Source: Nitrospirota bacterium (GTDB lineage: Bacteria; Nitrospirota; UBA9217). Taken from it: a stretch of DNA of 64,000 nucleotides. The stretch's first letter is position 1; each line of letters opens with the position of its first letter. This document shows, in pieces, positions 1 to 64,000 of the stretch. The stretch spans positions 16,390 through 80,389 of the forward strand of contig JBARBN010000106.1 of assembly GCA_049793155.1 (NCBI GenBank), written 5' to 3'. Under the pieces are notes generated by a model that worked only from the letters and a program-made list of their open reading frames with translations, was not told the origin of the DNA and searched no databases. The position numbers and the translations under genes were made by a program.

Positions 1-943
1 CATCACCCTTAGTCAGCTTGATTTCTTTCGCCAGCGCCGCATCGGAGATAAGCTCGTTCCCCTTCACTGCTATCGAGCCGACCCGGAACTGGTCGCCTTC
101 TTTGATCTTGATGCGTATGACGAGTTCGCTCTTCCTGGTAAATGTTTTGGGAGCACCCCAGAAATAGCATTCGCGAAAGGTGTAGGACTCCGGCTCGATG
201 ACCGGATCATCCACTACGACCTGAATGTAGCCTTTGTTGTAATAGAGGTTCCTGATGGTCTCCAGATCGTCCTTGAGCTCCTCCGTCCTCAGCGTGCCGC
301 TGCGGTCGAGGAAGGAAAAGAACCAGCGCTCCTGGTTCTTGAGGGCCGCCTTGATCTCCTTGGATGAAATCGCCTTATTGCCGGTTATGACGACTTCCTG
401 CAATCGAACCTTTTTCCCCTCCTCAATATGAAAGACAACATTCCGGTCGCCGCCCCGAAGCTCGGTGACGACGGGCACAACGACAGCGTCGTAGAACCCT
501 TCATCCTGGTATTTGAGCCGTATTTTCTCGGCGTTATCATTGATCAGCTGCACGTTGTACGCGGTTCGGGGAAGCAGCGTAAGTATTTCTTTCAGTTTTT
601 CCGTTGTCAGTTCATCGTTGCCCTCGAAGGTAATTTCGCGAACGAGCGGTTTTTCCTTGACGAAGAAGATGACCTTGAGCCCGTTTTCAAAACCCTCGGT
701 CCTTACCTGCACGTCCTCAAAATGCCCGAGCTGGTACAGCGCCTTGATGTCTTCCCGGATCAATGCAGGGGAAAAGACATCGCCTTCCCTGGTCTTGATC
801 TTGGCAAGGATCGTTGAGGTCTCTATTCTCTTGTTTCCCTGTACTTCGATCAGGGTCACCTTCGTCTCTGCCGCACTGAAACCGGCAAAAACAAACAGGA
901 ACAGGAACGTCAGCACCCCGATGGCGGTACCGTATTTGTTCAC
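1..943 (-). CDS. bamA: Outer membrane protein assembly factor BamA, N-terminal part (POTRA domains); partial, runs off the window start
   Basis: Reverse-strand translation from GTG at 943 gives VNKYGTAIGVLTFLFLFVFAGFSAAETKVTLIEVQGNKRIET...ITFEGN...KGYIQVVVD, which is a signal peptide plus repeated POTRA-like units. The RBS 'ggaggaag' lies upstream (rc of 953-960). The ORF track does not list it because it is partial. Confidence 0.75.
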   Translation of the reverse strand, partial: MNKYGTAIGVLTFLFLFVFAGFSAAETKVTLIEVQGNKRIETSTILAKIKTREGDVFSPALIREDIKALYQLGHFEDVQVRTEGFENGLKVIFFVKEKPLVREITFEGNDELTTEKLKEILTLLPRTAYNVQLINDNAEKIRLKYQDEGFYDAVVVPVVTELRGGDRNVVFHIEEGKKVRLQEVVITGNKAISSKEIKAALKNQERWFFSFLDRSGTLRTEELKDDLETIRNLYYNKGYIQVVVDDPVIEPESYTFRECYFWGAPKTFTRKSELVIRIKIKEGDQFRVGSIAVKGNELISDAALAKEIKLTKGD

Positions 944-1018
944 TATTATAACTTCCTCCATTCATCGCAATAAGAACGGAACACTATAGCATGGGGCGGG
1001 AAATGTGTAAACAAAAAT

Positions 1019-2149
1019 TTATACGGACAGCCTTGCCAGGGCTTCATTCGACAGGAGAATTCCCCGGTCAGTGAACCTCAGACGCCCTTCCGTCATGCGC
1101 AGAAGTCCCGCATCCCTGAGCGGTGCCGCGTTCTTCTCGAGCCGTCGGAGAAGGTCGGCTCCGTACTCCTGTTCAAATCGAAGAAGGTCCAGTCCCTTCA
1201 TGGTCCGGAGTCCCAGAAAGATCGTTTCTCTCGCTGACGATTCCGGTCCGATGGTCTCCCGGGCATCGACCGCGGAAAGGCCGCTTGACAGCCGCTGCGC
1301 ATATTCCGTCGTATCGGAAATATTAGCATATCGCCGCCCCGAGATGAACGACCATGCCCCCGGACCGAGACCGAGGTATTCTCCCCGGTCCCAGTAGTTC
1401 ATGTTATGCCGGCATTCGTGCCCCGGCAGGGTAAAGTTCGATATCTCGTAACGTTCATAGCCCTCTTTGTTCAGCTTGATGACCGCGCGCTCGTACATTG
1501 CCGCGACGACCTCATCAACAGGCATGGTTAATCTGCCTGCCTCGGCCTCCCACAGGAACTGTGAACCTTCGTCAAGGGAGAGGCTGTAAGTCGATACATG
1601 CTGGGGTCTCAGCGCGATGGCCGCGTCAAGGGTCTCTTCCCAATGGGTCGCGGTTTGTCCCGGTATTCCATAGATAAGGTCAATGCCGATGTTTCTGAAT
1701 CCGGCGATTCTTGCAAGTCTGAACGCATTGGCGGCCTGTTCCCCCGTGTGAAGCCTGCCCAGGGTTTGAAGTATCTCATCCGAGAAGGACTGTACGCCCA
1801 GGCTCAGCCTGTTTACTCCCTGAGCAAGTAAAAACGAGAGCTTCTCGCTGGTGACCGTGTACGGGTTTGCCTCTACCGAAAATTCAACATTGTCTTCGAT
1901 CGCGAAATGTTCCCTGATGACCCTTACGAGCTGCCCGAACTTCGAAGGACTAAGAACGGTCGGGGTGCCTCCTCCAATATAAATGCTGCTGAAGGGCTGC
2001 TGACTGAAATCATTTCGATACATTTCCGCTTCGTGGATTAAGCCGGACAGAAATTCATCAGCTCGGCCGGGAGCATACGATGTTGAATAAAAGCCACAAT
2101 ACCGGCACTTTTTGACACAAAAAGGGACGTGGATATAAAGAGATAACAT
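1019..2149 (-). CDS. hemW: Radical SAM heme chaperone HemW (coproporphyrinogen III oxidase-like)
   Basis: 376 aa. The N-terminus MLSLYIHVPFCVKKCRYCGF carries the CxxxCxxC radical-SAM motif. The protein is similar to HemN/HemW over its full length. Confidence 0.85.
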   Translation of the reverse strand: MLSLYIHVPFCVKKCRYCGFYSTSYAPGRADEFLSGLIHEAEMYRNDFSQQPFSSIYIGGGTPTVLSPSKFGQLVRVIREHFAIEDNVEFSVEANPYTVTSEKLSFLLAQGVNRLSLGVQSFSDEILQTLGRLHTGEQAANAFRLARIAGFRNIGIDLIYGIPGQTATHWEETLDAAIALRPQHVSTYSLSLDEGSQFLWEAEAGRLTMPVDEVVAAMYERAVIKLNKEGYERYEISNFTLPGHECRHNMNYWDRGEYLGLGPGAWSFISGRRYANISDTTEYAQRLSSGLSAVDARETIGPESSARETIFLGLRTMKGLDLLRFEQEYGADLLRRLEKNAAPLRDAGLLRMTEGRLRFTDRGILLSNEALARLSV

Positions 2150-2346
2150 ATTGATCTTTCAGCTAATGACACAGATAAGATAAAAATGGTTGAATTGTTC
2201 AGGCTGAATATGCAACACGAATGCCAGTAGCATAACAGTCTGAAGGCCGGGGGCCGAAGCGAAACCTTTCATCACTTCAGTCGATCAACCCTCAGATCGA
2301 TCCACTTGACAGGTGGTTGCGAAATTTGATTGTCGATCGTTGGATG

Positions 2347-2811
2347 TTACCCGGCATTCCGGGAAACGGTGAAGATCAGCGCAGACTCATCACAGTCGGG
2401 GAACTTGACGCAGTTCAGGCAGTCCGTCCATATCTTATGAGGAAGCTCTTTTTTATCCACCTCGGCAAAACCGAGCTTTCTGAAAAAGCCGGACTGGTAG
2501 GTCAGCACAAACACCCGTTCGACCCTCAGCTCGGCGGCCTCTGCCAGGCATCGCCGCACCAGTTCACCTCCGATACCGCTTTTCACCCGGTCCTGCCTCA
2601 CCGCGAGGGATCGGATCTCGGCAAGGCCGTCCCAGCTCACATGGAGCGCGGCCGCGCCAACGAGAGAACCATTGTCCTCATAGACGTGAAAATCCCGGAG
2701 ATGCTCATAGAGCTCGTTCAGGGTGCGCGGCAGCATCTGTCCCGAATCGGCATAACTATTGACCAGCGATTGGATCGCCTTAACATCCATGAATGTTGCT
2801 TTTCGTATCAT
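2347..2811 (-). CDS. GNAT family N-acetyltransferase
   Basis: About 154 aa with an acetyl-CoA binding-like core (RQDRVKSGIGGELVRRC). The start was placed at the ATG (MIRKATFMDV) rather than the TTG used in the track. Confidence 0.7.
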   Translation of the reverse strand: MIRKATFMDVKAIQSLVNSYADSGQMLPRTLNELYEHLRDFHVYEDNGSLVGAAALHVSWDGLAEIRSLAVRQDRVKSGIGGELVRRCLAEAAELRVERVFVLTYQSGFFRKLGFAEVDKKELPHKIWTDCLNCVKFPDCDESALIFTVSRNAG

Positions 2812-2970
2812 GGACAATAATTACCCTGTTGACGGAATAAAGTCAAACAAAAAAACTTTTTCGCTTGCTTTCAAAGGCCCATATGCCGGTAACGCCGCCA
2901 GCTTATAAACGCGATGAAGCCGGTGGAACGCCGCGCCAGGCAAACCTGGCCTCGACAGGCAAAAGGACTC

Positions 2971-3000
2971 TTGACTTTGGCGTGTTGATTGGAGTATATT
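2971..3000 (+). promoter_or_regulatory. Putative sigma70-type promoter upstream of clpC (TTGACT-N18-TATATT)
   Basis: TTGACT lies at 2971-2976 and TATATT at 2995-3000, about 50 nt upstream of the clpC start. Spacing is 18 nt. Confidence 0.25.
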
Positions 3001-3049
3001 TTATTCAAGTGAACTGAAATCATGCTGCAATGAAGGTGGTTCTTCTAAT

Positions 3050-5491
3050 ATGATGTTCGAAAAATTCACGGAACGGGGAAGAAAAGTTATCGTCTATGCA
3101 CGGGAGGAGGCGGAGCGGCTCCAGAACGATTATCTGGGAACGGAACACGTTCTGCTCGGCACGCTGCGTGAAGAAGACGGGATCCCGGTAGCAGTGCTCC
3201 GCAAGATGGGCATTGATGTCGATCAGATTCGCACGGAGGTGGAACGGAATCTTCCCTCGAGCGGGAACACCCTCACCTTCGGCGACATTCCCTTTACTCC
3301 CCGCGCAAAGAAGGTCCTTGAATATGCAGTCGAGGAAGCGCGGCTTCTTGGACATAACTATATCGGCAGTGAGCACTTGCTCCTCGGGCTGATCCGTGAG
3401 GAGGAAGGCATCGGCGGAAAGATCCTTCGCAGTTTCGGAGTGAATCTGCTGGGCTCCCGCCAACTGGTCATCAACTACCTGCGTCGTGCGGCGACCCAGG
3501 TGAGCGCAAAAAAAAGCCCTACCCCGGCCCTCGACGAGTTCAGCAGGGACCTTACGCAGCTGGCCAGGAGCGGCAAGCTCGATCCGGTCATCGGACGAGA
3601 TCAGGAAATTGAACGCGTCCTTCATATCCTCTCCCGCAGGACCAAGAACAACCCCGTCATTATCGGCGAACCCGGCATCGGCAAGACGGCGATCGTCGAG
3701 GGGCTTGCCCAGCGGATCATCAATTCAGACGTCCCGGAGAACATCCAGAACCGTCGTGTGGTATCGCTCGATCTGGGCGCCTTGATCGCGGGAACCAAAT
3801 ACCGCGGCCAGTTCGAAGAACGGCTCAAGATCGTCATGAAGGAGATCGTGCAGGCCGATAATATCATCCTGTTCATAGACGAGCTGCATACCCTGGTAGG
3901 CGCGGGGGCCGCTGAAGGCTCCATCGATGCTTCGAGCATGCTGAAGCCGGCCCTGGCGCGCGGCGAGGTCCATTGCATCGGAGCCACGACGCTCGATGAG
4001 TACCGAAAACACATCGAAAAGGACGGCGCCCTCAAACGGCGGTTCCAGCCGATCTACGTTCAGCCGCCCAACGTCGATGAGACCATCAACATCATAAAAG
4101 GCCTTCGTTCAAAGTACGAATCACACCACAAGATCAAGATCACCGATGAGGCCGTTGTCGCTTCCGCGCAGCTCTCGGACCGCTACATGACGGACCGTTT
4201 TCTTCCCGATAAAGCCATTGACGTCATCGATGAGGCGGGAGCAAAGGCGAAGCTCAAACGCTACACCTGCCCCACCGAGATGAAGGTCATAGAGAAAAAG
4301 CTCAAAAAACTCGAACAGGAAAAGAACCTTTTCTCGCGGATCAAGGATTATGTGCGGGTGGAGTCCATCCAGGAAGAGGAAGACCGCCTGCGCGAAACGC
4401 TCGAGGGCATTCACAAGGACTGGAAGGACGACCAGGAGAAGAACATCCCCATTGTCGATGAAGAGGACATTGCGCTGATCGTGTCGCATATCACCGGCAT
4501 TCCGCTTTCGCGGCTCGAGGAAAAAGAAGCCTCCCGCCTTCTCAGAATGGAAGAAGAGATCCACAAGAGGATCGTGGGTCAGGATGCGGCGATCGAAGCG
4601 GTATCCCGCGCCATTCGACGTTCACGGGTCGGGCTCAAGACGCGCAAGCAGCCCATCGGCTCGTTCATCTTCCTCGGCCCCACCGGCGTCGGCAAGACGG
4701 AACTCGCCAGGTCGCTCGCCCAGTTCCTGTTCGACACCGAAGACGCGCTCATTCGCGTCGATATGTCCGAATATATGGAAAAGTTCAGTTCATCCCGGCT
4801 CGTCGGCTCGCCTCCCGGGTATGTCGGGTATGATGACGGCGGTCAGTTGACGGAAAAGATCAGGCGCCGTCCCTACTCGGTCGTGCTCTTTGACGAGATA
4901 GAGAAGGCCCACCCGGATATCTTTAACATGCTGCTCCAGGTCCTCGATGACGGCTTTATGACGGACAGCTTCGGCAGGAAAGTGGACTTCCGCAATACCA
5001 TCATCATTATGACATCGAATCTCGGTGCCAGAATGATCGATAAGGATACGACGCTTGGCTTCCAGCAGGCGAGTGCCAGGTCGCAATATGACAAAATGAA
5101 GGACAATGTCACTTCGGAGCTCAAGAGGGCGTTCAACCCCGAGTTTCTGAACAGGATCGACGACGTGGTCGTTTTCCATCCGCTCGCCAATGAACACCTC
5201 ATCAAGATCGTGGATATGCTGGTCCTTGAGCTGAACAACCAGATGGTGCATGACCGGAACATCGAGCTCGAGGTAAGCCAGGAAGTGAAGGAGTGGCTTA
5301 TTCAGGAAAACTTCCAGCCCACCTATGGCGCCAGGCCCATGCGGCGGGCGATCCAGAAGCATCTCGCGGACCCGCTTTCAGAGCACATCCTGAGAGGACG
5401 TTTTAAAGACGTGCACAAGGTGCTCGTGACGCTCAAGGACGGGGCGGTTGATTTTCAGGAAGTGGAGTCCGTTGTGCTTGCCAACGTCTGA
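3050..5491 (+). CDS. clpC: ATP-dependent Clp protease ATP-binding subunit ClpC (Clp_N repeats plus two AAA+ modules)
   Basis: 813 aa with Clp N-domain repeats ([11 protein letters not shown] / [11 protein letters not shown]). Walker A motifs are GEPGIGKT and GPTGVGKT. There is no long ClpB-type middle coiled-coil. Confidence 0.9.
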
Positions 5492-5644
5492 TCGAAAAAG
5501 ACAGCATCCTCCTTTTTGATGCGGCTTAATGCCCTGGGAAATTCACTTTTCTCAGGGTTTTCTTTGTCCTTCAGCAGCGCGCCACATCAGCGGCAATCTC
5601 CTGTAACGCGCAGAACTCGTTACGATCAACACTCCGACCCGCTT

Positions 5645-7081
5645 TCACGACATAAGTATGCTTCCTTGTGTTCCCTGACTGCGCACCATCTCCTTCAACT
5701 GAAGTATGCGCTCCCTGATCTTGACAAGCTTGCTGAATCCGAGCTCGCCGACATAGGGGGCCATCGCTATCATGATCTTACTTTGGGTCAATTTTTCCTT
5801 GGGGATCCTTTTCAGCACTTCGGTGACGATCTCCTTGATCCTCCTGTCATACAGCATGTCGCCAAGGCCGCGGGCATCCCCTGTTCGTGCCGCTGTCGCG
5901 GCCGCGATCCGTTCGTTCAAGTCCGCCTTGTACTCGGGATCGACCATGCCGGTATATTCATAATAGTCGAGCGCTTTTCGTATCTCCCCGGGGGGCGTAC
6001 TCATCTTCAGGATGTGACCTATGATCGCCCGAGTGTCCTTGTTGAATACAGCCTCGTAGGGGAGGATCCCTTTGTCCAGCTTCTGCCGCCGGTCCATGAC
6101 GATCCCAACCTCGTCAGCCATGAGTCCGAGGTCACTCTCTGTCCTGCCTTTGAGCTCCTCCGGATATTTGACGAGGGCGATCAGAGCGTTATGAAACTCT
6201 TTCATCGAACAGGGAGTTCCATCCTTTGAGGTCCCCCGGAACTTATCCAGCATCTTCCTGAACGCTGCCGGGTCATCATCGCTCCAGTTGACCAGAAAGG
6301 TGAATTCCAGCCGGTTCAGCTCCTCGATCGGCCGGAACCTCTCGCGCGCCGTCAGGAGAACCTCGATCCCGCTTCGCGCGTGCCTGTACCTCATGCCTGG
6401 AAAATCCTCTGCGTCGATCCAGTTATCGGGGTTGTCGACCAGACTGGGAATAAAACCGAGATCGACCAGCGCGTCGATGTTCTGCAGGCCCCGGATCATG
6501 ACCGTCGCTCCGCTCTTCGCCTTTTCCACGGCATCCAGGACGGTCTCGATCCTGCACTCACGGGATATCCTTGCCTCCGCAAGGTTCTTTTCAGAGATGA
6601 GCCTTCTTTCCTCCCGCTGATAGTCATGAGCTACGTTCGCATAGACCTCACGCAGCTTGAGGCGTTCGAACATCAGATTCGAGAGCGGCATTCCTGCAGC
6701 CTCGAGAAGATCGTTCAATGACGGCATATAAGGCGTTATGACGATCACGGACCCGTCGAGCGTTCCCCGTGTCTTCACCACGCTGAAAAGCGACTCGTCG
6801 CCAAACTTCAAGATGTCCCTCTTCCCTTTTGCAAGGATCTGATAGGCGACCGTCCCGTTCTTCTTGTCCACCTGCCCGTTCGTCAGCTCATACACTATCT
6901 GGGAGAACTCTACCGGGGTGCCTCGAATGGGTCCGCATATCCCGGCCCTATCCGTCAGGAGCTGGACAAACGGATTCTGTTTGAAGCCGCCAAGTAACTT
7001 TGTTCGTATTTGTTCGTTCCTGTCCTGGGTCACGCAAGTTCCTCTTCCCGCAGCGCCGGGGGATGGCGGATTAACGTTCAC
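5645..7081 (-). CDS. Hypothetical protein (about 470 aa), co-directional with and immediately downstream of the REC-PilZ gene
   Basis: Long ORF with protein-like composition. I recognise no family. The track start at 7081 is a GTG without an RBS. An alternative GTG (VTQDRNEQ) is preceded by 'ggaagagga'. Confidence 0.6.
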   Translation of the reverse strand: MNVNPPSPGAAGRGTCVTQDRNEQIRTKLLGGFKQNPFVQLLTDRAGICGPIRGTPVEFSQIVYELTNGQVDKKNGTVAYQILAKGKRDILKFGDESLFSVVKTRGTLDGSVIVITPYMPSLNDLLEAAGMPLSNLMFERLKLREVYANVAHDYQREERRLISEKNLAEARISRECRIETVLDAVEKAKSGATVMIRGLQNIDALVDLGFIPSLVDNPDNWIDAEDFPGMRYRHARSGIEVLLTARERFRPIEELNRLEFTFLVNWSDDDPAAFRKMLDKFRGTSKDGTPCSMKEFHNALIALVKYPEELKGRTESDLGLMADEVGIVMDRRQKLDKGILPYEAVFNKDTRAIIGHILKMSTPPGEIRKALDYYEYTGMVDPEYKADLNERIAAATAARTGDARGLGDMLYDRRIKEIVTEVLKRIPKEKLTQSKIMIAMAPYVGELGFSKLVKIRERILQLKEMVRSQGTQGSILMS

Positions 7082-7113
7082 CGCAGACTATTGTCAAACC
7101 GTAAGGCAGTGCA

Positions 7114-7851
7114 CTAAATTTTTTTGCGTTCTTGAAGTTCCCTCATCACGCTCGCTCTGATGAATTCGCGGATTGAGGTCAGATCCGCCTCGTTCACCGT
7201 CGTAAATTTCATGCCCATGCCGGGGAATGCATGAAGCCCTGCTTTCTTCGAACTGAAGAGCACGACCGCAGTCGCCTCGATCTCCCTATCACCGAGGATA
7301 AGCACAAGCGAGACAAGTGCATTTGCCGGTTCCGGGGAGTCTGTCCTCACATAGAGACCGCCTTCGGAAAGGCTGGTCACCTCTTCGATCCTGACTTGGC
7401 TGCCTTCAGCCGGTCCCGCCCCTATCCGGGCCTTGAGCGAGGTATTGATGCGGATATTCTGACGAGGCGTTGCTTCAGAGGCAAATTGGATCGCACGGTA
7501 AAGCGCTTCGAGGTCAACAGGTTTTATGAAATAAGCGGCACAGCCGGCCTCTGTGCAGGCTTCTTTGACCGCTGTGCTTTCGTCTGCCGTATTGATAATT
7601 ACCGGGATGAATCGGAGGCTCGCGCTTTTTTTAATTTGCTTCAGAAGATCGAGACCGCTCATCTCCGGAAGGATGGCATCCGTGATCACGACGGTAGGGG
7701 CGGAACGGGCTATTTTTTCCAGCGCATCTTCGCCGCTGGAAACTGCCTCGACAGTATACCGAAGCTCCCTGAGCAGCGATGCAATGTAGAATATGGACGA
7801 GGGGCTTCGGTCCACGATCAGGATCGTACGTTTTTTCTGTTCCATATGCAC
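7114..7851 (-). CDS. Response-regulator receiver domain fused to a PilZ (c-di-GMP binding) domain
   Basis: The N-terminal REC is ILIVDRSPSS...VITDAILPEMSGLDLL. The C-terminal PilZ motifs are RQNIR (RxxxR) and SLSEGG (D/xSxGG). Confidence 0.75.
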   Translation of the reverse strand: MHMEQKKRTILIVDRSPSSIFYIASLLRELRYTVEAVSSGEDALEKIARSAPTVVITDAILPEMSGLDLLKQIKKSASLRFIPVIINTADESTAVKEACTEAGCAAYFIKPVDLEALYRAIQFASEATPRQNIRINTSLKARIGAGPAEGSQVRIEEVTSLSEGGLYVRTDSPEPANALVSLVLILGDREIEATAVVLFSSKKAGLHAFPGMGMKFTTVNEADLTSIREFIRASVMRELQERKKI

Positions 7852-8029
7852 CTCACGCTTTATGCATCAAAACCGTTAACAACTCCTGCGCATGCGATAA
7901 ACAATACCGGTGTATTCCATGCACCGGGATGAGTCATGTCAAAACGGTATCATACAAAAAGAGGAATGTCAAAAATAAAAGACCCTTTTGCTCATCGTAC
8001 ACTTTACGTTATAATACGCCCACGAGGTC

Positions 8030-8377
8030 ATGATGAATAAAAAACCAGAGGAACCTTTTATGCCCCCTTCGATGTATGATACGACCCGGCAGGAGATCAT
8101 TGCAGCTCTTCTGGAAGGGCCCTGCTCTGCCCGGGAGCTTTCGGCAGCGGCAGGGACGCCGGAGCGCGAGGTGCCTGTTCATCTCGAACATATCAGAAGA
8201 TCGATCACGCCCTCCGGACAGCGCCTGACCGTCATACCTGCGAAATGTAAAAAGTGCGGTTTTGTGTTTTCTAAGCGCGACAAACTTAAGAGGCCGGGGA
8301 AATGCCCGATCTGCAAAGGGGAGTCGATCAGGGAACCCCGGTTCATGATCGATAAAGGCATGGACGTCGGCAGATAA
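8030..8377 (+). CDS. Small winged-helix (ArsR-like) transcriptional regulator with a C-terminal C4 zinc ribbon
   Basis: 115 aa. The HTH-like segment is IIAALLEGPCSARELSAAAG. The Cys pairs are CKKCGF and CPICKG. Confidence 0.6.
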   Translation: MMNKKPEEPFMPPSMYDTTRQEIIAALLEGPCSARELSAAAGTPEREVPVHLEHIRRSITPSGQRLTVIPAKCKKCGFVFSKRDKLKRPGKCPICKGESIREPRFMIDKGMDVGR

Positions 8378-8515
8378 CCAGGGATGCCAAAAATAACCTG
8401 CCCACACAAAGATGTTTTGTGCCAACATCATACTTGACAGGCGCATTATGCAGTGGTAACCTGCTCAGCACAGCATCGACGTGCTGAACTTTTTAATAGG
8501 GGGAGGGAAAAGAAT

Positions 8516-8803
8516 ATGAAGAAGCGTGGGGTTATTCTGGTCCTAGTTGCAATGATCCTGATGGTCGTTGCCGGCGCAGCATTTGCAGCGGAAATGTCCG
8601 GAACCGTATCCGCGATGGATGCCGCGAAAGGAACGCTGACGATCAAGAATGAGAAGGTTGATGTCGGATTCGATTGTGAAGTCGGCTCTCTGATGAAGGA
8701 CGTCAAGGTTGGGGAAATGGTGACCGTCCAGTATAATGAAGTTAATGGGGTGAAGAAGGCTACGAAGATCACCCCGAAGAAAAAGGCTGCTGTCGGCTGT
8801 TGA
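8516..8803 (+). CDS. Small secreted/periplasmic protein with a CusF-like beta-barrel pattern
   Basis: The RBS 'gggggaggg' precedes an ATG at 8516. The signal peptide is MKKRGVILVLVAMILMVVAGAAFA. The mature part reads GTLTIKNEKVDV...VGEMVTVQY. Confidence 0.6.
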   Translation: MKKRGVILVLVAMILMVVAGAAFAAEMSGTVSAMDAAKGTLTIKNEKVDVGFDCEVGSLMKDVKVGEMVTVQYNEVNGVKKATKITPKKKAAVGC

Positions 8804-8810
8804 TGAATTC

Positions 8811-8846
8811 CTGCATGGGGGCAGGCGCATGCCTGCCCCCATGCAG
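8811..8846. terminator. Perfect GC-rich 16-bp inverted repeat hairpin between convergent genes
   Basis: ctgcatgggggcaggc gcat gcctgcccccatgcag, read directly from the sequence. No clear U-tract follows. Confidence 0.5.
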
Positions 8847-9047
8847 CCTGTTAGCGATTCTTCCGCAACCTTTGCCCCTCCCTTGCCCATGTTCCTGACG
8901 CAGTTTATCCCGCTACGACCTAAAAACGTAAGACGTCCCCGATTCGGGCCGGACCGGACATACTGTTGTTCGTTTCCAGGTACGGTCTCTGCACCTCCCC
9001 GCCTCATGGAACCTGTGAGTTAGCGCCTTCAGCGCACCGATCCCTTC

Positions 9048-10598
9048 CTACCCGCTCTCCCGCAAGAACGCCGTTTCGCCGGAGCCGCCTGTATGCCCGG
9101 ATCTCAGCGGATGCTCCGGGAGAAAGAGCACGAGCACGAAGGCCAGGGCAGTGATGACGGCGCCGACGAGGAACGTGGTGCTGATCGCGTGGCGGTATGC
9201 CCCGATCACGATCTCCCTCTGGGCATCGGGGAGCGCGGCGATGTCCTGGATCCCCTGCTCCATGAGCGCGCGGCCGCGCCCGAGCAGCCCGGTCCAATGT
9301 TCCGTGTTCAGATCCCGGAGCCGGGCCGTCATGATGGCGCCGGACATGGCCACGCCAAAGGTGCCGCCGAGCTGTCTGAAGAAGGCCGCGGTCGCCGTTG
9401 CCGCGCCCTGCTCGCGGGCACCCACCGCGTTCTGCAGGGCGACGACAAGATTGGGCATGACCAGGCCAAAGCCGCACCCGAGGATGATGAGGGCCGCCTC
9501 GATCATGCCGATGCCCGCGTTCGACGCGGCCGCCCACATCACGACGATAAATGAAAGAGAGGCGCAACCCAGGCCGACGACGGGGAATATCTTGTACCTG
9601 CCGGTCCGGGAAACGAGGCGCCCGCCGATAAAGGACGTTGCGATCAGGCCGCCGGTCATGGGCGCAAGCATGAGCCCGGCCCTCGCCGGCGCCATGCCCA
9701 TGACAAGCTGGAAAAAGAGCGGCAGGAATACGAAAGCGCCGAAGATCCCCATGAAGGCAAGCCCCATGACCGAGGAAGCGATCACCACGGTCCTGTTGTG
9801 GAAGATGTGCGGCGAGAGCACCGGCTCGAGAGAGCGCCGCTCCGTTCGGATCAGAAGAACGATGAGCACCGCGGATGCCGTGCCAAGTCCGATAATGAGC
9901 GGGGACGACCACGGGAACTGCACGCCGCCCCAGGACAGGACAAGGAGCAGGGCCACGGTGGCCGAGGTGAGAAGTGCAACCGCCGTGTAATCGATGCGAT
10001 GCGGGACCTTGTGATGGGGCCGGTGGAAACCGAAGGCGATCATGGCAAGGGCCGGAATGCCCACGGGTACGTTCACGTAAAAGATCCAGCGCCACGACAA
10101 CGCGCTCGTGATGAACCCTCCCAAAAGCGGACCGGCAATGCTCGAAAACGCGAAGACCGCGCCGAAGAGCCCCTGGTAGCGGCCGCGCTCGCGGGGTGCA
10201 ACCAGGTCCGCGATCGTGGTCTGGGCGAGCACCATGAGGCCGCCCGCTCCCATACCCTGGATTCCGCGAAAGACCACGAGTTGTGTCATTGAGCGGGACA
10301 GGCCGCAGAGGCAGGAGCCGATGAGAAATATGCCGATCGCGATGATAAAGAGCGGCTTCCTGCCGTACATGTCCGAGAGCTTTCCGTAGAGCGGCGTTGT
10401 TGCCGTAGAAGTTACGAGAAATGACGTGACGACCCACGAAAGATGATGAAGGCCGCCCAGCTCGCTCACGATCTGCGGCAGGGCCACGGCCACGATATTC
10501 TGGTCGAGCGAAGCCAGGGCGAGCGCCAGCATCAGGCCGGCAAACACGGTCCGGACCTCGCGGGGCGTCGGCGGAGTTTCATGAAGTTCGGAAGACAT
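9048..10598 (-). CDS. MFS transporter, DHA2 (EmrB/QacA) drug-efflux subfamily, 14-TMS type
   Basis: 516 aa. Conserved MFS motifs are present (GKLSDMYGRKPLF). Length and hydrophobicity are typical of DHA2. Confidence 0.8.
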   Translation of the reverse strand: MSSELHETPPTPREVRTVFAGLMLALALASLDQNIVAVALPQIVSELGGLHHLSWVVTSFLVTSTATTPLYGKLSDMYGRKPLFIIAIGIFLIGSCLCGLSRSMTQLVVFRGIQGMGAGGLMVLAQTTIADLVAPRERGRYQGLFGAVFAFSSIAGPLLGGFITSALSWRWIFYVNVPVGIPALAMIAFGFHRPHHKVPHRIDYTAVALLTSATVALLLVLSWGGVQFPWSSPLIIGLGTASAVLIVLLIRTERRSLEPVLSPHIFHNRTVVIASSVMGLAFMGIFGAFVFLPLFFQLVMGMAPARAGLMLAPMTGGLIATSFIGGRLVSRTGRYKIFPVVGLGCASLSFIVVMWAAASNAGIGMIEAALIILGCGFGLVMPNLVVALQNAVGAREQGAATATAAFFRQLGGTFGVAMSGAIMTARLRDLNTEHWTGLLGRGRALMEQGIQDIAALPDAQREIVIGAYRHAISTTFLVGAVITALAFVLVLFLPEHPLRSGHTGGSGETAFLRESG

Positions 10599-10631
10599 GA
10601 TCGGGGAATTATAAGGGGCCGCGTTCTTTTG

Positions 10632-11555
10632 TCAAGGGGAGAGTTTTTGAGGCGCCTTCTGACTCCCGGCGGCGTTCAGCCCTCCCTGCTTCTTCTCATT
10701 GAAAATGTCATACACCGCGGAGAAATCCTGTTCACCCAGTCCCTTCCGAACAGCGAGGGCATAGATCTCTTTCACGACGCTTGCCGAGGGTATGGCCACT
10801 CCGGTTTCGTATGCCGTATCGGCGGCAAGCTGCATATCCTTGTGCATCCACTGGAGCGGGAACTCGGTCTCGAAGGTCCCTGACTCGATCTTCCGTCGTT
10901 TGAACGCGAGGAACGGTGCAGCTACGGGCGAACCCAGGATCGTGTCGAACAGCATGTCCTTTGAAATGCCGAGCGCTTCTCCGAACACCACCGCCTCGGA
11001 AAACGCGACCATTGCCTGGGCAAGAATAAGATTATTCACCATCTTCATCGATGAACCCATGCCATGACCGCCGACATGATACACGGCTTTCCCCATGGCC
11101 TCGAGAAGCGGCCGTGCCTCTTCCACGTCCCCCTTCTCGCCTCCCGCGAAGAACAGGAGCTGTCCCTGCTCGGCCGGACCTTTGGACCCGCCGACCGGGG
11201 CGTCGATGAACCTGACCCTGCGTTGTCTCGACTCGTCGGCCAAAAGCCGGGAGAAGGAAGGATTTACCGTACTGCAGTCGATCCACAGAGACCTGTCGGC
11301 CAGGTGGTTCAAAAAGCCGTATTTCCCGAGCAGCGCTGTTTCCGCGACCGCGTCCGGTTTGGCAAGCATGGTGAAGATGATCGTCACCTGTTTTGCCAGC
11401 TCCGCCGGCGTGGCCGCCCAGACCGCCCCGTTCGCGATCAGCGTTTCCGCCTTCTGTTTTGTCCGGTTGTAGACGACGAGCTCATGCCCCTTTTTTTGCA
11501 AATTGGCGGCCATGCGGCTGCCCATGATCCCCAGTCCGATAAAACCGATCTTCAT
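10632..11555 (-). CDS. NAD(P)-dependent beta-hydroxyacid dehydrogenase (3-hydroxyisobutyrate dehydrogenase family)
   Basis: MKIGFIGLGIMGSRMAANL Rossmann N-terminus. The family's catalytic-lysine region is GGHGMGSSMKMVNN. Confidence 0.8.
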   Translation of the reverse strand: MKIGFIGLGIMGSRMAANLQKKGHELVVYNRTKQKAETLIANGAVWAATPAELAKQVTIIFTMLAKPDAVAETALLGKYGFLNHLADRSLWIDCSTVNPSFSRLLADESRQRRVRFIDAPVGGSKGPAEQGQLLFFAGGEKGDVEEARPLLEAMGKAVYHVGGHGMGSSMKMVNNLILAQAMVAFSEAVVFGEALGISKDMLFDTILGSPVAAPFLAFKRRKIESGTFETEFPLQWMHKDMQLAADTAYETGVAIPSASVVKEIYALAVRKGLGEQDFSAVYDIFNEKKQGGLNAAGSQKAPQKLSP

Positions 11556-11787
11556 AATCTCTCCTCTTTTCGTGATGGAGACTTCAACACCTCACGTCCG
11601 GTTATTCCCTGTCGCACAGTTTTGGTTTAATTTTACCACATGATAACAAATGGCGCGGGGTATCCGTTCATTTTTTCGTCCGTCTCCCCTTGTCCGTCAT
11701 TTCAAATGGTTATTCGGTCAAAGTTGACGATTGGGACAAAAACGGATAGACTTAGTGACAGAAGTGTGCCATTTATTGGAGGGTCAC

Positions 11788-13242
11788 ATGCTTACCGGTT
11801 GTTTCATCGGCATTGATCAGGGGAGCAGCGCGACAAAGGCCTTAGCCATCAGCACCGACGGACAGGTGCTCTTCCAGGTCCGGAAGATCCTTCCGCCGCC
11901 TTTCCGGGGCGGGAACCGCATCGAGCATGATGCCGAAGAGATACTCCGCTCGATCTCTGATGCCCTGAACGAATCCATTCAGACGGTACAGGGTTCGGGC
12001 GTTCGGGTGCTTGGCATCGGACTCTCGTGCCAACGCTCCTCCTGCCTCGCCTGGAACGGATCAACGGGCGCTCCTCTCACGCCGGTGATCAGCTGGCGCG
12101 ATGCCCGGGGGAGCGATCTCATCGAGAACCTCAGGGACCAGGGACCCGATATCCTTCAGCGCTCCGGCCTTCCGCTCACACCCTACTATTCCGCCTCGAA
12201 GCTGCGCTGGATCCGGGACACCATGGCGGAGGCAAGACAGCCGGAAGCCATATACGGAACGCTCAGCAGCTTACTGGTCCGGCATCTCACCGGGAACAAT
12301 ACGGACGTGATCGATCACACCCATGCGGCCCGCACCCAGCTCATGAACATCGGGACGCTTACCTGGGACGAAGAATTGATCCGGATCTTCGGCTTGACCG
12401 GCATTGTACTTCCGCGGATCGTACCATCGGCGCACGCCTTCGGGACCGCGCGCACCCCGGCGGGAGACTTCCCCCTGCTTGCCTGTCTCGGCGACCAGCA
12501 GGCGGCCATGCTCGGGCTCGGCGTTTTCGAAAAAGGAGACGCGGGGATCAACCTGGGGACGGGCGGGTTTCTGATGCTGAACACCGGCGCCGGGCTCGTG
12601 CCCGCGGAAGGCCTTATGGCATCGGTTCAGTATTCGGATGAGAGAGAATTGCATTATCTGCTCGAAGGCAGCGTGAACGCGGTTGGCGACGCCCTCGAAT
12701 GGACCAGGACGAACCTCGGCCTGTTCAAGGAATACGAGGAGATGGACGATCTCTGCTGGAAAGCCGCGACCGACACCATAGCGTTCATCGGCCTGAACGG
12801 CATTGGCTCGCCGCACTGGGAAACGAACATCTCAAGCGCGTTTCACGGCCTGGGGCCGGAGAGCACCTCGGCGGACATGGTGCGAGCCGTAGTGGAGGGC
12901 ATTGTATTCTTCATCAAGGACATCGCCGAAGAGGTCCATAAGAGCGGTATCGAACCGCGGAAATTCGTCCTTGCAGGAGGACTTTCGACCCTCACCTATC
13001 TCAGCCAGATCCTGGCCGATATCCTCAAGAAGGACGTCCTCGTCAGCATCGGCAGGGAGGCTTCGGCCCTGGGCGCGGCATTCCTGGCAGGCATGCAGAA
13101 CGGCACGTGGAAGGCCGATGACATCAGAAGAATGGCGGCGCAGGGCGAGCTGGTGCACGGCGCGGAGAACCCCGGACTTGAAAGAAGATATAAAAAGTGG
13201 AAGGAACTGCACCGGATGACGAGAGAGATGGACAGGATGTGA
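11788..13242 (+). CDS. FGGY-family carbohydrate kinase (glycerol kinase-like)
   Basis: The RBS 'ggaggg' precedes an ATG at 11788. FGGY N- and C-terminal domains are present (GIDQGSSATKA ... GGLSTLTYLSQILADIL). Confidence 0.7.
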   Translation: MLTGCFIGIDQGSSATKALAISTDGQVLFQVRKILPPPFRGGNRIEHDAEEILRSISDALNESIQTVQGSGVRVLGIGLSCQRSSCLAWNGSTGAPLTPVISWRDARGSDLIENLRDQGPDILQRSGLPLTPYYSASKLRWIRDTMAEARQPEAIYGTLSSLLVRHLTGNNTDVIDHTHAARTQLMNIGTLTWDEELIRIFGLTGIVLPRIVPSAHAFGTARTPAGDFPLLACLGDQQAAMLGLGVFEKGDAGINLGTGGFLMLNTGAGLVPAEGLMASVQYSDERELHYLLEGSVNAVGDALEWTRTNLGLFKEYEEMDDLCWKAATDTIAFIGLNGIGSPHWETNISSAFHGLGPESTSADMVRAVVEGIVFFIKDIAEEVHKSGIEPRKFVLAGGLSTLTYLSQILADILKKDVLVSIGREASALGAAFLAGMQNGTWKADDIRRMAAQGELVHGAENPGLERRYKKWKELHRMTREMDRM

Positions 13243-13336
13243 CCAGGCGGTGCTGATGGATGCGAAACGCCGGGCGTAATGAGCTGTTCAAAATAAAACA
13301 CCAACCAGCCACCCGCATAAAAGCGTGAAGGTCCTC

Positions 13337-14875
13337 TTATGTAATGCTCTCCTTTTTCAATTTATTTCCGCCCGTATCCTCTTTCCAGCGCGCAGGAAAA
13401 ATAAAACGGACCGTCGTTCCCACACCCAACTCGCTATCCAGGGTGATCTCGCCCATATGCTCTGTAATGATCTGCCTGACCAGCGGAAGCCCCATTCCGG
13501 TCCTTCCCTTCGTGCTGTAAAAGGGTTCAAAGATCCTGTGAAGCTCTTCGGAGGTCATCCCTTTCCCCGCGTCTTTGATCGTCAGATAGGGATTGTCATC
13601 CTTTTCTCCGGTTTCAATGACTATTTCACCCCCGGGTGTTGACGCGTCCACCGCATTGCCGATAATGTGCTGTATGGATATCTTGATGAGCTGCCTGTTT
13701 GCATTGAACATGAGCTGTTTATCATGCAGTTTCACCACGAGCCTCAGGCCGGCGTCCTTGATCTTGCGTTCCATAAGCCCCGCGATCGTGGAGGCGATCT
13801 CATTCAGGTCTTCGCGCTTAAACAGAAACCTCTTGCTTTTCACGAGGGCGTCAAAATCGGCGACGATCGTTTCCATCTTCATGCATTCGTCAAGGATCAT
13901 CTGAAATTTCTTTGCAGGAACCCCCTCGGGCTCTTTTTTCGAGAGCTGCCTGCAGAGCCCCCCGATGACCGTTACCGGGTTCCGTATGCGGTCCGCGACC
14001 TTCAATCCGAACATTCCCATGGTGCGTTCGGCAACGATATCCTCCATCTCATGGTTCAGGTTCATGACCTCCTTGTTGACGCTCTCAATAATATTTCTAT
14101 CAGATTCGATCTTCCCATAGAACCACTCGAACCTCATGTTGATGAGGTAAAAAATGATGGCAAAAAAGACCGTATAAAGCCCGATAAAGACCGCAACCGT
14201 CCGCCTGGCCTCGTCAAGAGCTACATGCACAGGAATATACGCCATGAGGGCATCAACCCTCTCTCCTACCTTCATCTGAAAGCCTGCGGTATCCCCGTAT
14301 TGCGCTACCATTTCTTTCGGCGCTTCTCGAGGGTCTCCATGACACGAAAGACAGGATTCCTGAATGGGCAAACCGGCCCGGGCAAGTACATAATAATGAG
14401 CATTCTGTTCTTCGATGAGCCCTTTCCATTCCGAGATGTCGCTTTTGCTCCTGAATTCGTTGATGATCCGCGTTTCAAGTTCGTCGGCTCTATTTATGGG
14501 ATTTCTCGGATTCAAAGAGGCATTCTTAAAGCGATGACCGGGAAGCTCCTTCAGAACCCTGCGAGAAATGCTTCTCGCAATATAAGACCTCGACATGCCC
14601 TGAATAATGAACCTGCCTGGCAGTTCCTTCTGCAAGACGGGTCTCAGTTCCTCGGCGACATAATGTCTTGTTTCCTCATAGGATCTTAAATACAGACTGG
14701 CGGTGTTATATGCATTGTCGATCGCGTGCTGTTTGAGGATGTAATAGGTAATGAGAGAGATAATCGGCAGCGAAATAATGTAGATCAGGGTCATGAGGGC
14801 AGCAAAGCGTCTTTTTTGATTCAGCTTTTCCCAGAGTACAGGGACACGTACTTTTTTGAATGCGTTCATCGTCAT
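13337..14875 (-). CDS. Sensor histidine kinase with a periplasmic c-type-heme (CxxCH) sensor domain (DUF3365-like)
   Basis: An N-terminal TM precedes a periplasmic region that contains ESCLSCHGD (CxxCH). A second TM, HisKA (ADRIRNPVTVI) and HATPase_c (GMGLPLVRQI) follow. Confidence 0.75.
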   Translation of the reverse strand: MTMNAFKKVRVPVLWEKLNQKRRFAALMTLIYIISLPIISLITYYILKQHAIDNAYNTASLYLRSYEETRHYVAEELRPVLQKELPGRFIIQGMSRSYIARSISRRVLKELPGHRFKNASLNPRNPINRADELETRIINEFRSKSDISEWKGLIEEQNAHYYVLARAGLPIQESCLSCHGDPREAPKEMVAQYGDTAGFQMKVGERVDALMAYIPVHVALDEARRTVAVFIGLYTVFFAIIFYLINMRFEWFYGKIESDRNIIESVNKEVMNLNHEMEDIVAERTMGMFGLKVADRIRNPVTVIGGLCRQLSKKEPEGVPAKKFQMILDECMKMETIVADFDALVKSKRFLFKREDLNEIASTIAGLMERKIKDAGLRLVVKLHDKQLMFNANRQLIKISIQHIIGNAVDASTPGGEIVIETGEKDDNPYLTIKDAGKGMTSEELHRIFEPFYSTKGRTGMGLPLVRQIITEHMGEITLDSELGVGTTVRFIFPARWKEDTGGNKLKKESIT

Positions 14876-15177
14876 CACCTGTGGAACAGCGGAAGCGTTG
14901 AAGGTCCGGTCTTCTCACCAAGCTGCTGATGATCGAGCAATGAAAACAACTATCCACTCACCACGTGACGTAAGGTGATAAACTGCACCAGCGCATTCTC
15001 GTCTAAGGAGGGGGTCATGCAGAAAGGATAGCAAGGAGAACGCGCAATGTCAAATTAGAAGACCCCAAGATGAAGCCCCCGCCAAGAGCTGTGCAAAATG
15101 GTTGACTATTGTTTTTTCCCCTGACTGCCGGAAAGCGTGCTATAGTTTAAGAAAAAGGAGTGAAAGGAGAGATTATC

Positions 15178-15672
15178 ATGAAAAATGAATCCACCAATGG
15201 AAAAGGATCGATCCTGGTGCCGGTTCTTGCGGCCGGGGCCGTAGCGGCGGGGTTGGCGTTCTTGTTCGCGCCGAAATCGGGAACCGAGCTCAGGAAGGAC
15301 CTGAAACGGGTCGCTGACCGTTTCTCGCAGGCGATTGATATAGGCAAGGACCTCTATGGTGAAGGCAAAGAGTTCGTAAGCAAAGCCGCGGAAGCCGGAA
15401 AGAAAGCGTACGTGGAGGAAAGGCCCTTAGAGCCCGTTATCAACCGGAAGAGTTCGCTCATCGTGCCGATCCTGGCGAGCGGCATCATCGGGGCGGGCCT
15501 TGCATTGCTGTTGTCGCCGAAATCGGGAGCCGCGATCAGAAACGACCTGAGGCGTTTCGCCTCGAGCGCCGGAGAGCAGGTAGTATCCGCCGTTGACAAA
15601 GGCAAGGACATTTTCGGATCAGGCAAGATAGAGTACTTCGAAGGAAAAGAGCCGTTCGAGCACGCAGTGTAG
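15178..15672 (+). CDS. YtxH-domain protein (two tandem YtxH-like units)
   Basis: The RBS 'aaaggag' precedes an ATG at 15178. The unit [LVPILAAGA..GLALLFAPKSG.ELR.DL.R] is repeated twice. Confidence 0.65.
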   Translation: MKNESTNGKGSILVPVLAAGAVAAGLAFLFAPKSGTELRKDLKRVADRFSQAIDIGKDLYGEGKEFVSKAAEAGKKAYVEERPLEPVINRKSSLIVPILASGIIGAGLALLLSPKSGAAIRNDLRRFASSAGEQVVSAVDKGKDIFGSGKIEYFEGKEPFEHAV

Positions 15673-15762
15673 CAGTGCTGGTTTCCTGAAGAGCGTAGCG
15701 CAGGGTGAGGCGGCACTCCCGGTATAGAGGGACATGATTTCAATCCTATAAGGAGGTGCACC

Positions 15763-15891
15763 ATGGGAGACAAAGGCGGCAAAAAGAGTAAGGACAAGGA
15801 GCATAAACAGAAAGATCTCAAGCAAGCACATGACCTAAAAGATAAGAAGGACAAACAGCCGAAAAGCGCATCAAGATCAGGAGCAGGTTGA
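15763..15891 (+). CDS. Small lysine-rich protein (42 aa), MGDKGGKKSKDKEHKQKDLKQAHDLKDKKDKQPKSASRSGAG; not in the ORF track
   Basis: A strong RBS 'taaggaggtg' sits 5 nt upstream of the ATG. A paralog lies at 36427-36573. The gene is downstream of the ytxH-like gene on the same strand. Confidence 0.55.
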   Translation: MGDKGGKKSKDKEHKQKDLKQAHDLKDKKDKQPKSASRSGAG

Positions 15892-16199
15892 GAGAGGAAG
15901 ACCCGGCATGTCTTGTGGAGCCCTTTGACTTTTAACCATGAGGTGCAATGTTTAAAGGATTGAGAACGCGGCTCTCTGAAGATTTTGATCTACCTTGAGC
16001 GGGGGCAGCGCTTTCCGCATCAGGAAGAATCCCTCTACGACAACAAAAATTCCATAACTTTCGGCGCAAATCCCCTGTTCCGACACTGATGACATCTACA
16101 TCCTTCCCCTTCTATCACAATACGGAAAGTTAAACCTCTGCCTTTGTTCGACGCCGTTGTATCTCTTCTCAACAGGACGCAATCTGAGCAGCCATGCGC

Positions 16200-17729
16200 C
16201 TACCAGTCAATGGGGAAATAATCCTTCAGGAATTTCCCGCTCCAGTGCCTCCCTGTCAGGATGCCGTCAAAGAAAGGATCGCAGACCCGCGCTGCTCCGT
16301 CAACGATATCCAGGGGAGGCTGGAAATCGTGGACCTTTTGCTTGAGTTCGGAAAGGGCCGCAGGATCCTCATCCGTGACCCACCCCGTATCGACCGCATT
16401 CATGTAGATGCCGTCCTTGGCAAGATCCGCTGCCGAGGTATGGGTCATCATGTTCAAGGCCGCCTTCGCCATATTCGTATGGGGATGTCGTTCATCCTTT
16501 TTGAACCTGAAGAACTTGCCCTCCATTGCGGTCACATTCACAATATGTTTCTGCCCGGTATGGGCCCGCCGCATAAGGGGCACAAGCCTGTTGCACAGGA
16601 TAAAGGGGGCCACGGAATTCACCAGCTGCACCTCGAGCATTTCCGTGGTCGGGATCTCTCCCATACGCAACCGCCAGCTGTTCGTCCTGCGGAGATCCAC
16701 CTGCTGAAGGTCCGCATCCACCCTTCCCCTGGGGAAGAGCGCTTCAGACCGGGAAATAGGGTCATGATCGGAGGGCTCCTGCGAAAGCCTGGCGGATTCG
16801 CACAGACCGATGCCAACCCTCTCTTCGTTCCATGCCTGAGAAAGGACGGTACTCCCCTCCCCGCAGCGGCTGCCGGCAGGCGAAAGCTGTTTTGTACACG
16901 CGACATGATCATCAAGCAGCGTCCGGACTTCTCTCGGCAGTTCATGGCAACCCTGTTCTTCTCGTTCCATCAGATGGGCATAGAACCCGGGCGGTCTCCT
17001 CACGGTCTGGGCAGCGTTATTGATCAGGATGTCGAGGCGTCCGTACGTGTGCTCCACATATCGCGTGAACAGCTCGACGCTCGGGACATGCCTGAGGTCA
17101 AGACCGTGAACATGCAGCCGGTGGCCCCACGCGGCAAATCCGTCTTCCCGGGAATAACGCAGGGCCGCATCAAGGGGAAACCTGGTCGTTGCAATGACCG
17201 TAGCGCCGGCGCGCAGCATCATGAGCGCTGCCTGAAACCCTATCTTCACGCGTGCGCCTGTGATCAAGGCGACCTGGCCGGCAAGTGATGCCGTCTGGAA
17301 GCGCTTCCGGTAGTTCTGGTCCCCGCATTTCCTGCACATGCAATCATAAAAAAAATGCAGCTCCGTGAACTTTTCCTTGCACACATAGCAATTGCGGGAG
17401 GAACGCAGTTCCTCCCGCCCCTGATCAGGTACGGAGGCATATCCCTCGATCTGCGCAGGGGCAATAAAGGTTCCCCGGGCGCGGGCAATGCGGATACCTG
17501 TCGCATTTCTCGCACGCCGGTCCTGTTCGAGCCTTGCCAGGCCGCGCGTTTTGTTCAGCGACTTGTTCCTTTTCTTTCTTTCCGCCCGGTCGGGACGGGA
17601 TAGTTCCCCGGCCGCTTTCAGCAGCGCGCGTCGTTGTTCTTCAGAAACACCTGCAAACAGTCCCGCATCGCCGACCAGGTCGCCGAGGAGGGAGATACAC
17701 TTTGCAATTTCGTCGGGGCCGTGTTTCAT
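16200..17729 (-). CDS. SDR-family oxidoreductase with an N-terminal extension containing a C4 zinc-ribbon-like motif
   Basis: The SDR core is [11 protein letters not shown]...NNAAQ. The N-terminus carries [24 protein letters not shown]. The start was set at the internal ATG ([10 protein letters not shown]) because the upstream extension lacks support. Confidence 0.6.
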
Positions 17730-18045
17730 GGCACGACCTCCCTTCATGAGAGATACAGTACAAAGTCTAAAAAATATTAAACTGATCCCAGGATGCTTTT
17801 CTTGATCGAAAAATGATACGCCTCTTAAGCGAAAGGGGCAAGCGGAAATTGCGGCAGATAGAATATCGTCACCGAGAGCTCGGAGTAACGTTATCGGATT
17901 AAAAGCATTAAGCGGTGTACCGGGCGACTCTGCGGACATCCGGGGTCGCGGAGATGGCAATGCATCCCCTTGTATGTCTGCGTCTTGGAAATTAAAAACA
18001 GGCGGAACGGATTTACCGTCCCGCCTGTTGCAGATAATTTATACG

Positions 18046-19734
18046 TTAAGCGACAACTTCGTTCGCTTCAACACATTCAGCCTTTGTTTTTGACCAGCAC
18101 GGGCCGAGGATCGTATTCAGATCTTCTTCCGGCGTCTCTGCGATAGGCTTGATACCGAAATTCTTCACGAGCACGGCAAGTACATTCGGCGTGATGAAGG
18201 CAGGGAGCGAAGGGCCGAGCCTGATATCCTTGATCCCGAGCGAGAGCAGGGAGAGCAGTATGGCAACGGCCTTCTGCTCGTACCACGACAGGATGAAAGA
18301 CAGCGGCAGATCGTTCACGCTCACCTTAAAGGCCTTCGAAAGCGCAACGGCGATCTGGATGGCCGAGTAGGAGTCATTGCACTGACCGATGTCCAAAAGC
18401 CTCGGGATGCCGCCGATATCGCCCAATTCCTTGTCAAAGAACCGGAACTTACCGCATGCCAGCGTAAGCACCACGGTATCCTTGGGAGTTTTTTCCACGA
18501 AATCGGTGTAGTAATTCCTTCCCGGTTTCGCCCCGTCGCACCCTCCGACGAGGAAGAAGTGTCGGATCTTTCCCGCCTTCACCGCGTCGATCACCTTGTC
18601 CGCTACACCGAGCACGGCGTTTCGCGCAAACCCGGCGAGGACCTCCTTGCCGGGGGTGTCTTCCGTGAACCCGGGAAGCGCGCGCGCCCGGTCGATTGCC
18701 GGTGAAAAGTCATCCGCAGCGATATGCGTAACATCGGGCCAGCCAACAAGCCCGGCAGTGAAGATATTGTCCTTGTAGGAAGCGAGCGGTTTCTGTATGC
18801 AGTTCGTGGTCATGATGATCGCGCCGGGGAACTTTGCAAATTCCTTGTGCTGGTTTTGCCACGCCGTACCGTAGTGGCCATAGAAGTGCGGATATTTCTT
18901 GAGGCCCGGATACGCGTGGGCCGGCAGCATTTCGCCGTGTGTATAGACATTGATCCCTTTGCCCTCTGTCTGCGTCAGGATGGCGTCAAGATCCTTCAGG
19001 TCATGACCGGAGACGATGAGCGCCTTGCCCTTCCTTGCGCCGAGCGGAACCTTGACCGGGATCGGGTGGCCGTAGGTCCCCGTATTGCCCGCGTCGAGCA
19101 GCTCCATGGCCCTGATGTTCACTTCGCCGCATTTGAGCGCAAGACCGATCCACTCGTTCAAACCGAGGTCAGTGCCGGTCATGGCTGCCAGCGCCTCGCT
19201 CATAAAGGCATGGACGGCATCATCCGTCTTGCCTAGGATCTGGGCATGGTCGGCATACGCTGCAACGCCCTTGAGTCCGAACAGGACGATATCCTGAAGC
19301 GATTGGACGTCGGGGTTCACGACCGCGTCGGGTATGTGCTCACGCACCGCTTTTCCCTGCTTGACGAGTCCCTCAAGAGCGGATTCCGGCTTATAGGAAG
19401 CGCTCGCATGGGCAAAATCCGTTTTGCCGTCCGACTGGCGTATCTTTGAGCCAAGTTTCTTCCGAAGTTCCACGCTCTTCCGGATCAGCGTCTCGAACCG
19501 CTTCGGGTCAAAATCAACGTTCGTGAGCGTTGAGAAAAGGGCCTTGCTCATGAACAAGTTCACGTCCTGGTCGATAACACCGACCTTCCTGCCCGCAACC
19601 GCATGGAGCGCCAACCCCTTAAGTGAATAGATCAAAAGGTCCTGCAGCGCCGATACCTCCGGATCCTTTCCGCACACGCCGATCTTGGTGCAGCCCTTGC
19701 CGTTTGACGCCTGTTCGCATTGATAACAAAACAT
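18046..19734 (-). CDS. hcp: Hydroxylamine reductase / hybrid-cluster protein
   Basis: The Hcp N-terminal Cys cluster is MFCYQCEQASNGKGCTKIGVCGK. The RBS 'gggagg' precedes the ATG at 19734. Similarity runs the full length. Confidence 0.9.
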   Translation of the reverse strand: MFCYQCEQASNGKGCTKIGVCGKDPEVSALQDLLIYSLKGLALHAVAGRKVGVIDQDVNLFMSKALFSTLTNVDFDPKRFETLIRKSVELRKKLGSKIRQSDGKTDFAHASASYKPESALEGLVKQGKAVREHIPDAVVNPDVQSLQDIVLFGLKGVAAYADHAQILGKTDDAVHAFMSEALAAMTGTDLGLNEWIGLALKCGEVNIRAMELLDAGNTGTYGHPIPVKVPLGARKGKALIVSGHDLKDLDAILTQTEGKGINVYTHGEMLPAHAYPGLKKYPHFYGHYGTAWQNQHKEFAKFPGAIIMTTNCIQKPLASYKDNIFTAGLVGWPDVTHIAADDFSPAIDRARALPGFTEDTPGKEVLAGFARNAVLGVADKVIDAVKAGKIRHFFLVGGCDGAKPGRNYYTDFVEKTPKDTVVLTLACGKFRFFDKELGDIGGIPRLLDIGQCNDSYSAIQIAVALSKAFKVSVNDLPLSFILSWYEQKAVAILLSLLSLGIKDIRLGPSLPAFITPNVLAVLVKNFGIKPIAETPEEDLNTILGPCWSKTKAECVEANEVVA

Positions 19735-20081
19735 TCTGTAGTCCTCCCTCGATAAATTATATTTCAATCGACATTGAAAAGCTGGGGTGAACTATACACG
19801 ACCAGGGCGGCACTGCATATGACAGAGATCATACGAGATGAACAGGTTTTTCAAGGAGAAAGGCTTTGACTTCCTGATCATTCCGCCTGAGAAGCAACGA
19901 CTCTTATCGGGGAAAAAGATGCGGTCAAACATTGGAAAGCCGGTCACCGGTCCCCGATTCTTGCGTTTGTGATGAAAAGCACTGCGCAAAATTGTCATTT
20001 TATGTTATAGTTGTCTTGCTGCGATCTGTCTTGATCGCAGTCAGGAAGTCAACCTCGCACTCAAGACAAATAACGGGACCA

Positions 20082-20948
20082 ATGTCAGATAAGACCTCGC
20101 CGGACATTTCAGGATACAGGACCTTATACAGGCTGTCGATCTATGTTGTGATCCTTGCCTGGATCGTGCTCGGACTCTATTTCTTTGTGTTTACGAGGGC
20201 GGAATACCCGTCGGCAGCGAAGATAGTCCAATATTTCTTATCACCCGAGCAGCTTGGAATAAAGTTCAGGGCATTAATACTTCTCGCCCCGCTTATTCTT
20301 ACCATTGTCAGCTATCTCATCTATGACCGGGCCAATCTATTTCTGAAATCGATCATCGCGGAGCAGCAGTTGCGCGTCCTCCGGGACGATCTCATCGTTG
20401 CGTTCGCGAACGCCCTTGACGCAAAGAGCTCCTGGACACATGGTCACTCGCAAAGGGTCACTTCCTACGCCCTCATGATCGCCGAGAAGCTCCACGTTAA
20501 CGGTGAGGACCGGGAAACGCTCAGGATCGCAAGTTTACTCCATGACGTCGGAAAGATAGGAACGTATGATGTCATTCTTGACAAGCCGGGTCCGCTTACC
20601 GAGGAGGAATGGCGCCTCGTCAAGCTGCACCCCGGCAAGGCTGAGGAAATCCTCAAGCCGATAAAACAACTTCAGCATGTGCTGCCGATCATTAAATATC
20701 ATCACGAGAGGATTGACGGGAAAGGATATCCGGACGGTCTTACGGGAGCAGAAATACCGCTGTTGGCGAAAATACTCTGTCTTGCGGATTCATTTGACGC
20801 CATGATCGAAAATAGGCCGTATAAAACGGGGATGAGCAGGACCGAGGCCTATGGTGAGATCAAGGATAAAACGGACACGCAATTTGACTCGGCTGTTGCG
20901 ACGGCATTCTTGAGCGCAATTGATGCGCGGAGTAATGATCCGCGCTGA
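20082..20948 (+). CDS. Membrane-anchored HD-GYP domain phosphodiesterase
   Basis: An N-terminal TM segment is followed by HD (LLHDVGKIG) and HHERIDGKGYP (HD-GYP signature). Confidence 0.75.
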   Translation: MSDKTSPDISGYRTLYRLSIYVVILAWIVLGLYFFVFTRAEYPSAAKIVQYFLSPEQLGIKFRALILLAPLILTIVSYLIYDRANLFLKSIIAEQQLRVLRDDLIVAFANALDAKSSWTHGHSQRVTSYALMIAEKLHVNGEDRETLRIASLLHDVGKIGTYDVILDKPGPLTEEEWRLVKLHPGKAEEILKPIKQLQHVLPIIKYHHERIDGKGYPDGLTGAEIPLLAKILCLADSFDAMIENRPYKTGMSRTEAYGEIKDKTDTQFDSAVATAFLSAIDARSNDPR

Positions 20949-21019
20949 TACGCATCAGAGCTGCCCGTCGGAGGGAACTCCCCCAACCCGCACATCTCCG
21001 GCGCGGTCCTTACGAGTTA

Positions 21020-21982
21020 TCACTTTCTCCCCATTACCAGCACCGTATCATTGATCAGTTTTTCCCGGCCATTTTTAAACCCCGTTTTCACGAGCCACTT
21101 CCTCATTTCCCGCGGCGTATAACTCCTCCCGGTTGAAGTGTTCACGAGCATATTAACCGAGAAGAGGGCTCCAACAGGGGGGCGGGCCCTGTCAGGTTCG
21201 ATGAAGAATTCGTGGATCGCGACCTGCCCGCGCGGATTCAGCGCGTTGCGAGCCTTCCTCAGAAGCGCGCAATTCTCTTTCTCCGAGTAGAAATGGAGAA
21301 CCTGGCTGATAAGGACGAGGTCGTATCCTTTGCCTACCGGATCGGTAAGGAAATCCCCTGCCTTGAGCTCGATCATCCCGGCCTTTGACGATCGAATGAT
21401 GGACTCCGCAACGTTAAGCGTGGAAGGCACGTCAAAGAGCGTGACCGCAATGCCATGCTTTGCCAGTTCAATGCTATAGGTGCCCGGTCCACCGCCCAGA
21501 TCCAGCGCTGTTTTAACTCCCCGCAGGTCAAGGGCCTTCACGATCGCGGGAGCCAGAAATATGGCATTATCATGCATGCCCCGGATGAAGACGTCATGGT
21601 CGCGGCCTTCCGGACGGCTCGGTATGCCGGACTTGATAACGGCGTCGAGGTTGGACCATGATTTCCAGAGCGTGTCCGCGTGGCGCAGTATATCTCCCTG
21701 GTACAAAGGGCTCTCTTTCAGCAGAAACTGCCTGGCCGTGGCGGTGATCCGGTAGCGTTTCCCCTGCTTCGCCAGCAGCCCGAGGCTTGCTACGGCGTCG
21801 AGCAGTATCTCGGTTGCGCGAAAGTTCGTATCGAGAATATCGGCCAATTGTCCCGCCGTCCGGGCAATTTTCAGGTGTTCAAAGATATTGTAGTTGTTCG
21901 CGGTCAGCACAACGCGGGCGGGCGGAAACCCGCCCCACAGGCTCGCGAATTCCCGAGCCTGTTTCGCGATCGACTTGTTCAT
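21020..21982 (-). CDS. Class I SAM-dependent O-methyltransferase (COMT/hydroxyneurosporene-OMT-like)
   Basis: The winged-helix dimerisation N-terminus is followed by the SAM motif LDLGGGPGTYSIELA. Confidence 0.75.
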   Translation of the reverse strand: MNKSIAKQAREFASLWGGFPPARVVLTANNYNIFEHLKIARTAGQLADILDTNFRATEILLDAVASLGLLAKQGKRYRITATARQFLLKESPLYQGDILRHADTLWKSWSNLDAVIKSGIPSRPEGRDHDVFIRGMHDNAIFLAPAIVKALDLRGVKTALDLGGGPGTYSIELAKHGIAVTLFDVPSTLNVAESIIRSSKAGMIELKAGDFLTDPVGKGYDLVLISQVLHFYSEKENCALLRKARNALNPRGQVAIHEFFIEPDRARPPVGALFSVNMLVNTSTGRSYTPREMRKWLVKTGFKNGREKLINDTVLVMGRK

Positions 21983-22318
21983 TGCTCATTCCCCTTTTTG
22001 GCAAAGAATCGAAAATTACAACCACGCATTATGATAAAGAATAGCACAGTCAGGCTCAAAAAGCCCCTGAAGGCGGTCATTTTTCGCTGCACAAGTGACC
22101 ATATGACACACGGCCCGCGGTATTCGATGCGATAGGGACGGACCATAGGCGGAGGATAGCAACGTAAAAAGGAAATGTCAAACACTAAAGATCAGACCTA
22201 TGATGCTCTCTACCCGCAAATCGACTGTACTTTATCAGGCGCTGATGATAATATCAAAACAATTCAGCATGCGAATGAATAAAGGATATCGCCTGGCAAA
22301 AGCAGGGGGGTAACTACC

Positions 22319-22765
22319 ATGAACGTTGCGGAAATGATCAAGCAGGTCCTGGAGCAAAAGGGTTACCGGAACCTGCGGGAAGCCTCGAAGGCGCTCGGCA
22401 TAAGCCAGGAGCTTCTGAGGCTCACGGTCAATAAACGGCACATCCCGAAGGATGACCTCCTCGGCACGATAGCGGACAAGCTCGGCATGGACCGGTCTGC
22501 ATTGCTCCTCGCAGCGCACCGGGAGAAGGTCCCCGTCGAGGTGCAGGGGTTCTTCCTCTCTCCGACGGAAGATAAAAAATACCAGCAGAAGCGGGTTTGG
22601 CCCCTTTCCGAGGAGCAGTGCAGCTATCTCGAGAAGGTCCTGAACGAAACGGAGATCCAGCACATCAGAAAATTCCGGCAGCTCCCGGACGAGGCACAGG
22701 AGCAGATCACGGGCTACCTCGACTATACCTGGGCAATGAAACGGTTATTGATGAAGAAAAGTTGA
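22319..22765 (+). CDS. XRE-family HTH transcriptional regulator
   Basis: The HTH is LREASKALGISQELLRLTVNKRHIP. The protein is 148 aa. Confidence 0.65.
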   Translation: MNVAEMIKQVLEQKGYRNLREASKALGISQELLRLTVNKRHIPKDDLLGTIADKLGMDRSALLLAAHREKVPVEVQGFFLSPTEDKKYQQKRVWPLSEEQCSYLEKVLNETEIQHIRKFRQLPDEAQEQITGYLDYTWAMKRLLMKKS

Positions 22766-22769
22766 AGTT

Positions 22770-22895
22770 AAGGCGGACGTAAAGGCTGATGCAAAGGCGA
22801 GGTAAAGCGAGGCAAGGCGACAAGAAGCGACTGGGAGATGAGAGGACGATGCACTTTTCTATTTTGGTCACAAAGTCGCTTTTTGTCGATTCTCG
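22770..22895 (+). repeat. Intergenic composite repeat, R3 block (gacgtaaagg..gcaaggcgac..agaagcgactgggagat..cgctttttgtcgattctcgtc)
   Basis: Long shared blocks with the reverse complement of 58545-58717, including an exact 21-mer 'cgctttttgtcgattctcgtc'. It shares 'gtcgattctcgtcgg' with the rc of 53500-53620. Confidence 0.5.
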
Positions 22896-23062
22896 TCTCT
22901 CTTATCATGTCGCACATAGTCCCTTGCTTCTTATCCCCTGTCATTATATAATACGGGTGATTAAATGAGTGAAGTCCCCCTGACCTTTCTGAACAGGTGC
23001 GTTGCTGGCTGACAGGTCAACACCCCTGAGGGGATGCATACCAGGGATCAATACGAGAGAAC

Positions 23063-24841
23063 ATGGCTTTTACCGGAGATCTGGAATATCTGAACATAGT
23101 GGACATCATTCAGCTGGTCCACGCCACGAAGCAGTCGGGCATTTTTTCCGTTAAGATACCCAACGCCGAGAGCAGGATCGTCTTCAGGGCCGGAAACATC
23201 GTTGGTGCAAATCATATCGACAACAGCGTTCGCATCGGGACCGTCCTGGTAAAGATGGGCGCTATAACGATCGACGATCTCAAAGAGGCAATAAGCGCCA
23301 GGAAGAACGCGGATAAAGACCGCATGCCGCTTCTCGCTACCCTGGTACAGATGGGCAAGCTGAAGCGGGAAGACGCCCTGCGAGGATTGAAAAAGCTGGT
23401 CGAGCTTGCGATCGTTGAACTGATGAGCTGGACGAAGGGCACGTTTACCTTCGACACTGAAGCGGCCGTCATTTCCTTCGAGGGGGGGCAGGATCTAGCC
23501 GTTGATGCCCAGATGGTCCTGATGGATGCGCTTCGCATCTCCGACGAGCGGGAACGCGACCGCCGTGAGGGAAAAGAAGTGCCTTCCATTGTGGCGCTCT
23601 ATCCCGATGTCCTTCCCGGTGAAGGCGACGCTGAAACGGAAGCTGAACGTTCGATGGTTACCGCGGATGATCTCGGGCTTGCCGACCTCGACCGTCTTGA
23701 AAAGAAGATACCCCGGCCTGCTTCTGAAATGGAGCTCTACGATCCGCTCGAGATCCACCGCCGGACCATACAGGAACTTCTCCCGGGTTTTTCTTCCGAA
23801 GAACAGGTTGCCTTTTTTTCTTTTCTGAAGAAATCCCTGGACCGAAAGGCCGGGCCCGACGATAAGGGGAAACAGGCGGGCAAGGCCGTCGTCATGTTCA
23901 GCAAGGACGCGCTGATAAACCATTCGGTCATGTCTCTTTGCAACAATGAGGGAGCGCTCGTATTTACGACAGACGACGATAAGGATCTCGGCCGGATGGT
24001 ATCGCAGTGCCTCCTTTCCGCGAGAATGCCCGTGGTTGTCTTCGACAGTCCCGCGGGACCGGAAGGCGTTTTTTCCCGGGAGAGGATCGCAGAACTGAGG
24101 AATCAGGTGAGGGCAAAGTACCCCTCGGTCCCTGTGCTTCAATTCGCCTCGCCTCAGGACAGCGAGTTCATCCTTCGCTCGTACCATGACGGCGTGAGGG
24201 CCGTCCTCCCCAAACCGTCGAAAGAGGGCCAGAGACAAACGTATATCCAGGATACGATAAAGTTCCTTGACGCGTTCAAGTCGTATGTTAAGAGCATTCA
24301 GAACGAAAGTGATGATGCCGATATCTACGTGAGGAAACTGAAAGACGGCATCGCGTCGCTTCGCGGGCTCACCAACCCTGCCGATGCGCCGCTCGTTGTC
24401 CTCACCGCAGTTTCCGGGATGTTCGAACGCGCGGTCACGCTTGTCGTCCGTGCCGCGGAATTGATCGGTGAAAGGGCCATAGGGATAGGTTCCGAGAAAC
24501 GCGAGGTGCCGACTCCTGCGGGCAATCTTAAGATCCAGCTTTCAAAACCTTCTGTTTTCCGCGACGTTGTCGAAAAGGGGCGGGTCTATTACGGAGAGAG
24601 CGGCGATGAAACGCTCAGGACATTTTTTGCGGAAATAGGCGCGCCGTTGAGGCCTGCCATCGTTCTGCTGCCCCTGATATCCGATCGAAAGGTCCTTGCG
24701 GTGATATATGGGGATTTCGGCCTGAAAGAGGCGTCTCCCGTGCGGCTCGACATGCTCGAGATCCTTGCTCAGCAAGCGGGCATTGTTCTGGAATATGAGA
24801 TCTTCCGAAGACAGATGACGAAAGCGGCGCAAAAAACATAG
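23063..24841 (+). CDS. PATAN/DUF4388-domain protein with a central receiver-like region and a C-terminal GAF-like domain
   Basis: The N-terminus GDLEYLNIVDIIQLVHATKQSGIFSVK matches the DUF4388 (PatA N-terminal) consensus. It is followed immediately by a PilT-like ATPase gene. Confidence 0.6.
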   Translation: MAFTGDLEYLNIVDIIQLVHATKQSGIFSVKIPNAESRIVFRAGNIVGANHIDNSVRIGTVLVKMGAITIDDLKEAISARKNADKDRMPLLATLVQMGKLKREDALRGLKKLVELAIVELMSWTKGTFTFDTEAAVISFEGGQDLAVDAQMVLMDALRISDERERDRREGKEVPSIVALYPDVLPGEGDAETEAERSMVTADDLGLADLDRLEKKIPRPASEMELYDPLEIHRRTIQELLPGFSSEEQVAFFSFLKKSLDRKAGPDDKGKQAGKAVVMFSKDALINHSVMSLCNNEGALVFTTDDDKDLGRMVSQCLLSARMPVVVFDSPAGPEGVFSRERIAELRNQVRAKYPSVPVLQFASPQDSEFILRSYHDGVRAVLPKPSKEGQRQTYIQDTIKFLDAFKSYVKSIQNESDDADIYVRKLKDGIASLRGLTNPADAPLVVLTAVSGMFERAVTLVVRAAELIGERAIGIGSEKREVPTPAGNLKIQLSKPSVFRDVVEKGRVYYGESGDETLRTFFAEIGAPLRPAIVLLPLISDRKVLAVIYGDFGLKEASPVRLDMLEILAQQAGIVLEYEIFRRQMTKAAQKT

Positions 24842-24999
24842 ATACCTAACCCGGACAAACCGGAACCAAGCCCACCATGAAGGCACTAAGGCACGAAGAA
24901 ATGCCGGAAGAAACGGATGAGAGAGCCTGACCTCAGCATTTGGTTTTCTTTGTGTCTTCGTGACTTTGTGGTGAATAAACGCGGAGGTACACGGTCGCC

Positions 25000-26079
25000 A
25001 TGGATAGTGCAATCTTCAACCAGATCCTTCACATTGCATTCGATAAAAAGGTCTCGGATATCCATTTTGAGGTCGACAACCCGCCGATGTTCCGGGCGCG
25101 CGGCCATCTTATTCGCTCCAAGCTCGAGAACCTGACCAAAAAGGATACCGAGTTCGTCGCGAACGCGGTCATGGAGCAGCACCTCCGTAAGCTGCCCGAA
25201 GACCTGAAGGAACTTGATACTTCCTATACGCTGGCGAATGTCGGCCGCTTCCGGGTGAGCATCTTTCGTCAGCGCGGCAATCTCGGCGTTGTCATGCGCG
25301 TTATCCCCCACCAGATCGGCACGTTCGAGGAGTTGAATCTTCCGCCGGTGCTCGGCAAGATCGCGCAGGTCCCGAACGGACTGATCCTCGTCACCGGGCC
25401 GACCGGCAACGGCAAATCAACGACGCTTGCTTCAATGATGCGGTTCATCAATGATAATTTCGATTACAATATCATTACGATCGAGGACCCGATCGAGTTT
25501 CTGTTCACCTCGAACAAAAGCTGCATCATCCAGAGAGAGGTGGGCATCGATACGGAAAGTTTCAGCGTTGCGCTGCGGTCCGCAATGCGCATGAATCCTG
25601 ACGCCATCATGGTCGGAGAACTGCGCGATCTCGAGACCATAGATGCCTGTATGAAGGCCTCCGAGACGGGGCATCTGGTCTTGTCCACTCTTCATACCCA
25701 TAATACGTCTTCGTCCGTCAGCCGTATCGTTGGTTATTTTTCACCCCAGGCGCAGGAGAATGCCCGGCAAAGGCTGGCCGAGAGCCTTGTCGCGGTCATC
25801 TCCCTGAGGCTGGTACGGGGAAAGAACGGCGAGACCATCCTGCCGGTCCTGGAAGTGATGTATGCGACGTCCACCATCAAGGCGTGCATCAGGGATAATC
25901 ACCTCGACGATATCGAACAGTATATCGAAAAGGGACGCGACGAATACGGCATGCAGACAATGGACCAGCATCTCATTCAGCTCTGCAGGGCTGAACTCAT
26001 CACGCTCGATGAGGCAAAGCGCACGTCTCGCTCGAAAGACCTTGAGCGAAAACTGACCTACAGCGATAATGTAAGGTAA
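25000..26079 (+). CDS. pilT: PilT/PilU-family type IV pilus retraction-type ATPase
   Basis: Walker A is GPTGNGKST. Walker B/Asp box is AIMVGELRD. The His box is STLHTHN. The 359-aa length fits PilT. An RBS 'ggagg' is present. Confidence 0.8.
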   Translation: MDSAIFNQILHIAFDKKVSDIHFEVDNPPMFRARGHLIRSKLENLTKKDTEFVANAVMEQHLRKLPEDLKELDTSYTLANVGRFRVSIFRQRGNLGVVMRVIPHQIGTFEELNLPPVLGKIAQVPNGLILVTGPTGNGKSTTLASMMRFINDNFDYNIITIEDPIEFLFTSNKSCIIQREVGIDTESFSVALRSAMRMNPDAIMVGELRDLETIDACMKASETGHLVLSTLHTHNTSSSVSRIVGYFSPQAQENARQRLAESLVAVISLRLVRGKNGETILPVLEVMYATSTIKACIRDNHLDDIEQYIEKGRDEYGMQTMDQHLIQLCRAELITLDEAKRTSRSKDLERKLTYSDNVR

Positions 26080-26142
26080 TTCTCCTGCCGATAGCCTTGC
26101 CTTCTCTGGAGCGAAAGGGGCAGAGAGCCCCCCAGTGGTTCA

Positions 26143-27177
26143 TCATGCCTTCTTCGCTTCAGCCGGAATGACAAAAAGCGTGATCTTCTCTGTTCCCCGT
26201 ATGAACCGTATCGGCATGCTCGACCCCGCTACCTCATGGGTAAGGAGCCGGTGCAGATCATCGATGCCGGGCACCGGTATCCCGCCGAAACCGATTATAA
26301 TATCTCCCTCGCGAAGTCCCGCCTGCTGTGCCGGACTATCCTGCTCGATCTGTTCAACTCTCACGCCGCTCTCAACCGGGAGGTGGTAAAATCGCACAAC
26401 GCGCCGATGGAGCGGAACATTCTGGCCGCCGACGCCGATATAGCTTCGCCGCACCCTTCCCTCCTTGATCAGGGCCGCCGCGATGAACTTTGCCGTATCG
26501 ATGGCAATGGCAAAACACAGGCCCTGTGCGGGCATGATCATCGCCGTATTCACGCCGATCACCTCTCCCCGTGACGTTACCAGCGGGCCGCCGGAATTCC
26601 CGGGGTTCAGTGCCGCGTCGGTCTGGATCACATTGTCGATGAGCCGGCACGTACGGGAACGAAGCGAGCGGCCCAGCGCGCTCACGACACCCGCGGTCAC
26701 GCTGCACTGGAAGCCGTAGGGATTGCCCACGGCGATCACGAGCTGCCCGACGCGGGTCGATCTTGAATTGCCGAGCGGGGCCGCGGCCAGGTTTGGCGCA
26801 TGGATACTGATCACCGCCAGGTCGGTGTCCGGATCATCCCCGACCAGTGTTGCCCCGTATCGCTGTCCATCCACCAGGGTCACATCGATCGCGGAGGCGC
26901 CGTGCACAACGTGGCTGTTGGTAAGAATAAAACCGTCGGGGGTGAAAAAAAATCCGGACCCTCCGCCTTTCGTCTCACCCGGCCGCGGGCCCGCGTCCCG
27001 GCTGGACACCTCGATGTTCACGACAGTTGGGCTGATCCGCTCTGCGGCCTGTATCACGGCGCATGAGTACGCATCGAGAAGGCCGTCATCCGGTGAAAAC
27101 GGTGAGCCGGCCGCCTGTGCCGCCTCGGATTGCGAATGCCCGGATGCGGCTATTTCAAGGACCTGTTCCATCCTCAT
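26143..27177 (-). CDS. Trypsin-like serine protease with a C-terminal PDZ domain (HtrA/DegP family); no N-terminal signal peptide apparent
   Basis: The catalytic-triad context is TNSHVV ... D ... GNSGGPLV. The PDZ region is GVRVEQIEQDSPAQQAGLREGDIIIG. The RBS 'ggagg' precedes the ATG at 27177. Confidence 0.8.
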   Translation of the reverse strand: MRMEQVLEIAASGHSQSEAAQAAGSPFSPDDGLLDAYSCAVIQAAERISPTVVNIEVSSRDAGPRPGETKGGGSGFFFTPDGFILTNSHVVHGASAIDVTLVDGQRYGATLVGDDPDTDLAVISIHAPNLAAAPLGNSRSTRVGQLVIAVGNPYGFQCSVTAGVVSALGRSLRSRTCRLIDNVIQTDAALNPGNSGGPLVTSRGEVIGVNTAMIMPAQGLCFAIAIDTAKFIAAALIKEGRVRRSYIGVGGQNVPLHRRVVRFYHLPVESGVRVEQIEQDSPAQQAGLREGDIIIGFGGIPVPGIDDLHRLLTHEVAGSSMPIRFIRGTEKITLFVIPAEAKKA

Positions 27178-27349
27178 TTACCTCCTGAGGTATTCTACCA
27201 CCGTTGTCAAGGGCCTCGAAGGTACAAGACGGCCTGTTATCGTATTGCTTCAACGAATCAAAAAAACCATTTTATTCTTTGAAATTTGATCTTGCCGGTT
27301 TATAATGTCTATAATGACTGCCGATGCGGCGGAAGGGAGACAGGATATC

Positions 27350-27670
27350 ATGAGTCTGTGGAGCGTGGCTGCACTTGTTTTAGTATTGAATCTGCCATTT
27401 GGCTACTGGCGGGCAAATGCGAATAAATTCTCGCGCCAGTGGTTCCTCGCGGTCCATGTTCCCGTGCCCTTTGTCATTGCGCTCAGGATACTGTCAGGGC
27501 TCGGCTGGCATTTTTCCACGTTTCCCGTCATGATCGGTGCGTTCTTTATCGGACAGTATCTTGGAGGGATTTTGCAAGGACTCATGAAGCAGCAAAGGAC
27601 CGCGGTCACCGCATGCCTCGTGATGGATATCGCCGCCGGGCTCGGCGTGAGAAGACGTAATATCGGCTGA
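27350..27670 (+). CDS. Small integral membrane protein (3 predicted TM)
   Basis: The RBS 'gggaga' precedes an ATG at 27350. The sequence is hydrophobic (MSLWSVAALVLVLNLPFGYW...). Confidence 0.5.
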   Translation: MSLWSVAALVLVLNLPFGYWRANANKFSRQWFLAVHVPVPFVIALRILSGLGWHFSTFPVMIGAFFIGQYLGGILQGLMKQQRTAVTACLVMDIAAGLGVRRRNIG

Positions 27671-28036
27671 AAATCCCCGCTGGTTTTCTCCCCTCTTGCC
27701 GCAACACTCCCTGATGATCTTCACCGCACCCGCTTCTTTTTTTTTGATTCTATGTCGGCGAGAGGTGAATGCACAGGGGGCTAAAACACTCAACGTGGCG
27801 ACTTTCCGGCTTGAGACGATGTATACTATGATGAAGGCTTAAATAGTTGAAAAACTTCCGGCCTGTCATTTCGAACGAAGTGAGAAATCATGGTTTTCCA
27901 TTCGGTTGAAAGATCCCTCTCTTCGATCAGGATGACACATTCTGACTTTTTACAAGACCAGACCATATCATTGTTATGATTCGCATGGATTTACGCGGCA
28001 AAAGACATCTGCGTTGAGGGGCCAGGAGGCTATAAG

Positions 28037-28801
28037 ATGAACATCACGCCGTCAACAGATAAAGAAACCGGAAATCGCGCCATTGTTATCGCGGGCGGGC
28101 AAACCAGGGATATGCTCTCCCTTTCGTTTCTGCTCCAGCGGTTCGCGTACAAGGTCTACAGCGCTCACACGTCCACCCAGGCCCTTGAGCTTATCTCATC
28201 GGCCCGTCCGGCCCTGGTCATTGCTGATCCGGTCCTCGCGGGTGCGAGCCAAGCGGACCTCCTTCACCTGCTGATGAAGCGGAACACTGCCGTCGCGTCC
28301 ATTCCCGTGCTCTACATGGTATTTCCCGGCGACGCCGCAATGGAGCAAAAATGTCTTCAGTACGGAGCGGCAGGCTGTATCTCAAAACCTGTCCAGGCCG
28401 AGGAATTGTTTCATGCAGTCCAGGCGGCCGTCGAGCCAAAACCGCGCGCCGATATCCGGATCGACACCCGTTTGCCGGTATCCCTGGACAATGTTCCTCT
28501 CGAGTGCTCCGACGATGAAGGCGGATGCGCGATCGACCTGTCCGCGCATGGGATGCATGTTCCGATGGCCGCGCCCTATCCCCCGAACAGGCGGCTCAAG
28601 GTACGGATCAGCATCAAGGACCGGACTATCTCGGCAGAGGGCCGGGTGATGTACAGCCATACCCCGGGGGCAGGATCAAACCGCAAACCCGGCATGGGTC
28701 TCAAGTTCAGTACCATCGAACCGCAGGACCAGGAGTTCATCAGAAAGTTCATACGAGATGAGGTCATGAGGGATGTAGCAGCAGCATTGAGCGGGGCTTA
28801 A
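28037..28801 (+). CDS. Receiver-like domain fused to a PilZ domain (paralog of 7114-7851)
   Basis: The PilZ motifs are RADIR (RxxxR) and DLSAHG (DxSxxG). The N-terminus is receiver-like. The RBS is 'ccaggaggc'. Confidence 0.7.
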   Translation: MNITPSTDKETGNRAIVIAGGQTRDMLSLSFLLQRFAYKVYSAHTSTQALELISSARPALVIADPVLAGASQADLLHLLMKRNTAVASIPVLYMVFPGDAAMEQKCLQYGAAGCISKPVQAEELFHAVQAAVEPKPRADIRIDTRLPVSLDNVPLECSDDEGGCAIDLSAHGMHVPMAAPYPPNRRLKVRISIKDRTISAEGRVMYSHTPGAGSNRKPGMGLKFSTIEPQDQEFIRKFIRDEVMRDVAAALSGA

Positions 28802-28938
28802 CAAACGCGATAACTGCGACGGAGGGAACAAGACTTCTCCCGGAGAGTCGTCAGGATCATCCGGAGTTCGTTCAAAAGGCTCGATACCATCAACAGGAAA
28901 GACCCGGTCCAGGATGTTCGAATGATATTTTATTGGTA

Positions 28939-29349
28939 CTAAGATCGCCCCAACAAGCTCCTTTTCGCGTTGCCTCTCCCTGCAATATGACCGCCTGCCA
29001 TGCCGATCGGCACCATCGCAGCAAAACTGACTGCTTCATACCAGAGAGGCAGGTTGGGTTCCCGCAAAAAAAGAGCGAGTACCAGGCCTGTTCCCGCTAC
29101 AGCCGCTCCGTGCAGGGCCTCGGCCTGCCCGGCCGTGCGTCCGGCGACATAACCGCCGACGAACGTAAAGCCGAGTCCTATGATCATCATAAACAGAAGT
29201 CCGCTGAAGCCGTGCATTCGAGCGGTAATTTCATCCATCGGGATCCCGTTTGCCCCCATCGCAAACATTATCGTGAATGCAACGGTCAGTGTGCCGAGCG
29301 TATCAATGAGGAATCCCAATAATATGGCCCTGAATTTAAGTCTCCGCAT
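28939..29349 (-). CDS. Integral membrane protein, hypothetical (4 TM)
   Basis: Hydrophobic 136-aa ORF with no recognised family. Confidence 0.5.
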   Translation of the reverse strand: MRRLKFRAILLGFLIDTLGTLTVAFTIMFAMGANGIPMDEITARMHGFSGLLFMMIIGLGFTFVGGYVAGRTAGQAEALHGAAVAGTGLVLALFLREPNLPLWYEAVSFAAMVPIGMAGGHIAGRGNAKRSLLGRS

Positions 29350-29633
29350 TTGAAGCTTTACCTTTCTTGATTCTGCAATATTCGGGCGGGCCGCGGGAGC
29401 GTGAGGGTCTTGAAGGTGTCTATCGAAATTCTTATTATCATCTGACCGAGAGAAGAGCAGGAAGGCGGCAAGATCTTATTCAGCACGGGTTTGTTCGCGT
29501 ACCGCCGGCTTTTGAAAATCTCCGGAATTCGCAAGGGACGAGCCATGAACCGAGAGTATCAAAGATACGAGGGGAAGTCAAACATTAAAGAGCTGGCCCT
29601 GCAATGCCTCAGCCTCCCCCCTCATCGTTGCTG

Positions 29634-30509
29634 CTAATTTTTAAGATATCTGCCAAACCATACCAGGCAGTGTTTCCATGCGTCTTTTGCCGCTTCAGGG
29701 CGATAACTGGGACGGTAGTCCGCGAAGAAGGCATGAGGCGCCCCGGGATAGATGATAAATTCCGCCGTAACTCCGCCTGCCTTGATCGCTGCTTCCATTT
29801 CCTTTACATCCGACGCGGGAATACCCATATCATCCCCGCCGTATAGTCCGAGAACGGGCGCCTTGATATGCCCTGCGACATCGAGGGGCCCTTCCGTGCG
29901 AATGCCGGGTCTCTTTTCCGGTTTGATGCTGCCGTACCACGCGACTGCCGCCTTGAGTTCACGGTTGTGGGCGGCATACAGCAGCGCGTACATCCCGCCT
30001 CGACAGAAGCCAGTGACGCCGATCCGGTCAGGTCGGGCAGCCGGATGTTTTCTCGCATAGGAAACAAGTGCGTCCAGGTCCGCCATGACCTGCTTATCTG
30101 GGACCGCGTCGGTGATCTTCCGCACTGACGGCATATCCGGCAGATGCAGAACGCCGCCTTCCCGGTCATAGGGCTCGAAGGTGATGCAGAGATAGCCCTC
30201 ATGGGCAAATCGGCGCGTCACATCCTTGATGTGCTCATGCATCCCGAATATTTCCGGGATCACGAGCAGGACCGGATATTTTCCGGCAGCCGCGGGTCGA
30301 GCTTCGAAAAGAGGGACCTGATATCCTTCCGACAGCACCGTGCTGTCGGCAGTAACGATTCCCTGCGAGGAAGTGACGATCACTTCCCCTGCAACCGACT
30401 TGGATGCCAAGGCGAAACCTGCCAGGTTGATACCCGCGGAGCTCATCTGGGCAAGGAACTGCCGCCGGGACATACCCTTGTACGCGTTTGCCAGCCAGTC
30501 TTCAAGCAT
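29634..30509 (-). CDS. Dienelactone hydrolase family protein with a twin-arginine (Tat) signal peptide
   Basis: The RBS 'aaggagg' precedes the ATG at 30509. The Tat motif is SRRQFLAQMSSAG. The DLH nucleophile elbow is GFCRGG. Confidence 0.75.
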   Translation of the reverse strand: MLEDWLANAYKGMSRRQFLAQMSSAGINLAGFALASKSVAGEVIVTSSQGIVTADSTVLSEGYQVPLFEARPAAAGKYPVLLVIPEIFGMHEHIKDVTRRFAHEGYLCITFEPYDREGGVLHLPDMPSVRKITDAVPDKQVMADLDALVSYARKHPAARPDRIGVTGFCRGGMYALLYAAHNRELKAAVAWYGSIKPEKRPGIRTEGPLDVAGHIKAPVLGLYGGDDMGIPASDVKEMEAAIKAGGVTAEFIIYPGAPHAFFADYRPSYRPEAAKDAWKHCLVWFGRYLKN

Positions 30510-30775
30510 TCGGCCTCCTTGTTGAACAATGTTGTCCTGGTTCGCCGTAGCCTCGAACGGCAGCACCTGCGCCCTGTCACAACAAAATCAACAGCCTATA
30601 CCTAACTAATATCACTTTTCCCTGCCCTGTCAATCAAACTTAAGCATGATGAGCCTAAAATACCTTGTGAAGCTTTTTAAAGAACCCCTTCAGCGGAAAG
30701 AACTAAGTGGTCTTTGACGGTCTCAAGCGTGATATGCTTAAGAGAAAGGATATTAAGACAGGAGGATGATCACCT

Positions 30776-31510
30776 ATGGCAAATGGATTACAGAAAAAGG
30801 TCGCTCTCGTGACCGGGGCGAGCCGCGGCATAGGACGGGCGATCGCCCTTGCCCTCGCCGAAGCCGGGGCCGATGTAGCAGTGAACTATTTCTCTCATGA
30901 GCATGAGGCCCTCGACGTGGTAAAGGCAATTGAGGGCATGGGCCGCGGGTCCATCGCCGTACAGGCCGATGTCTCCCGGGCTTCCGAGGTCGCGCGCATC
31001 GTTAAAACCATACCTCATGAGCTGGGTGAAATTGATATCCTGGTGAACAATGCGGGAATTGCGCGGTCCCGTACGGTCGACACGATCACTGAACAGGATT
31101 GGGAAGACGTCCTGGCAACGAATCTCACTGCATCGTTTCTGCTGACCCAGGCAGTGCTCCCCGCCATGCGACGGAAGAAGTGGGGACGCATCATCAACCT
31201 TTCCTCTGCTGCCGCCCAGACAGGAGGTGTTGTCGGCCCCCACTATGCTGCCTCGAAAGCCGGCGTCATCGGGCTCACGCATTACTATGCGGCCCATCTC
31301 GCAAAAGAAGGCATAACCGTGAACGCCATAGCCCCCGGTCCCACCGACACCGAGATGGCGGCAGCGCTGCCCCAATTGTCCGCGAGCAGCATTCCCGTCG
31401 GCCGCTTCGGCACCCCCGAAGAGATCGCATCCGTGGCAGTGCTGCTGGCCAATAACGGCTTCATCACGGGTCAGACCATAAATGTGAACGGAGGCAGGTA
31501 CTTCGACTGA
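30776..31510 (+). CDS. fabG: 3-oxoacyl-[ACP] reductase (SDR)
   Basis: TGASRGIGRAIAL ... NNAG ... YAASKAG, which is the classical FabG pattern. The RBS is 'aggagg'. Confidence 0.8.
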   Translation: MANGLQKKVALVTGASRGIGRAIALALAEAGADVAVNYFSHEHEALDVVKAIEGMGRGSIAVQADVSRASEVARIVKTIPHELGEIDILVNNAGIARSRTVDTITEQDWEDVLATNLTASFLLTQAVLPAMRRKKWGRIINLSSAAAQTGGVVGPHYAASKAGVIGLTHYYAAHLAKEGITVNAIAPGPTDTEMAAALPQLSASSIPVGRFGTPEEIASVAVLLANNGFITGQTINVNGGRYFD

Positions 31511-31629
31511 TCCGGGCGGGCATGCATCCGAACAAAGGGCCGGAGTCCCTGCCGGGATTGAGGTGATTAAAATGATAATTGCTGATGATTTCAAGGGATA
31601 AGAGAGGTAGTATACAGTGACCATACGTA

Positions 31630-33444
31630 ATGTTTTGTGCCATGACGAACCTGCTCACCTTCATATCCAGATCCCTTGCGGCAAAACTGATCATTGCCCT
31701 TGCCTTGCTCATCGTCATCGGAGGGGGGATATCCTCTTACGCGTTGATCCATGCCGGCAAAAATAATCTTGTAAATGAAGCCGTTAAAGACGCCGCCTCT
31801 TCCTCGGACCTCGTTAAAAAGAGCGTGCACTACAGCATGCTCACCCGCAACAGAGAGGCCATACAGCGCACCATAGACGACCTGAAGTCGGCCAGGGATA
31901 TCGGGAAAATAAAACTATTCGACAGCAAGGGAAGCATTTTTTATTCGTCGGATCACGAGGAGATCGGCCATCAGGTCAATAAGGCTGATCGCGCCTGTCA
32001 GGGCTGTCATGCTAATGGCGCAAAACCTGCCAATACCCTGGGTGAGGCCGGTCAATGGACGACCTATCGAAGCGAAGAAGGCAACAACATTCTGACGGTT
32101 GTCACGCCGATCTACAACGAACCTTCCTGTTTTACATCCGCCTGCCACGTCCATTCCCAGAACCAGCGGGTACTCGGCATCCTTGCGGCCGATTTTTCAC
32201 TGGCCTCCGTTGATGAAAACATCAAAAGGCAGACAATACAGACGACCCTGTATGCCCTTGCCCTGATGAGCATGATCTCCGTCGTCCTCTACCTCATCCT
32301 CCGGAAACTCGTATTGAAACCCGTCAGCAGCCTCTCGAACGCCATGGCAACCGTTGCGGAAGGAGACCTGGGCCGCCGGGTGACGCCGGTTTCCCGGGAT
32401 GAGATCGGCCTGCTCGTCCGCAGCTTCAATGACATGATAGAAGAGCTCAGGACAGCGAGGGAAAAGATGGAGGATTGGACCGCGAGCCTCGAACGGGAGG
32501 TGGCAATAAAGTCGAAGGAATTGAAGAGGTCCCAGGACAACCTGATAGAGGCGGAGAAACTTGCAGCCCTGGGAAGACTGACCGCCGATGTGGCTCACGA
32601 GATAAGGAACCCGCTCACCGTTATCGGTGGCTTTGCCCGCAGGCTCCACAAGAGCGCTACAGGAGAAAAAGAGAAGGAACGAGCCGACGTCATCGTCTCC
32701 GAGGTGAACCGGCTCGAGAAAATATTGCGGGATATCCTTACCTTCTCAGGGGAGGTCCGGTCTTGCCTTGAAAAACACCCGGTCGGGGAAATCGTGCGTG
32801 AGGTGGTCAACAGCCACGAACAGGTATTCATCGAGCAAAACATAAACATCGAGGTGGCGATGGGAAATAACCTCCCTCCCATCCTCATAGACAGATACCA
32901 GGTCAAGCAGGCCCTCACCAATCTCATCATGAACGCTTGCGATGCAATGCCCTCCGGCGGGATGTTGAGGATAACGGCGGGGATCGAATCCTTCAATGAT
33001 GTGCGGTATGTTGTCCTGCAGGTGTCAGATACGGGGCACGGGATCGATGAAAATAAATTTTCTCTGATATTCGAGCCCTTCTTTACGACAAAGGCGGCCG
33101 GCCGCGGCACCGGCCTGGGTCTTTCCATAGCGAGAAAGATCATGGAAGAACATGGAGGATTCATCAAGGCCGCGATCTCTGCGGAAAAAGGCGCAGCGTT
33201 CAGCCTCTATTTCCCCCAGCAGAGCGAAGAAGAATCACAAAAGATAAAATGCTGGGAATTCAAAAAATGCGGCAGGGACAAGGATGCAACAACGAAATGC
33301 CCCGCCTACTCTAATTTCGGCAGGATCTGCTGGGCAGTGGCGGGCACCTTCTGCGAAGGCAAAGTCCAGGGGACTTTTGCGCAGAAATATGAAGATTGCA
33401 GGAAATGCGACTATTATCAGATGATGAAAAAAGCGAGAGAGTAA
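31630..33444 (+). CDS. Sensor histidine kinase with a heme-type periplasmic domain (CQGCH, CFTSACH), HAMP, HisKA, HATPase_c and a C-terminal two-CW-like Cys/Trp-rich module
   Basis: The periplasmic region carries CxxCH at ADRACQGCHANG and a CX4CH-like SCFTSACH. HisKA is HEIRNPLT. HATPase is GTGLGLSIARKIM. The C-terminus is KCWEFKKCGRDKDATTKCPAYSNFGRICWAVAGTFCEGK...CRKCDYY. Confidence 0.8.
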   Translation: MFCAMTNLLTFISRSLAAKLIIALALLIVIGGGISSYALIHAGKNNLVNEAVKDAASSSDLVKKSVHYSMLTRNREAIQRTIDDLKSARDIGKIKLFDSKGSIFYSSDHEEIGHQVNKADRACQGCHANGAKPANTLGEAGQWTTYRSEEGNNILTVVTPIYNEPSCFTSACHVHSQNQRVLGILAADFSLASVDENIKRQTIQTTLYALALMSMISVVLYLILRKLVLKPVSSLSNAMATVAEGDLGRRVTPVSRDEIGLLVRSFNDMIEELRTAREKMEDWTASLEREVAIKSKELKRSQDNLIEAEKLAALGRLTADVAHEIRNPLTVIGGFARRLHKSATGEKEKERADVIVSEVNRLEKILRDILTFSGEVRSCLEKHPVGEIVREVVNSHEQVFIEQNINIEVAMGNNLPPILIDRYQVKQALTNLIMNACDAMPSGGMLRITAGIESFNDVRYVVLQVSDTGHGIDENKFSLIFEPFFTTKAAGRGTGLGLSIARKIMEEHGGFIKAAISAEKGAAFSLYFPQQSEEESQKIKCWEFKKCGRDKDATTKCPAYSNFGRICWAVAGTFCEGKVQGTFAQKYEDCRKCDYYQMMKKARE

Positions 33445-33599
33445 GACGATTGGCAACGGAGCCTCTCAGGGTAATGCACGGCGGCGGATTGCCCGATCAC
33501 TCTCCGGAACGCCCTCAAGCGATCAGGAACCGCTCCGTGTCAATCCTCATAATAACCCGTGGTGAAGAGACGAGCTCGATACCCTAAACATAATAAAAA

Positions 33600-33623
33600 G
33601 GCTTGGAGGATATCCTCCAAGCC
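33600..33623 (-). terminator. Rho-independent terminator for the Met-rich protein gene
   Basis: The hairpin is ggcttggagg-atat-cctccaagcc. It is followed on the minus strand by TTTTT (rc of aaaaa at 33595-33599). Confidence 0.6.
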
Positions 33624-33672
33624 TGGACCTGCCCTGTGAAGTGCATCCAACCGTTGCCCTGCCCAAGACGGG

Positions 33673-33951
33673 TTAATACTTCATTCCTTTATTTTCGGGC
33701 GCTTCCTTCTTCTCATCGCCCTTCATCATCTTATCGTCCGTCATCATCTTGTCGTCTTTCATCATCGTATCATCTTTTTTCATCGTATCATCGCTTTTCA
33801 TCGTCTCGTCTTTCATCATCCCCTTGTCGTCTTTCATCATCGAATCATCCTTCTTCATGGACTTGTCGTCCATGTCCGCGGCAAAGACGGGACCCGCAAG
33901 CAGGAATACGGCGATGGTCGCGAGCAGAAATGTTCCTATTTTCCTAGTCAT
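33673..33951 (-). CDS. Secreted Met/Asp/Lys-rich repeat protein ((M)MKDD pentapeptide repeats)
   Basis: The RBS 'aaggaggtgaaaacc' precedes the ATG at 33951. The signal peptide is MTRKIGTFLLATIAVFLLAGPVFA. The mature part is tandem repeats MKKDDSMMKDDKGMMKDETMKSDDTMKKDDTMMKDDKMMTDDKMMKGD, encoded by tandem DNA repeats. Confidence 0.65.
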   Translation of the reverse strand: MTRKIGTFLLATIAVFLLAGPVFAADMDDKSMKKDDSMMKDDKGMMKDETMKSDDTMKKDDTMMKDDKMMTDDKMMKGDEKKEAPENKGMKY

Positions 33952-34243
33952 GGTTTTCACCTCCTTTCGGGCCTTCAAGAGAATGGATCCAGAAGCCTTC
34001 GGAAGCGGATATCTTTCCCGCTTGCCTCGGTCTCTTTGTGCCACTGTATTGATAGTATACCGCGGTAAGATCACGCGGTGATCACGGCAATATTAATTTA
34101 CTAAACGGGGTGCACTGCTGCGCGGGGTGATACTATAGAATGATAATTGGCAGGTGTCAATTAAACACATCGACATGCGAAGGAGGCGTATCATGCAGAT
34201 GATTCAGCATGCCGCCGGAGTGCTTTACCATGAAAAGTCTGGC

Positions 34244-35308
34244 CTACGATGTCTCGAAGATCTTGTCAAAGTCCGGTGCGATCTCCCTGAACGCCTTGAG
34301 CACGTCGGGGTCGAAATGTCCCGGCATTGTCCTTTCGTCTCCCTCGATGATGATCTTGAATGCCTTTTGGCTGTCGTATGCTGTTTTGAAAGGCCGCCCG
34401 CTGCGCAGGGCGTCATACCGGTCCGCAAGCAGGACGATCCTCCCTGCAAGGGGAATTTCCTTTCCCCTGAGCCCGAGCGGATAGCCGCCGCCGTCCCACT
34501 GTTCGTGATGGGTCCATGCGATAGCAGCAGCCATCTGGATGACGGGATAGGTTGAATTGGACAGGATCCTTTCGCCGATGGTGGTGTGCGACCTCATGAT
34601 CCCCGTTTCCTCCCGCGTAAGCGGTCCCGTTTTCAGAAGTATACGGTCGGGGATCCCGATCATCCCGACGTCATGCGCCTGGCTGGCGAAGGCAATGTCC
34701 TCGACAAAATCCGGGGACAGGTCCATGGCCTCGGCGATCCTGCGCGAAAACAGTCCGATCCTCGAAATATGACCGCCGCTGTCCGTATCTCTCAATTCAG
34801 CGGCCGCGGTCAACTTCCGCACCATCTCGCTGCTGATGTCCTTGATCTCACGGAACGCCTCGTCGAGCTCAAGCGTCCTTCTCCGGACCTCCTCTTCCAG
34901 TCTCTGGTTGTGCGTGAGCATGAAATCCCGGGCAGCCTTGACCGCGAGAAGGTTCTTCACCCGCAGGGTCCACTTTGACTGGTCAATGGGCTTTGAAAGG
35001 AACTCGTCCGCGCCGACCTCCAGGCCCTTCAGCATCGATTCCCGGTCATGCAGTGCCGAGACCATGATTACGGGGATGGTCGCCGTGTCCAGGTTTGCCC
35101 TTATGTGACGGCACACCTCGTATCCGTCCATGAACGGCATCATGATGTCGAGGATGACGAGATCGGGCTTGATTTCCATGCACCTCTTCACCGCCTCTTC
35201 GCCGTTCGAGACCAGGAATGCTTCATATCCCAGCTCGGTCACGAGCATGCTGATCAGCTCGCGATTCACTTCCTCATCGTCTACGATAAGGATCTTTTCC
35301 TTGGCCAT
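34244..35308 (-). CDS. Response regulator with receiver plus HD-GYP phosphodiesterase domain (RpfG-like)
   Basis: The REC is ILIVDDEEVNRE...LDIMMP. The HD motif is AHDVGMIG. The HD-GYP signature is HHEQWDGGGYP. The RBS is 'aaggagg'. Confidence 0.85.
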   Translation of the reverse strand: MAKEKILIVDDEEVNRELISMLVTELGYEAFLVSNGEEAVKRCMEIKPDLVILDIMMPFMDGYEVCRHIRANLDTATIPVIMVSALHDRESMLKGLEVGADEFLSKPIDQSKWTLRVKNLLAVKAARDFMLTHNQRLEEEVRRRTLELDEAFREIKDISSEMVRKLTAAAELRDTDSGGHISRIGLFSRRIAEAMDLSPDFVEDIAFASQAHDVGMIGIPDRILLKTGPLTREETGIMRSHTTIGERILSNSTYPVIQMAAAIAWTHHEQWDGGGYPLGLRGKEIPLAGRIVLLADRYDALRSGRPFKTAYDSQKAFKIIIEGDERTMPGHFDPDVLKAFREIAPDFDKIFETS

Positions 35309-35482
35309 TGATCCAGTACCTCCTTCAGAGGAAACCTATGACGCATTATAGCAGAAGTGGGCCGATGACGGAAGAGGACAAAAAGGATGACGGGGGCTTC
35401 TTTGATTCTGTTTTTTCCATGCGCCGGGCAGCGGATGAGATCATTCTTGAAACAACTAAGACCTGCGGGTTGGAGTAACGCT

Positions 35483-36325
35483 TTACTGCAGCATCACGTA
35501 ATCGGCGTCGTGGAGCGAAACTGAACCCCTCTCGACCTGTCCGGGGACCGCGGGCAGGACAACTTTGTACGTAAAGGATGTCTGTCGGGCAAGCTGTTCC
35601 GGAATACCCCGCTTCCAGGCATGGCCCACGCCTGAAAGCACGATCATGGTCTTGCCAGGGTGCTTCCGGTGATATTCGATCAGGTTCCAGGCCATGCTCT
35701 TATCCCATACCATCTGTGCTTCGCAGAAGTTCAGGAACTGCCTGTCTCCATGGTGCGCGTGCCCCGCATAAGCCTGTCTGATAAATTGCATGTACGTCGG
35801 ATCGATATCGCAGCTTATCCCCGGCGGAAGTTTTTGTTTCTGCTCCGAGTTCAACGCGGTAAAGCCGCTTCGTGCAACAGCGCTGCTGATATCAGCCGGG
35901 ATATTGAGCCCGACGAGCGGTATCCGATGCTCCCTCGCAAAGAGAAAGATGCCGCGGTATTCGGGCCAGGGCTGTTGCCAGTTATCATAGTACGATGGAA
36001 GGAACTGCTCCAGCGATGAAGAACCGTTTACCCACGAATTCAGGACTTTTTGACTATCGGACCTGAACATCTCCAGGCCGACGGAAATAGGCGCGCCCGA
36101 TTCGTGAAACGACCTGATGATCCTGAGCTCCATGTCATGGTGGGCCTGTTCATCGTGTACTTCCCCGACGAAAACGATGTCGGCTTTACTGATCTCCCGG
36201 ATCATGCGGTCGAAAGAAATAACGGCACCGTCGCGGACACGCAGGATGTCGCCGCCCGCGCATACGCGGGTGAAGCAGGCAAAGACCAGAAAAACGGCTG
36301 CCAGGATGAACGCTCTTGATCTCAT
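35483..36325 (-). CDS. ChaN-family (heme-binding, Tiki/TraB-like) lipoprotein
   Basis: A signal peptide is present. The motifs FVGEVHDEQAHH and LSGVGHAWKRG are typical of ChaN/PF04187. Confidence 0.65.
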   Translation of the reverse strand: MRSRAFILAAVFLVFACFTRVCAGGDILRVRDGAVISFDRMIREISKADIVFVGEVHDEQAHHDMELRIIRSFHESGAPISVGLEMFRSDSQKVLNSWVNGSSSLEQFLPSYYDNWQQPWPEYRGIFLFAREHRIPLVGLNIPADISSAVARSGFTALNSEQKQKLPPGISCDIDPTYMQFIRQAYAGHAHHGDRQFLNFCEAQMVWDKSMAWNLIEYHRKHPGKTMIVLSGVGHAWKRGIPEQLARQTSFTYKVVLPAVPGQVERGSVSLHDADYVMLQ

Positions 36326-36426
36326 ACTATGATTTTTGCGCTAACTGACGCCAAAGTCAAGTCACCCTCAGGCGCCCGTGGAAGGATATTCTCTCTCGTG
36401 GTAAGTATCACCGCGGAAGCAGATCA

Positions 36427-36573
36427 TCAAGATGCCAGACGTGAACCTAAAAGACCGCCTTTTACTTCGACCGTGCCCGTCGTCAGATGGTCCTTCTTCT
36501 GATGCGCATGCTTCGCCGTATTCTGCTTCTTGCTCTTATCCTTGTTTTTCTTGCCGCCCTTGTCTCCCATCAT
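36427..36573 (-). CDS. Small lysine-rich protein (48 aa), MMGDKGGKKNKDKSKKQNTAKHAHQKKDHLTTGTVEVKGGLLGSRLAS; paralog of 15763-15891; not in the ORF track
   Basis: A reverse-strand ATGATG follows the RBS 'aaaggaggcgt'. The N-terminus is near-identical to the other small ORF (MGDKGGKK.KDK). Confidence 0.5.
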   Translation of the reverse strand: MMGDKGGKKNKDKSKKQNTAKHAHQKKDHLTTGTVEVKGGLLGSRLAS

Positions 36574-36768
36574 ACGCCTCCTTTATGCACCTCAATATAT
36601 TGTATGTAGCCATTATATCATAGTTTTTGTTTTCTATTAGTTGCAGCGGGAAGATCAGGGTGGATGGAGTAAAAGCGGTATAGATCTGAACCAGATTTTT
36701 ATAGTTCCCCATGCGAAAATTTAGCAGGGTGACCGATTCCGAGTTATGAGCTGACCATAAAAACACCG

Positions 36769-37617
36769 CTACAGCGCCGCTTTAACCGCCGCTGCCAATG
36801 ATGTTGTCGGTCTACCTATCAGTTTGCTCAGTTGATGTCCGTCATCGAACAGTCCTCCCTTGGAAACGCCCGCGTCGGAATCGGAGAGCAATGCGGCGAC
36901 CGGTTCCGGCAATCCCGCTTTCACGAGGACTTTTTTGTATTCGGCCTCCGGCATATTCACGTAACCGATCTTCTTGCCGGATTGGCGAGAGATTTCAGCG
37001 GCAAACTCGGCCAGGGTGAAGGCAGCATCCCCGGCAAGTTCATAGACCCGGCCTGCCTGATTTTCCGCAGTCAACACCGCCGCATCTGCTTCCGCGTAGT
37101 CGGCGCGCGCTGCAGCGGCAATGCGTCCTTCGCCCGCGCAGCCATACACCGCGCCCTGCGCCAGCGCGCCGGGTATGCCGGCCGTATAGTTTTCGGTATA
37201 CCAGCCATGGCGGAGCAGCGCAAAAGGAACGCCGGATGCGCGGATCAATGCCTCGGTCGCTTTATGTTCAACGGCAAGACCCAGCGGCGATGTATCGGCA
37301 TGCAGGATGCTGGTGTAGGCCAGGAACTTTACGCCTGCCCGTTTGGCGGCGTCGATGACGGATCGATGCTGTTTCGCGCGCTGCCCAAGCTCGCTGGAAG
37401 AGATCAGCAATACCTTGTCCGCGCCTCTCAGCGCAATGTCCCACATCGCAGGCTGGTTGTAATCGGCGTTGCGTATGTGCACGCCCAATGCTGCGATGCT
37501 TTTGGCCTTTTCACCATTTCGGACGGTGGCGACGATGCCGGATGCAGGCACCTTTTTAAGCAGTGCCTTGATGACCAGGCTTCCCAAGTGCCCTGTGGCT
37601 CCCGTAACAACGATCAT
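36769..37617 (-). CDS. NmrA-like / atypical SDR NAD(P)H-binding oxidoreductase (quinone oxidoreductase 2-like)
   Basis: The RBS 'aaaggag' precedes the ATG at 37617. The N-terminus is MIVVTGATGHLGSLV. The family has a truncated Rossmann fold. Confidence 0.7.
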   Translation of the reverse strand: MIVVTGATGHLGSLVIKALLKKVPASGIVATVRNGEKAKSIAALGVHIRNADYNQPAMWDIALRGADKVLLISSSELGQRAKQHRSVIDAAKRAGVKFLAYTSILHADTSPLGLAVEHKATEALIRASGVPFALLRHGWYTENYTAGIPGALAQGAVYGCAGEGRIAAAARADYAEADAAVLTAENQAGRVYELAGDAAFTLAEFAAEISRQSGKKIGYVNMPEAEYKKVLVKAGLPEPVAALLSDSDAGVSKGGLFDDGHQLSKLIGRPTTSLAAAVKAAL

Positions 37618-37807
37618 AAAAACTCCTTTCAAAAAATGGTTGTGATCAAACTATAGCACTTCTTGTTCATTTTTCTGTATCCGTTCGTGTACCTCATGCG
37701 AAAATTTACCCGGGGCGAGGGTCAAGTTAAGTTTTCTGTATACTAAATGCATAAAAAAGAGGGACAAAACATATTCTTTGTCCCTCTTTTTCTGAACGAT
37801 AGAATTG

Positions 37808-38043
37808 CTACTTCCAGGTTTGCATTGCGCGGCAGACCTTCAGGTTGCACGTAGTTGTACATTTGGCACATCGGTATGCATACCGCGCGATCCCGAAAGC
37901 CACGACCACTGCAGTCCCGGAGATAAGCAACAGCGGCAGCTGCGTACTCAGGGCGATTTCTGGCAGAACGCCTCTTAATCCGAATAACACGAGCCCCGCC
38001 AAAACCAGGGTCCTCACTAGGTTATCAAATATATCTTCCTTCA
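37808..38043 (-). CDS. Small membrane protein with a C-terminal Cys cluster (CAKCTTTCNLKVC)
   Basis: The RBS 'aaaaggag' precedes the ATG at 38043. One TM helix is predicted. Confidence 0.45.
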
Positions 38044-38372
38044 TATCAAACTCCTTTTGGACGGCTCGCGTGCGAGCGTCCTTTATTTCATTATACTCAG
38101 ACATCATTACACTTGTTATAAGTATAGCTCTATTTTTTCATTCCTGCTGTGGGGAGAACTACCTGTGGGGCATTCGTTTTCAACGGTACGCTTATTCGGG
38201 TCTTAGGCAAAAGAGGGCGAGGAGAATATCCTGATAAGAAGGCATAAAGACCCGCGGCGGGCCTGCCAAGTATCGCTGGGCAGGGAGAAGATAAGGTGAA
38301 AACTCAATCGTAAATTTTACGTTTAAAAAATATGCTGGAGCATCAGGATCGATGCTCCAGCGAAATCGAAGG

Positions 38373-38642
38373 CTACCGTCGTGAACCTCTCATACCGCTG
38401 CCCATTCCGCCGCCGCCCATGCTGCCGGCCCCCGTATCCATACGGTCATGGATTTGGTCGCGGTTTCGGATCTGATCAGGAACACCGTCCCCGGTATTGT
38501 CTTTCAGCCGGTCACGGTCCCGCGTCTGGTCCATGGCTATGTTCGGATATGCGGCAGCCTTTTCTTCCGCCGGTGCAAGCCCTGCAATGCCCAAAAACAT
38601 GAAGCATGCTGCTATCAGAACAACAATCCGTCTCGTAAACAT
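38373..38642 (-). CDS. Small secreted protein with a Gly/Met-rich C-terminus
   Basis: The RBS 'agggagg' precedes the ATG at 38642. The signal peptide is MFTRRIVVLIAACFMFLGIAGLAPA. The C-terminus is GAGSMGGGGMGSGMRG. Confidence 0.5.
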   Translation of the reverse strand: MFTRRIVVLIAACFMFLGIAGLAPAEEKAAAYPNIAMDQTRDRDRLKDNTGDGVPDQIRNRDQIHDRMDTGAGSMGGGGMGSGMRGSRR

Positions 38643-39036
38643 GATCGGTCCTCCCTTTTTTGTTGGTGTGTATCCCACCGTCCCTGTTTTTTTCAATCAA
38701 CAGCCGGTTACTTCGCAGCTCCTCGGCCGAGGTGAGTACTCTTGCGCTGCGCTGTATACACTCATAAGACGACGGCCTGCGAAAAAGGTTACAGAGAAAG
38801 TTGATCACGCATCAAACCTGCCGGACACAGCTCCGTACCGCACACCTCGTCATGTGATGTACCGGCATTGGAATAACTCTTCGAGCAGCCCTGAAGGAAG
38901 GCCATCAGCAGGCAGACGTCAACGCTCGAAAAAAGCTTGTAGTATGGAATGGCATGATTGCGCTCCCTGGATCAGACTGGAGGGAAGCAACCGGTCGAGG
39001 GGACCCTTTAAATGGGTGAGCGTAAGATGTTTGACC

Positions 39037-39495
39037 CTACGAACGGCTGGCGACGATCTGAAGTGTCCTGGCATCCCGCTTCCCCTGAAAATACTTGTCA
39101 AGGACACGCTCGAACACCGAATGCGGTTCGGTCACCAGCGCGAACAGGGTCATGGATGATTGAAGCTTCATGTCGTCGGGGTGTCCGAAAATATCCGGAG
39201 CAGACGACCCCTGAACAGCAAGGACCACTTCCGCGCACTCCTTGAGCCGCGCCCCGAGAAGAGGATGGCTGATGTAGTCCCGCGCTTCTTCCAGGCTTTT
39301 GATGGCATAATGTCGGGTTGTCGGGCTGTGTCCCAATCCGTCGATCTGCGGGAATATGTACCACATCCAGTGCGAGCGCTTCAAACCGTTCCGCAACTCG
39401 GCAAGGACACGGTCATAGACCCCTTCCTGCACGCTGATGAAGCGGTTCAGATCATAGGGATCGTTGCAATCGTCGGCCCTGTTGCCACGTTCCAT
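39037..39495 (-). CDS. DUF1810-family protein
   Basis: The RBS 'aggaga' precedes the ATG at 39495. The conserved stretch HWMWYIFPQ is characteristic of DUF1810. Confidence 0.6.
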   Translation of the reverse strand: MERGNRADDCNDPYDLNRFISVQEGVYDRVLAELRNGLKRSHWMWYIFPQIDGLGHSPTTRHYAIKSLEEARDYISHPLLGARLKECAEVVLAVQGSSAPDIFGHPDDMKLQSSMTLFALVTEPHSVFERVLDKYFQGKRDARTLQIVASRS

Positions 39496-39592
39496 GTCTG
39501 TCTCCTGCAGGTGACCCAAAGAGGTTCCGGGCACATGATGAAGATCGGATGATCAGAAGAAGAAAGAAAAATCAAACAGTACGGACCTGACC

Positions 39593-40012
39593 TTAAGATT
39601 TCTTCTCATTCGCCGCTTTGCCTTCGATGTATGGCTTGTACTTCTGGTCCTCGTCGAGGATGTGCAGGTTCAGCCAATTAGCCATGAGCAGCATCACCTC
39701 GATCGTAGTCGGGGAATGCCCGCTGTCGAACGCCTCCTTGAGGCTCTGCGCTTTCCTGACCAGGGTATCGTGCATCTCCTTATGCAGGTCAAAGTCAGGA
39801 TACCCGTGCTGGAGCAGCAGCCGTTCCTCGGCCTTGAAATGATAATCGGTAAAGTCCACGAACTCGTCTACGACCGTACCTATCACGTCACTGCCCTTGC
39901 CCGCGTGCATCGCGTCGTACATGGCGTTCACGAGGTCGAAAAGCTTTTTGTGCTGCTCGTCGATCTCCGCCACATTGACCGAATATTTATTTTTCCATTT
40001 TAAATAGCCCAT
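39593..40012 (-). CDS. Bacteriohemerythrin (hemerythrin-like metal-binding domain)
   Basis: The hemerythrin His/Glu ligands are in the conserved pattern IDEQHKKLF ... HF.AEE ... HK.MH ... WL..HI. The RBS is 'gggagaggg'. Confidence 0.8.
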   Translation of the reverse strand: MGYLKWKNKYSVNVAEIDEQHKKLFDLVNAMYDAMHAGKGSDVIGTVVDEFVDFTDYHFKAEERLLLQHGYPDFDLHKEMHDTLVRKAQSLKEAFDSGHSPTTIEVMLLMANWLNLHILDEDQKYKPYIEGKAANEKKS

Positions 40013-40437
40013 GAATACCCTCTCCCGTGTTCAGATAACAGCAGGGCCAGATCTGGAGAAAACCGTTGTAAAGCCGTCCCCTCGCCACAAGAATACTATA
40101 AATTGCGGGAAACGACAAGCAATATAGCGGAAACGACTCAATTCCCGGAGGATGCGGTCCGTATTTCTGTACTGCATCAATGATCTCTTTGTCTCCAACA
40201 GGAATGTCAAACCGCGAGACTTGATGATCATATGAAGCACCCTATAGATACCCCGCATCAACGATGTGACTCTGCCATAATTTGTCACCGGAAGTGTCCA
40301 AAAACGCATGTCCCGTGAAATAAATCCGTTTGCGTATGTTGAATATCGTATATATCCGGCAGGTTATGCATTGGTATGGATATTGCTCTTTAATAGATTG
40401 AAATTCATTTCTTTTCAATGAAAGGTGGGCTGAAAAA

Positions 40438-40689
40438 ATGAATTGCTGGGAATACAAAAACTGCGCGGAAGAGGTATTCAAGACTTGTCCTGCGTATCCT
40501 GACAGCGGTGAGCGCTGCTGGGTGATCGCAGGTGTAAAGTGCCAGGGCGTCGGGGAGACGGAGTTCTCAAGCCTGGATGAGCAGATCGCCTGTTGCGGCA
40601 AATGCGATTTCTACGGACATGGGAGCGCGCGGGATCGCCTGAAGCCGGCTGACAACAGCGAATATGATCAAGAAGCGGCAGGCATATGA
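40438..40689 (+). CDS. Standalone two-CW-like Cys/Trp-rich domain protein (83 aa)
   Basis: MNCWEYKNCAEEVFKTCPAYPDSGERCWVIAGVKCQGVG...CCGKCDFY. Seven Cys and two Trp are shared with the C-terminus of the kinase at 31630-33444. Confidence 0.6.
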   Translation: MNCWEYKNCAEEVFKTCPAYPDSGERCWVIAGVKCQGVGETEFSSLDEQIACCGKCDFYGHGSARDRLKPADNSEYDQEAAGI

Positions 40690-40934
40690 GATAAGCTTTA
40701 TCCGGGCATTTTGCAGTAAGGCCGCCGGAGCTTTGAAGGGAGTCAGCAAAAGTTCGAGCAAAAGTCAAATAGTAAGGACCTGCCCCAGCGCCTCTTTTCA
40801 AAATCTAACCACAGGGTCCACAAAGAATTCAAGGAGTAAATAGATCGCCGGCCTTCTCTCCCTCTGTGACCCTCTCATTACCAACGCTTCTGATTCTGTT
40901 CTTGATCCTGTAACCGCGAGAGGAAATTATAACC

Positions 40935-40965
40935 ACGGAGTTCACAGAGTTTTATGAATAACGAA
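40935..40965. repeat. Degenerate copy of the 9-bp tandem repeat (gagttcaca gagttttat gaataacga)
   Basis: Read from sequence. It belongs to the same GAGTYNATA family as 53669-53738. Confidence 0.3.
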
Positions 40966-40986
40966 TGGTAATTTTCTCAGTGTTCT

Positions 40987-41035
40987 CTGCCTGCACCCGG
41001 CGATTACGAGTGCTTAGCGCGAGTGCAGAGTGCGG
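40987..41035 (+). repeat. About 50-bp element 'ctgcctgcacccggcgattacgagtgc..gcgcgagtgc..gtgcgg', copy 1
   Basis: It matches 42111-42159 at about 75% identity in the same orientation (ctgcctgcacccggc ... gcgcgagtgc). Confidence 0.45.
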
Positions 41036-41274
41036 TTAAGTTCTGCCCCAGAGATGTTCGAGATAGGCAACGTATAGAATGCTACTTCGCCTTGCGTGAT
41101 GGGTGACGAGTTTTATAGGGACGCTCACGGGACTCGATCGCCCAATCATTCAAAGTTCAGAGGCTGCACCAAGCGTTTATGCGCGGATGTGTAAATGCGG
41201 GTGTTCAGATTTCAACGCATCAACGGATCAACGCATCCCACGGCCCCTATTCCATCAGGGTCAAAGGGCATCCC

Positions 41275-41910
41275 TTACATAAATTTCAGCAGCCCGCGCC
41301 CATCTCCCGTAAACAAAACAAGTCCCGCATGAATCATACTGATGGCCGATAACACGATGACCACGATCCCCTGCCCCAAAACGTTCAAGACCATATGCAC
41401 CAGCATCTCCACCGTCGTCATTGCCAGAACAACGAAACCGCACATCACAATCACGACACTAATGATCATTATTTTTGGGCTCCGCGTCTGCAGAAGCTCA
41501 TGGAGGTTGTGCGGCATGCCGGTATGGCCAAATACATAGAGGCCGCCAAGTCCAAGAATCAGTATGACTACCGCTACGATCGGTATGCTTCCCAACTGCC
41601 GGGCGCTCAGAGAAAGGCCGAGGATCAGCATGAGAAGAACGGTATACGAGGTCCTCACCGTAAGACCTCCAGACGTAACGATTGCATATATTGAAGCACC
41701 TATCAGCAAAACCCCTACGATCGCCGAAAGGTTTTGCAATGTGCTGCTTTCATGCTCCCTGGTCTTGATCGTCCGGTTGATACCCATGACCACACCGAGG
41801 CAGCCGGCGGCCAGGATCAGCCACAAATGAAGTGACGCCATTTTTTGACCCATTTTGTCCGACCCCCACAGGGTCAGCACAGTTAACCACGGATACACAC
41901 TGATGTACAC
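41275..41910 (-). CDS. Integral membrane protein, hypothetical (about 6 TM); start uncertain (alternatives at 41853/41841)
   Basis: Long hydrophobic ORF without a convincing RBS at any of its candidate starts. It is flanked by repeat copies. Confidence 0.45.
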   Translation of the reverse strand: MYISVYPWLTVLTLWGSDKMGQKMASLHLWLILAAGCLGVVMGINRTIKTREHESSTLQNLSAIVGVLLIGASIYAIVTSGGLTVRTSYTVLLMLILGLSLSARQLGSIPIVAVVILILGLGGLYVFGHTGMPHNLHELLQTRSPKIMIISVVIVMCGFVVLAMTTVEMLVHMVLNVLGQGIVVIVLSAISMIHAGLVLFTGDGRGLLKFM

Positions 41911-41987
41911 GGATGCAATAATTTAAAAGAATTCAAATGATGTTCTCATCTGAGTGCGTGAGGAAACCAGTCGCGCACCACCGTTAA

Positions 41988-42028
41988 AAGAATATTCCTA
42001 ATGAGTGGAAAAGTAAAGGAGGTTTTTG
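41988..42028 (+). repeat. R1 block 'aagaatattcctaatgagtggaaaagtaaaggaggtttttg'
   Basis: Near-identical to 53622-53662 (aagaatatccttattgcggggaaaagtaaagtaggtttttg). Confidence 0.45.
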
Positions 42029-42110
42029 TTCAAGCCGGGGCTTTGTTGCTTTACTCACATTCGAAAATTCAGGTGTGCGACCGAGTCCGAGGGTTAAGCA
42101 TTTCGAAGGA

Positions 42111-42159
42111 CTGCCTGCACCCGGCATTTACAAGCGCAACGCGCGAGTGCGGGCGTCGG
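42111..42159 (+). repeat. About 50-bp element, copy 2 (ctgcctgcacccggcatttacaagcgcaacgcgcgagtgcgggcgtcgg)
   Basis: Direct repeat of 40987-41035. The two copies bracket the membrane-protein gene 41275-41910. Confidence 0.45.
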
Positions 42160-42415
42160 CAAGCCAGGTGAGGAGCGCACTGAGTGACCGCAGTCCTCCG
42201 GGATCGCCGGAAATCACGATCTTTTCCTCTTTATCGGTGATCTGGATGTTTCCACTCAGCTTGGGGAATCGCATCGGTTCCTCTTGAAGGGCTGAAGGGT
42301 GAAGGGGCGATTAAGTCTGGAATTCGGAGTGAGGAAGACTACTGAGGGGCCTTGTGTCGCTTTAATTCCGACCCAATAGGCCCCTACATATAACAGCAGT
42401 CATTTACGAAGTGCT

Positions 42416-42706
42416 CTATTCTTTTCTGCTATACAAGGTACAGTAGGCCTCCGGGCTGACCGAACCCTCCACTACCGTGCAAGTGCCATCGGCCGTTTTC
42501 GTCTTGCCGGGGACAAAGAGGTTACAATTGCTGCATTTCTTATCGCCATTCGGCTTGTCCTGGTAATTCGCCGCGGATTTGGACGACTTTGCCGCTAATG
42601 CCTTACCGGTAAAAGCCGATGCGAGTGCGACGCATGTTACTGCAGCAGCGCCTTTAAGCAGTGTGCGGCGGGAAATCAATTGGTCCATGTCCAGGTCTTC
42701 GTTCAT
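42416..42706 (-). CDS. High-potential iron-sulfur protein (HiPIP) with a Tat signal peptide
   Basis: The RBS 'aaggagg' precedes the ATG at 42706. The Tat motif is SRRTLLKGAAAV. The C-terminus has four Cys in HiPIP spacing (CSNCNLF ... CTVVEG ... YCTLY). Confidence 0.8.
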   Translation of the reverse strand: MNEDLDMDQLISRRTLLKGAAAVTCVALASAFTGKALAAKSSKSAANYQDKPNGDKKCSNCNLFVPGKTKTADGTCTVVEGSVSPEAYCTLYSRKE

Positions 42707-42893
42707 TTGAGCCTCCTTTTTTTTATTATCTCCATCGTCATTGACCTCGTCGGGTCTACCTGCTGACTGCGCTATGAAAAGAACTTAGCGCGTTAAAGTC
42801 GAGTTGTCAATACGACGAAGGTACAAGGGTCAGGCACGCAAGAAAATTGGCAGTAAGGAGCGTGTGGAGTGGCCTAGATGGTTCCTAAGTTGT

Positions 42894-43184
42894 CTATTCT
42901 CTGCCTATGTCTCTGTACCTGGTGCTGGTATTAATTTTAATCTTCTTAGGCATGCCGCTTTTTTGATACCTTCCTATAATAATATAAAGCAGTATTCCAA
43001 CCGGCGGGATCAGCATCACAAAAAAGAACCAGATTATTTTATCCGTATTATTCGTGAACTGGCTGCTAACGATATCTATGATCGTTACCAACCATAGCAG
43101 AAACAACACACTGGCTACTATTATTATTACGGCGGCGAAGTGCGAAATTTGCTCCAATATCCTTGGATCAACATTAGGTGTCAT
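42894..43184 (-). CDS. PLD nuclease/cardiolipin-synthase N-terminal domain (PLDc_N) small membrane protein
   Basis: IIWFFFVMLIPPVGILLYIIIGR is typical of PF13396. The start lies 5 nt after the stop of the upstream epimerase gene. Confidence 0.6.
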   Translation of the reverse strand: MTPNVDPRILEQISHFAAVIIIVASVLFLLWLVTIIDIVSSQFTNNTDKIIWFFFVMLIPPVGILLYIIIGRYQKSGMPKKIKINTSTRYRDIGRE

Positions 43185-43187
43185 AGT

Positions 43188-44165
43188 TCAACCTTTCATC
43201 GGGGCTGCTTGACTGCTATCGCACCGAGGCGTGGCAACGGCCGTTGGCTTCATCGACGTGACCGTCGATCGGATCCCCTCACGGTATGGTGTTGCCTTGA
43301 AATCAAATGCCTTGTCGAATTTGCTGCTGTCAAACAGATATTCTGAATCATTCTGATAAAGCATCTCCACGCTTTCTCGAACGTTCCCGTTAAAAAGTCC
43401 GGCCATTTGAATCATCCAATGGGGAAGAACCGTATACCGGGGTGACGATCCGAACTCCCTGGCAACCTGCTCGATGAATTCCTTGCCGGTTAATGCATTC
43501 TTGTCCGTTGGTAAATGCCATATCTGATCATAGGCGCTCTCGGTATTGCCCAACAGAGCAGTCGCTTTGCCTGCATCCGGCGTATAGGTCAGAGAATGTC
43601 TCACGTTGTCATTTATCAGCCACTGTGCCTTCTTCCCTTTTTTAATATTGTCGAAAACCATGATCGTGGCAACGCTGAGCGGGGTATGGGGCCCGTAGAA
43701 GTCTGCTGACCGTGCAATGAGAGCCTTCAGTACCCCTCGACCGACTTCATCCAGTATCATGTCAGCAAGTCTCTTCCTCACCTCGCCCTTTTTGCTCGAT
43801 GGATTCATAGGGGTATTTTCTGTCATCCATCCATTGACCCGTCCGTAGGAATAGACATTATCAAAGAAAACCAGCCTGGCGTCGTGCTTCTTACAGGCAT
43901 CAATGACATTTTTCATGATTTGGGGCCAATGGCTCTGCCACGTTTTGAGGTTATAAGGAATGCCCGCCGTGAGGTAAACAACTGCAGAACCTTGCACTGC
44001 CTTCATCGTTTGTGCGGCATCAAGAAGATCGGCCGGAAATAACTCAGCGGTTATTGTTACCTTCTTTGGATTACGACTCACTAATCTGATTCTGTCAGTA
44101 TATCCGGGAAGGCTCTTTGCCAGTTCTTTTCCGATAATGCCCCCGGCACCCAAAATGGTTTGCAT
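43188..44165 (-). CDS. NAD-dependent epimerase/dehydratase family (atypical SDR)
   Basis: The RBS 'ggggagg' precedes the ATG at 44165. The N-terminus is MQTILGAGGIIGKEL. The family has an extended SDR fold. Confidence 0.7.
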   Translation of the reverse strand: MQTILGAGGIIGKELAKSLPGYTDRIRLVSRNPKKVTITAELFPADLLDAAQTMKAVQGSAVVYLTAGIPYNLKTWQSHWPQIMKNVIDACKKHDARLVFFDNVYSYGRVNGWMTENTPMNPSSKKGEVRKRLADMILDEVGRGVLKALIARSADFYGPHTPLSVATIMVFDNIKKGKKAQWLINDNVRHSLTYTPDAGKATALLGNTESAYDQIWHLPTDKNALTGKEFIEQVAREFGSSPRYTVLPHWMIQMAGLFNGNVRESVEMLYQNDSEYLFDSSKFDKAFDFKATPYREGIRSTVTSMKPTAVATPRCDSSQAAPMKG

Positions 44166-44319
44166 GCCATACCTCCCCATCACTCCCGGATCTGCATTTC
44201 TGATCATATCATTGCTGCAATGTTAATGGGGGTCAAGTCCGCAATTTGACATCCGCCAATCAAATAAGAAGTATAAATGATAAATTATGAAAATTACTTC
44301 TTCCTTTTTCTCGCTCGCA

Positions 44320-44484
44320 TTAATTTTGCGATAACAGGACAATGATAACGATCAAAACAATCGCAGCCAGGATCCACCAGGCGAATTTTGGAAAGCGGCG
44401 TTTCTTCGAATTTCTGTCCCGTAATCCGCCCCGATCCCAGTCGATCTCCTTTTCCCGGTACCAGTCCCTGTCTTCCATTCCCAT
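44320..44484 (-). CDS. Possible small membrane-anchored protein (about 54 aa)
   Basis: MGMEDRDWYREKEIDWDRGG... with a C-terminal TM (FAWWILAAIVLIVIIVLL). The RBS is weak. Confidence 0.3.
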   Translation of the reverse strand: MGMEDRDWYREKEIDWDRGGLRDRNSKKRRFPKFAWWILAAIVLIVIIVLLSQN

Positions 44485-44714
44485 GACAATACCGCCCGCC
44501 TTTTTTCTGCAGGATCCACTCCGTTTCCCGTTAACGCGTACGGGAGATACCTTCTGCCTCCCCATCTTAAGGTGCCAACATGGCACTTCAAGTCGTCGAA
44601 CTCCACGTTTGTCAGCTTTTTTATGAAATCATGAGGGAAGCGATAAAGATTCCTTTTTACAGCACTCACCAGCCTTTTGTCGTCACCGCATCGAATACAC
44701 CGCGCCGTATGAAG

Positions 44715-45848
44715 CTACAGTGTAAAGAAGAACTCAGCACCTTTGTCCACCGCGCCTTCGGCCCCGACGCGGCCTCCATGCCGGTGAATGATGCGGCGCA
44801 CGGTTGCGAGGCCAATGCCGGTTCCGGGAAACTGGGCCTCCTGATGAAGACGCTGAAAGGGAATAAAGAGCTTTTCCGCGAAGGCCATGTCAAAACCGGC
44901 CCCGTTGTCCCTGACAAAATAGACCGGCTTCCCCTCCTGACTCCTGATCCCGAACTCTATCCGCGCCTTCCTGCGGCCGGCAGTGAACTTCATCGCGTTC
45001 CCCATCAGGTTCTCCAGGACGATCCGGAGCAGACGGCCGTCGCCGGTGACCCGGACCCTGGGCGCTATGATGAACTCAATGTCGCGGTCAAGGAAGGCTT
45101 TCTCCAGGCTGTCCGCCACAACGTCGGCAAGCTCACTGAGATCGACGGGCTCGCCTCTCATCTCGCCCCTGGTCACCCGGGAAAGGGCCAGCAGGTCATC
45201 GATGAGCTGGTCCATTCGGGTGCCTGCGGCATGAATTCGTTCGAGGAACCCCCTCGACTCCTTGTCAAGGCTCGCGGCGTGGTCGGAGATCAGTACCGCG
45301 CTGAAACCGCGTATGCTCCTGAGCGGCGCCTTCAGGTCGTGCGAAACCGAGTAGCTGAAGGACTCCAGCTCCTGGTTCGCTGCCTCCAGTTGCGCGGCCC
45401 GGCGGCGCAGCTCGTCTTCAACGTTCTTGAGCTTCGTAATGTCTTCCAGAACAAGCAGGGTGAATTCCCTGTCCTCGTACCGGATGGGGCTGGCGGTCAC
45501 CATCATATGGACCTCGCTCATCCCGCCGTTGTGCAGGAGCAGCATCTTCACGGTCTCCTGCTCCACCGCGTCCCCTTTAAAGGACCTGTTGACGGATTTC
45601 CTTACGACGCAGTCCACGCAGGCAGGGGCCCTTCCGCACCCTTCGGGGGTCTCAGTCGAATGGAGGCAATGCAGCGCCTCGCCGCCCCGTTTCAAAAGGA
45701 CCATGTCCTTGTCAGCGCCCAACAGCCGTGACGCGGCAATATTCAGGTGATGGATCCGGACATCCTCGTCAACGATGAAGATGAACGAAGGGATGGTGTC
45801 GAAGAGATGGTGGAGGAAATCAGCTTTTTGTAGCAAGTCTTTATTCAT
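44715..45848 (-). CDS. PAS-domain sensor histidine kinase (cytoplasmic)
   Basis: The PAS region has a Cys cluster (HCLHSTETPEGCGRAPACVDC). HisKA is SHDLKAPLRSI. HATPase is GTGIGLATVRRII. Confidence 0.8.
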   Translation of the reverse strand: MNKDLLQKADFLHHLFDTIPSFIFIVDEDVRIHHLNIAASRLLGADKDMVLLKRGGEALHCLHSTETPEGCGRAPACVDCVVRKSVNRSFKGDAVEQETVKMLLLHNGGMSEVHMMVTASPIRYEDREFTLLVLEDITKLKNVEDELRRRAAQLEAANQELESFSYSVSHDLKAPLRSIRGFSAVLISDHAASLDKESRGFLERIHAAGTRMDQLIDDLLALSRVTRGEMRGEPVDLSELADVVADSLEKAFLDRDIEFIIAPRVRVTGDGRLLRIVLENLMGNAMKFTAGRRKARIEFGIRSQEGKPVYFVRDNGAGFDMAFAEKLFIPFQRLHQEAQFPGTGIGLATVRRIIHRHGGRVGAEGAVDKGAEFFFTL

Positions 45849-45989
45849 GGTTTCTGGTCGTCGAAAAAATGGGCTGTGAACTTCTTGGCGTCTTTCCTAT
45901 TCCGGCACTGCCCTCTTTCCGCCGGTCCGGCATACTACCTGAACAGCGGGCTCAAAGCAATAAGCCAAAGCAACGTACCAGGTTCGGTG

Positions 45990-46430
45990 CTAATCGTCGG
46001 CCTGATCCTGTCTCTTCCACTTGAGCAATAAACAGATGACGATCCAGGTAAAGGTCCTGAACATCATGGCGAAGATGCTGATCATGGCCACTTCCTGCCC
46101 GTACTGCTGCATGCCGACAAGGCCGAAAAAGACGATGCCGTGGAACGCAAGGATGTTCACGCTCAGGCTGATGCTCCACGCACTACGCATCCACATGCCG
46201 ACGCCGGCGACAACGGAAACAGCGCCCATCGCTGCATTGTACCACACGAGCCAGGGGATAACGTGGTAGACGGGTATTGTCACGCCGAGAAGAACGCTTC
46301 CCCCTTCCCTGATGGAGAGCAGGCCGAGCGCGACCGCGAGTATGGATGCAACGCGGTCCCGTTTCTGCTGGGTTATTGTTGCCTTTGCCGGAGGCAGATT
46401 CGTTTTATTTTTTGTTTTCTTTTTTGCCAT
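45990..46430 (-). CDS. Membrane protein, hypothetical (4 TM) with a Lys-rich N-terminus
   Basis: The start was placed at an internal ATG (MAKKKTKNK). The upstream part of the track ORF has no support. Confidence 0.45.
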   Translation of the reverse strand: MAKKKTKNKTNLPPAKATITQQKRDRVASILAVALGLLSIREGGSVLLGVTIPVYHVIPWLVWYNAAMGAVSVVAGVGMWMRSAWSISLSVNILAFHGIVFFGLVGMQQYGQEVAMISIFAMMFRTFTWIVICLLLKWKRQDQADD

Positions 46431-46501
46431 GTCTTTCAATAGTTCTCTGCCGCGTTTCACCCCAACCCCGCACATCCCCGGAGCGGCCCTTCCACCCTGC
46501 A

Positions 46502-47005
46502 CTAGGATCTCATGCCTGCCGGGCGTCGGACTGCCTTCCGCGATCGCACTGACCGCGACACTGCCGCCTTCTTTGTGCTGCTCTTTTTCTTCGCCTTTGC
46601 CTTCGGTGCATGCCAATTGTGCGGGATGGGCTGCAGCATGCTTACGCGATTGCCTTCAGAGTCAACGAACGAGACATAACTTCCCACGTCGGGTATCTCC
46701 ATCGGCTCACCGAGCACAGTACCGCCCGCTTTGACGACCTTCCTGGCCGCTCTCTTTATATTGTCGACCGCGATGACGATGGACGGATATTGCGCGGGCC
46801 AATCGGGTTTTTTCGGGTAAAATCCCCCATTGATCGCGCCGCGCCTTGTGGGCCCCTTCTTGCTGGTCTCGACGGTTGTCGCAAGGACATAGTTCCCCAT
46901 CTCCTCGCCAAGCATCTGAGTCTGCCAGCCGAAAGCGGACTTATAGAACTTCGCCATGCGCATCCGGTCATCATACGGCATCTCAAAGTGAACAACGGCA
47001 TCCAT
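46502..47005 (-). CDS. VOC-family (glyoxalase/bleomycin-resistance fold) protein with a Lys-rich C-terminal tail
   Basis: The RBS 'aaggagg' precedes the ATG at 47005. The glyoxalase-like N-terminus is followed by the tail KAKAKKKSSTKKAAVSRS. Confidence 0.65.
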   Translation of the reverse strand: MDAVVHFEMPYDDRMRMAKFYKSAFGWQTQMLGEEMGNYVLATTVETSKKGPTRRGAINGGFYPKKPDWPAQYPSIVIAVDNIKRAARKVVKAGGTVLGEPMEIPDVGSYVSFVDSEGNRVSMLQPIPHNWHAPKAKAKKKSSTKKAAVSRSVRSRKAVRRPAGMRS

Positions 47006-47499
47006 ATTGTGTCCTCCTTGTTATTTGAAGTATCAGCCCGGAAAACCTCCCGCGAACTTCTCAGGGTCAGGTCCTTAGCCCCCCGTCTTGTGCTGAGCGT
47101 ACTATAATTAAACGATTTTGGCAAGGATATTGGTGCTCTGAAAAGAGATAGAACATGGATAAAATCAGTCATCAGGCATTCCCTGATCTTGGGCTTCGCT
47201 TTGCTGATGATCATCGGACAGTGTGGAATTTTCCGTGGGTTTTTAGACTCCTTTTTTTTGAGGAACAGGGATTCGTGATCGCCTCATGCAATATCTCTCA
47301 GATATGAGCAGCCTTATTTATGTTTTGATATAATTGACTCCCTTGGCCGGGAATGATATATTAATTGAATGCGCGATCTGCCATACACGGCTCGTGCAAC
47401 GATGTTCGTTATCTGACGCGCAGTATCCTGAAAATTCAGTGATCGGCGCTCTTCGCTTTTCACTGGCCACGATGCAGCTTGCGCAAGGAAGGCCGGTTC

Positions 47500-48819
47500 G
47501 TGAAAAAGAATATTCTCATCATAGACGACGACCACATGGTCCTGTCCGCCATTGAGCCGTTCCTCGAGGATGAAGGCTTCAACGTCCAGACTGCTGTTAC
47601 CCTGGCGGGCGCCCGGGAGAACGTCTCCCTGCGAAGTTATGATGCGGTCATTATCGACCAGAACTTGCCTGATGGCAGCGGCATCGATCTTATACGGGAA
47701 TTGCGCGCGACAAACGCCGACATGGCTATCGTTGTCATCACCGGGGCCGCGGACGTGCCGCTGGCCGTTAAGGCGATGCAGGAAGGCGCTGACAATTTCC
47801 TTCCGAAGCCCCTGCGTCTTGACAACCTGCTCTTTATCCTCAAGAAGAGCCTCGAGGTCAGCTCCCTGCGCAGGAGCTCGGACGGCCGCAAGCGGATGGA
47901 AAAACGAAGCTACTTTGATTTTGGCATGAGCCCGGCGATGAAATCGGTTCATGAGCATGCCGGGCTGGCGCGGGACAATGACTCACCGCTGCTCATTATG
48001 GGGGAAACGGGTGTGGGCAAGGGCGTCCTGGCCCGATGGATCCACGAGAACGGCAGGCGCGGCACGGGGTCGTTTGTCGAGGTGAATTGCTCTGGCCTTC
48101 GCGGCGAACTGCTGGCGAGCGAACTGTTAGGCCACTGCAGGGGCGCCTTCACGTCGGCAGTGCAGGACCGGCAGGGGCTTTTGGACGTTGCTGACGGCGG
48201 GACCTTGTTTCTTGACGAGATCGGAGACATGGACCTTGTGGTGCAGGCACAGTTCCTGAAAGTGATCGAGGAGAAATCCTATCGCCGCCTCGGCGAGGTC
48301 AAGATGCGCTCAAGCGACTTTCGTCTCATCTGCGCCACGAACAAAGACCTGACAGAAGAGGCGTCACAGGGCCGCTTTCGAAAAGACCTTTTGTATCGTA
48401 TCCAGGTGATGCCTATCGTCGTTCCGCCGCTCAGAGAGCGGTCCGAGGATATCGAACGTCTGGCGCTCCATATCCTTGCCAACCTGAATTATTTCTTCGA
48501 AGGCATTGCGTCCGATATCGTTACCCTTCTCAAGACCTATCCTTGGCCCGGCAATGTCCGGGAACTCCGCAATGTGCTGGAGCGTGCGGTCATCCTGGCT
48601 CGCGGGAGCGTACTCACCCCTCAGCTCTTTGCCAGCATCAACGGGCCGTCGCGAACGGCCCTCCTGGAGCCTGTTGACCGAATGAATGGCACTGAGCTGG
48701 AGATGATCAGGACCGCGCTGAAACGCACCAGCGGCAATGTGATCAAGGCAGCCAAAGAACTTGGCATGTCGCGGGCAACACTGTACCGAAAGATCAAGAG
48801 AATGCATCCCCGGGGTTAG
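47500..48819 (+). CDS. Sigma-54-dependent response regulator (NtrC family: REC, AAA+ sigma-54 activator, HTH)
   Basis: A GTG start follows the RBS 'aaggaagg'. The REC is ILIIDDDHMV. The AAA motif is GETGVGKG. The GAFTSA motif and the C-terminal Fis-type HTH are present. Confidence 0.85.
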   Translation: MKKNILIIDDDHMVLSAIEPFLEDEGFNVQTAVTLAGARENVSLRSYDAVIIDQNLPDGSGIDLIRELRATNADMAIVVITGAADVPLAVKAMQEGADNFLPKPLRLDNLLFILKKSLEVSSLRRSSDGRKRMEKRSYFDFGMSPAMKSVHEHAGLARDNDSPLLIMGETGVGKGVLARWIHENGRRGTGSFVEVNCSGLRGELLASELLGHCRGAFTSAVQDRQGLLDVADGGTLFLDEIGDMDLVVQAQFLKVIEEKSYRRLGEVKMRSSDFRLICATNKDLTEEASQGRFRKDLLYRIQVMPIVVPPLRERSEDIERLALHILANLNYFFEGIASDIVTLLKTYPWPGNVRELRNVLERAVILARGSVLTPQLFASINGPSRTALLEPVDRMNGTELEMIRTALKRTSGNVIKAAKELGMSRATLYRKIKRMHPRG

Positions 48820-48913
48820 CTCACGATCCCCTTTTGCTGACCACGCGGCGAACGGCCATTGTTTCGGTAAAACCTATCACTGTTTTTCGTCCCGATCCTT
48901 AAAGCAACCGCAT

Positions 48914-51238
48914 TCAGAAACGTTCGAATTCCTTATCCCGGAAGTCAGGCGTGTCATAACTTTCCAAACTGATCTTCGCACCCGCGAGCTTTGGAGGACG
49001 GACCGGCGCGTACACTTTCGTGAACGGTCTGTCCGCAGTGACAAGCGGGCGGGCCTCATGGTGTGCTACCTCTTCGTTCACCCTGGCAACTTTGAAGAAC
49101 GCGATCGTGCCCTGAAGCTGTTCGGACTGGGACGACAACTCCTCCGCGGTAGACGACATCTCCTCCGCAGCGCCCGCGTTCTGCTGGATCACCTGATTGA
49201 GCTGCTGGATGGCGCCGTTGATCTGGTCCGCACCCGTGGTCTGCTCTTTCGATGCAGCGCTGATCTCCTGCACCAGCGCTGCGGTCTTCTGGATATCAGG
49301 CACCAGCTTGGCCAGCATCGCCCCGGCTGTTTCGGCAACGTGGACGCTTATGGTCGACAGCTTGCTGATCTCTGTGGCCGCCACCTGGCTCCGCTCCGCA
49401 AGCTTTCTCACCTCCGAGGCAACCACGGCAAAGCCCTTCCCGTGCTCGCCGGCCCGGGCCGCCTCGATCGCAGCATTCAATGCCAGCAGGTTTGTCTGGC
49501 GGGCGATCTCCTCGATGATCGATATCCGGGACGCGATCTCCTTCATGGCAACCACGGTCTCGGACACGGCCTTGGCGCTCTCCAGGGCATCGGCGGATGA
49601 CTTGAGCGCGATCTTCTCGGTCTGTGATGCGTTGTCCGCGTTCTGCTTGATCGTGGCGTTTATCTGTTCGACGGACGACGAAGCTTCCTCGGCTGATGAC
49701 GCCTGCTCGGTATTGCCCTGCGACAACTGCTCCGCGCTGGCGGACAACTGCTGGCTGCCCGAGGCCACATTCTCTGCTGCTGCCTTGACGTCGGTTACCA
49801 CTCTGTGCAGTTTTTCGACCATTTTGGCAAGGGACTTTCCAAGGCTGTCGTTTTCAGAGAGCACCTTGACCGTGCGCGTGACGTCGCCATTTGATATCAT
49901 CTCAGCTACCTGGGCGTGACTGCTCAGGGTTTCGACCATGCTGTTCATGCTTTTTCCCAGCACGTCTTTTTCGGAAAGGACCCGAACTTTCACATTGAGA
50001 TCGCCGAGGGCGATCCTCTCTGCATTTTTCGCATGGTCGCTGAGGTTCTCGACCATCTTTTTCATGGCATCGAATATGCGGCCGAACTCATCATGTCGAT
50101 CGATCTGTATCTGCTGCGTCAGATCGCCGCTGCTGATCTGAGTAACATAATCGAGGGTGCGTTTCACCGGCCTGCGGATCAATCTCAACGAGAGAAGATA
50201 GATCGCCGCGATGAGGGCCACGACCACAAGAGCGCTCGCGAGAAGCAGATAATTTCTTATCTTCGCGGTCACGGCAGACATATCAGCGGCGTATATTCCG
50301 GCCCCGATGACCCAGTTCCAGTTGTCATGGGAGGTATAGACCACGATCTTGTCCCGCGGATGGATCTCCTTTGCTTCAGTATTCAGCCAGGGGTACCTGA
50401 TGATGCCGTTCTTCTTTTCGAGCATTTCCTTGATGAATTCCCGCCCATTGGAGTCTTTGGAATCGAGAATATTCTGGCCTTCCTTGAACGGATGAACGAC
50501 CAGATTTCCGTATGTCGGGCCTGTTTTTGCGTCCAGGACGTAAAGATAACCGCTTTCGCCCACCTTCAATGACCGGATCTTATCTTTGAGGCCCCTGAGG
50601 TTTTCGGTGAAGTCCACGCCGATAAAAAAGATGCCGATAACGCGCCCTGCGCTGTCCTTGATAGGAACATACTTGGTCATATAATCTTTGTTAAAAAGCG
50701 TGGCTTTGCCTGTGTAGCTCTCACCCTGGATCAGCTTTTTATATCCGGGATGTTCCTGTCCAAGAATCGTCCCTATAGCCCTCGACCCATCCTGCTTTTT
50801 CAAGGAAGTAGCGACGCGTACGAAGGTATCATCATCCCTTCTTGCGAATATCGTTGCCACCGCCCCGGTGATGCGTGTAAACGCATCGATCCTCTCAAAA
50901 TGCAGATTTATGACGCTGTTGCCTGCCAGTAACGTCGGGGTATCCGTCTCTCCGATGCGTATCTTCTTTGTCGGGGCGATCGTGATCTTTTCTGGATAAT
51001 ATGACGTAAAGACATTGGACAGCATGTCCGCATTGTGCTGCAAATTGCTGTCATAGGTCTCTACCATATCCTTGACAAGCTGCACTCGCGACGTCAGCTG
51101 TTCCAACGTTTGTTCCTCAAAAACTCCCGTAGTATGGCGGCTGACAAAGAACGTCAGGATGAAGAATGACAGAGAAACAATGGCAACAAGAATGATCACC
51201 AACTTCGTCCCAATGGACATATCGCGATAGCTCATCAT
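48914..51238 (-). CDS. Methyl-accepting chemotaxis protein with a periplasmic Cache-like domain and tandem HAMP repeats
   Basis: The RBS 'aaaggaga' precedes ATGATG at 51238. A TM and Cache-like region are followed by three copies of the unit (GDL.V.V.VLSE.D.LGKS...MVE.L). The MCP signalling domain is ([15 protein letters not shown]). Confidence 0.85.
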
Positions 51239-51278
51239 GTTAGTCTCCTTTGTAGCGTTGAAATTTGTTGATGGTAGC

Positions 51279-51821
51279 TCACGATCGTTGTTCGCTGCCC
51301 GTAATCCATCCTGCATTCGCCGCGTCCTGTGCCGCGTCAGCTTCGAAATGCTCCGCTCGCGCACGTTCATCGGAAGAAAACACCTTGTCGATGTCCAGGA
51401 TGATGACGAACCTTTCGTTATGCCTGCCCATGCCCTTGATGAACTCCGTGTTCAGCCGCTTGCCGATCTTGGGCGCCGGCTCGACATGCTCGGACCCCAG
51501 GTCCATCACCTCCTGCACCGAATCAACAAGCGCGCCCAGAACAACGGTCTCCCCGTCAACCGTCACCTCGACGATGATGAGGCAGCTGTTCACAGTCTTC
51601 TCGGTCTTCGCCAAGCCGAACTTGAGCCGCAGGTCCACCACCGGCACCACGCTGCCGCGGACGTTGATCACACCGCACATGAATGCCGGCGTGCGCGGGA
51701 CCTTCGTGACCGCCGTGAAATCGAGCACCTCAAGCACCTTGCCGATCTCGAGCGCGAAAACCTCTTCGCCAAGTTTGAAGCTCAGATATTGAGTCGTTTC
51801 CATGATACCCGCTTCGGCCAT
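51279..51821 (-). CDS. cheW: Chemotaxis coupling protein CheW
   Basis: The RBS 'gggagg' precedes the ATG at 51821. The CheW fold is [17 protein letters not shown] ... [14 protein letters not shown]. Confidence 0.8.
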
Positions 51822-52228
51822 AGGAACCTCCCGTTTGAAATTCGGAGTGTACATTGCCAGAGATGCTGTGAAAGCGATACTCGCAACTGTAATACCGTTA
51901 TTTTTGTCTTATCCTTTTATATTTGTGATATAGAAAGCAAAATCCATACCATCCTGTCCGCATATTTTTTATTGCGACACCTGTCATTCGAGCAACGACT
52001 TCCGTGAAATTGCCCGAAGGCAGCCTGCAGCTGCACAACACGGTTATGCTCAAAAATATGCTTTAATATCGCGGTCATTGCTTGAGCAGATGGACGCTGT
52101 CCGTGGCTTTCCGTGAAGACATGCTGTCGGTCTGACCACTATTCATGATCTGCAATATAAACACATTCTAAAAAATGCGCCAATTTAGCCTCTGATTCTC
52201 CCCTTTTTATCTGATTATTCTCAATATA

Positions 52229-52242
52229 TGAGACATGTCTCA
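52229..52242. promoter_or_regulatory. Perfect 14-bp palindrome tgagacatgtctca plus a third half-site (atgagaca at 52258-52265) in the long AT-rich region upstream of cheW-mcp
   Basis: Read directly from the sequence. It is operator-like. Confidence 0.35.
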
Positions 52243-52642
52243 AGACAAAATCTCACCATGAGACAGCGTGTGCGACAATATAATTCAAACGATTAAGAGC
52301 TTATGAGCTATCTGATTGATTCGGAAGGGATCATTTCGTTCACATCGAGAAGGGATGTAGCAGTCGATTTGAGCAAGGCCGTGGTGGGAGAAAAGCACTT
52401 TTACCACATTTCAAGGGATGGTTGCAAACCAGGAAATTGCCCTCGCGCTTCGCAAGATGCCGTGCGCGACCCCTTCACCGCGATTGGAATCTTTCCGTGA
52501 AACATACCTGAGTGCCGATGCGCTCTGGTATGCCGAGGTGCCTTCATATGATTATTAGGCTTTTAATCTTAACATTGAGCGCATTCGAGATTTTTATGAA
52601 CTGCCTGCTGCCTGTCGCGGAGAAACAGATCGATAACCCGAT

Positions 52643-53026
52643 CTACTCCCCCTTCTTCTCCTCTTCTTTTATGATCAGAATAAGGGTGTCCGTCATCGTC
52701 GCGCCCGTTTGCGCGTCCTTCCACGGATTCTGAACCACCACATCCACGTCAATATCCATCTTCTTGAACCGCGCACGCTCTTTCGACGGGCTGCCGACCT
52801 TCAGGAACAGAAGCCCCTGCTTATTATAAAAGGCTATGACCTTTTCGATACTATCGTTGGTCCGGTATGCCGCCCCCTGGATCGACGGGTTCCGCGCGAG
52901 CAGATTCGTTCTGATCTGATCGTATTTCGCTCCGGGGTACACAACGACCCCAAACCGCTCTTCGGCAGCAGCGGTCGATATGCACATCATAAATACAAAC
53001 GCAGCAACACTAATCCTCGTTATCAT
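52643..53026 (-). CDS. Secreted hypothetical protein
   Basis: The RBS 'gaaggaga' precedes the ATG at 53026. The signal peptide is MITRISVAAFVFMMCISTAAA. Confidence 0.55.
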   Translation of the reverse strand: MITRISVAAFVFMMCISTAAAEERFGVVVYPGAKYDQIRTNLLARNPSIQGAAYRTNDSIEKVIAFYNKQGLLFLKVGSPSKERARFKKMDIDVDVVVQNPWKDAQTGATMTDTLILIIKEEEKKGE

Positions 53027-53103
53027 CTTTGTGTCTCCTTCCCGGGCCCCCCTTGGGTCAGCCGTCTGTTCGCCTTTCATCACCTGGTCGATCCTCTTCG
53101 CTT

Positions 53104-53484
53104 TTACCCCTTATATTCCCTCAGCGTCTTCGTCTTCTTTGCCTTTGCCTTCCCCTTCTTTTCCGGCAGCGACAGCGCGTACTCCTTCCCTATCCCCAGC
53201 CACTTTGCGAGACCTGCGGCGCCCTTCCAACCTGCTTCCCGCACCATGACCCAGCCGCTCATCGGCTTGCCGGTGATATCGAAGGGCTGCACGTTCTTGT
53301 CCTTGAGGCTCTTCTCTCCCTGCTCCTTGTCCGTGCGCACGATCAGGCTGTCCTTGTGGATGCCGAAGGCCATGTTGCCCCTGAGCAGGTAGCCCACGCC
53401 GCCGAACATCTTCTTCTTTTCCAGGTCCTTCCAGCGCTTCGCGGCAATATCGATCATTGCCTCCAATTTTTCGTTATAGGGCAT
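53104..53484 (-). CDS. TfoX N-terminal domain family protein
   Basis: The stretch KKKMFGGVGYLLRGNMAFGIHKDSLIVR matches the TfoX_N consensus. Confidence 0.55.
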   Translation of the reverse strand: MPYNEKLEAMIDIAAKRWKDLEKKKMFGGVGYLLRGNMAFGIHKDSLIVRTDKEQGEKSLKDKNVQPFDITGKPMSGWVMVREAGWKGAAGLAKWLGIGKEYALSLPEKKGKAKAKKTKTLREYKG

Positions 53485-53499
53485 ATCTGGCTCCGGTGA

Positions 53500-53620
53500 T
53501 GCCGACGAGAAACGACTAAGTACCGACAAGGATCGACGCAGAATTGACCAGGCGACATGTTAATGCAAAAAAAACCGACGAGAATCGACCGTCAGTCTTC
53601 ACCTGGAGCCGCTTTTTTGA
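53500..53620 (-). repeat. Partial R3-type repeat (gtcgattctcgtcgg, cggtacttagtcg motifs)
   Basis: The reverse complement shares 'gtcgattctcgtcgg' and 'gtacttagtcg' with 22770-22895 and 58545-58717. Confidence 0.4.
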
Positions 53621-53621
53621 G

Positions 53622-53668
53622 AAGAATATCCTTATTGCGGGGAAAAGTAAAGTAGGTTTTTGAGAGAC
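53622..53668 (+). repeat. R1 block 'aagaatatccttattgcggggaaaagtaaagtaggtttttgagag'
   Basis: Matches 41988-42028. Confidence 0.45.
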
Positions 53669-53738
53669 TAATGAGTTCATAGAGTTCATAGAGTTTATAG
53701 AGTTCATTGAGTTTGTAGCGTCTAAAGAGTTTAAATCA
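53669..53738. repeat. Tandem 9-bp repeat array (gagttcata x about 7; consensus GAGTYNATA)
   Basis: actaatgagttcatagagttcatagagtttatagagttcattgagtttgtagcgtctaaagagtttaaatc. Strict 9-bp periodicity is visible in the sequence. Confidence 0.55.
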
Positions 53739-53833
53739 TCACGCGCTCAAGATAATCTTGCCCCCGAGACCGACTATTTGTATAATAAGAACAAGTGCGT
53801 ATCCTTCATGAGAAAAGACCTGAACTATTGTCC

Positions 53834-56800
53834 ATGACCTTGCGAAAGAAAATACTAATCTGGCTTGCGGTCAGCATGACCGTGTTCCTTGCCGCCGTGA
53901 TCTTCATGGCGCCGGTCTATCTTAATTCCAAGTCAGCGAAAGGCGGCATCGAGGCCGCGGTATCGAAACGGCTCGGTGGAACCATGTCGTATGAGAGGCT
54001 CGATCTTTCACTCTTTCCCCGCCCCCATATCTCGATCACGAAGCTGAAGCTTCGCTATCCCCGGACGTTCCGCGGGACCCTTCAAGCGCTCGACATTTAT
54101 CCTCAACTCTTGCCGCTGTTCTCCGGCAAAATGCGCCTTGCGAAGATCCGGATCGCGGAGCCCGACTTCAGGGTCATTCTGCCCGCATCGGTCTCTGAAT
54201 CAACTGCAGAGGCTCCCTCTCTTGTAGAGGCCAAGAAAGATATTCGCGCCGCGCTCTACTATCTGGAGGCTATCGGCCCGGGCCTTGTCATGGAGATGGA
54301 CAACGGCAAATTCCTTTTCAGGAGGAGTCACCGGGATTTTCTCTCTCTGAAGGACGTGACCGTGCACTTCAACGCGCCGCCCGGCGATATGAAGTTCCTG
54401 GTCAAGGCATCCACGGAGCAATGGGGGAATTTTTCCTTGAGTGGATCCTATTCCTTCACCGAGGAGAGGTCTGAGGTCAGGGACCTGGCAATATCCATGG
54501 GGCTCTCTTCTCTCACCGGATTTTCCGCGAACCTGTATTGGGACCGCATACCCTGGCTGGACATGTTCTCAGGCAGCGCCGTGGTCAATCTCGATGAGCT
54601 CTACTCCTGGCTGTCGTCCTCGGAAAGCCTGACTCCGTTTCTGCAGCACGTGCGCCTGAAACGCGGGGTGCTGACCATCTCCTCCCTGTTCGGCGGCGGG
54701 CTGATCGATCATCCCGAGACATGGAAGGGAAAGATGACCGGCGAGGTGAAGGATGTGCTCGCGGAATCTCACTGGCTACCGGCGCCGCTGGGCCTCAGCA
54801 CCCGGTTCATAATCGATGAAAGCACCCTGGAAGTCACCGGGTTGTCGGCCCGGCTTGGATCATCTTCCCTTGACAATGTCTCGGCGCAGTTTGTTAAAAG
54901 TAAGGTGCCCGACTTCGCGGTTTCAGAAGGACGGGCATCGATCGACCTGGCAGAGCTGTTTGGCTGGAGGAGCAGGTACGAAAAGGCAGGGACGATGTTA
55001 AAAGACATTAATGATCTCGCTGGTAAAATATCCCTCTCTTCTCTGAGCATGGGAGGTCCACTGCTGCAGCCCGAGAAATGGCGTCTGAACATCACGGGCG
55101 AGGCGAGGGGGATCGCGATAGGCTCTCCTCTCCTCCCCGCGTCGCTTGGCGTAAGCGGACGGTTCTCCCTGGAGGAGAACAAGGTGGCGATCTCGGACAC
55201 GACGGTCCGCCTCGGCACGTCATCCCTGTCCCGCGTCTCCGCGAGCATCACCGGCCGCGATACACCCGTGCTCGAGATCGCGAACGCCAACGCGCTCATC
55301 CATGTTGCAGAGGTTTTCCAGTGGCGCAGCCGGTACCCGGCGTTGGACAGCTCGCTGAGCAGCGTGCATGACCTGAAGGGAGATCTGACCGTGACCTCGC
55401 TTGGTTTCAGGGGACCGCTGCTTCATCCCGAGCGCGGAGAGATCACTGCTGCCGGCGGTCTTGACCATATCATCATCGACTCATCGATCCTGCCGGCGCC
55501 GTTCGGTCTGGCAAGAGGCGATTTCAGGTTCGTTCCGGACAGCTTGTCCTTCGGCCTGCGCGAAGCCACGATCCTGGATTCGTCCCTGACCGGTACGGCC
55601 GTTATCAGCCGCATTACAAACACCCTGGAACGCACCATCGATATGACCATTGACGGGAGCTCCGGCAGAAAAACGCTTGACTGGGTCTTTGCGAACCTCG
55701 AACTGCCGCCCGGGCTCATGATCAAGACCCCCATTGCGGTCAGGAATTCCCATCTGACCTGGGAAGGGACAAAAGGACTCACCTTCTCCGGATCGATATC
55801 CGTTCCGGAAGGACTGGCCTTCCTCGTCGATCTTACCCAACGCAATACCGATCTCGACATCCGGCGTCTGGTGATCAAGGACCGGGAGACGAACGCGGCC
55901 ATCACGTTGAACTGGCAGAAACAGAAGGCAGACATTTCCTATTCAGGTGTCATGGCCCAGTCCACGCTGAGCAGAATATTCGAACAGGGAAATTTCGGCA
56001 AAGGCTCCGTACAGGGCGATATTCATGCAGTGATCCACACGGACCTTCCGCTCAGGTCCCGCATCAAAGGCGATCTTGAAGGCAGCGATATTTTCATTCC
56101 CTGGGGGATGCCGGTGCCCATCACGATCGACAAGTTCGCGATCAACGCAGATGGTGATGTCCTGACCGTGGACAAAGCTGATGTCACCTGGGGCGGACAT
56201 CATTACTCCATGACGGGCGCGGCAACGACCTCGGACGAGGGGATCGCCTTCAGCATGGCGCTCAAGGCCGACGGCATTGAGATACAGGAAATTCAGCAGG
56301 CCATGGAGCAGGCAGGCAGGAAAAGCACCGATCAAAAGGTCAGGTCTTTTCCCCTGCCGCCCATACGGGGCGACCTCCGAGCCGACTCGTCGTATGTTAA
56401 ATTCAGAAGCTTTATCTTTGCCCCCGCCCACGCCGTCGTAACCGTGGATCCGGACAGGGTGAACATGGAATTTACCGACACCAGGACCTGCGATATTTCG
56501 ATACCGGGTTCGCTCCTTATTTCACGGGAAAGCATCTCTTTTACGTTCACCCCCACGGCAAAGAAAGAAACCCTGGGTTATACGGTCTCCTGCCTGACGA
56601 ACATGGATGCGCATATCTCCGGCGAGTATGACCTAAGTTCGAGTTTCAGGTCGCACGGTATGGGAAAAGAGCTGCTCTCTGCCCTGGAAGGCAGGGTGGA
56701 TTTCAAGGCGCGGGACGGCAAGATTTACCATTATCCGCTCCTGCAAAAAATATTTTCCGTTTTGAGCGTGCTTGATATCTTTCGCGGCAGGGCCCCGGAC

Positions 56801-57190
56801 TTTGGGGGAAGCGGCTTCCCTTATCATTCCATGGCAATACGGGGAGATATTCACCAAGGCGTTTTCACCCTGGAGAAAGCCTATATCGGCGGGCAGTCTT
56901 TGGACATCATTGCCGAAGGCAAGATCGATCTGGGAAAGCAGCGTTTGGACCTCATCGTGCTCGTTGCGCCCTTTTCATCGATCAACTGGATCATCCGGCA
57001 CATTCCGCTCGTAGGAAAGGTCATGGGCGGCACCCTCATCTCGATCCCGGTCCGGGTGTCCGGCGATCTGACGAATCCGAGTGTTGTATTCCTCTCACCC
57101 ACGGCCGTGGGCTCCCGGATCTTGAAGCTTTTGGAGAACATCATAAAACTGCCGGTGGATATCGTTTCGCCGCTGATGCCGAAGCAATAA
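53834..57190 (+). CDS. AsmA-family large envelope protein (N-terminal TM anchor, long repetitive beta-rich body, AsmA-like C-terminus)
   Basis: About 1119 aa. The N-terminus is MTLRKKILIWLAVSMTVFLAAVIF. The body has repetitive segments (RLGSSSLDNVSAQF / RLGTSSLSRVSASI). The start was chosen at the ATG (53834) over the upstream GTG. Confidence 0.55.
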   Translation: MTLRKKILIWLAVSMTVFLAAVIFMAPVYLNSKSAKGGIEAAVSKRLGGTMSYERLDLSLFPRPHISITKLKLRYPRTFRGTLQALDIYPQLLPLFSGKMRLAKIRIAEPDFRVILPASVSESTAEAPSLVEAKKDIRAALYYLEAIGPGLVMEMDNGKFLFRRSHRDFLSLKDVTVHFNAPPGDMKFLVKASTEQWGNFSLSGSYSFTEERSEVRDLAISMGLSSLTGFSANLYWDRIPWLDMFSGSAVVNLDELYSWLSSSESLTPFLQHVRLKRGVLTISSLFGGGLIDHPETWKGKMTGEVKDVLAESHWLPAPLGLSTRFIIDESTLEVTGLSARLGSSSLDNVSAQFVKSKVPDFAVSEGRASIDLAELFGWRSRYEKAGTMLKDINDLAGKISLSSLSMGGPLLQPEKWRLNITGEARGIAIGSPLLPASLGVSGRFSLEENKVAISDTTVRLGTSSLSRVSASITGRDTPVLEIANANALIHVAEVFQWRSRYPALDSSLSSVHDLKGDLTVTSLGFRGPLLHPERGEITAAGGLDHIIIDSSILPAPFGLARGDFRFVPDSLSFGLREATILDSSLTGTAVISRITNTLERTIDMTIDGSSGRKTLDWVFANLELPPGLMIKTPIAVRNSHLTWEGTKGLTFSGSISVPEGLAFLVDLTQRNTDLDIRRLVIKDRETNAAITLNWQKQKADISYSGVMAQSTLSRIFEQGNFGKGSVQGDIHAVIHTDLPLRSRIKGDLEGSDIFIPWGMPVPITIDKFAINADGDVLTVDKADVTWGGHHYSMTGAATTSDEGIAFSMALKADGIEIQEIQQAMEQAGRKSTDQKVRSFPLPPIRGDLRADSSYVKFRSFIFAPAHAVVTVDPDRVNMEFTDTRTCDISIPGSLLISRESISFTFTPTAKKETLGYTVSCLTNMDAHISGEYDLSSSFRSHGMGKELLSALEGRVDFKARDGKIYHYPLLQKIFSVLSVLDIFRGRAPDFGGSGFPYHSMAIRGDIHQGVFTLEKAYIGGQSLDIIAEGKIDLGKQRLDLIVLVAPFSSINWIIRHIPLVGKVMGGTLISIPVRVSGDLTNPSVVFLSPTAVGSRILKLLENIIKLPVDIVSPLMPKQ

Positions 57191-57255
57191 AGGGCCGATG
57201 CCAGGATCACATTTGTTTTGATCCATGATCCAGGACTGATCCCATGACAGGCCGC

Positions 57256-58344
57256 CTACTCGATGGTCGAGTTGATGATCTCGGTAAAGGTGTCGCTGTG
57301 CATCGAGATCCCGGGCAGTGCATACCACGACCCGCCGACATTGCGGCTTATCACGGAATCTTCCACGTGAAGCGTGCCGGTATGGTCGTTCGAAATGAAG
57401 AAGATCGCGGAGCCGTAGCTGTTCACTTCGTTGTCCCTGATGTCCGACCCGTACAATGCAAGCGTCATGGTATTGCCGTCGTTGTAGATCGCGCCTCCGC
57501 TCCCGCCGCCGGGGGTCCCGGACTGGACGGGATTGCCGCCATTACCGATCGCCCGGTTGTGTGAGAACAGGCTGTTATAGATCGCCCAGGAGACCCCGAT
57601 GCTGCTGATGCCGCCGCCGTTCGCGCCGACGTTGCCGTAGCCCGGCGCACCGCCAAAGGTGCTGTTCACCACATAAACAGGAAGGCCGTTGTATTGGCTG
57701 AAGACCCGGACTGCGGCGCCCCCGACATCGGGCCCCGAGTCGGCGCAGACATTATTGAAGAACCGGCTGTTTACGACCTTGAACCGGCCTCCCCTGACCC
57801 AGACGGCCCCGCCGCCATCGTACACGGTCTCATTCCTGGAGTTGCCGTCGATGAACGTCAGGTTCTGGATGGTCAGTCGCGGATGGTCCTGGTCCTGGCA
57901 ATGCGACGTGGTCCACACCTGGTCCTGATCGCACGTGTTCATGTACAGAATGCGGGTAACGCCCCCGCCGCTCAGCGTGACCAGCCCGCCACCATCGATC
58001 ACGACATCCGGCCGGTCATTGAACACCTTGGCCGGGCGATCGAGGGTGATTGTGAGCGGACCGGGTCCGCAATCGAAGGTGATCTTGCCGCCTTGGGCAA
58101 CGGCCTGGATAAACTCCTCTGCCGTGCAGCTCTCGCGCGTTCCGCTGCCGATGACATGATCCGGGGAAGAAACGTCCTCAGCCCCGGCCCCGGCAGGGAC
58201 GAGATAGTGGCCGGACGGATTTCCGGCTAACGGTCCCTGCAGCGGGTCCGTATGGGGGTCAGCTACCGGCGTATTGCCTGTTTCTCCTGTGCCGCTGCTG
58301 CAAGCACAGCATAGTACGATCCCGAGGACAGCGATCGCCTTCAT
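57256..58344 (-). CDS. Secreted/lipoprotein-like protein with right-handed parallel beta-helix (pectate-lyase-like) repeats
   Basis: The signal sequence is MKAIAVLGIVLCCACSSG. The repeats are Gly/Asn-rich (NNV, GGGA, GNGG, ISNDHTG). Confidence 0.65.
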   Translation of the reverse strand: MKAIAVLGIVLCCACSSGTGETGNTPVADPHTDPLQGPLAGNPSGHYLVPAGAGAEDVSSPDHVIGSGTRESCTAEEFIQAVAQGGKITFDCGPGPLTITLDRPAKVFNDRPDVVIDGGGLVTLSGGGVTRILYMNTCDQDQVWTTSHCQDQDHPRLTIQNLTFIDGNSRNETVYDGGGAVWVRGGRFKVVNSRFFNNVCADSGPDVGGAAVRVFSQYNGLPVYVVNSTFGGAPGYGNVGANGGGISSIGVSWAIYNSLFSHNRAIGNGGNPVQSGTPGGGSGGAIYNDGNTMTLALYGSDIRDNEVNSYGSAIFFISNDHTGTLHVEDSVISRNVGGSWYALPGISMHSDTFTEIINSTIE

Positions 58345-58386
58345 CAGCTGAAGTCTCTCAGGGTTCGGTCTTTTTTCGTGCATCAC

Positions 58387-58533
58387 CTACTTCCACCCCG
58401 TCAACCATTCCAGGATGAACCAGGCCGCGACCAGCACGACAACGAGAAACACCCACCTCGCGACGTTCATCCATGCGCTGCCGTGTTCCGGCTCCTCCGG
58501 CGTTCCAGGTTCTTTATTCACTTTATTCTCCAT
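58387..58533 (-). CDS. Possible small membrane protein (48 aa), translationally coupled to the beta-helix protein gene
   Basis: MENKVNKEPGTPEEPEHGSAWMNVARWVFLVVVLVAAWFILEWLTGWK. Its stop is adjacent to GTGATG of the downstream gene. There is no clear RBS. Confidence 0.3.
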   Translation of the reverse strand: MENKVNKEPGTPEEPEHGSAWMNVARWVFLVVVLVAAWFILEWLTGWK

Positions 58534-58544
58534 TCAAGGGGCGT

Positions 58545-58717
58545 AACAACCGATGTAAAGCGACTGAGTACCTACTAGAACCGAAACTGATGAAGACCGA
58601 CGAGAATCGACAAAAAGCGATCTCCGAGTCGCTTCTCCGCCGCTTCTCGTCGCCTTTACGTCTGCCTTTTTGCCTCTTCGTCGCCTTGCATCGCTTTACA
58701 TCGCTTTACGTCTGTCT
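58545..58717 (-). repeat. R3 composite repeat, inverted orientation relative to 22770-22895
   Basis: The rc contains gacgtaaagcga, gcaaggcgac, agaagcgactcggagat, cgctttttgtcgattctcgtc. Confidence 0.5.
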
Positions 58718-60541
58718 TTAGCCGCTCTCCTTGATGACGCGGTAGACGGTCTCGCTGAAGTCTTTAATGCTGTAGGGCTTGGTCAAGACGCCTTTGAAGC
58801 CGAACTTCCTGAATTGCTCCATGACCGTATCATTGGAATAACCGCTCGACACGATCGCCCGGACATTAGGGTCTAATTCGAGCAGTTTCGCAACCGCTTC
58901 CTTTCCTCCCATGCCTCCCGGTATGGTCAAATCCATGATGACCGCGTGAAAGGGCTTCCCCGACGCCATTGCCTCTTGGTAAGCCTCTATCGCACTCTTC
59001 CCCTCTTGAGCAAGCACGACATCATAGCCCAGGGCTATAAGGATTTTTTTCGACGCGTCCCGGACTGCCTCGTCATCGTCCATGACCAGTATCCGTCCGT
59101 CTCCCTTCTGAAGTTCCTGTTTCTTGACCTCTTGTTTCACGACCTTGCCTTCCGACGCGGGAAGGTAGATGATGAAGGTCGTACCCTTGCCCAATACGGA
59201 GGACGCGGTGATCTGGCCCTTATGTTTTTTTATAATGGAATAGGACGTCGCAAGACCGAGGCCGTTTCCATTCTTTTTCGTCGTAAAATACGGATCAAAT
59301 ATTTTTGACAGATGTTCTTTCGCTATGCCTGCTCCGCAGTCTTCAATCGATATTTTCACATACTTTCCTTTATCCAGGGAAGGGATATTCGACGCGCCGA
59401 GCTCGACATTCTCGCCGATGACCGTGATCGAACCGCCGGCCTGCATGGCCTGGTCCGCGTTGATGACCATATTATTGATAACCTGTCTCAACTGTCCCCC
59501 ATCGGCGTCGACAAGCCAGAGGTCCTGCGGAATGGAAAATTCACACTTCACCTTGGTCCCCCGCAGGGAGAAATGCACTGAGTCCTTGATGAGCTCCCCG
59601 ATGGCCTGCGTGCTCTTGACCGGCCCCCCTCCTTTGGAGAAGGTCAGGAGCTGCTGGGTCAGATCCTTTGCCCTGAGAGTCGCCTGCGCAGCCTCCTCCA
59701 GCCGTTCAAAGACCTTATTCTCCTGGACGGAATACATCTTCGCCAGTTCAACGTTGCTCAGGATCCCCGACAGGAGATTGTTAAAGTCATGGGCGATCCC
59801 GCCAGCAAGAAGGCCGACCGATTCAAGCTTCTGCGCGCTGAGAAGCTCTTCTTCCATTGCCTTGCGCTCGGTAATGTCTATGATCATTGCCTGTTTGGAA
59901 ATGGTGCCGTCCGTGTTGCGAATGGGCGTATTGGTCACATGGTACCACCGGTTGTCCTTGGGGCTCTGCACTTCCCATTCAACGGTTTCACCCCTCAGCA
60001 CCTTGTCATTCACACACCAGGTACAAACAGAATCCTTTTCGTGCAAAGCTTCATAACAGTTCCGCCCGGTGGCGTCGTAACCGGTGCGTTCTTTCAACCG
60101 GTCGTTCATGAACTCAATGCGATAGTCCGGAGAACAAATGTAGATGAATCCGTCAAAGGCCTCGATCATGGCGCGGTACCTCGCTTCGCTCCGCGCGAGC
60201 GCCTGCTCGGTCTGAATCCGTTCCGCGATCTCCTGCTGAAGCCGCAGGTTGATGCTTTTCAGCTGTGCCGTGTACCTCATAAAATATATAACGATCGGAG
60301 CGACGATCAAGGGCACGAACAGCGCGTCAATGGCGCCTATGATCAGCAGCTCTGTCGACAGCTTTCCGTACCAGATAAAGCTTTGTACGGAATTCAGCAG
60401 TGCCGTAAATAGTTCCGAAATTACGACGGCAATCCAGATGAAATGCCAGGGATTTATCGGCTTCTTGTTCTCATTCATGTTTGTGATCATACGTGGTGCG
60501 CTCCGCACTGCATCAGGAAACCTCCCCTTTCTGCCCGACAA
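58718..60541 (-). CDS. Hybrid sensor histidine kinase (TM, PAS, HisKA, HATPase_c, C-terminal REC)
   Basis: HisKA is AHDFNNLLSGI. HATPase is GNGLGLATSY. The REC is ILVMDDDEAV...VIMDLTIPGGMGG. A TTG start follows a 'gaagga' RBS-like sequence. An ATG alternative lies at 60490. Confidence 0.8.
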   Translation of the reverse strand: MSGRKGRFPDAVRSAPRMITNMNENKKPINPWHFIWIAVVISELFTALLNSVQSFIWYGKLSTELLIIGAIDALFVPLIVAPIVIYFMRYTAQLKSINLRLQQEIAERIQTEQALARSEARYRAMIEAFDGFIYICSPDYRIEFMNDRLKERTGYDATGRNCYEALHEKDSVCTWCVNDKVLRGETVEWEVQSPKDNRWYHVTNTPIRNTDGTISKQAMIIDITERKAMEEELLSAQKLESVGLLAGGIAHDFNNLLSGILSNVELAKMYSVQENKVFERLEEAAQATLRAKDLTQQLLTFSKGGGPVKSTQAIGELIKDSVHFSLRGTKVKCEFSIPQDLWLVDADGGQLRQVINNMVINADQAMQAGGSITVIGENVELGASNIPSLDKGKYVKISIEDCGAGIAKEHLSKIFDPYFTTKKNGNGLGLATSYSIIKKHKGQITASSVLGKGTTFIIYLPASEGKVVKQEVKKQELQKGDGRILVMDDDEAVRDASKKILIALGYDVVLAQEGKSAIEAYQEAMASGKPFHAVIMDLTIPGGMGGKEAVAKLLELDPNVRAIVSSGYSNDTVMEQFRKFGFKGVLTKPYSIKDFSETVYRVIKESG

Positions 60542-61034
60542 AATGGTCCTTCTTGTCCTTGAACAGGATGTTGAACGTGGTCAGGGAACCATATATGCGG
60601 GTAATGTACTGCTGCAGCTCTACCTTCTCGGTGTCGGTCAACTTCTTATGGCCGTTGATCTGCGCCTCCATGACCCGCAGGCGGTCGCGGACCATCACGA
60701 TCTTGTGGAAGAAGGCCTCGATCGGAACGGACTTTGGCGTCTGGCCCGTGTCAGCCGGCTTCAGCACCAGCTCCCCGCCCTGCCACCGCGCGCCGAGCTC
60801 GATCGCGGGCAAGTCCTCCTCGTTCAACTCGCGGGCGGCGAGCATCACCATCTCGTACGCCGCCGCCTCGGCATCGGACAGCGGCTGCAGATCATCAACA
60901 TCGACCAGGGTCTGCTTGTACAAACGCGGGAAATAGACCTCGCAATCAGGTCCGCCGCCCTTTGCCGTGCTTTCCACGCGGCCGATGCCGAAATGATCGT
61001 GCCGCACAAAGTCTCCCTTTAACAGGTCAGCCAT
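60513..61034 (-). CDS. Hypothetical protein (173 aa) whose 3' end overlaps the hybrid kinase start by about 29 nt
   Basis: The RBS 'ccgggagg' precedes the ATG at 61034 (MADLLKGDFVRHDHFGIGRV...). The longer track ORF (to 61469) overlaps the nitroreductase gene and was truncated. Confidence 0.55.
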   Translation of the reverse strand: MADLLKGDFVRHDHFGIGRVESTAKGGGPDCEVYFPRLYKQTLVDVDDLQPLSDAEAAAYEMVMLAARELNEEDLPAIELGARWQGGELVLKPADTGQTPKSVPIEAFFHKIVMVRDRLRVMEAQINGHKKLTDTEKVELQQYITRIYGSLTTFNILFKDKKDHFVGQKGEVS

Positions 61035-61052
61035 GATGGTCCTCCCGGTGTT

Positions 61053-61118
61053 TGTAAAGTCTAAAGAGGATATAGAGTCTATTGAGTAAATAGAGTTAAT
61101 GGAATTTGTAGAAATTAA
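61053..61118. repeat. Tandem 9-bp repeat array (aagtctaaa gaggatata gagtctatt gagtaaata gagttaatg gaatttgta gaaattaaa)
   Basis: 9-bp periodicity. It belongs to the GAGTYNATA family. It lies immediately upstream of the 60513-61034 gene. Confidence 0.5.
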
Positions 61119-61780
61119 AAACCTTTGAACCGGACAGCTTCTTCCACTCTTCTTCTTGTGCTCCGGAATTTGTTCTGCGCGTGATCGGGATCGGGATAGC
61201 CGAGTGCGATGCCTATGACGATCGCGAGGTGGTCGGGTATGCCGAGTTCCTCGCGGATCAGATCGGGATGGGCCGCAAGGGTGACGGCCACGGCCGAGCC
61301 GATCCCCTGCTCCTCCGCCGCGAGCATGATACCGTGGCTCATTGCGCCGAGATCGAACAAGGACCACGGGGTGAGGCAGCGGTCCATGCAGAGGTAGACG
61401 ACAACGGGCGCGTTGAACAACCTGTAGTTCATCTGCATCAGATCGGGGATGGAGGCAGGGTCCTTGCACACCTGCTCAAGTGCTTCGGCGCGCCCGGACT
61501 TGAGCGCTTCCATGCGCATGCGGCACTCCTCGGACCATGCCCCGGGTATCGCGATGTCCGGGTTCCGGGGCACACAGTTCTTGAGGTTCACGGCATATGC
61601 CGTGCGCAGCCGCTCGAGCGGCTCCCCCGCGGCAACGACGATCTCCCACGGCTGGGTATTGGCCCAGGAAGGCGCGTGAAGCGCGGGCTCGAGGACCTTT
61701 ATGAGCAGAGCCCGGTCGATGCGGTCCGGTTTGAAGGCGCGAATGGTGCGGCGGGTGGTTAAAGCATCAGTGACGTTCAT
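61115..61780 (-). CDS. Nitroreductase-family protein (FMN-dependent)
   Basis: RRTIRAF ... PSWANTQPW, which is the nitroreductase fold. The start is at the ATG (MNVTDALTT). Confidence 0.75.
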   Translation of the reverse strand: MNVTDALTTRRTIRAFKPDRIDRALLIKVLEPALHAPSWANTQPWEIVVAAGEPLERLRTAYAVNLKNCVPRNPDIAIPGAWSEECRMRMEALKSGRAEALEQVCKDPASIPDLMQMNYRLFNAPVVVYLCMDRCLTPWSLFDLGAMSHGIMLAAEEQGIGSAVAVTLAAHPDLIREELGIPDHLAIVIGIALGYPDPDHAQNKFRSTRRRVEEAVRFKGF

Positions 61781-61871
61781 AGGGTTCAGTGACCCCCTTT
61801 TTTTGTTCAAAGCGTACTCCAAATGAACGAATTTGGCAAGAGGTATCAGTTCGGGTCAGGATGCGGTATGG

Positions 61872-61930
61872 AAAGTCTATTGAGTTCATAGAGTCTATTG
61901 TGTTCATAAAGTCTAAAGAGTGTATAGAGG
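61872..61930. repeat. Tandem 9-bp repeat array (aagtctatt gagttcata gagtctatt gtgttcata aagtctaaa gagtgtata)
   Basis: An 18-bp super-unit 'gagtctattgagttcata' repeats twice. The array is upstream of the nitroreductase gene. Confidence 0.55.
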
Positions 61931-61951
61931 TGAGGAGATGTCTGCTCAAGA

Positions 61952-63181
61952 TCAGCTTATTTTATTTACAAACCTGTTCACTGCCGACATTACCTGAAGC
62001 GGGGCTGCCTGAGCATTTTTCAGAAGATAGAGATTCCCCCTGGAACCCCGCGAAAGAAGTGATATCCCCTCTTTTGATCGAAGCGGTTTAAAAGCAACGC
62101 CTTCAGGCAGAACGATCCCTTCAACGCCGGTTCTCTGCTCGTCGCTGAAGACGAGATGATCGTTTAAAAAAGGGATGAGCCTGTTCAGGCGATCGATGAG
62201 GTCCTGCTTATCGTGAGCGCTGCCCTGCTCCGATCTGAACGTCATGCTCAGCGCGCTCATGCCTTTGGGAGCGCTTGCAACGTCATCTTTGGCCCCGAGT
62301 GAGAGCGTATAAAATTGCCGGGGAGAATGATAGTCCGGGAGATAAAGCACCTCCGGGCACATACCAACCGGGATGACCGTGTCCCGCAATCCCATGAAGA
62401 TCGTCGACGGATGAGGGCTCGGCGACAGGTTCAGGAGGATCGCGTCAGCCTCTATGACCCCCTGTTTTGTTTTAATAGTGTTGCCTCTCGACAGGATTTC
62501 GATATCGGCCTGGTTATACAGAATTTCACCGCCCTGCTGAAGGATCGTGCCCTGCAGCTGGTCAACGAGTCCTTTGAAGCCGCCTTCGGGGTAGCGTGGA
62601 GGAGTATCGCATAATGCGATAAGGTCCACCAGGGATATTTCCGCAACTGGTCTCTGAAAGAAATAAAGCGACTGCACATCAAAGAATGCCGTCAATCCTG
62701 CACTGAAACGGTATTGCCGCATGAACCCGGCAGCCGAACGCTGCCTTGTCACGTATGCCCAGAACCGGTTTTTTAAGACCTTCTCAGCCAAGCCATGCAG
62801 ATCCCGGTAGAACGTGATCAGCGCATTTATTTCCCGGGGAAATTCTCTTCCGAGCTCCTCGAGCGTTTCGGCCTTATCAGCAAAAATGGTTATCCGGTGG
62901 TCGGGAAGCGCGACTTGATAACAGGGTGATCGCACGGCTGCGGCTTGAACGATCCCGATCTGCGCACTGAGCACATGAAACGCCCCTCCCGGGTCGAACC
63001 CGTAGGAAAGCGCCGGTGAGGCATGGAAGCTGTATCCATCCCTTGTATATGCCCCCACCGCTCCGTCCAATGATCCTCCGTGCTCAAGGACGATGACTCT
63101 TTTCTTCTTACCGGACAACAGTGCCGCAACGGCAAGTCCGCCGAGCCCTGCACCGACCACGGCTGCATCGTATTTCGGCAT
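61952..63181 (-). CDS. FAD/NAD(P)-binding oxidoreductase (phytoene desaturase/amine oxidase-like)
   Basis: The dinucleotide-binding N-terminus is YDAAVVGAGLGGLAVAALL. The start is at MPKYDAAV with a 'ggag' RBS. Confidence 0.7.
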   Translation of the reverse strand: MPKYDAAVVGAGLGGLAVAALLSGKKKRVIVLEHGGSLDGAVGAYTRDGYSFHASPALSYGFDPGGAFHVLSAQIGIVQAAAVRSPCYQVALPDHRITIFADKAETLEELGREFPREINALITFYRDLHGLAEKVLKNRFWAYVTRQRSAAGFMRQYRFSAGLTAFFDVQSLYFFQRPVAEISLVDLIALCDTPPRYPEGGFKGLVDQLQGTILQQGGEILYNQADIEILSRGNTIKTKQGVIEADAILLNLSPSPHPSTIFMGLRDTVIPVGMCPEVLYLPDYHSPRQFYTLSLGAKDDVASAPKGMSALSMTFRSEQGSAHDKQDLIDRLNRLIPFLNDHLVFSDEQRTGVEGIVLPEGVAFKPLRSKEGISLLSRGSRGNLYLLKNAQAAPLQVMSAVNRFVNKIS

Positions 63182-63496
63182 GAGCACTCCAATTCGACTG
63201 AAACAAAGATACTTCTGCAAGTTATTTGAACAAACTTTGCTCACGGCGGAGGCGCTGAGACGCAGAGGAGTGACCAGTATCTTATCTCAGATCACCACCA
63301 AGAGCTTCTAATGTTATGTTCTGATCATTCCGGATAACGGTAAAGAGCTTCCCCGTGACTTTCTCCGCGTCTCCGCAGTCATGCCTTTGCCATCAATTGT
63401 ATTAAAAAGATCCAAACAAAAAAGGAAACAGGGAATCTCATCGAGTCTCCTATTTCCTCTCTTTTATTTATACCGTGTTCTGTTGATGATGTCAGG

Positions 63497-64000
63497 TTAT
63501 TTTGTTGTTCCTCTTTCACGCATGGCTTCCTTGCGGGAGAGGCGGATCTTCCCCTGCCGGTCGATCTCAAGCACTTTCACGAGGACCTCATCGCCTTCCT
63601 TGAGTGCGTCCGTGACCTTTTCGAGCCGCTGGTCCGAGATCTGCGATATGTGAAGCAATCCGTCGGTGCCGGGGAATATTTCCACAAAGGCGCCGAAATC
63701 CATAATCTTCCTGACCTTCCCCATATAGATCTTGCCGACCTCGGCGTCCTGGCAGATGCCCCGGATGATCTCCTTTGCCTTGAGGGCTGCTGCTTCGTCC
63801 GACGAAGCGATGTTGATCGTGCCGTTGTCCTCGATGTCGATCTTCGCCCCGGTCTGCTCCACGATGCTGCGGATGACCTTTCCTCCGCTGCCGATCACAT
63901 CCTTGATCTTGTCCGTGTTGATCTTCATGGTGATGATCCGCGGCGCGAAGGTGCTCAGGTTCTTCCTCGGCTCGGTTAGCGTCTCCAGCATCTTGCCGAG
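63497..64000 (-). CDS. pnp: Polynucleotide phosphorylase, C-terminal KH and S1 domains; partial, N-terminus beyond the window end
   Basis: The KH region is [29 protein letters not shown]. The S1 region is [33 protein letters not shown]. Confidence 0.8.

Follow-up and report, generated by a model that had tools for sequence, protein, structure and literature searches.

Short tandem repeats that serve as docking sites for DNA-binding proteins have been described on several plasmids. The parH and OF sites of TP228 hold 12 and 8 degenerate ACTC boxes, respectively, separated by 4-bp AT-rich spacers, and one dimer of the ribbon-helix-helix (RHH) protein ParG occupies each box and coats the array cooperatively, the box being read directly and the spacer being tolerant (PMC3130281). 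The centromere of pCXC100, which is bound by an RHH ParB, is built from nine unspaced, non-palindromic and weakly conserved 9-bp direct repeats, and its footprint has a protection period of 9.0 bp, i.e., successive dimers can tile at this spacing (PMC3074162). The KfrA operator of RA3 consists of five 9-bp repeats that overlap the regulator's own promoter and are bound by this oligomerising regulator (PMC7783346). Moreover, multicopy tandem hepta-, octa- and nonanucleotide 'global regulator binding sites' have been predicted in Geobacter metallireducens (PMC2700814). Here, three arrays of 9-bp repeats in a 64-kb stretch of Nitrospirota DNA (the window) were analyzed with regard to these systems; a description of their ACTC/GAGT motif was not found in the literature on 9-bp tandem repeats.

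The arrays pointed out in an earlier note on the window were confirmed, and their limits were refined to 53664-53735 for A1 (eight 9-bp units), 61057-61119 for A2 (seven units) and 61873-61935 for A3 (seven units, the last of which is weak), all described here on the minus strand, on which the units of A1 read TTTAAACTC TTTAGACGC TACAAACTC AATGAACTC TATAAACTC TATGAACTC TATGAACTC ATTAGTCTC. Tandem Repeats Finder called A1 with a period of 9 at 53673-53713 (4.6 copies, 90% match) and additionally in period-18 and period-27 versions, A2 with a period of 18 at 61058-61096 and of 9 at 61072-61100, and A3 with a period of 18 at 61872-61915 (2.4 copies, 88% match), the latter confirming the 18-bp super-unit reported earlier for A3. 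A two-unit pattern allowing up to 3 mismatches matched 20 times in the 64-kb window as compared to 1.98 matches expected, and 19 of the 20 matches fell inside the arrays. Since 18 of these are on the plus strand, A1, A2 and A3 share one orientation; the 19th, with 3 mismatches, lies on the minus strand within A2. With a four-unit position weight matrix (PWM), scores of 40-51 were obtained for the arrays, those of shuffled sequence did not exceed 14.5, and sites of two or three units were not found outside A1-A3 in the window. When 9-bp periodicity was searched for independently of the motif, A1 and A2 were detected with relaxed thresholds but A3 was not, so that negative results for arrays in relatives rest mainly on the PWM scan.

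On the minus strand, each unit (consensus TATAGACTC) is composed of a conserved ACTC box, which is GAGT on the plus strand, and a variable 5-bp AT-rich spacer. Comparison of 61 units, 34 of them distinct, from four lineages revealed 97% conservation at positions 6 and 7 (A and C), 84% at position 8 (T) and 85% at position 9 (C), as compared to 44-77% agreement at positions 1-5 (W-A-T-R-R). The consensus was violated in 18/136 box positions versus 59/170 spacer positions (Fisher p ~2e-5, which is optimistic because duplication and common descent make the units non-independent). As far as can be read from these sequences, the pattern is that of a putative recognition core with a tolerant spacer, unlike uniform decay. 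Perfect periodicity extends over no more than 23 bp in A1, 13 bp in A2 and 13 bp in A3, the units being degenerate.

Several known element types were considered and rejected. The contiguous 9-bp units differ from the 23-50 bp repeats with unique spacers of similar length that make up CRISPR arrays, as the earlier note had stated. Its claim that the arrays are not coding repeats also stands, since, judged by the start and stop codons shared with relatives, they are located between the reading frames; the reasoning from the 9-bp period was invalid, 9 being a multiple of 3. A larger dispersed element or MITE was rejected as the flanks of A1-A3 share no homology beyond the arrays themselves. Replication-origin iterons (~17-22 bp, beside a rep or initiator gene and an AT-rich unwinding element) do not correspond to a 9-bp unit present at three sites next to genes for TfoX_N, AsmA-like, nitroreductase, kinase and pnp products. 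Stacked -10, -35 or ECF-type promoter hexamers would require other spacings, and the resemblance hangs on variable positions, as reasoned from the sequences, and no consistent fit to DnaA boxes, IHF, Fis, CRP-S or GANTC methylation sites was seen by eye on comparison with their consensus sequences.

The gene neighbors named in the earlier note were correct, and four of the five flanking genes are on the minus strand. A1 is placed between divergent genes, one for a TfoX_N-only protein of 126 aa with a Lys/Ala-rich basic tail (53104-53484, minus strand, ATG 179 bp from A1), which is 100% identical to P0121, labelled Nitrospirota, and one for an AsmA/YhdP-like envelope protein (53834-57190, plus strand, ATG 98 bp from A1). 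The latter is preceded by a putative sigma-70-like promoter TTGCCC-17-TATAAT (53758-53786, plus strand, 10/12 matches) at 22 bp from A1, and the TfoX_N gene by a promoter-like sequence TTTACT-17-TATTCT (53623-53651, minus strand), presumed functional, at 12 bp from A1. A3 and A2 belong to a co-directional minus-strand string consisting of pnp, an FAD/NAD oxidoreductase gene, A3, a nitroreductase-family gene (61115-61780), A2, a gene for a 173-aa protein with an N-terminal Tudor-like domain (60513-61034) and a PAS-HisKA-REC hybrid kinase gene; the core genes pnp, rpsO and infB are close to the arrays. Between the oxidoreductase stop codon and A3 there are 16 bp, and 33 bp separate the other end of A3 from the -35-like hexamer of the nitroreductase gene, whose candidate promoter TTGCCA-17-TACGCT (61811-61839, minus strand) is downstream of A3 and whose ATG is 92 bp from it. 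A2 spans from the nitroreductase stop codon (61115-61117, within the last A2 unit) to the RBS of the 173-aa gene and ends 22 bp upstream of its ATG (61034). Judged from this layout, A2 is a stop-to-RBS spacer within the gene string and has no obvious promoter, and the earlier designation of the arrays as three promoter regions holds for A1 and A3 but not for A2. None of the arrays sits between a -35 and a -10 hexamer or within a reading frame.

Further repeats and features were observed in the same DNA. A second repeat family with GTCGATTCTCGTCGG-type units of ~10-bp period is found on the minus strand at 53502-53589 and 58546-58611, with three units in the leader between the promoter-like site and the ATG of the TfoX_N gene and two in the leader of a gene for a 48-aa membrane peptide, two copies being exact. 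Just past the kinase stop codon, at 58648-58712, a purine-rich GTAAAGCGAT array (~10-bp period, ~6-8 copies) represents the inverted complement of the GTCGATTCTCGTCGG-type units, resulting in a long imperfect hairpin. Tandem Repeats Finder also called a complex, TCATCATC-rich repeat with periods 18, 36 and 75 at 33711-33858, which probably encodes an acidic repeat on the minus strand. The TfoX leader contains a terminator-like hairpin with an eight-T run (53570-53600, minus strand) downstream of the promoter-like site, which is kept in the relative L208 and could be an attenuator. A gene for a 376-aa Gly-rich putative lipoprotein (57256-58386, minus strand) is shared by the window and L202 (363 aa) but is lacking in L208 and L209, which indicates a gene-sized indel between close lineages.

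The low G+C content of the arrays (25-35% as compared to 54% for the window) and the location of A1 and A3 a short distance before -35-like hexamers, a position from which UP elements and upstream activators work, are in line with the earlier suggestion of curved or AT-tract-like DNA. In this case the arrays would be AT-rich deformable or superhelically curved upstream elements that either modify the strength of the promoter in an UP-like manner or recruit general nucleoid proteins without base-specific recognition. However, AT-richness requires neither the near-invariant AC nor a conserved ACTC box, and a 9-bp period is expected to be out of phase with the ~10.5-bp helix, so that bends would not add in one plane. 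Moreover, A2 is not upstream of a recognizable promoter, and the comparable parH array of TP228 has no intrinsic bend (PMC3130281). An intrinsic property of the DNA as the function of the arrays is, hence, considered quite improbable.

The stability of the arrays was assessed in genomes at increasing distance. Two independent short-read contigs of one sample, SRR28023564, are 99.9% (L001) and 100% (L207) identical to the window, and no difference in array length was seen for A2 and A3 in the former or for A1 in the latter. The syntenic relatives compared were L202-L205 (91.6-93.2% nucleotide identity) and L208-L210 (87-88%), and in L208 and L209 arrays were detected only at the three orthologous sites in 20 kb. 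A1 has eight units in the window and six in L208, L209 and L210, with a unit order in L208 and L210 that differs from that of the window. The number of A2 units is constant in the window, L202-L205 and L208, where only point changes occurred. A3 comprises six units in L202, seven in the window, ~nine in L208 and ten in L203 and L204. Changes between lineages consist in gain, loss and reshuffling of whole units, and length differs only at 7-13% divergence. On the TfoX side, L208 has kept the hexamers TTTACT and TATCCT as well as the 12-bp distance to A1, with variation of the spacer between the hexamers, and on the AsmA side both hexamers are kept in L208. The promoter-like sequence TTGCCA-17-TACGCT of the nitroreductase gene is identical in L202, L203, L204 and L208 although A3 differs, and among the closest lineages hardly any change was seen in the 92 nt that separate A3 from the nitroreductase start codon. 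In L208, A3 is 45 bp instead of 33 bp away from the promoter, owing to a tandemly duplicated 12-bp stretch (AAACTGAYACC-type, at ~2880-2905) that lies between the array and the -35-like hexamer.

In more distant relatives (82-84% protein identity of the nitroreductase), the nitroreductase/173-aa gene pair keeps a spacer of 73-76 nt, and L123, L124 and L126 carry a degenerate array of ~4 units in this A2 spacer (PWM score ~20). The spacer of L122 aligns as well; the five spacers are 76% identical, the version in the window being about one unit longer. A1 and A3, searched for mainly by the PWM scan, are missing from these relatives. Instead of A3, a 7-bp CTGAACC/CTGAACT repeat precedes a CTTGCCCC site in L123 and L126; in L126 (9917-9955), this repeat counts 5 copies upstream of the nitroreductase orthologue and has a GAACYC core in common with the window unit. 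In L201, one spacer between convergent genes (1643-1834) contains three repeats, namely 7-bp GTAAGCA, 9-bp AAACTC-type and 7-bp ACCTTTC. The persistence of the arrays at orthologous sites while their units turn over suggests that what is maintained is the repeated box and not one given sequence.

The variation of A1 and A3 between lineages, in whole units, is what might be expected from slipped-strand phase variation, proposed in the earlier note, by which frequent gain and loss of units would switch the neighboring genes within a population. Contingency loci of pathogens are long perfect tracts whose switching takes place inside a population and, as a rule, changes the distance between -35 and -10 or shifts a reading frame. 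The arrays share with them short promoter-near repeats of variable unit number, but a long perfect tract was not seen here, nor was switching in the two contigs from one sample: the degenerate units leave only the short periodic tracts given above, the arrays in the contigs of SRR28023564 are equal in length to those of the window, unit number changes only between lineages that are 7-13% divergent, and no array is positioned where slippage would alter hexamer spacing or reading frame. Phase variation was, therefore, largely refuted and is regarded as highly improbable.

The same turnover of whole units, the reshuffled unit order and the 18-bp and 27-bp higher-order periods, which are typical of block duplication, would also be produced by neutral or selfish minisatellites, i.e., functionless repeats arising by slippage or unequal exchange in unconstrained AT-rich DNA and spread by local gene conversion. 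The fact that intergenic DNA of this clade holds other, unrelated repeats (7-bp CTGAACC, GTAAGCA and ACCTTTC and 10-bp GTAAAGCGAT in the relatives) raises the prior for such a mutational origin, and the absence of A1 and A3 from more distant relatives points in the same direction. Contrarily, one unit is shared by three sites that are apart from each other and is missing from the rest of the 64 kb, and its decay is strongly uneven, with AC 97% conserved. Furthermore, A2 is stable in unit number among the window, L202-L205 and L208 and is recognizable even at 82-84% nitroreductase identity, and the gap of 12 bp between A1 and a conserved -35 hexamer is fixed. An origin of the arrays as minisatellites without function is regarded as rather unlikely.

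To place the unit in a wider context, a genome collection was scanned for three exact GAGTNNATN units, a pattern that fixes 6/9 bases, and crude gene calls were used for the surroundings. At least 120 loci with three exact units were found in very diverse phyla. Among the matches listed, ~90 arrays are AT-rich and intergenic, the unit variants are genome-specific, several genomes contribute many contigs, and arrays are often at contig ends; convergent inverted pairs between genes are common (loci showing inverted pairs or polarity include L010, L011, L013, L016, L058, L077, L081, L108 and L118). When the matches listed were oriented by GAGT, gene boundaries at a distance of no more than 40 bp were counted 33 times 5' of the array as compared to 8 times 3' of it, an uncontrolled count from crude gene calls, with GAGT-sense arrays after stop codons and ACTC-sense arrays before an RBS or start codon. 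In the Bacteroidales MAG CAYMKE01, three genes unrelated to each other (L047, L053, L059) are preceded by an ACTC-sense array whose end is 12-20 nt away from their ATG. It is conceivable, but on these data unlikely, that the window arrays locally represent a class of intergenic 9-bp GAGT/ACTC-box arrays that is widespread across many phyla, has so far escaped description and follows a polarity rule. If so, a common mechanism would be implied, either a conserved class of proteins that coat such arrays or a constraint acting where transcription and translation meet.

A role at the RNA level was considered as well, in which A3 and A2 would load Rho after a stop codon, or A2 would provide the 173-aa gene with a leader free of structure and decoy starts. 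In the minus sense, the arrays contain 22-27% C and 3-8% G over 63-72 nt and thereby resemble a Rho-loading site, and they fold very weakly (-3.2 to -7 kcal/mol, z-scores of 0 to -2). A structured RNA was rejected: folding of the transcribed sense was no better than that of shuffles, no Rfam family (Rfam 15) matched at the gathering threshold in the whole window, and no tRNA gene was matched in it. Compared with rut sites (at least ~60-80 nt of unstructured, C-rich and G-poor RNA after a stop), A2 and A3 are well placed, the latter 16 nt past a stop codon and the former overlapping one, and an intrinsic terminator was not found there. The single orientation of the three arrays and the tendency of ACTC-sense arrays across phyla to directly precede an RBS or start codon are in line with an RNA-level role, too. 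However, both promoters that flank A1 point away from it, which makes its transcription in either sense unlikely, so that DNA would be the only level common to all three arrays. Rho primary sites prefer the UC dimer. The most conserved bases of the unit are instead the A and C of ACTC, and the arrays that follow stop codons across phyla are mostly G-rich in sense, i.e., the opposite of a Rho-loading site. Due to the position of A1 and the identity of the most conserved bases, an RNA-level role was ranked below a DNA-level role and is deemed unlikely.

Taken together, we propose, with a probability of about 0.45, that the arrays are a small chromosomal family of operator-like docking sites that would be coated cooperatively by a small DNA-binding protein and would co-regulate the flanking genes. 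Regulator binding sites, one of the possibilities raised in the earlier note, provide the best fit to the protected 4-bp box, to the conserved position of the sites next to conserved promoter hexamers and to the presence of three sites only. The anatomy of the unit, its conserved position, its turnover and the restriction to 8 kb were observed, whereas binding, cooperativity and regulatory effect are what we infer. By analogy to the plasmid systems, a sequence-specific protein of the RHH kind might bind with one dimer per 4-bp ACTC box, tolerating the 5-bp spacer, and might spread cooperatively over six to ten units and thus cover 55-90 bp of DNA. The coat on A1 would have a divergent promoter on either side, with 12 bp and 22 bp left to the -35 hexamers, and that on A3 would lie 33 bp upstream of the nitroreductase -35, while the coat on A2 would cover the DNA from the nitroreductase stop codon to the next RBS and could block read-through. 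In this way, the genes for the TfoX-like protein, the AsmA-like protein, the nitroreductase and the 173-aa protein with the kinase would come under common control. The position of A2 between a stop codon and an RBS is unusual for an operator and argues against docking sites.

A search for the binding protein among local genes did not find it. As in RHH arrays (parH/OF of ParG, the centromere of pCXC100 ParB, omega heptads), which are made up of degenerate head-to-tail units of 7-9 bp, six to ten units are present here in which a core is conserved and the AT-rich rest is tolerant, but the adjacent cognate RHH gene, usually accompanied by one for a ParA-type ATPase, was not found. In L202, L208 and L209, the genes called up to 10 kb to both sides comprised no members of the RHH, HTH, ParA or ParB families, members of the RHH, ParA or ParB families were absent among the window genes tested, and besides TfoX_N no recognized transcription factor family was detected among the gene calls within 10 kb in relatives. 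The only local candidate binder, and a speculative one, is the TfoX_N protein with its Lys/Ala-rich tail; the composition of this tail (PEKKGKAKAKKTKTLREYKG) recalls histone-like DNA-binding tails. The 173-aa protein belongs to a very large and highly conserved family (at least 8000 matches, the best 120 of which are 70-97% identical) and has no Pfam domain. Its AlphaFold model (mean pLDDT 70) displays a small N-terminal beta-barrel followed by long helices. The barrel matches the RNA-polymerase-binding Tudor domains of UvrD/PcrA (9dqs, 5dma, 7egs) with an rmsd of ~2 A and 21-33% identity and also matches CarD/CdnL, the likeness to UvrD/PcrA and CarD being sub-threshold at the sequence level. 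On the basis of this model, the protein may be an uncharacterized RNA-polymerase-associated factor. It was rejected as an autoregulating binder of the arrays, since its Tudor fold of the UvrD/PcrA/CarD type comprises no RHH or HTH. Likewise, the 48-aa product (a membrane peptide), a 146-aa product (with a signal peptide) and the 376-aa product (lipoprotein-like) were rejected, and apart from generic kinase matches no protein of the cluster was found to recur beside similar arrays in other phyla.

If the arrays are indeed docking sites, one regulator would control a small regulon in an uncultured Nitrospirota lineage, comprising the TfoX-like factor, the AsmA/YhdP-like protein, the nitroreductase and the Tudor-domain protein together with the hybrid kinase. 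This would mean that the array-coating mode of plasmid partition proteins also serves the control of chromosomal genes. Moreover, a site that is kept while its units turn over would offer a tractable case for studying the evolution of multi-site operators. The practical value is modest until the binder is identified.

Comparison with the known systems places the arrays close to, but outside of, plasmid partition sites. The parH and OF sites of TP228 are alike in that 8-12 degenerate ACTC boxes with short AT-rich spacers, mostly as direct repeats, extend over ~100 bp beside a promoter. They differ in the spacer, which is 4 bp in TP228 (8-bp period) and 5 bp in the Nitrospirota arrays (9-bp period), and in their setting, i.e., a plasmid site beside parF and parG as compared to three putative docking sites on a chromosome, with neither a ParA nor a ParG gene within 10 kb. 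The pCXC100 centromere is a single plasmid site beside parA and parB with the consensus AGNTGGAAA, unlike the Nitrospirota unit, and serves partition rather than regulation of chromosomal genes. In RA3, the KfrA repeats form one site, in mixed orientation around the -10 hexamer, and the binder is an HTH/coiled-coil autoregulator encoded adjacent to it, whereas the gene behind A2 encodes the Tudor-like protein. The sites of G. metallireducens resemble the Nitrospirota arrays in being chromosomal, intergenic and present at multiple loci, with 3-5 short tandem repeats, a proposed regulatory role and a binder that is not known (PMC2700814). Contrarily, these predictions have other unit sequences and fewer units per site, number dozens per genome and are usually paired on opposite strands. 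The Nitrospirota arrays join the ACTC-box logic of TP228 with a 9-bp period and, on paper, resemble such sites in their working, yet they do not qualify as a partition locus, being chromosomal and present at three sites, with no partition genes found nearby. They are best filed as a chromosomal variant of the tandem direct-repeat array for protein docking.
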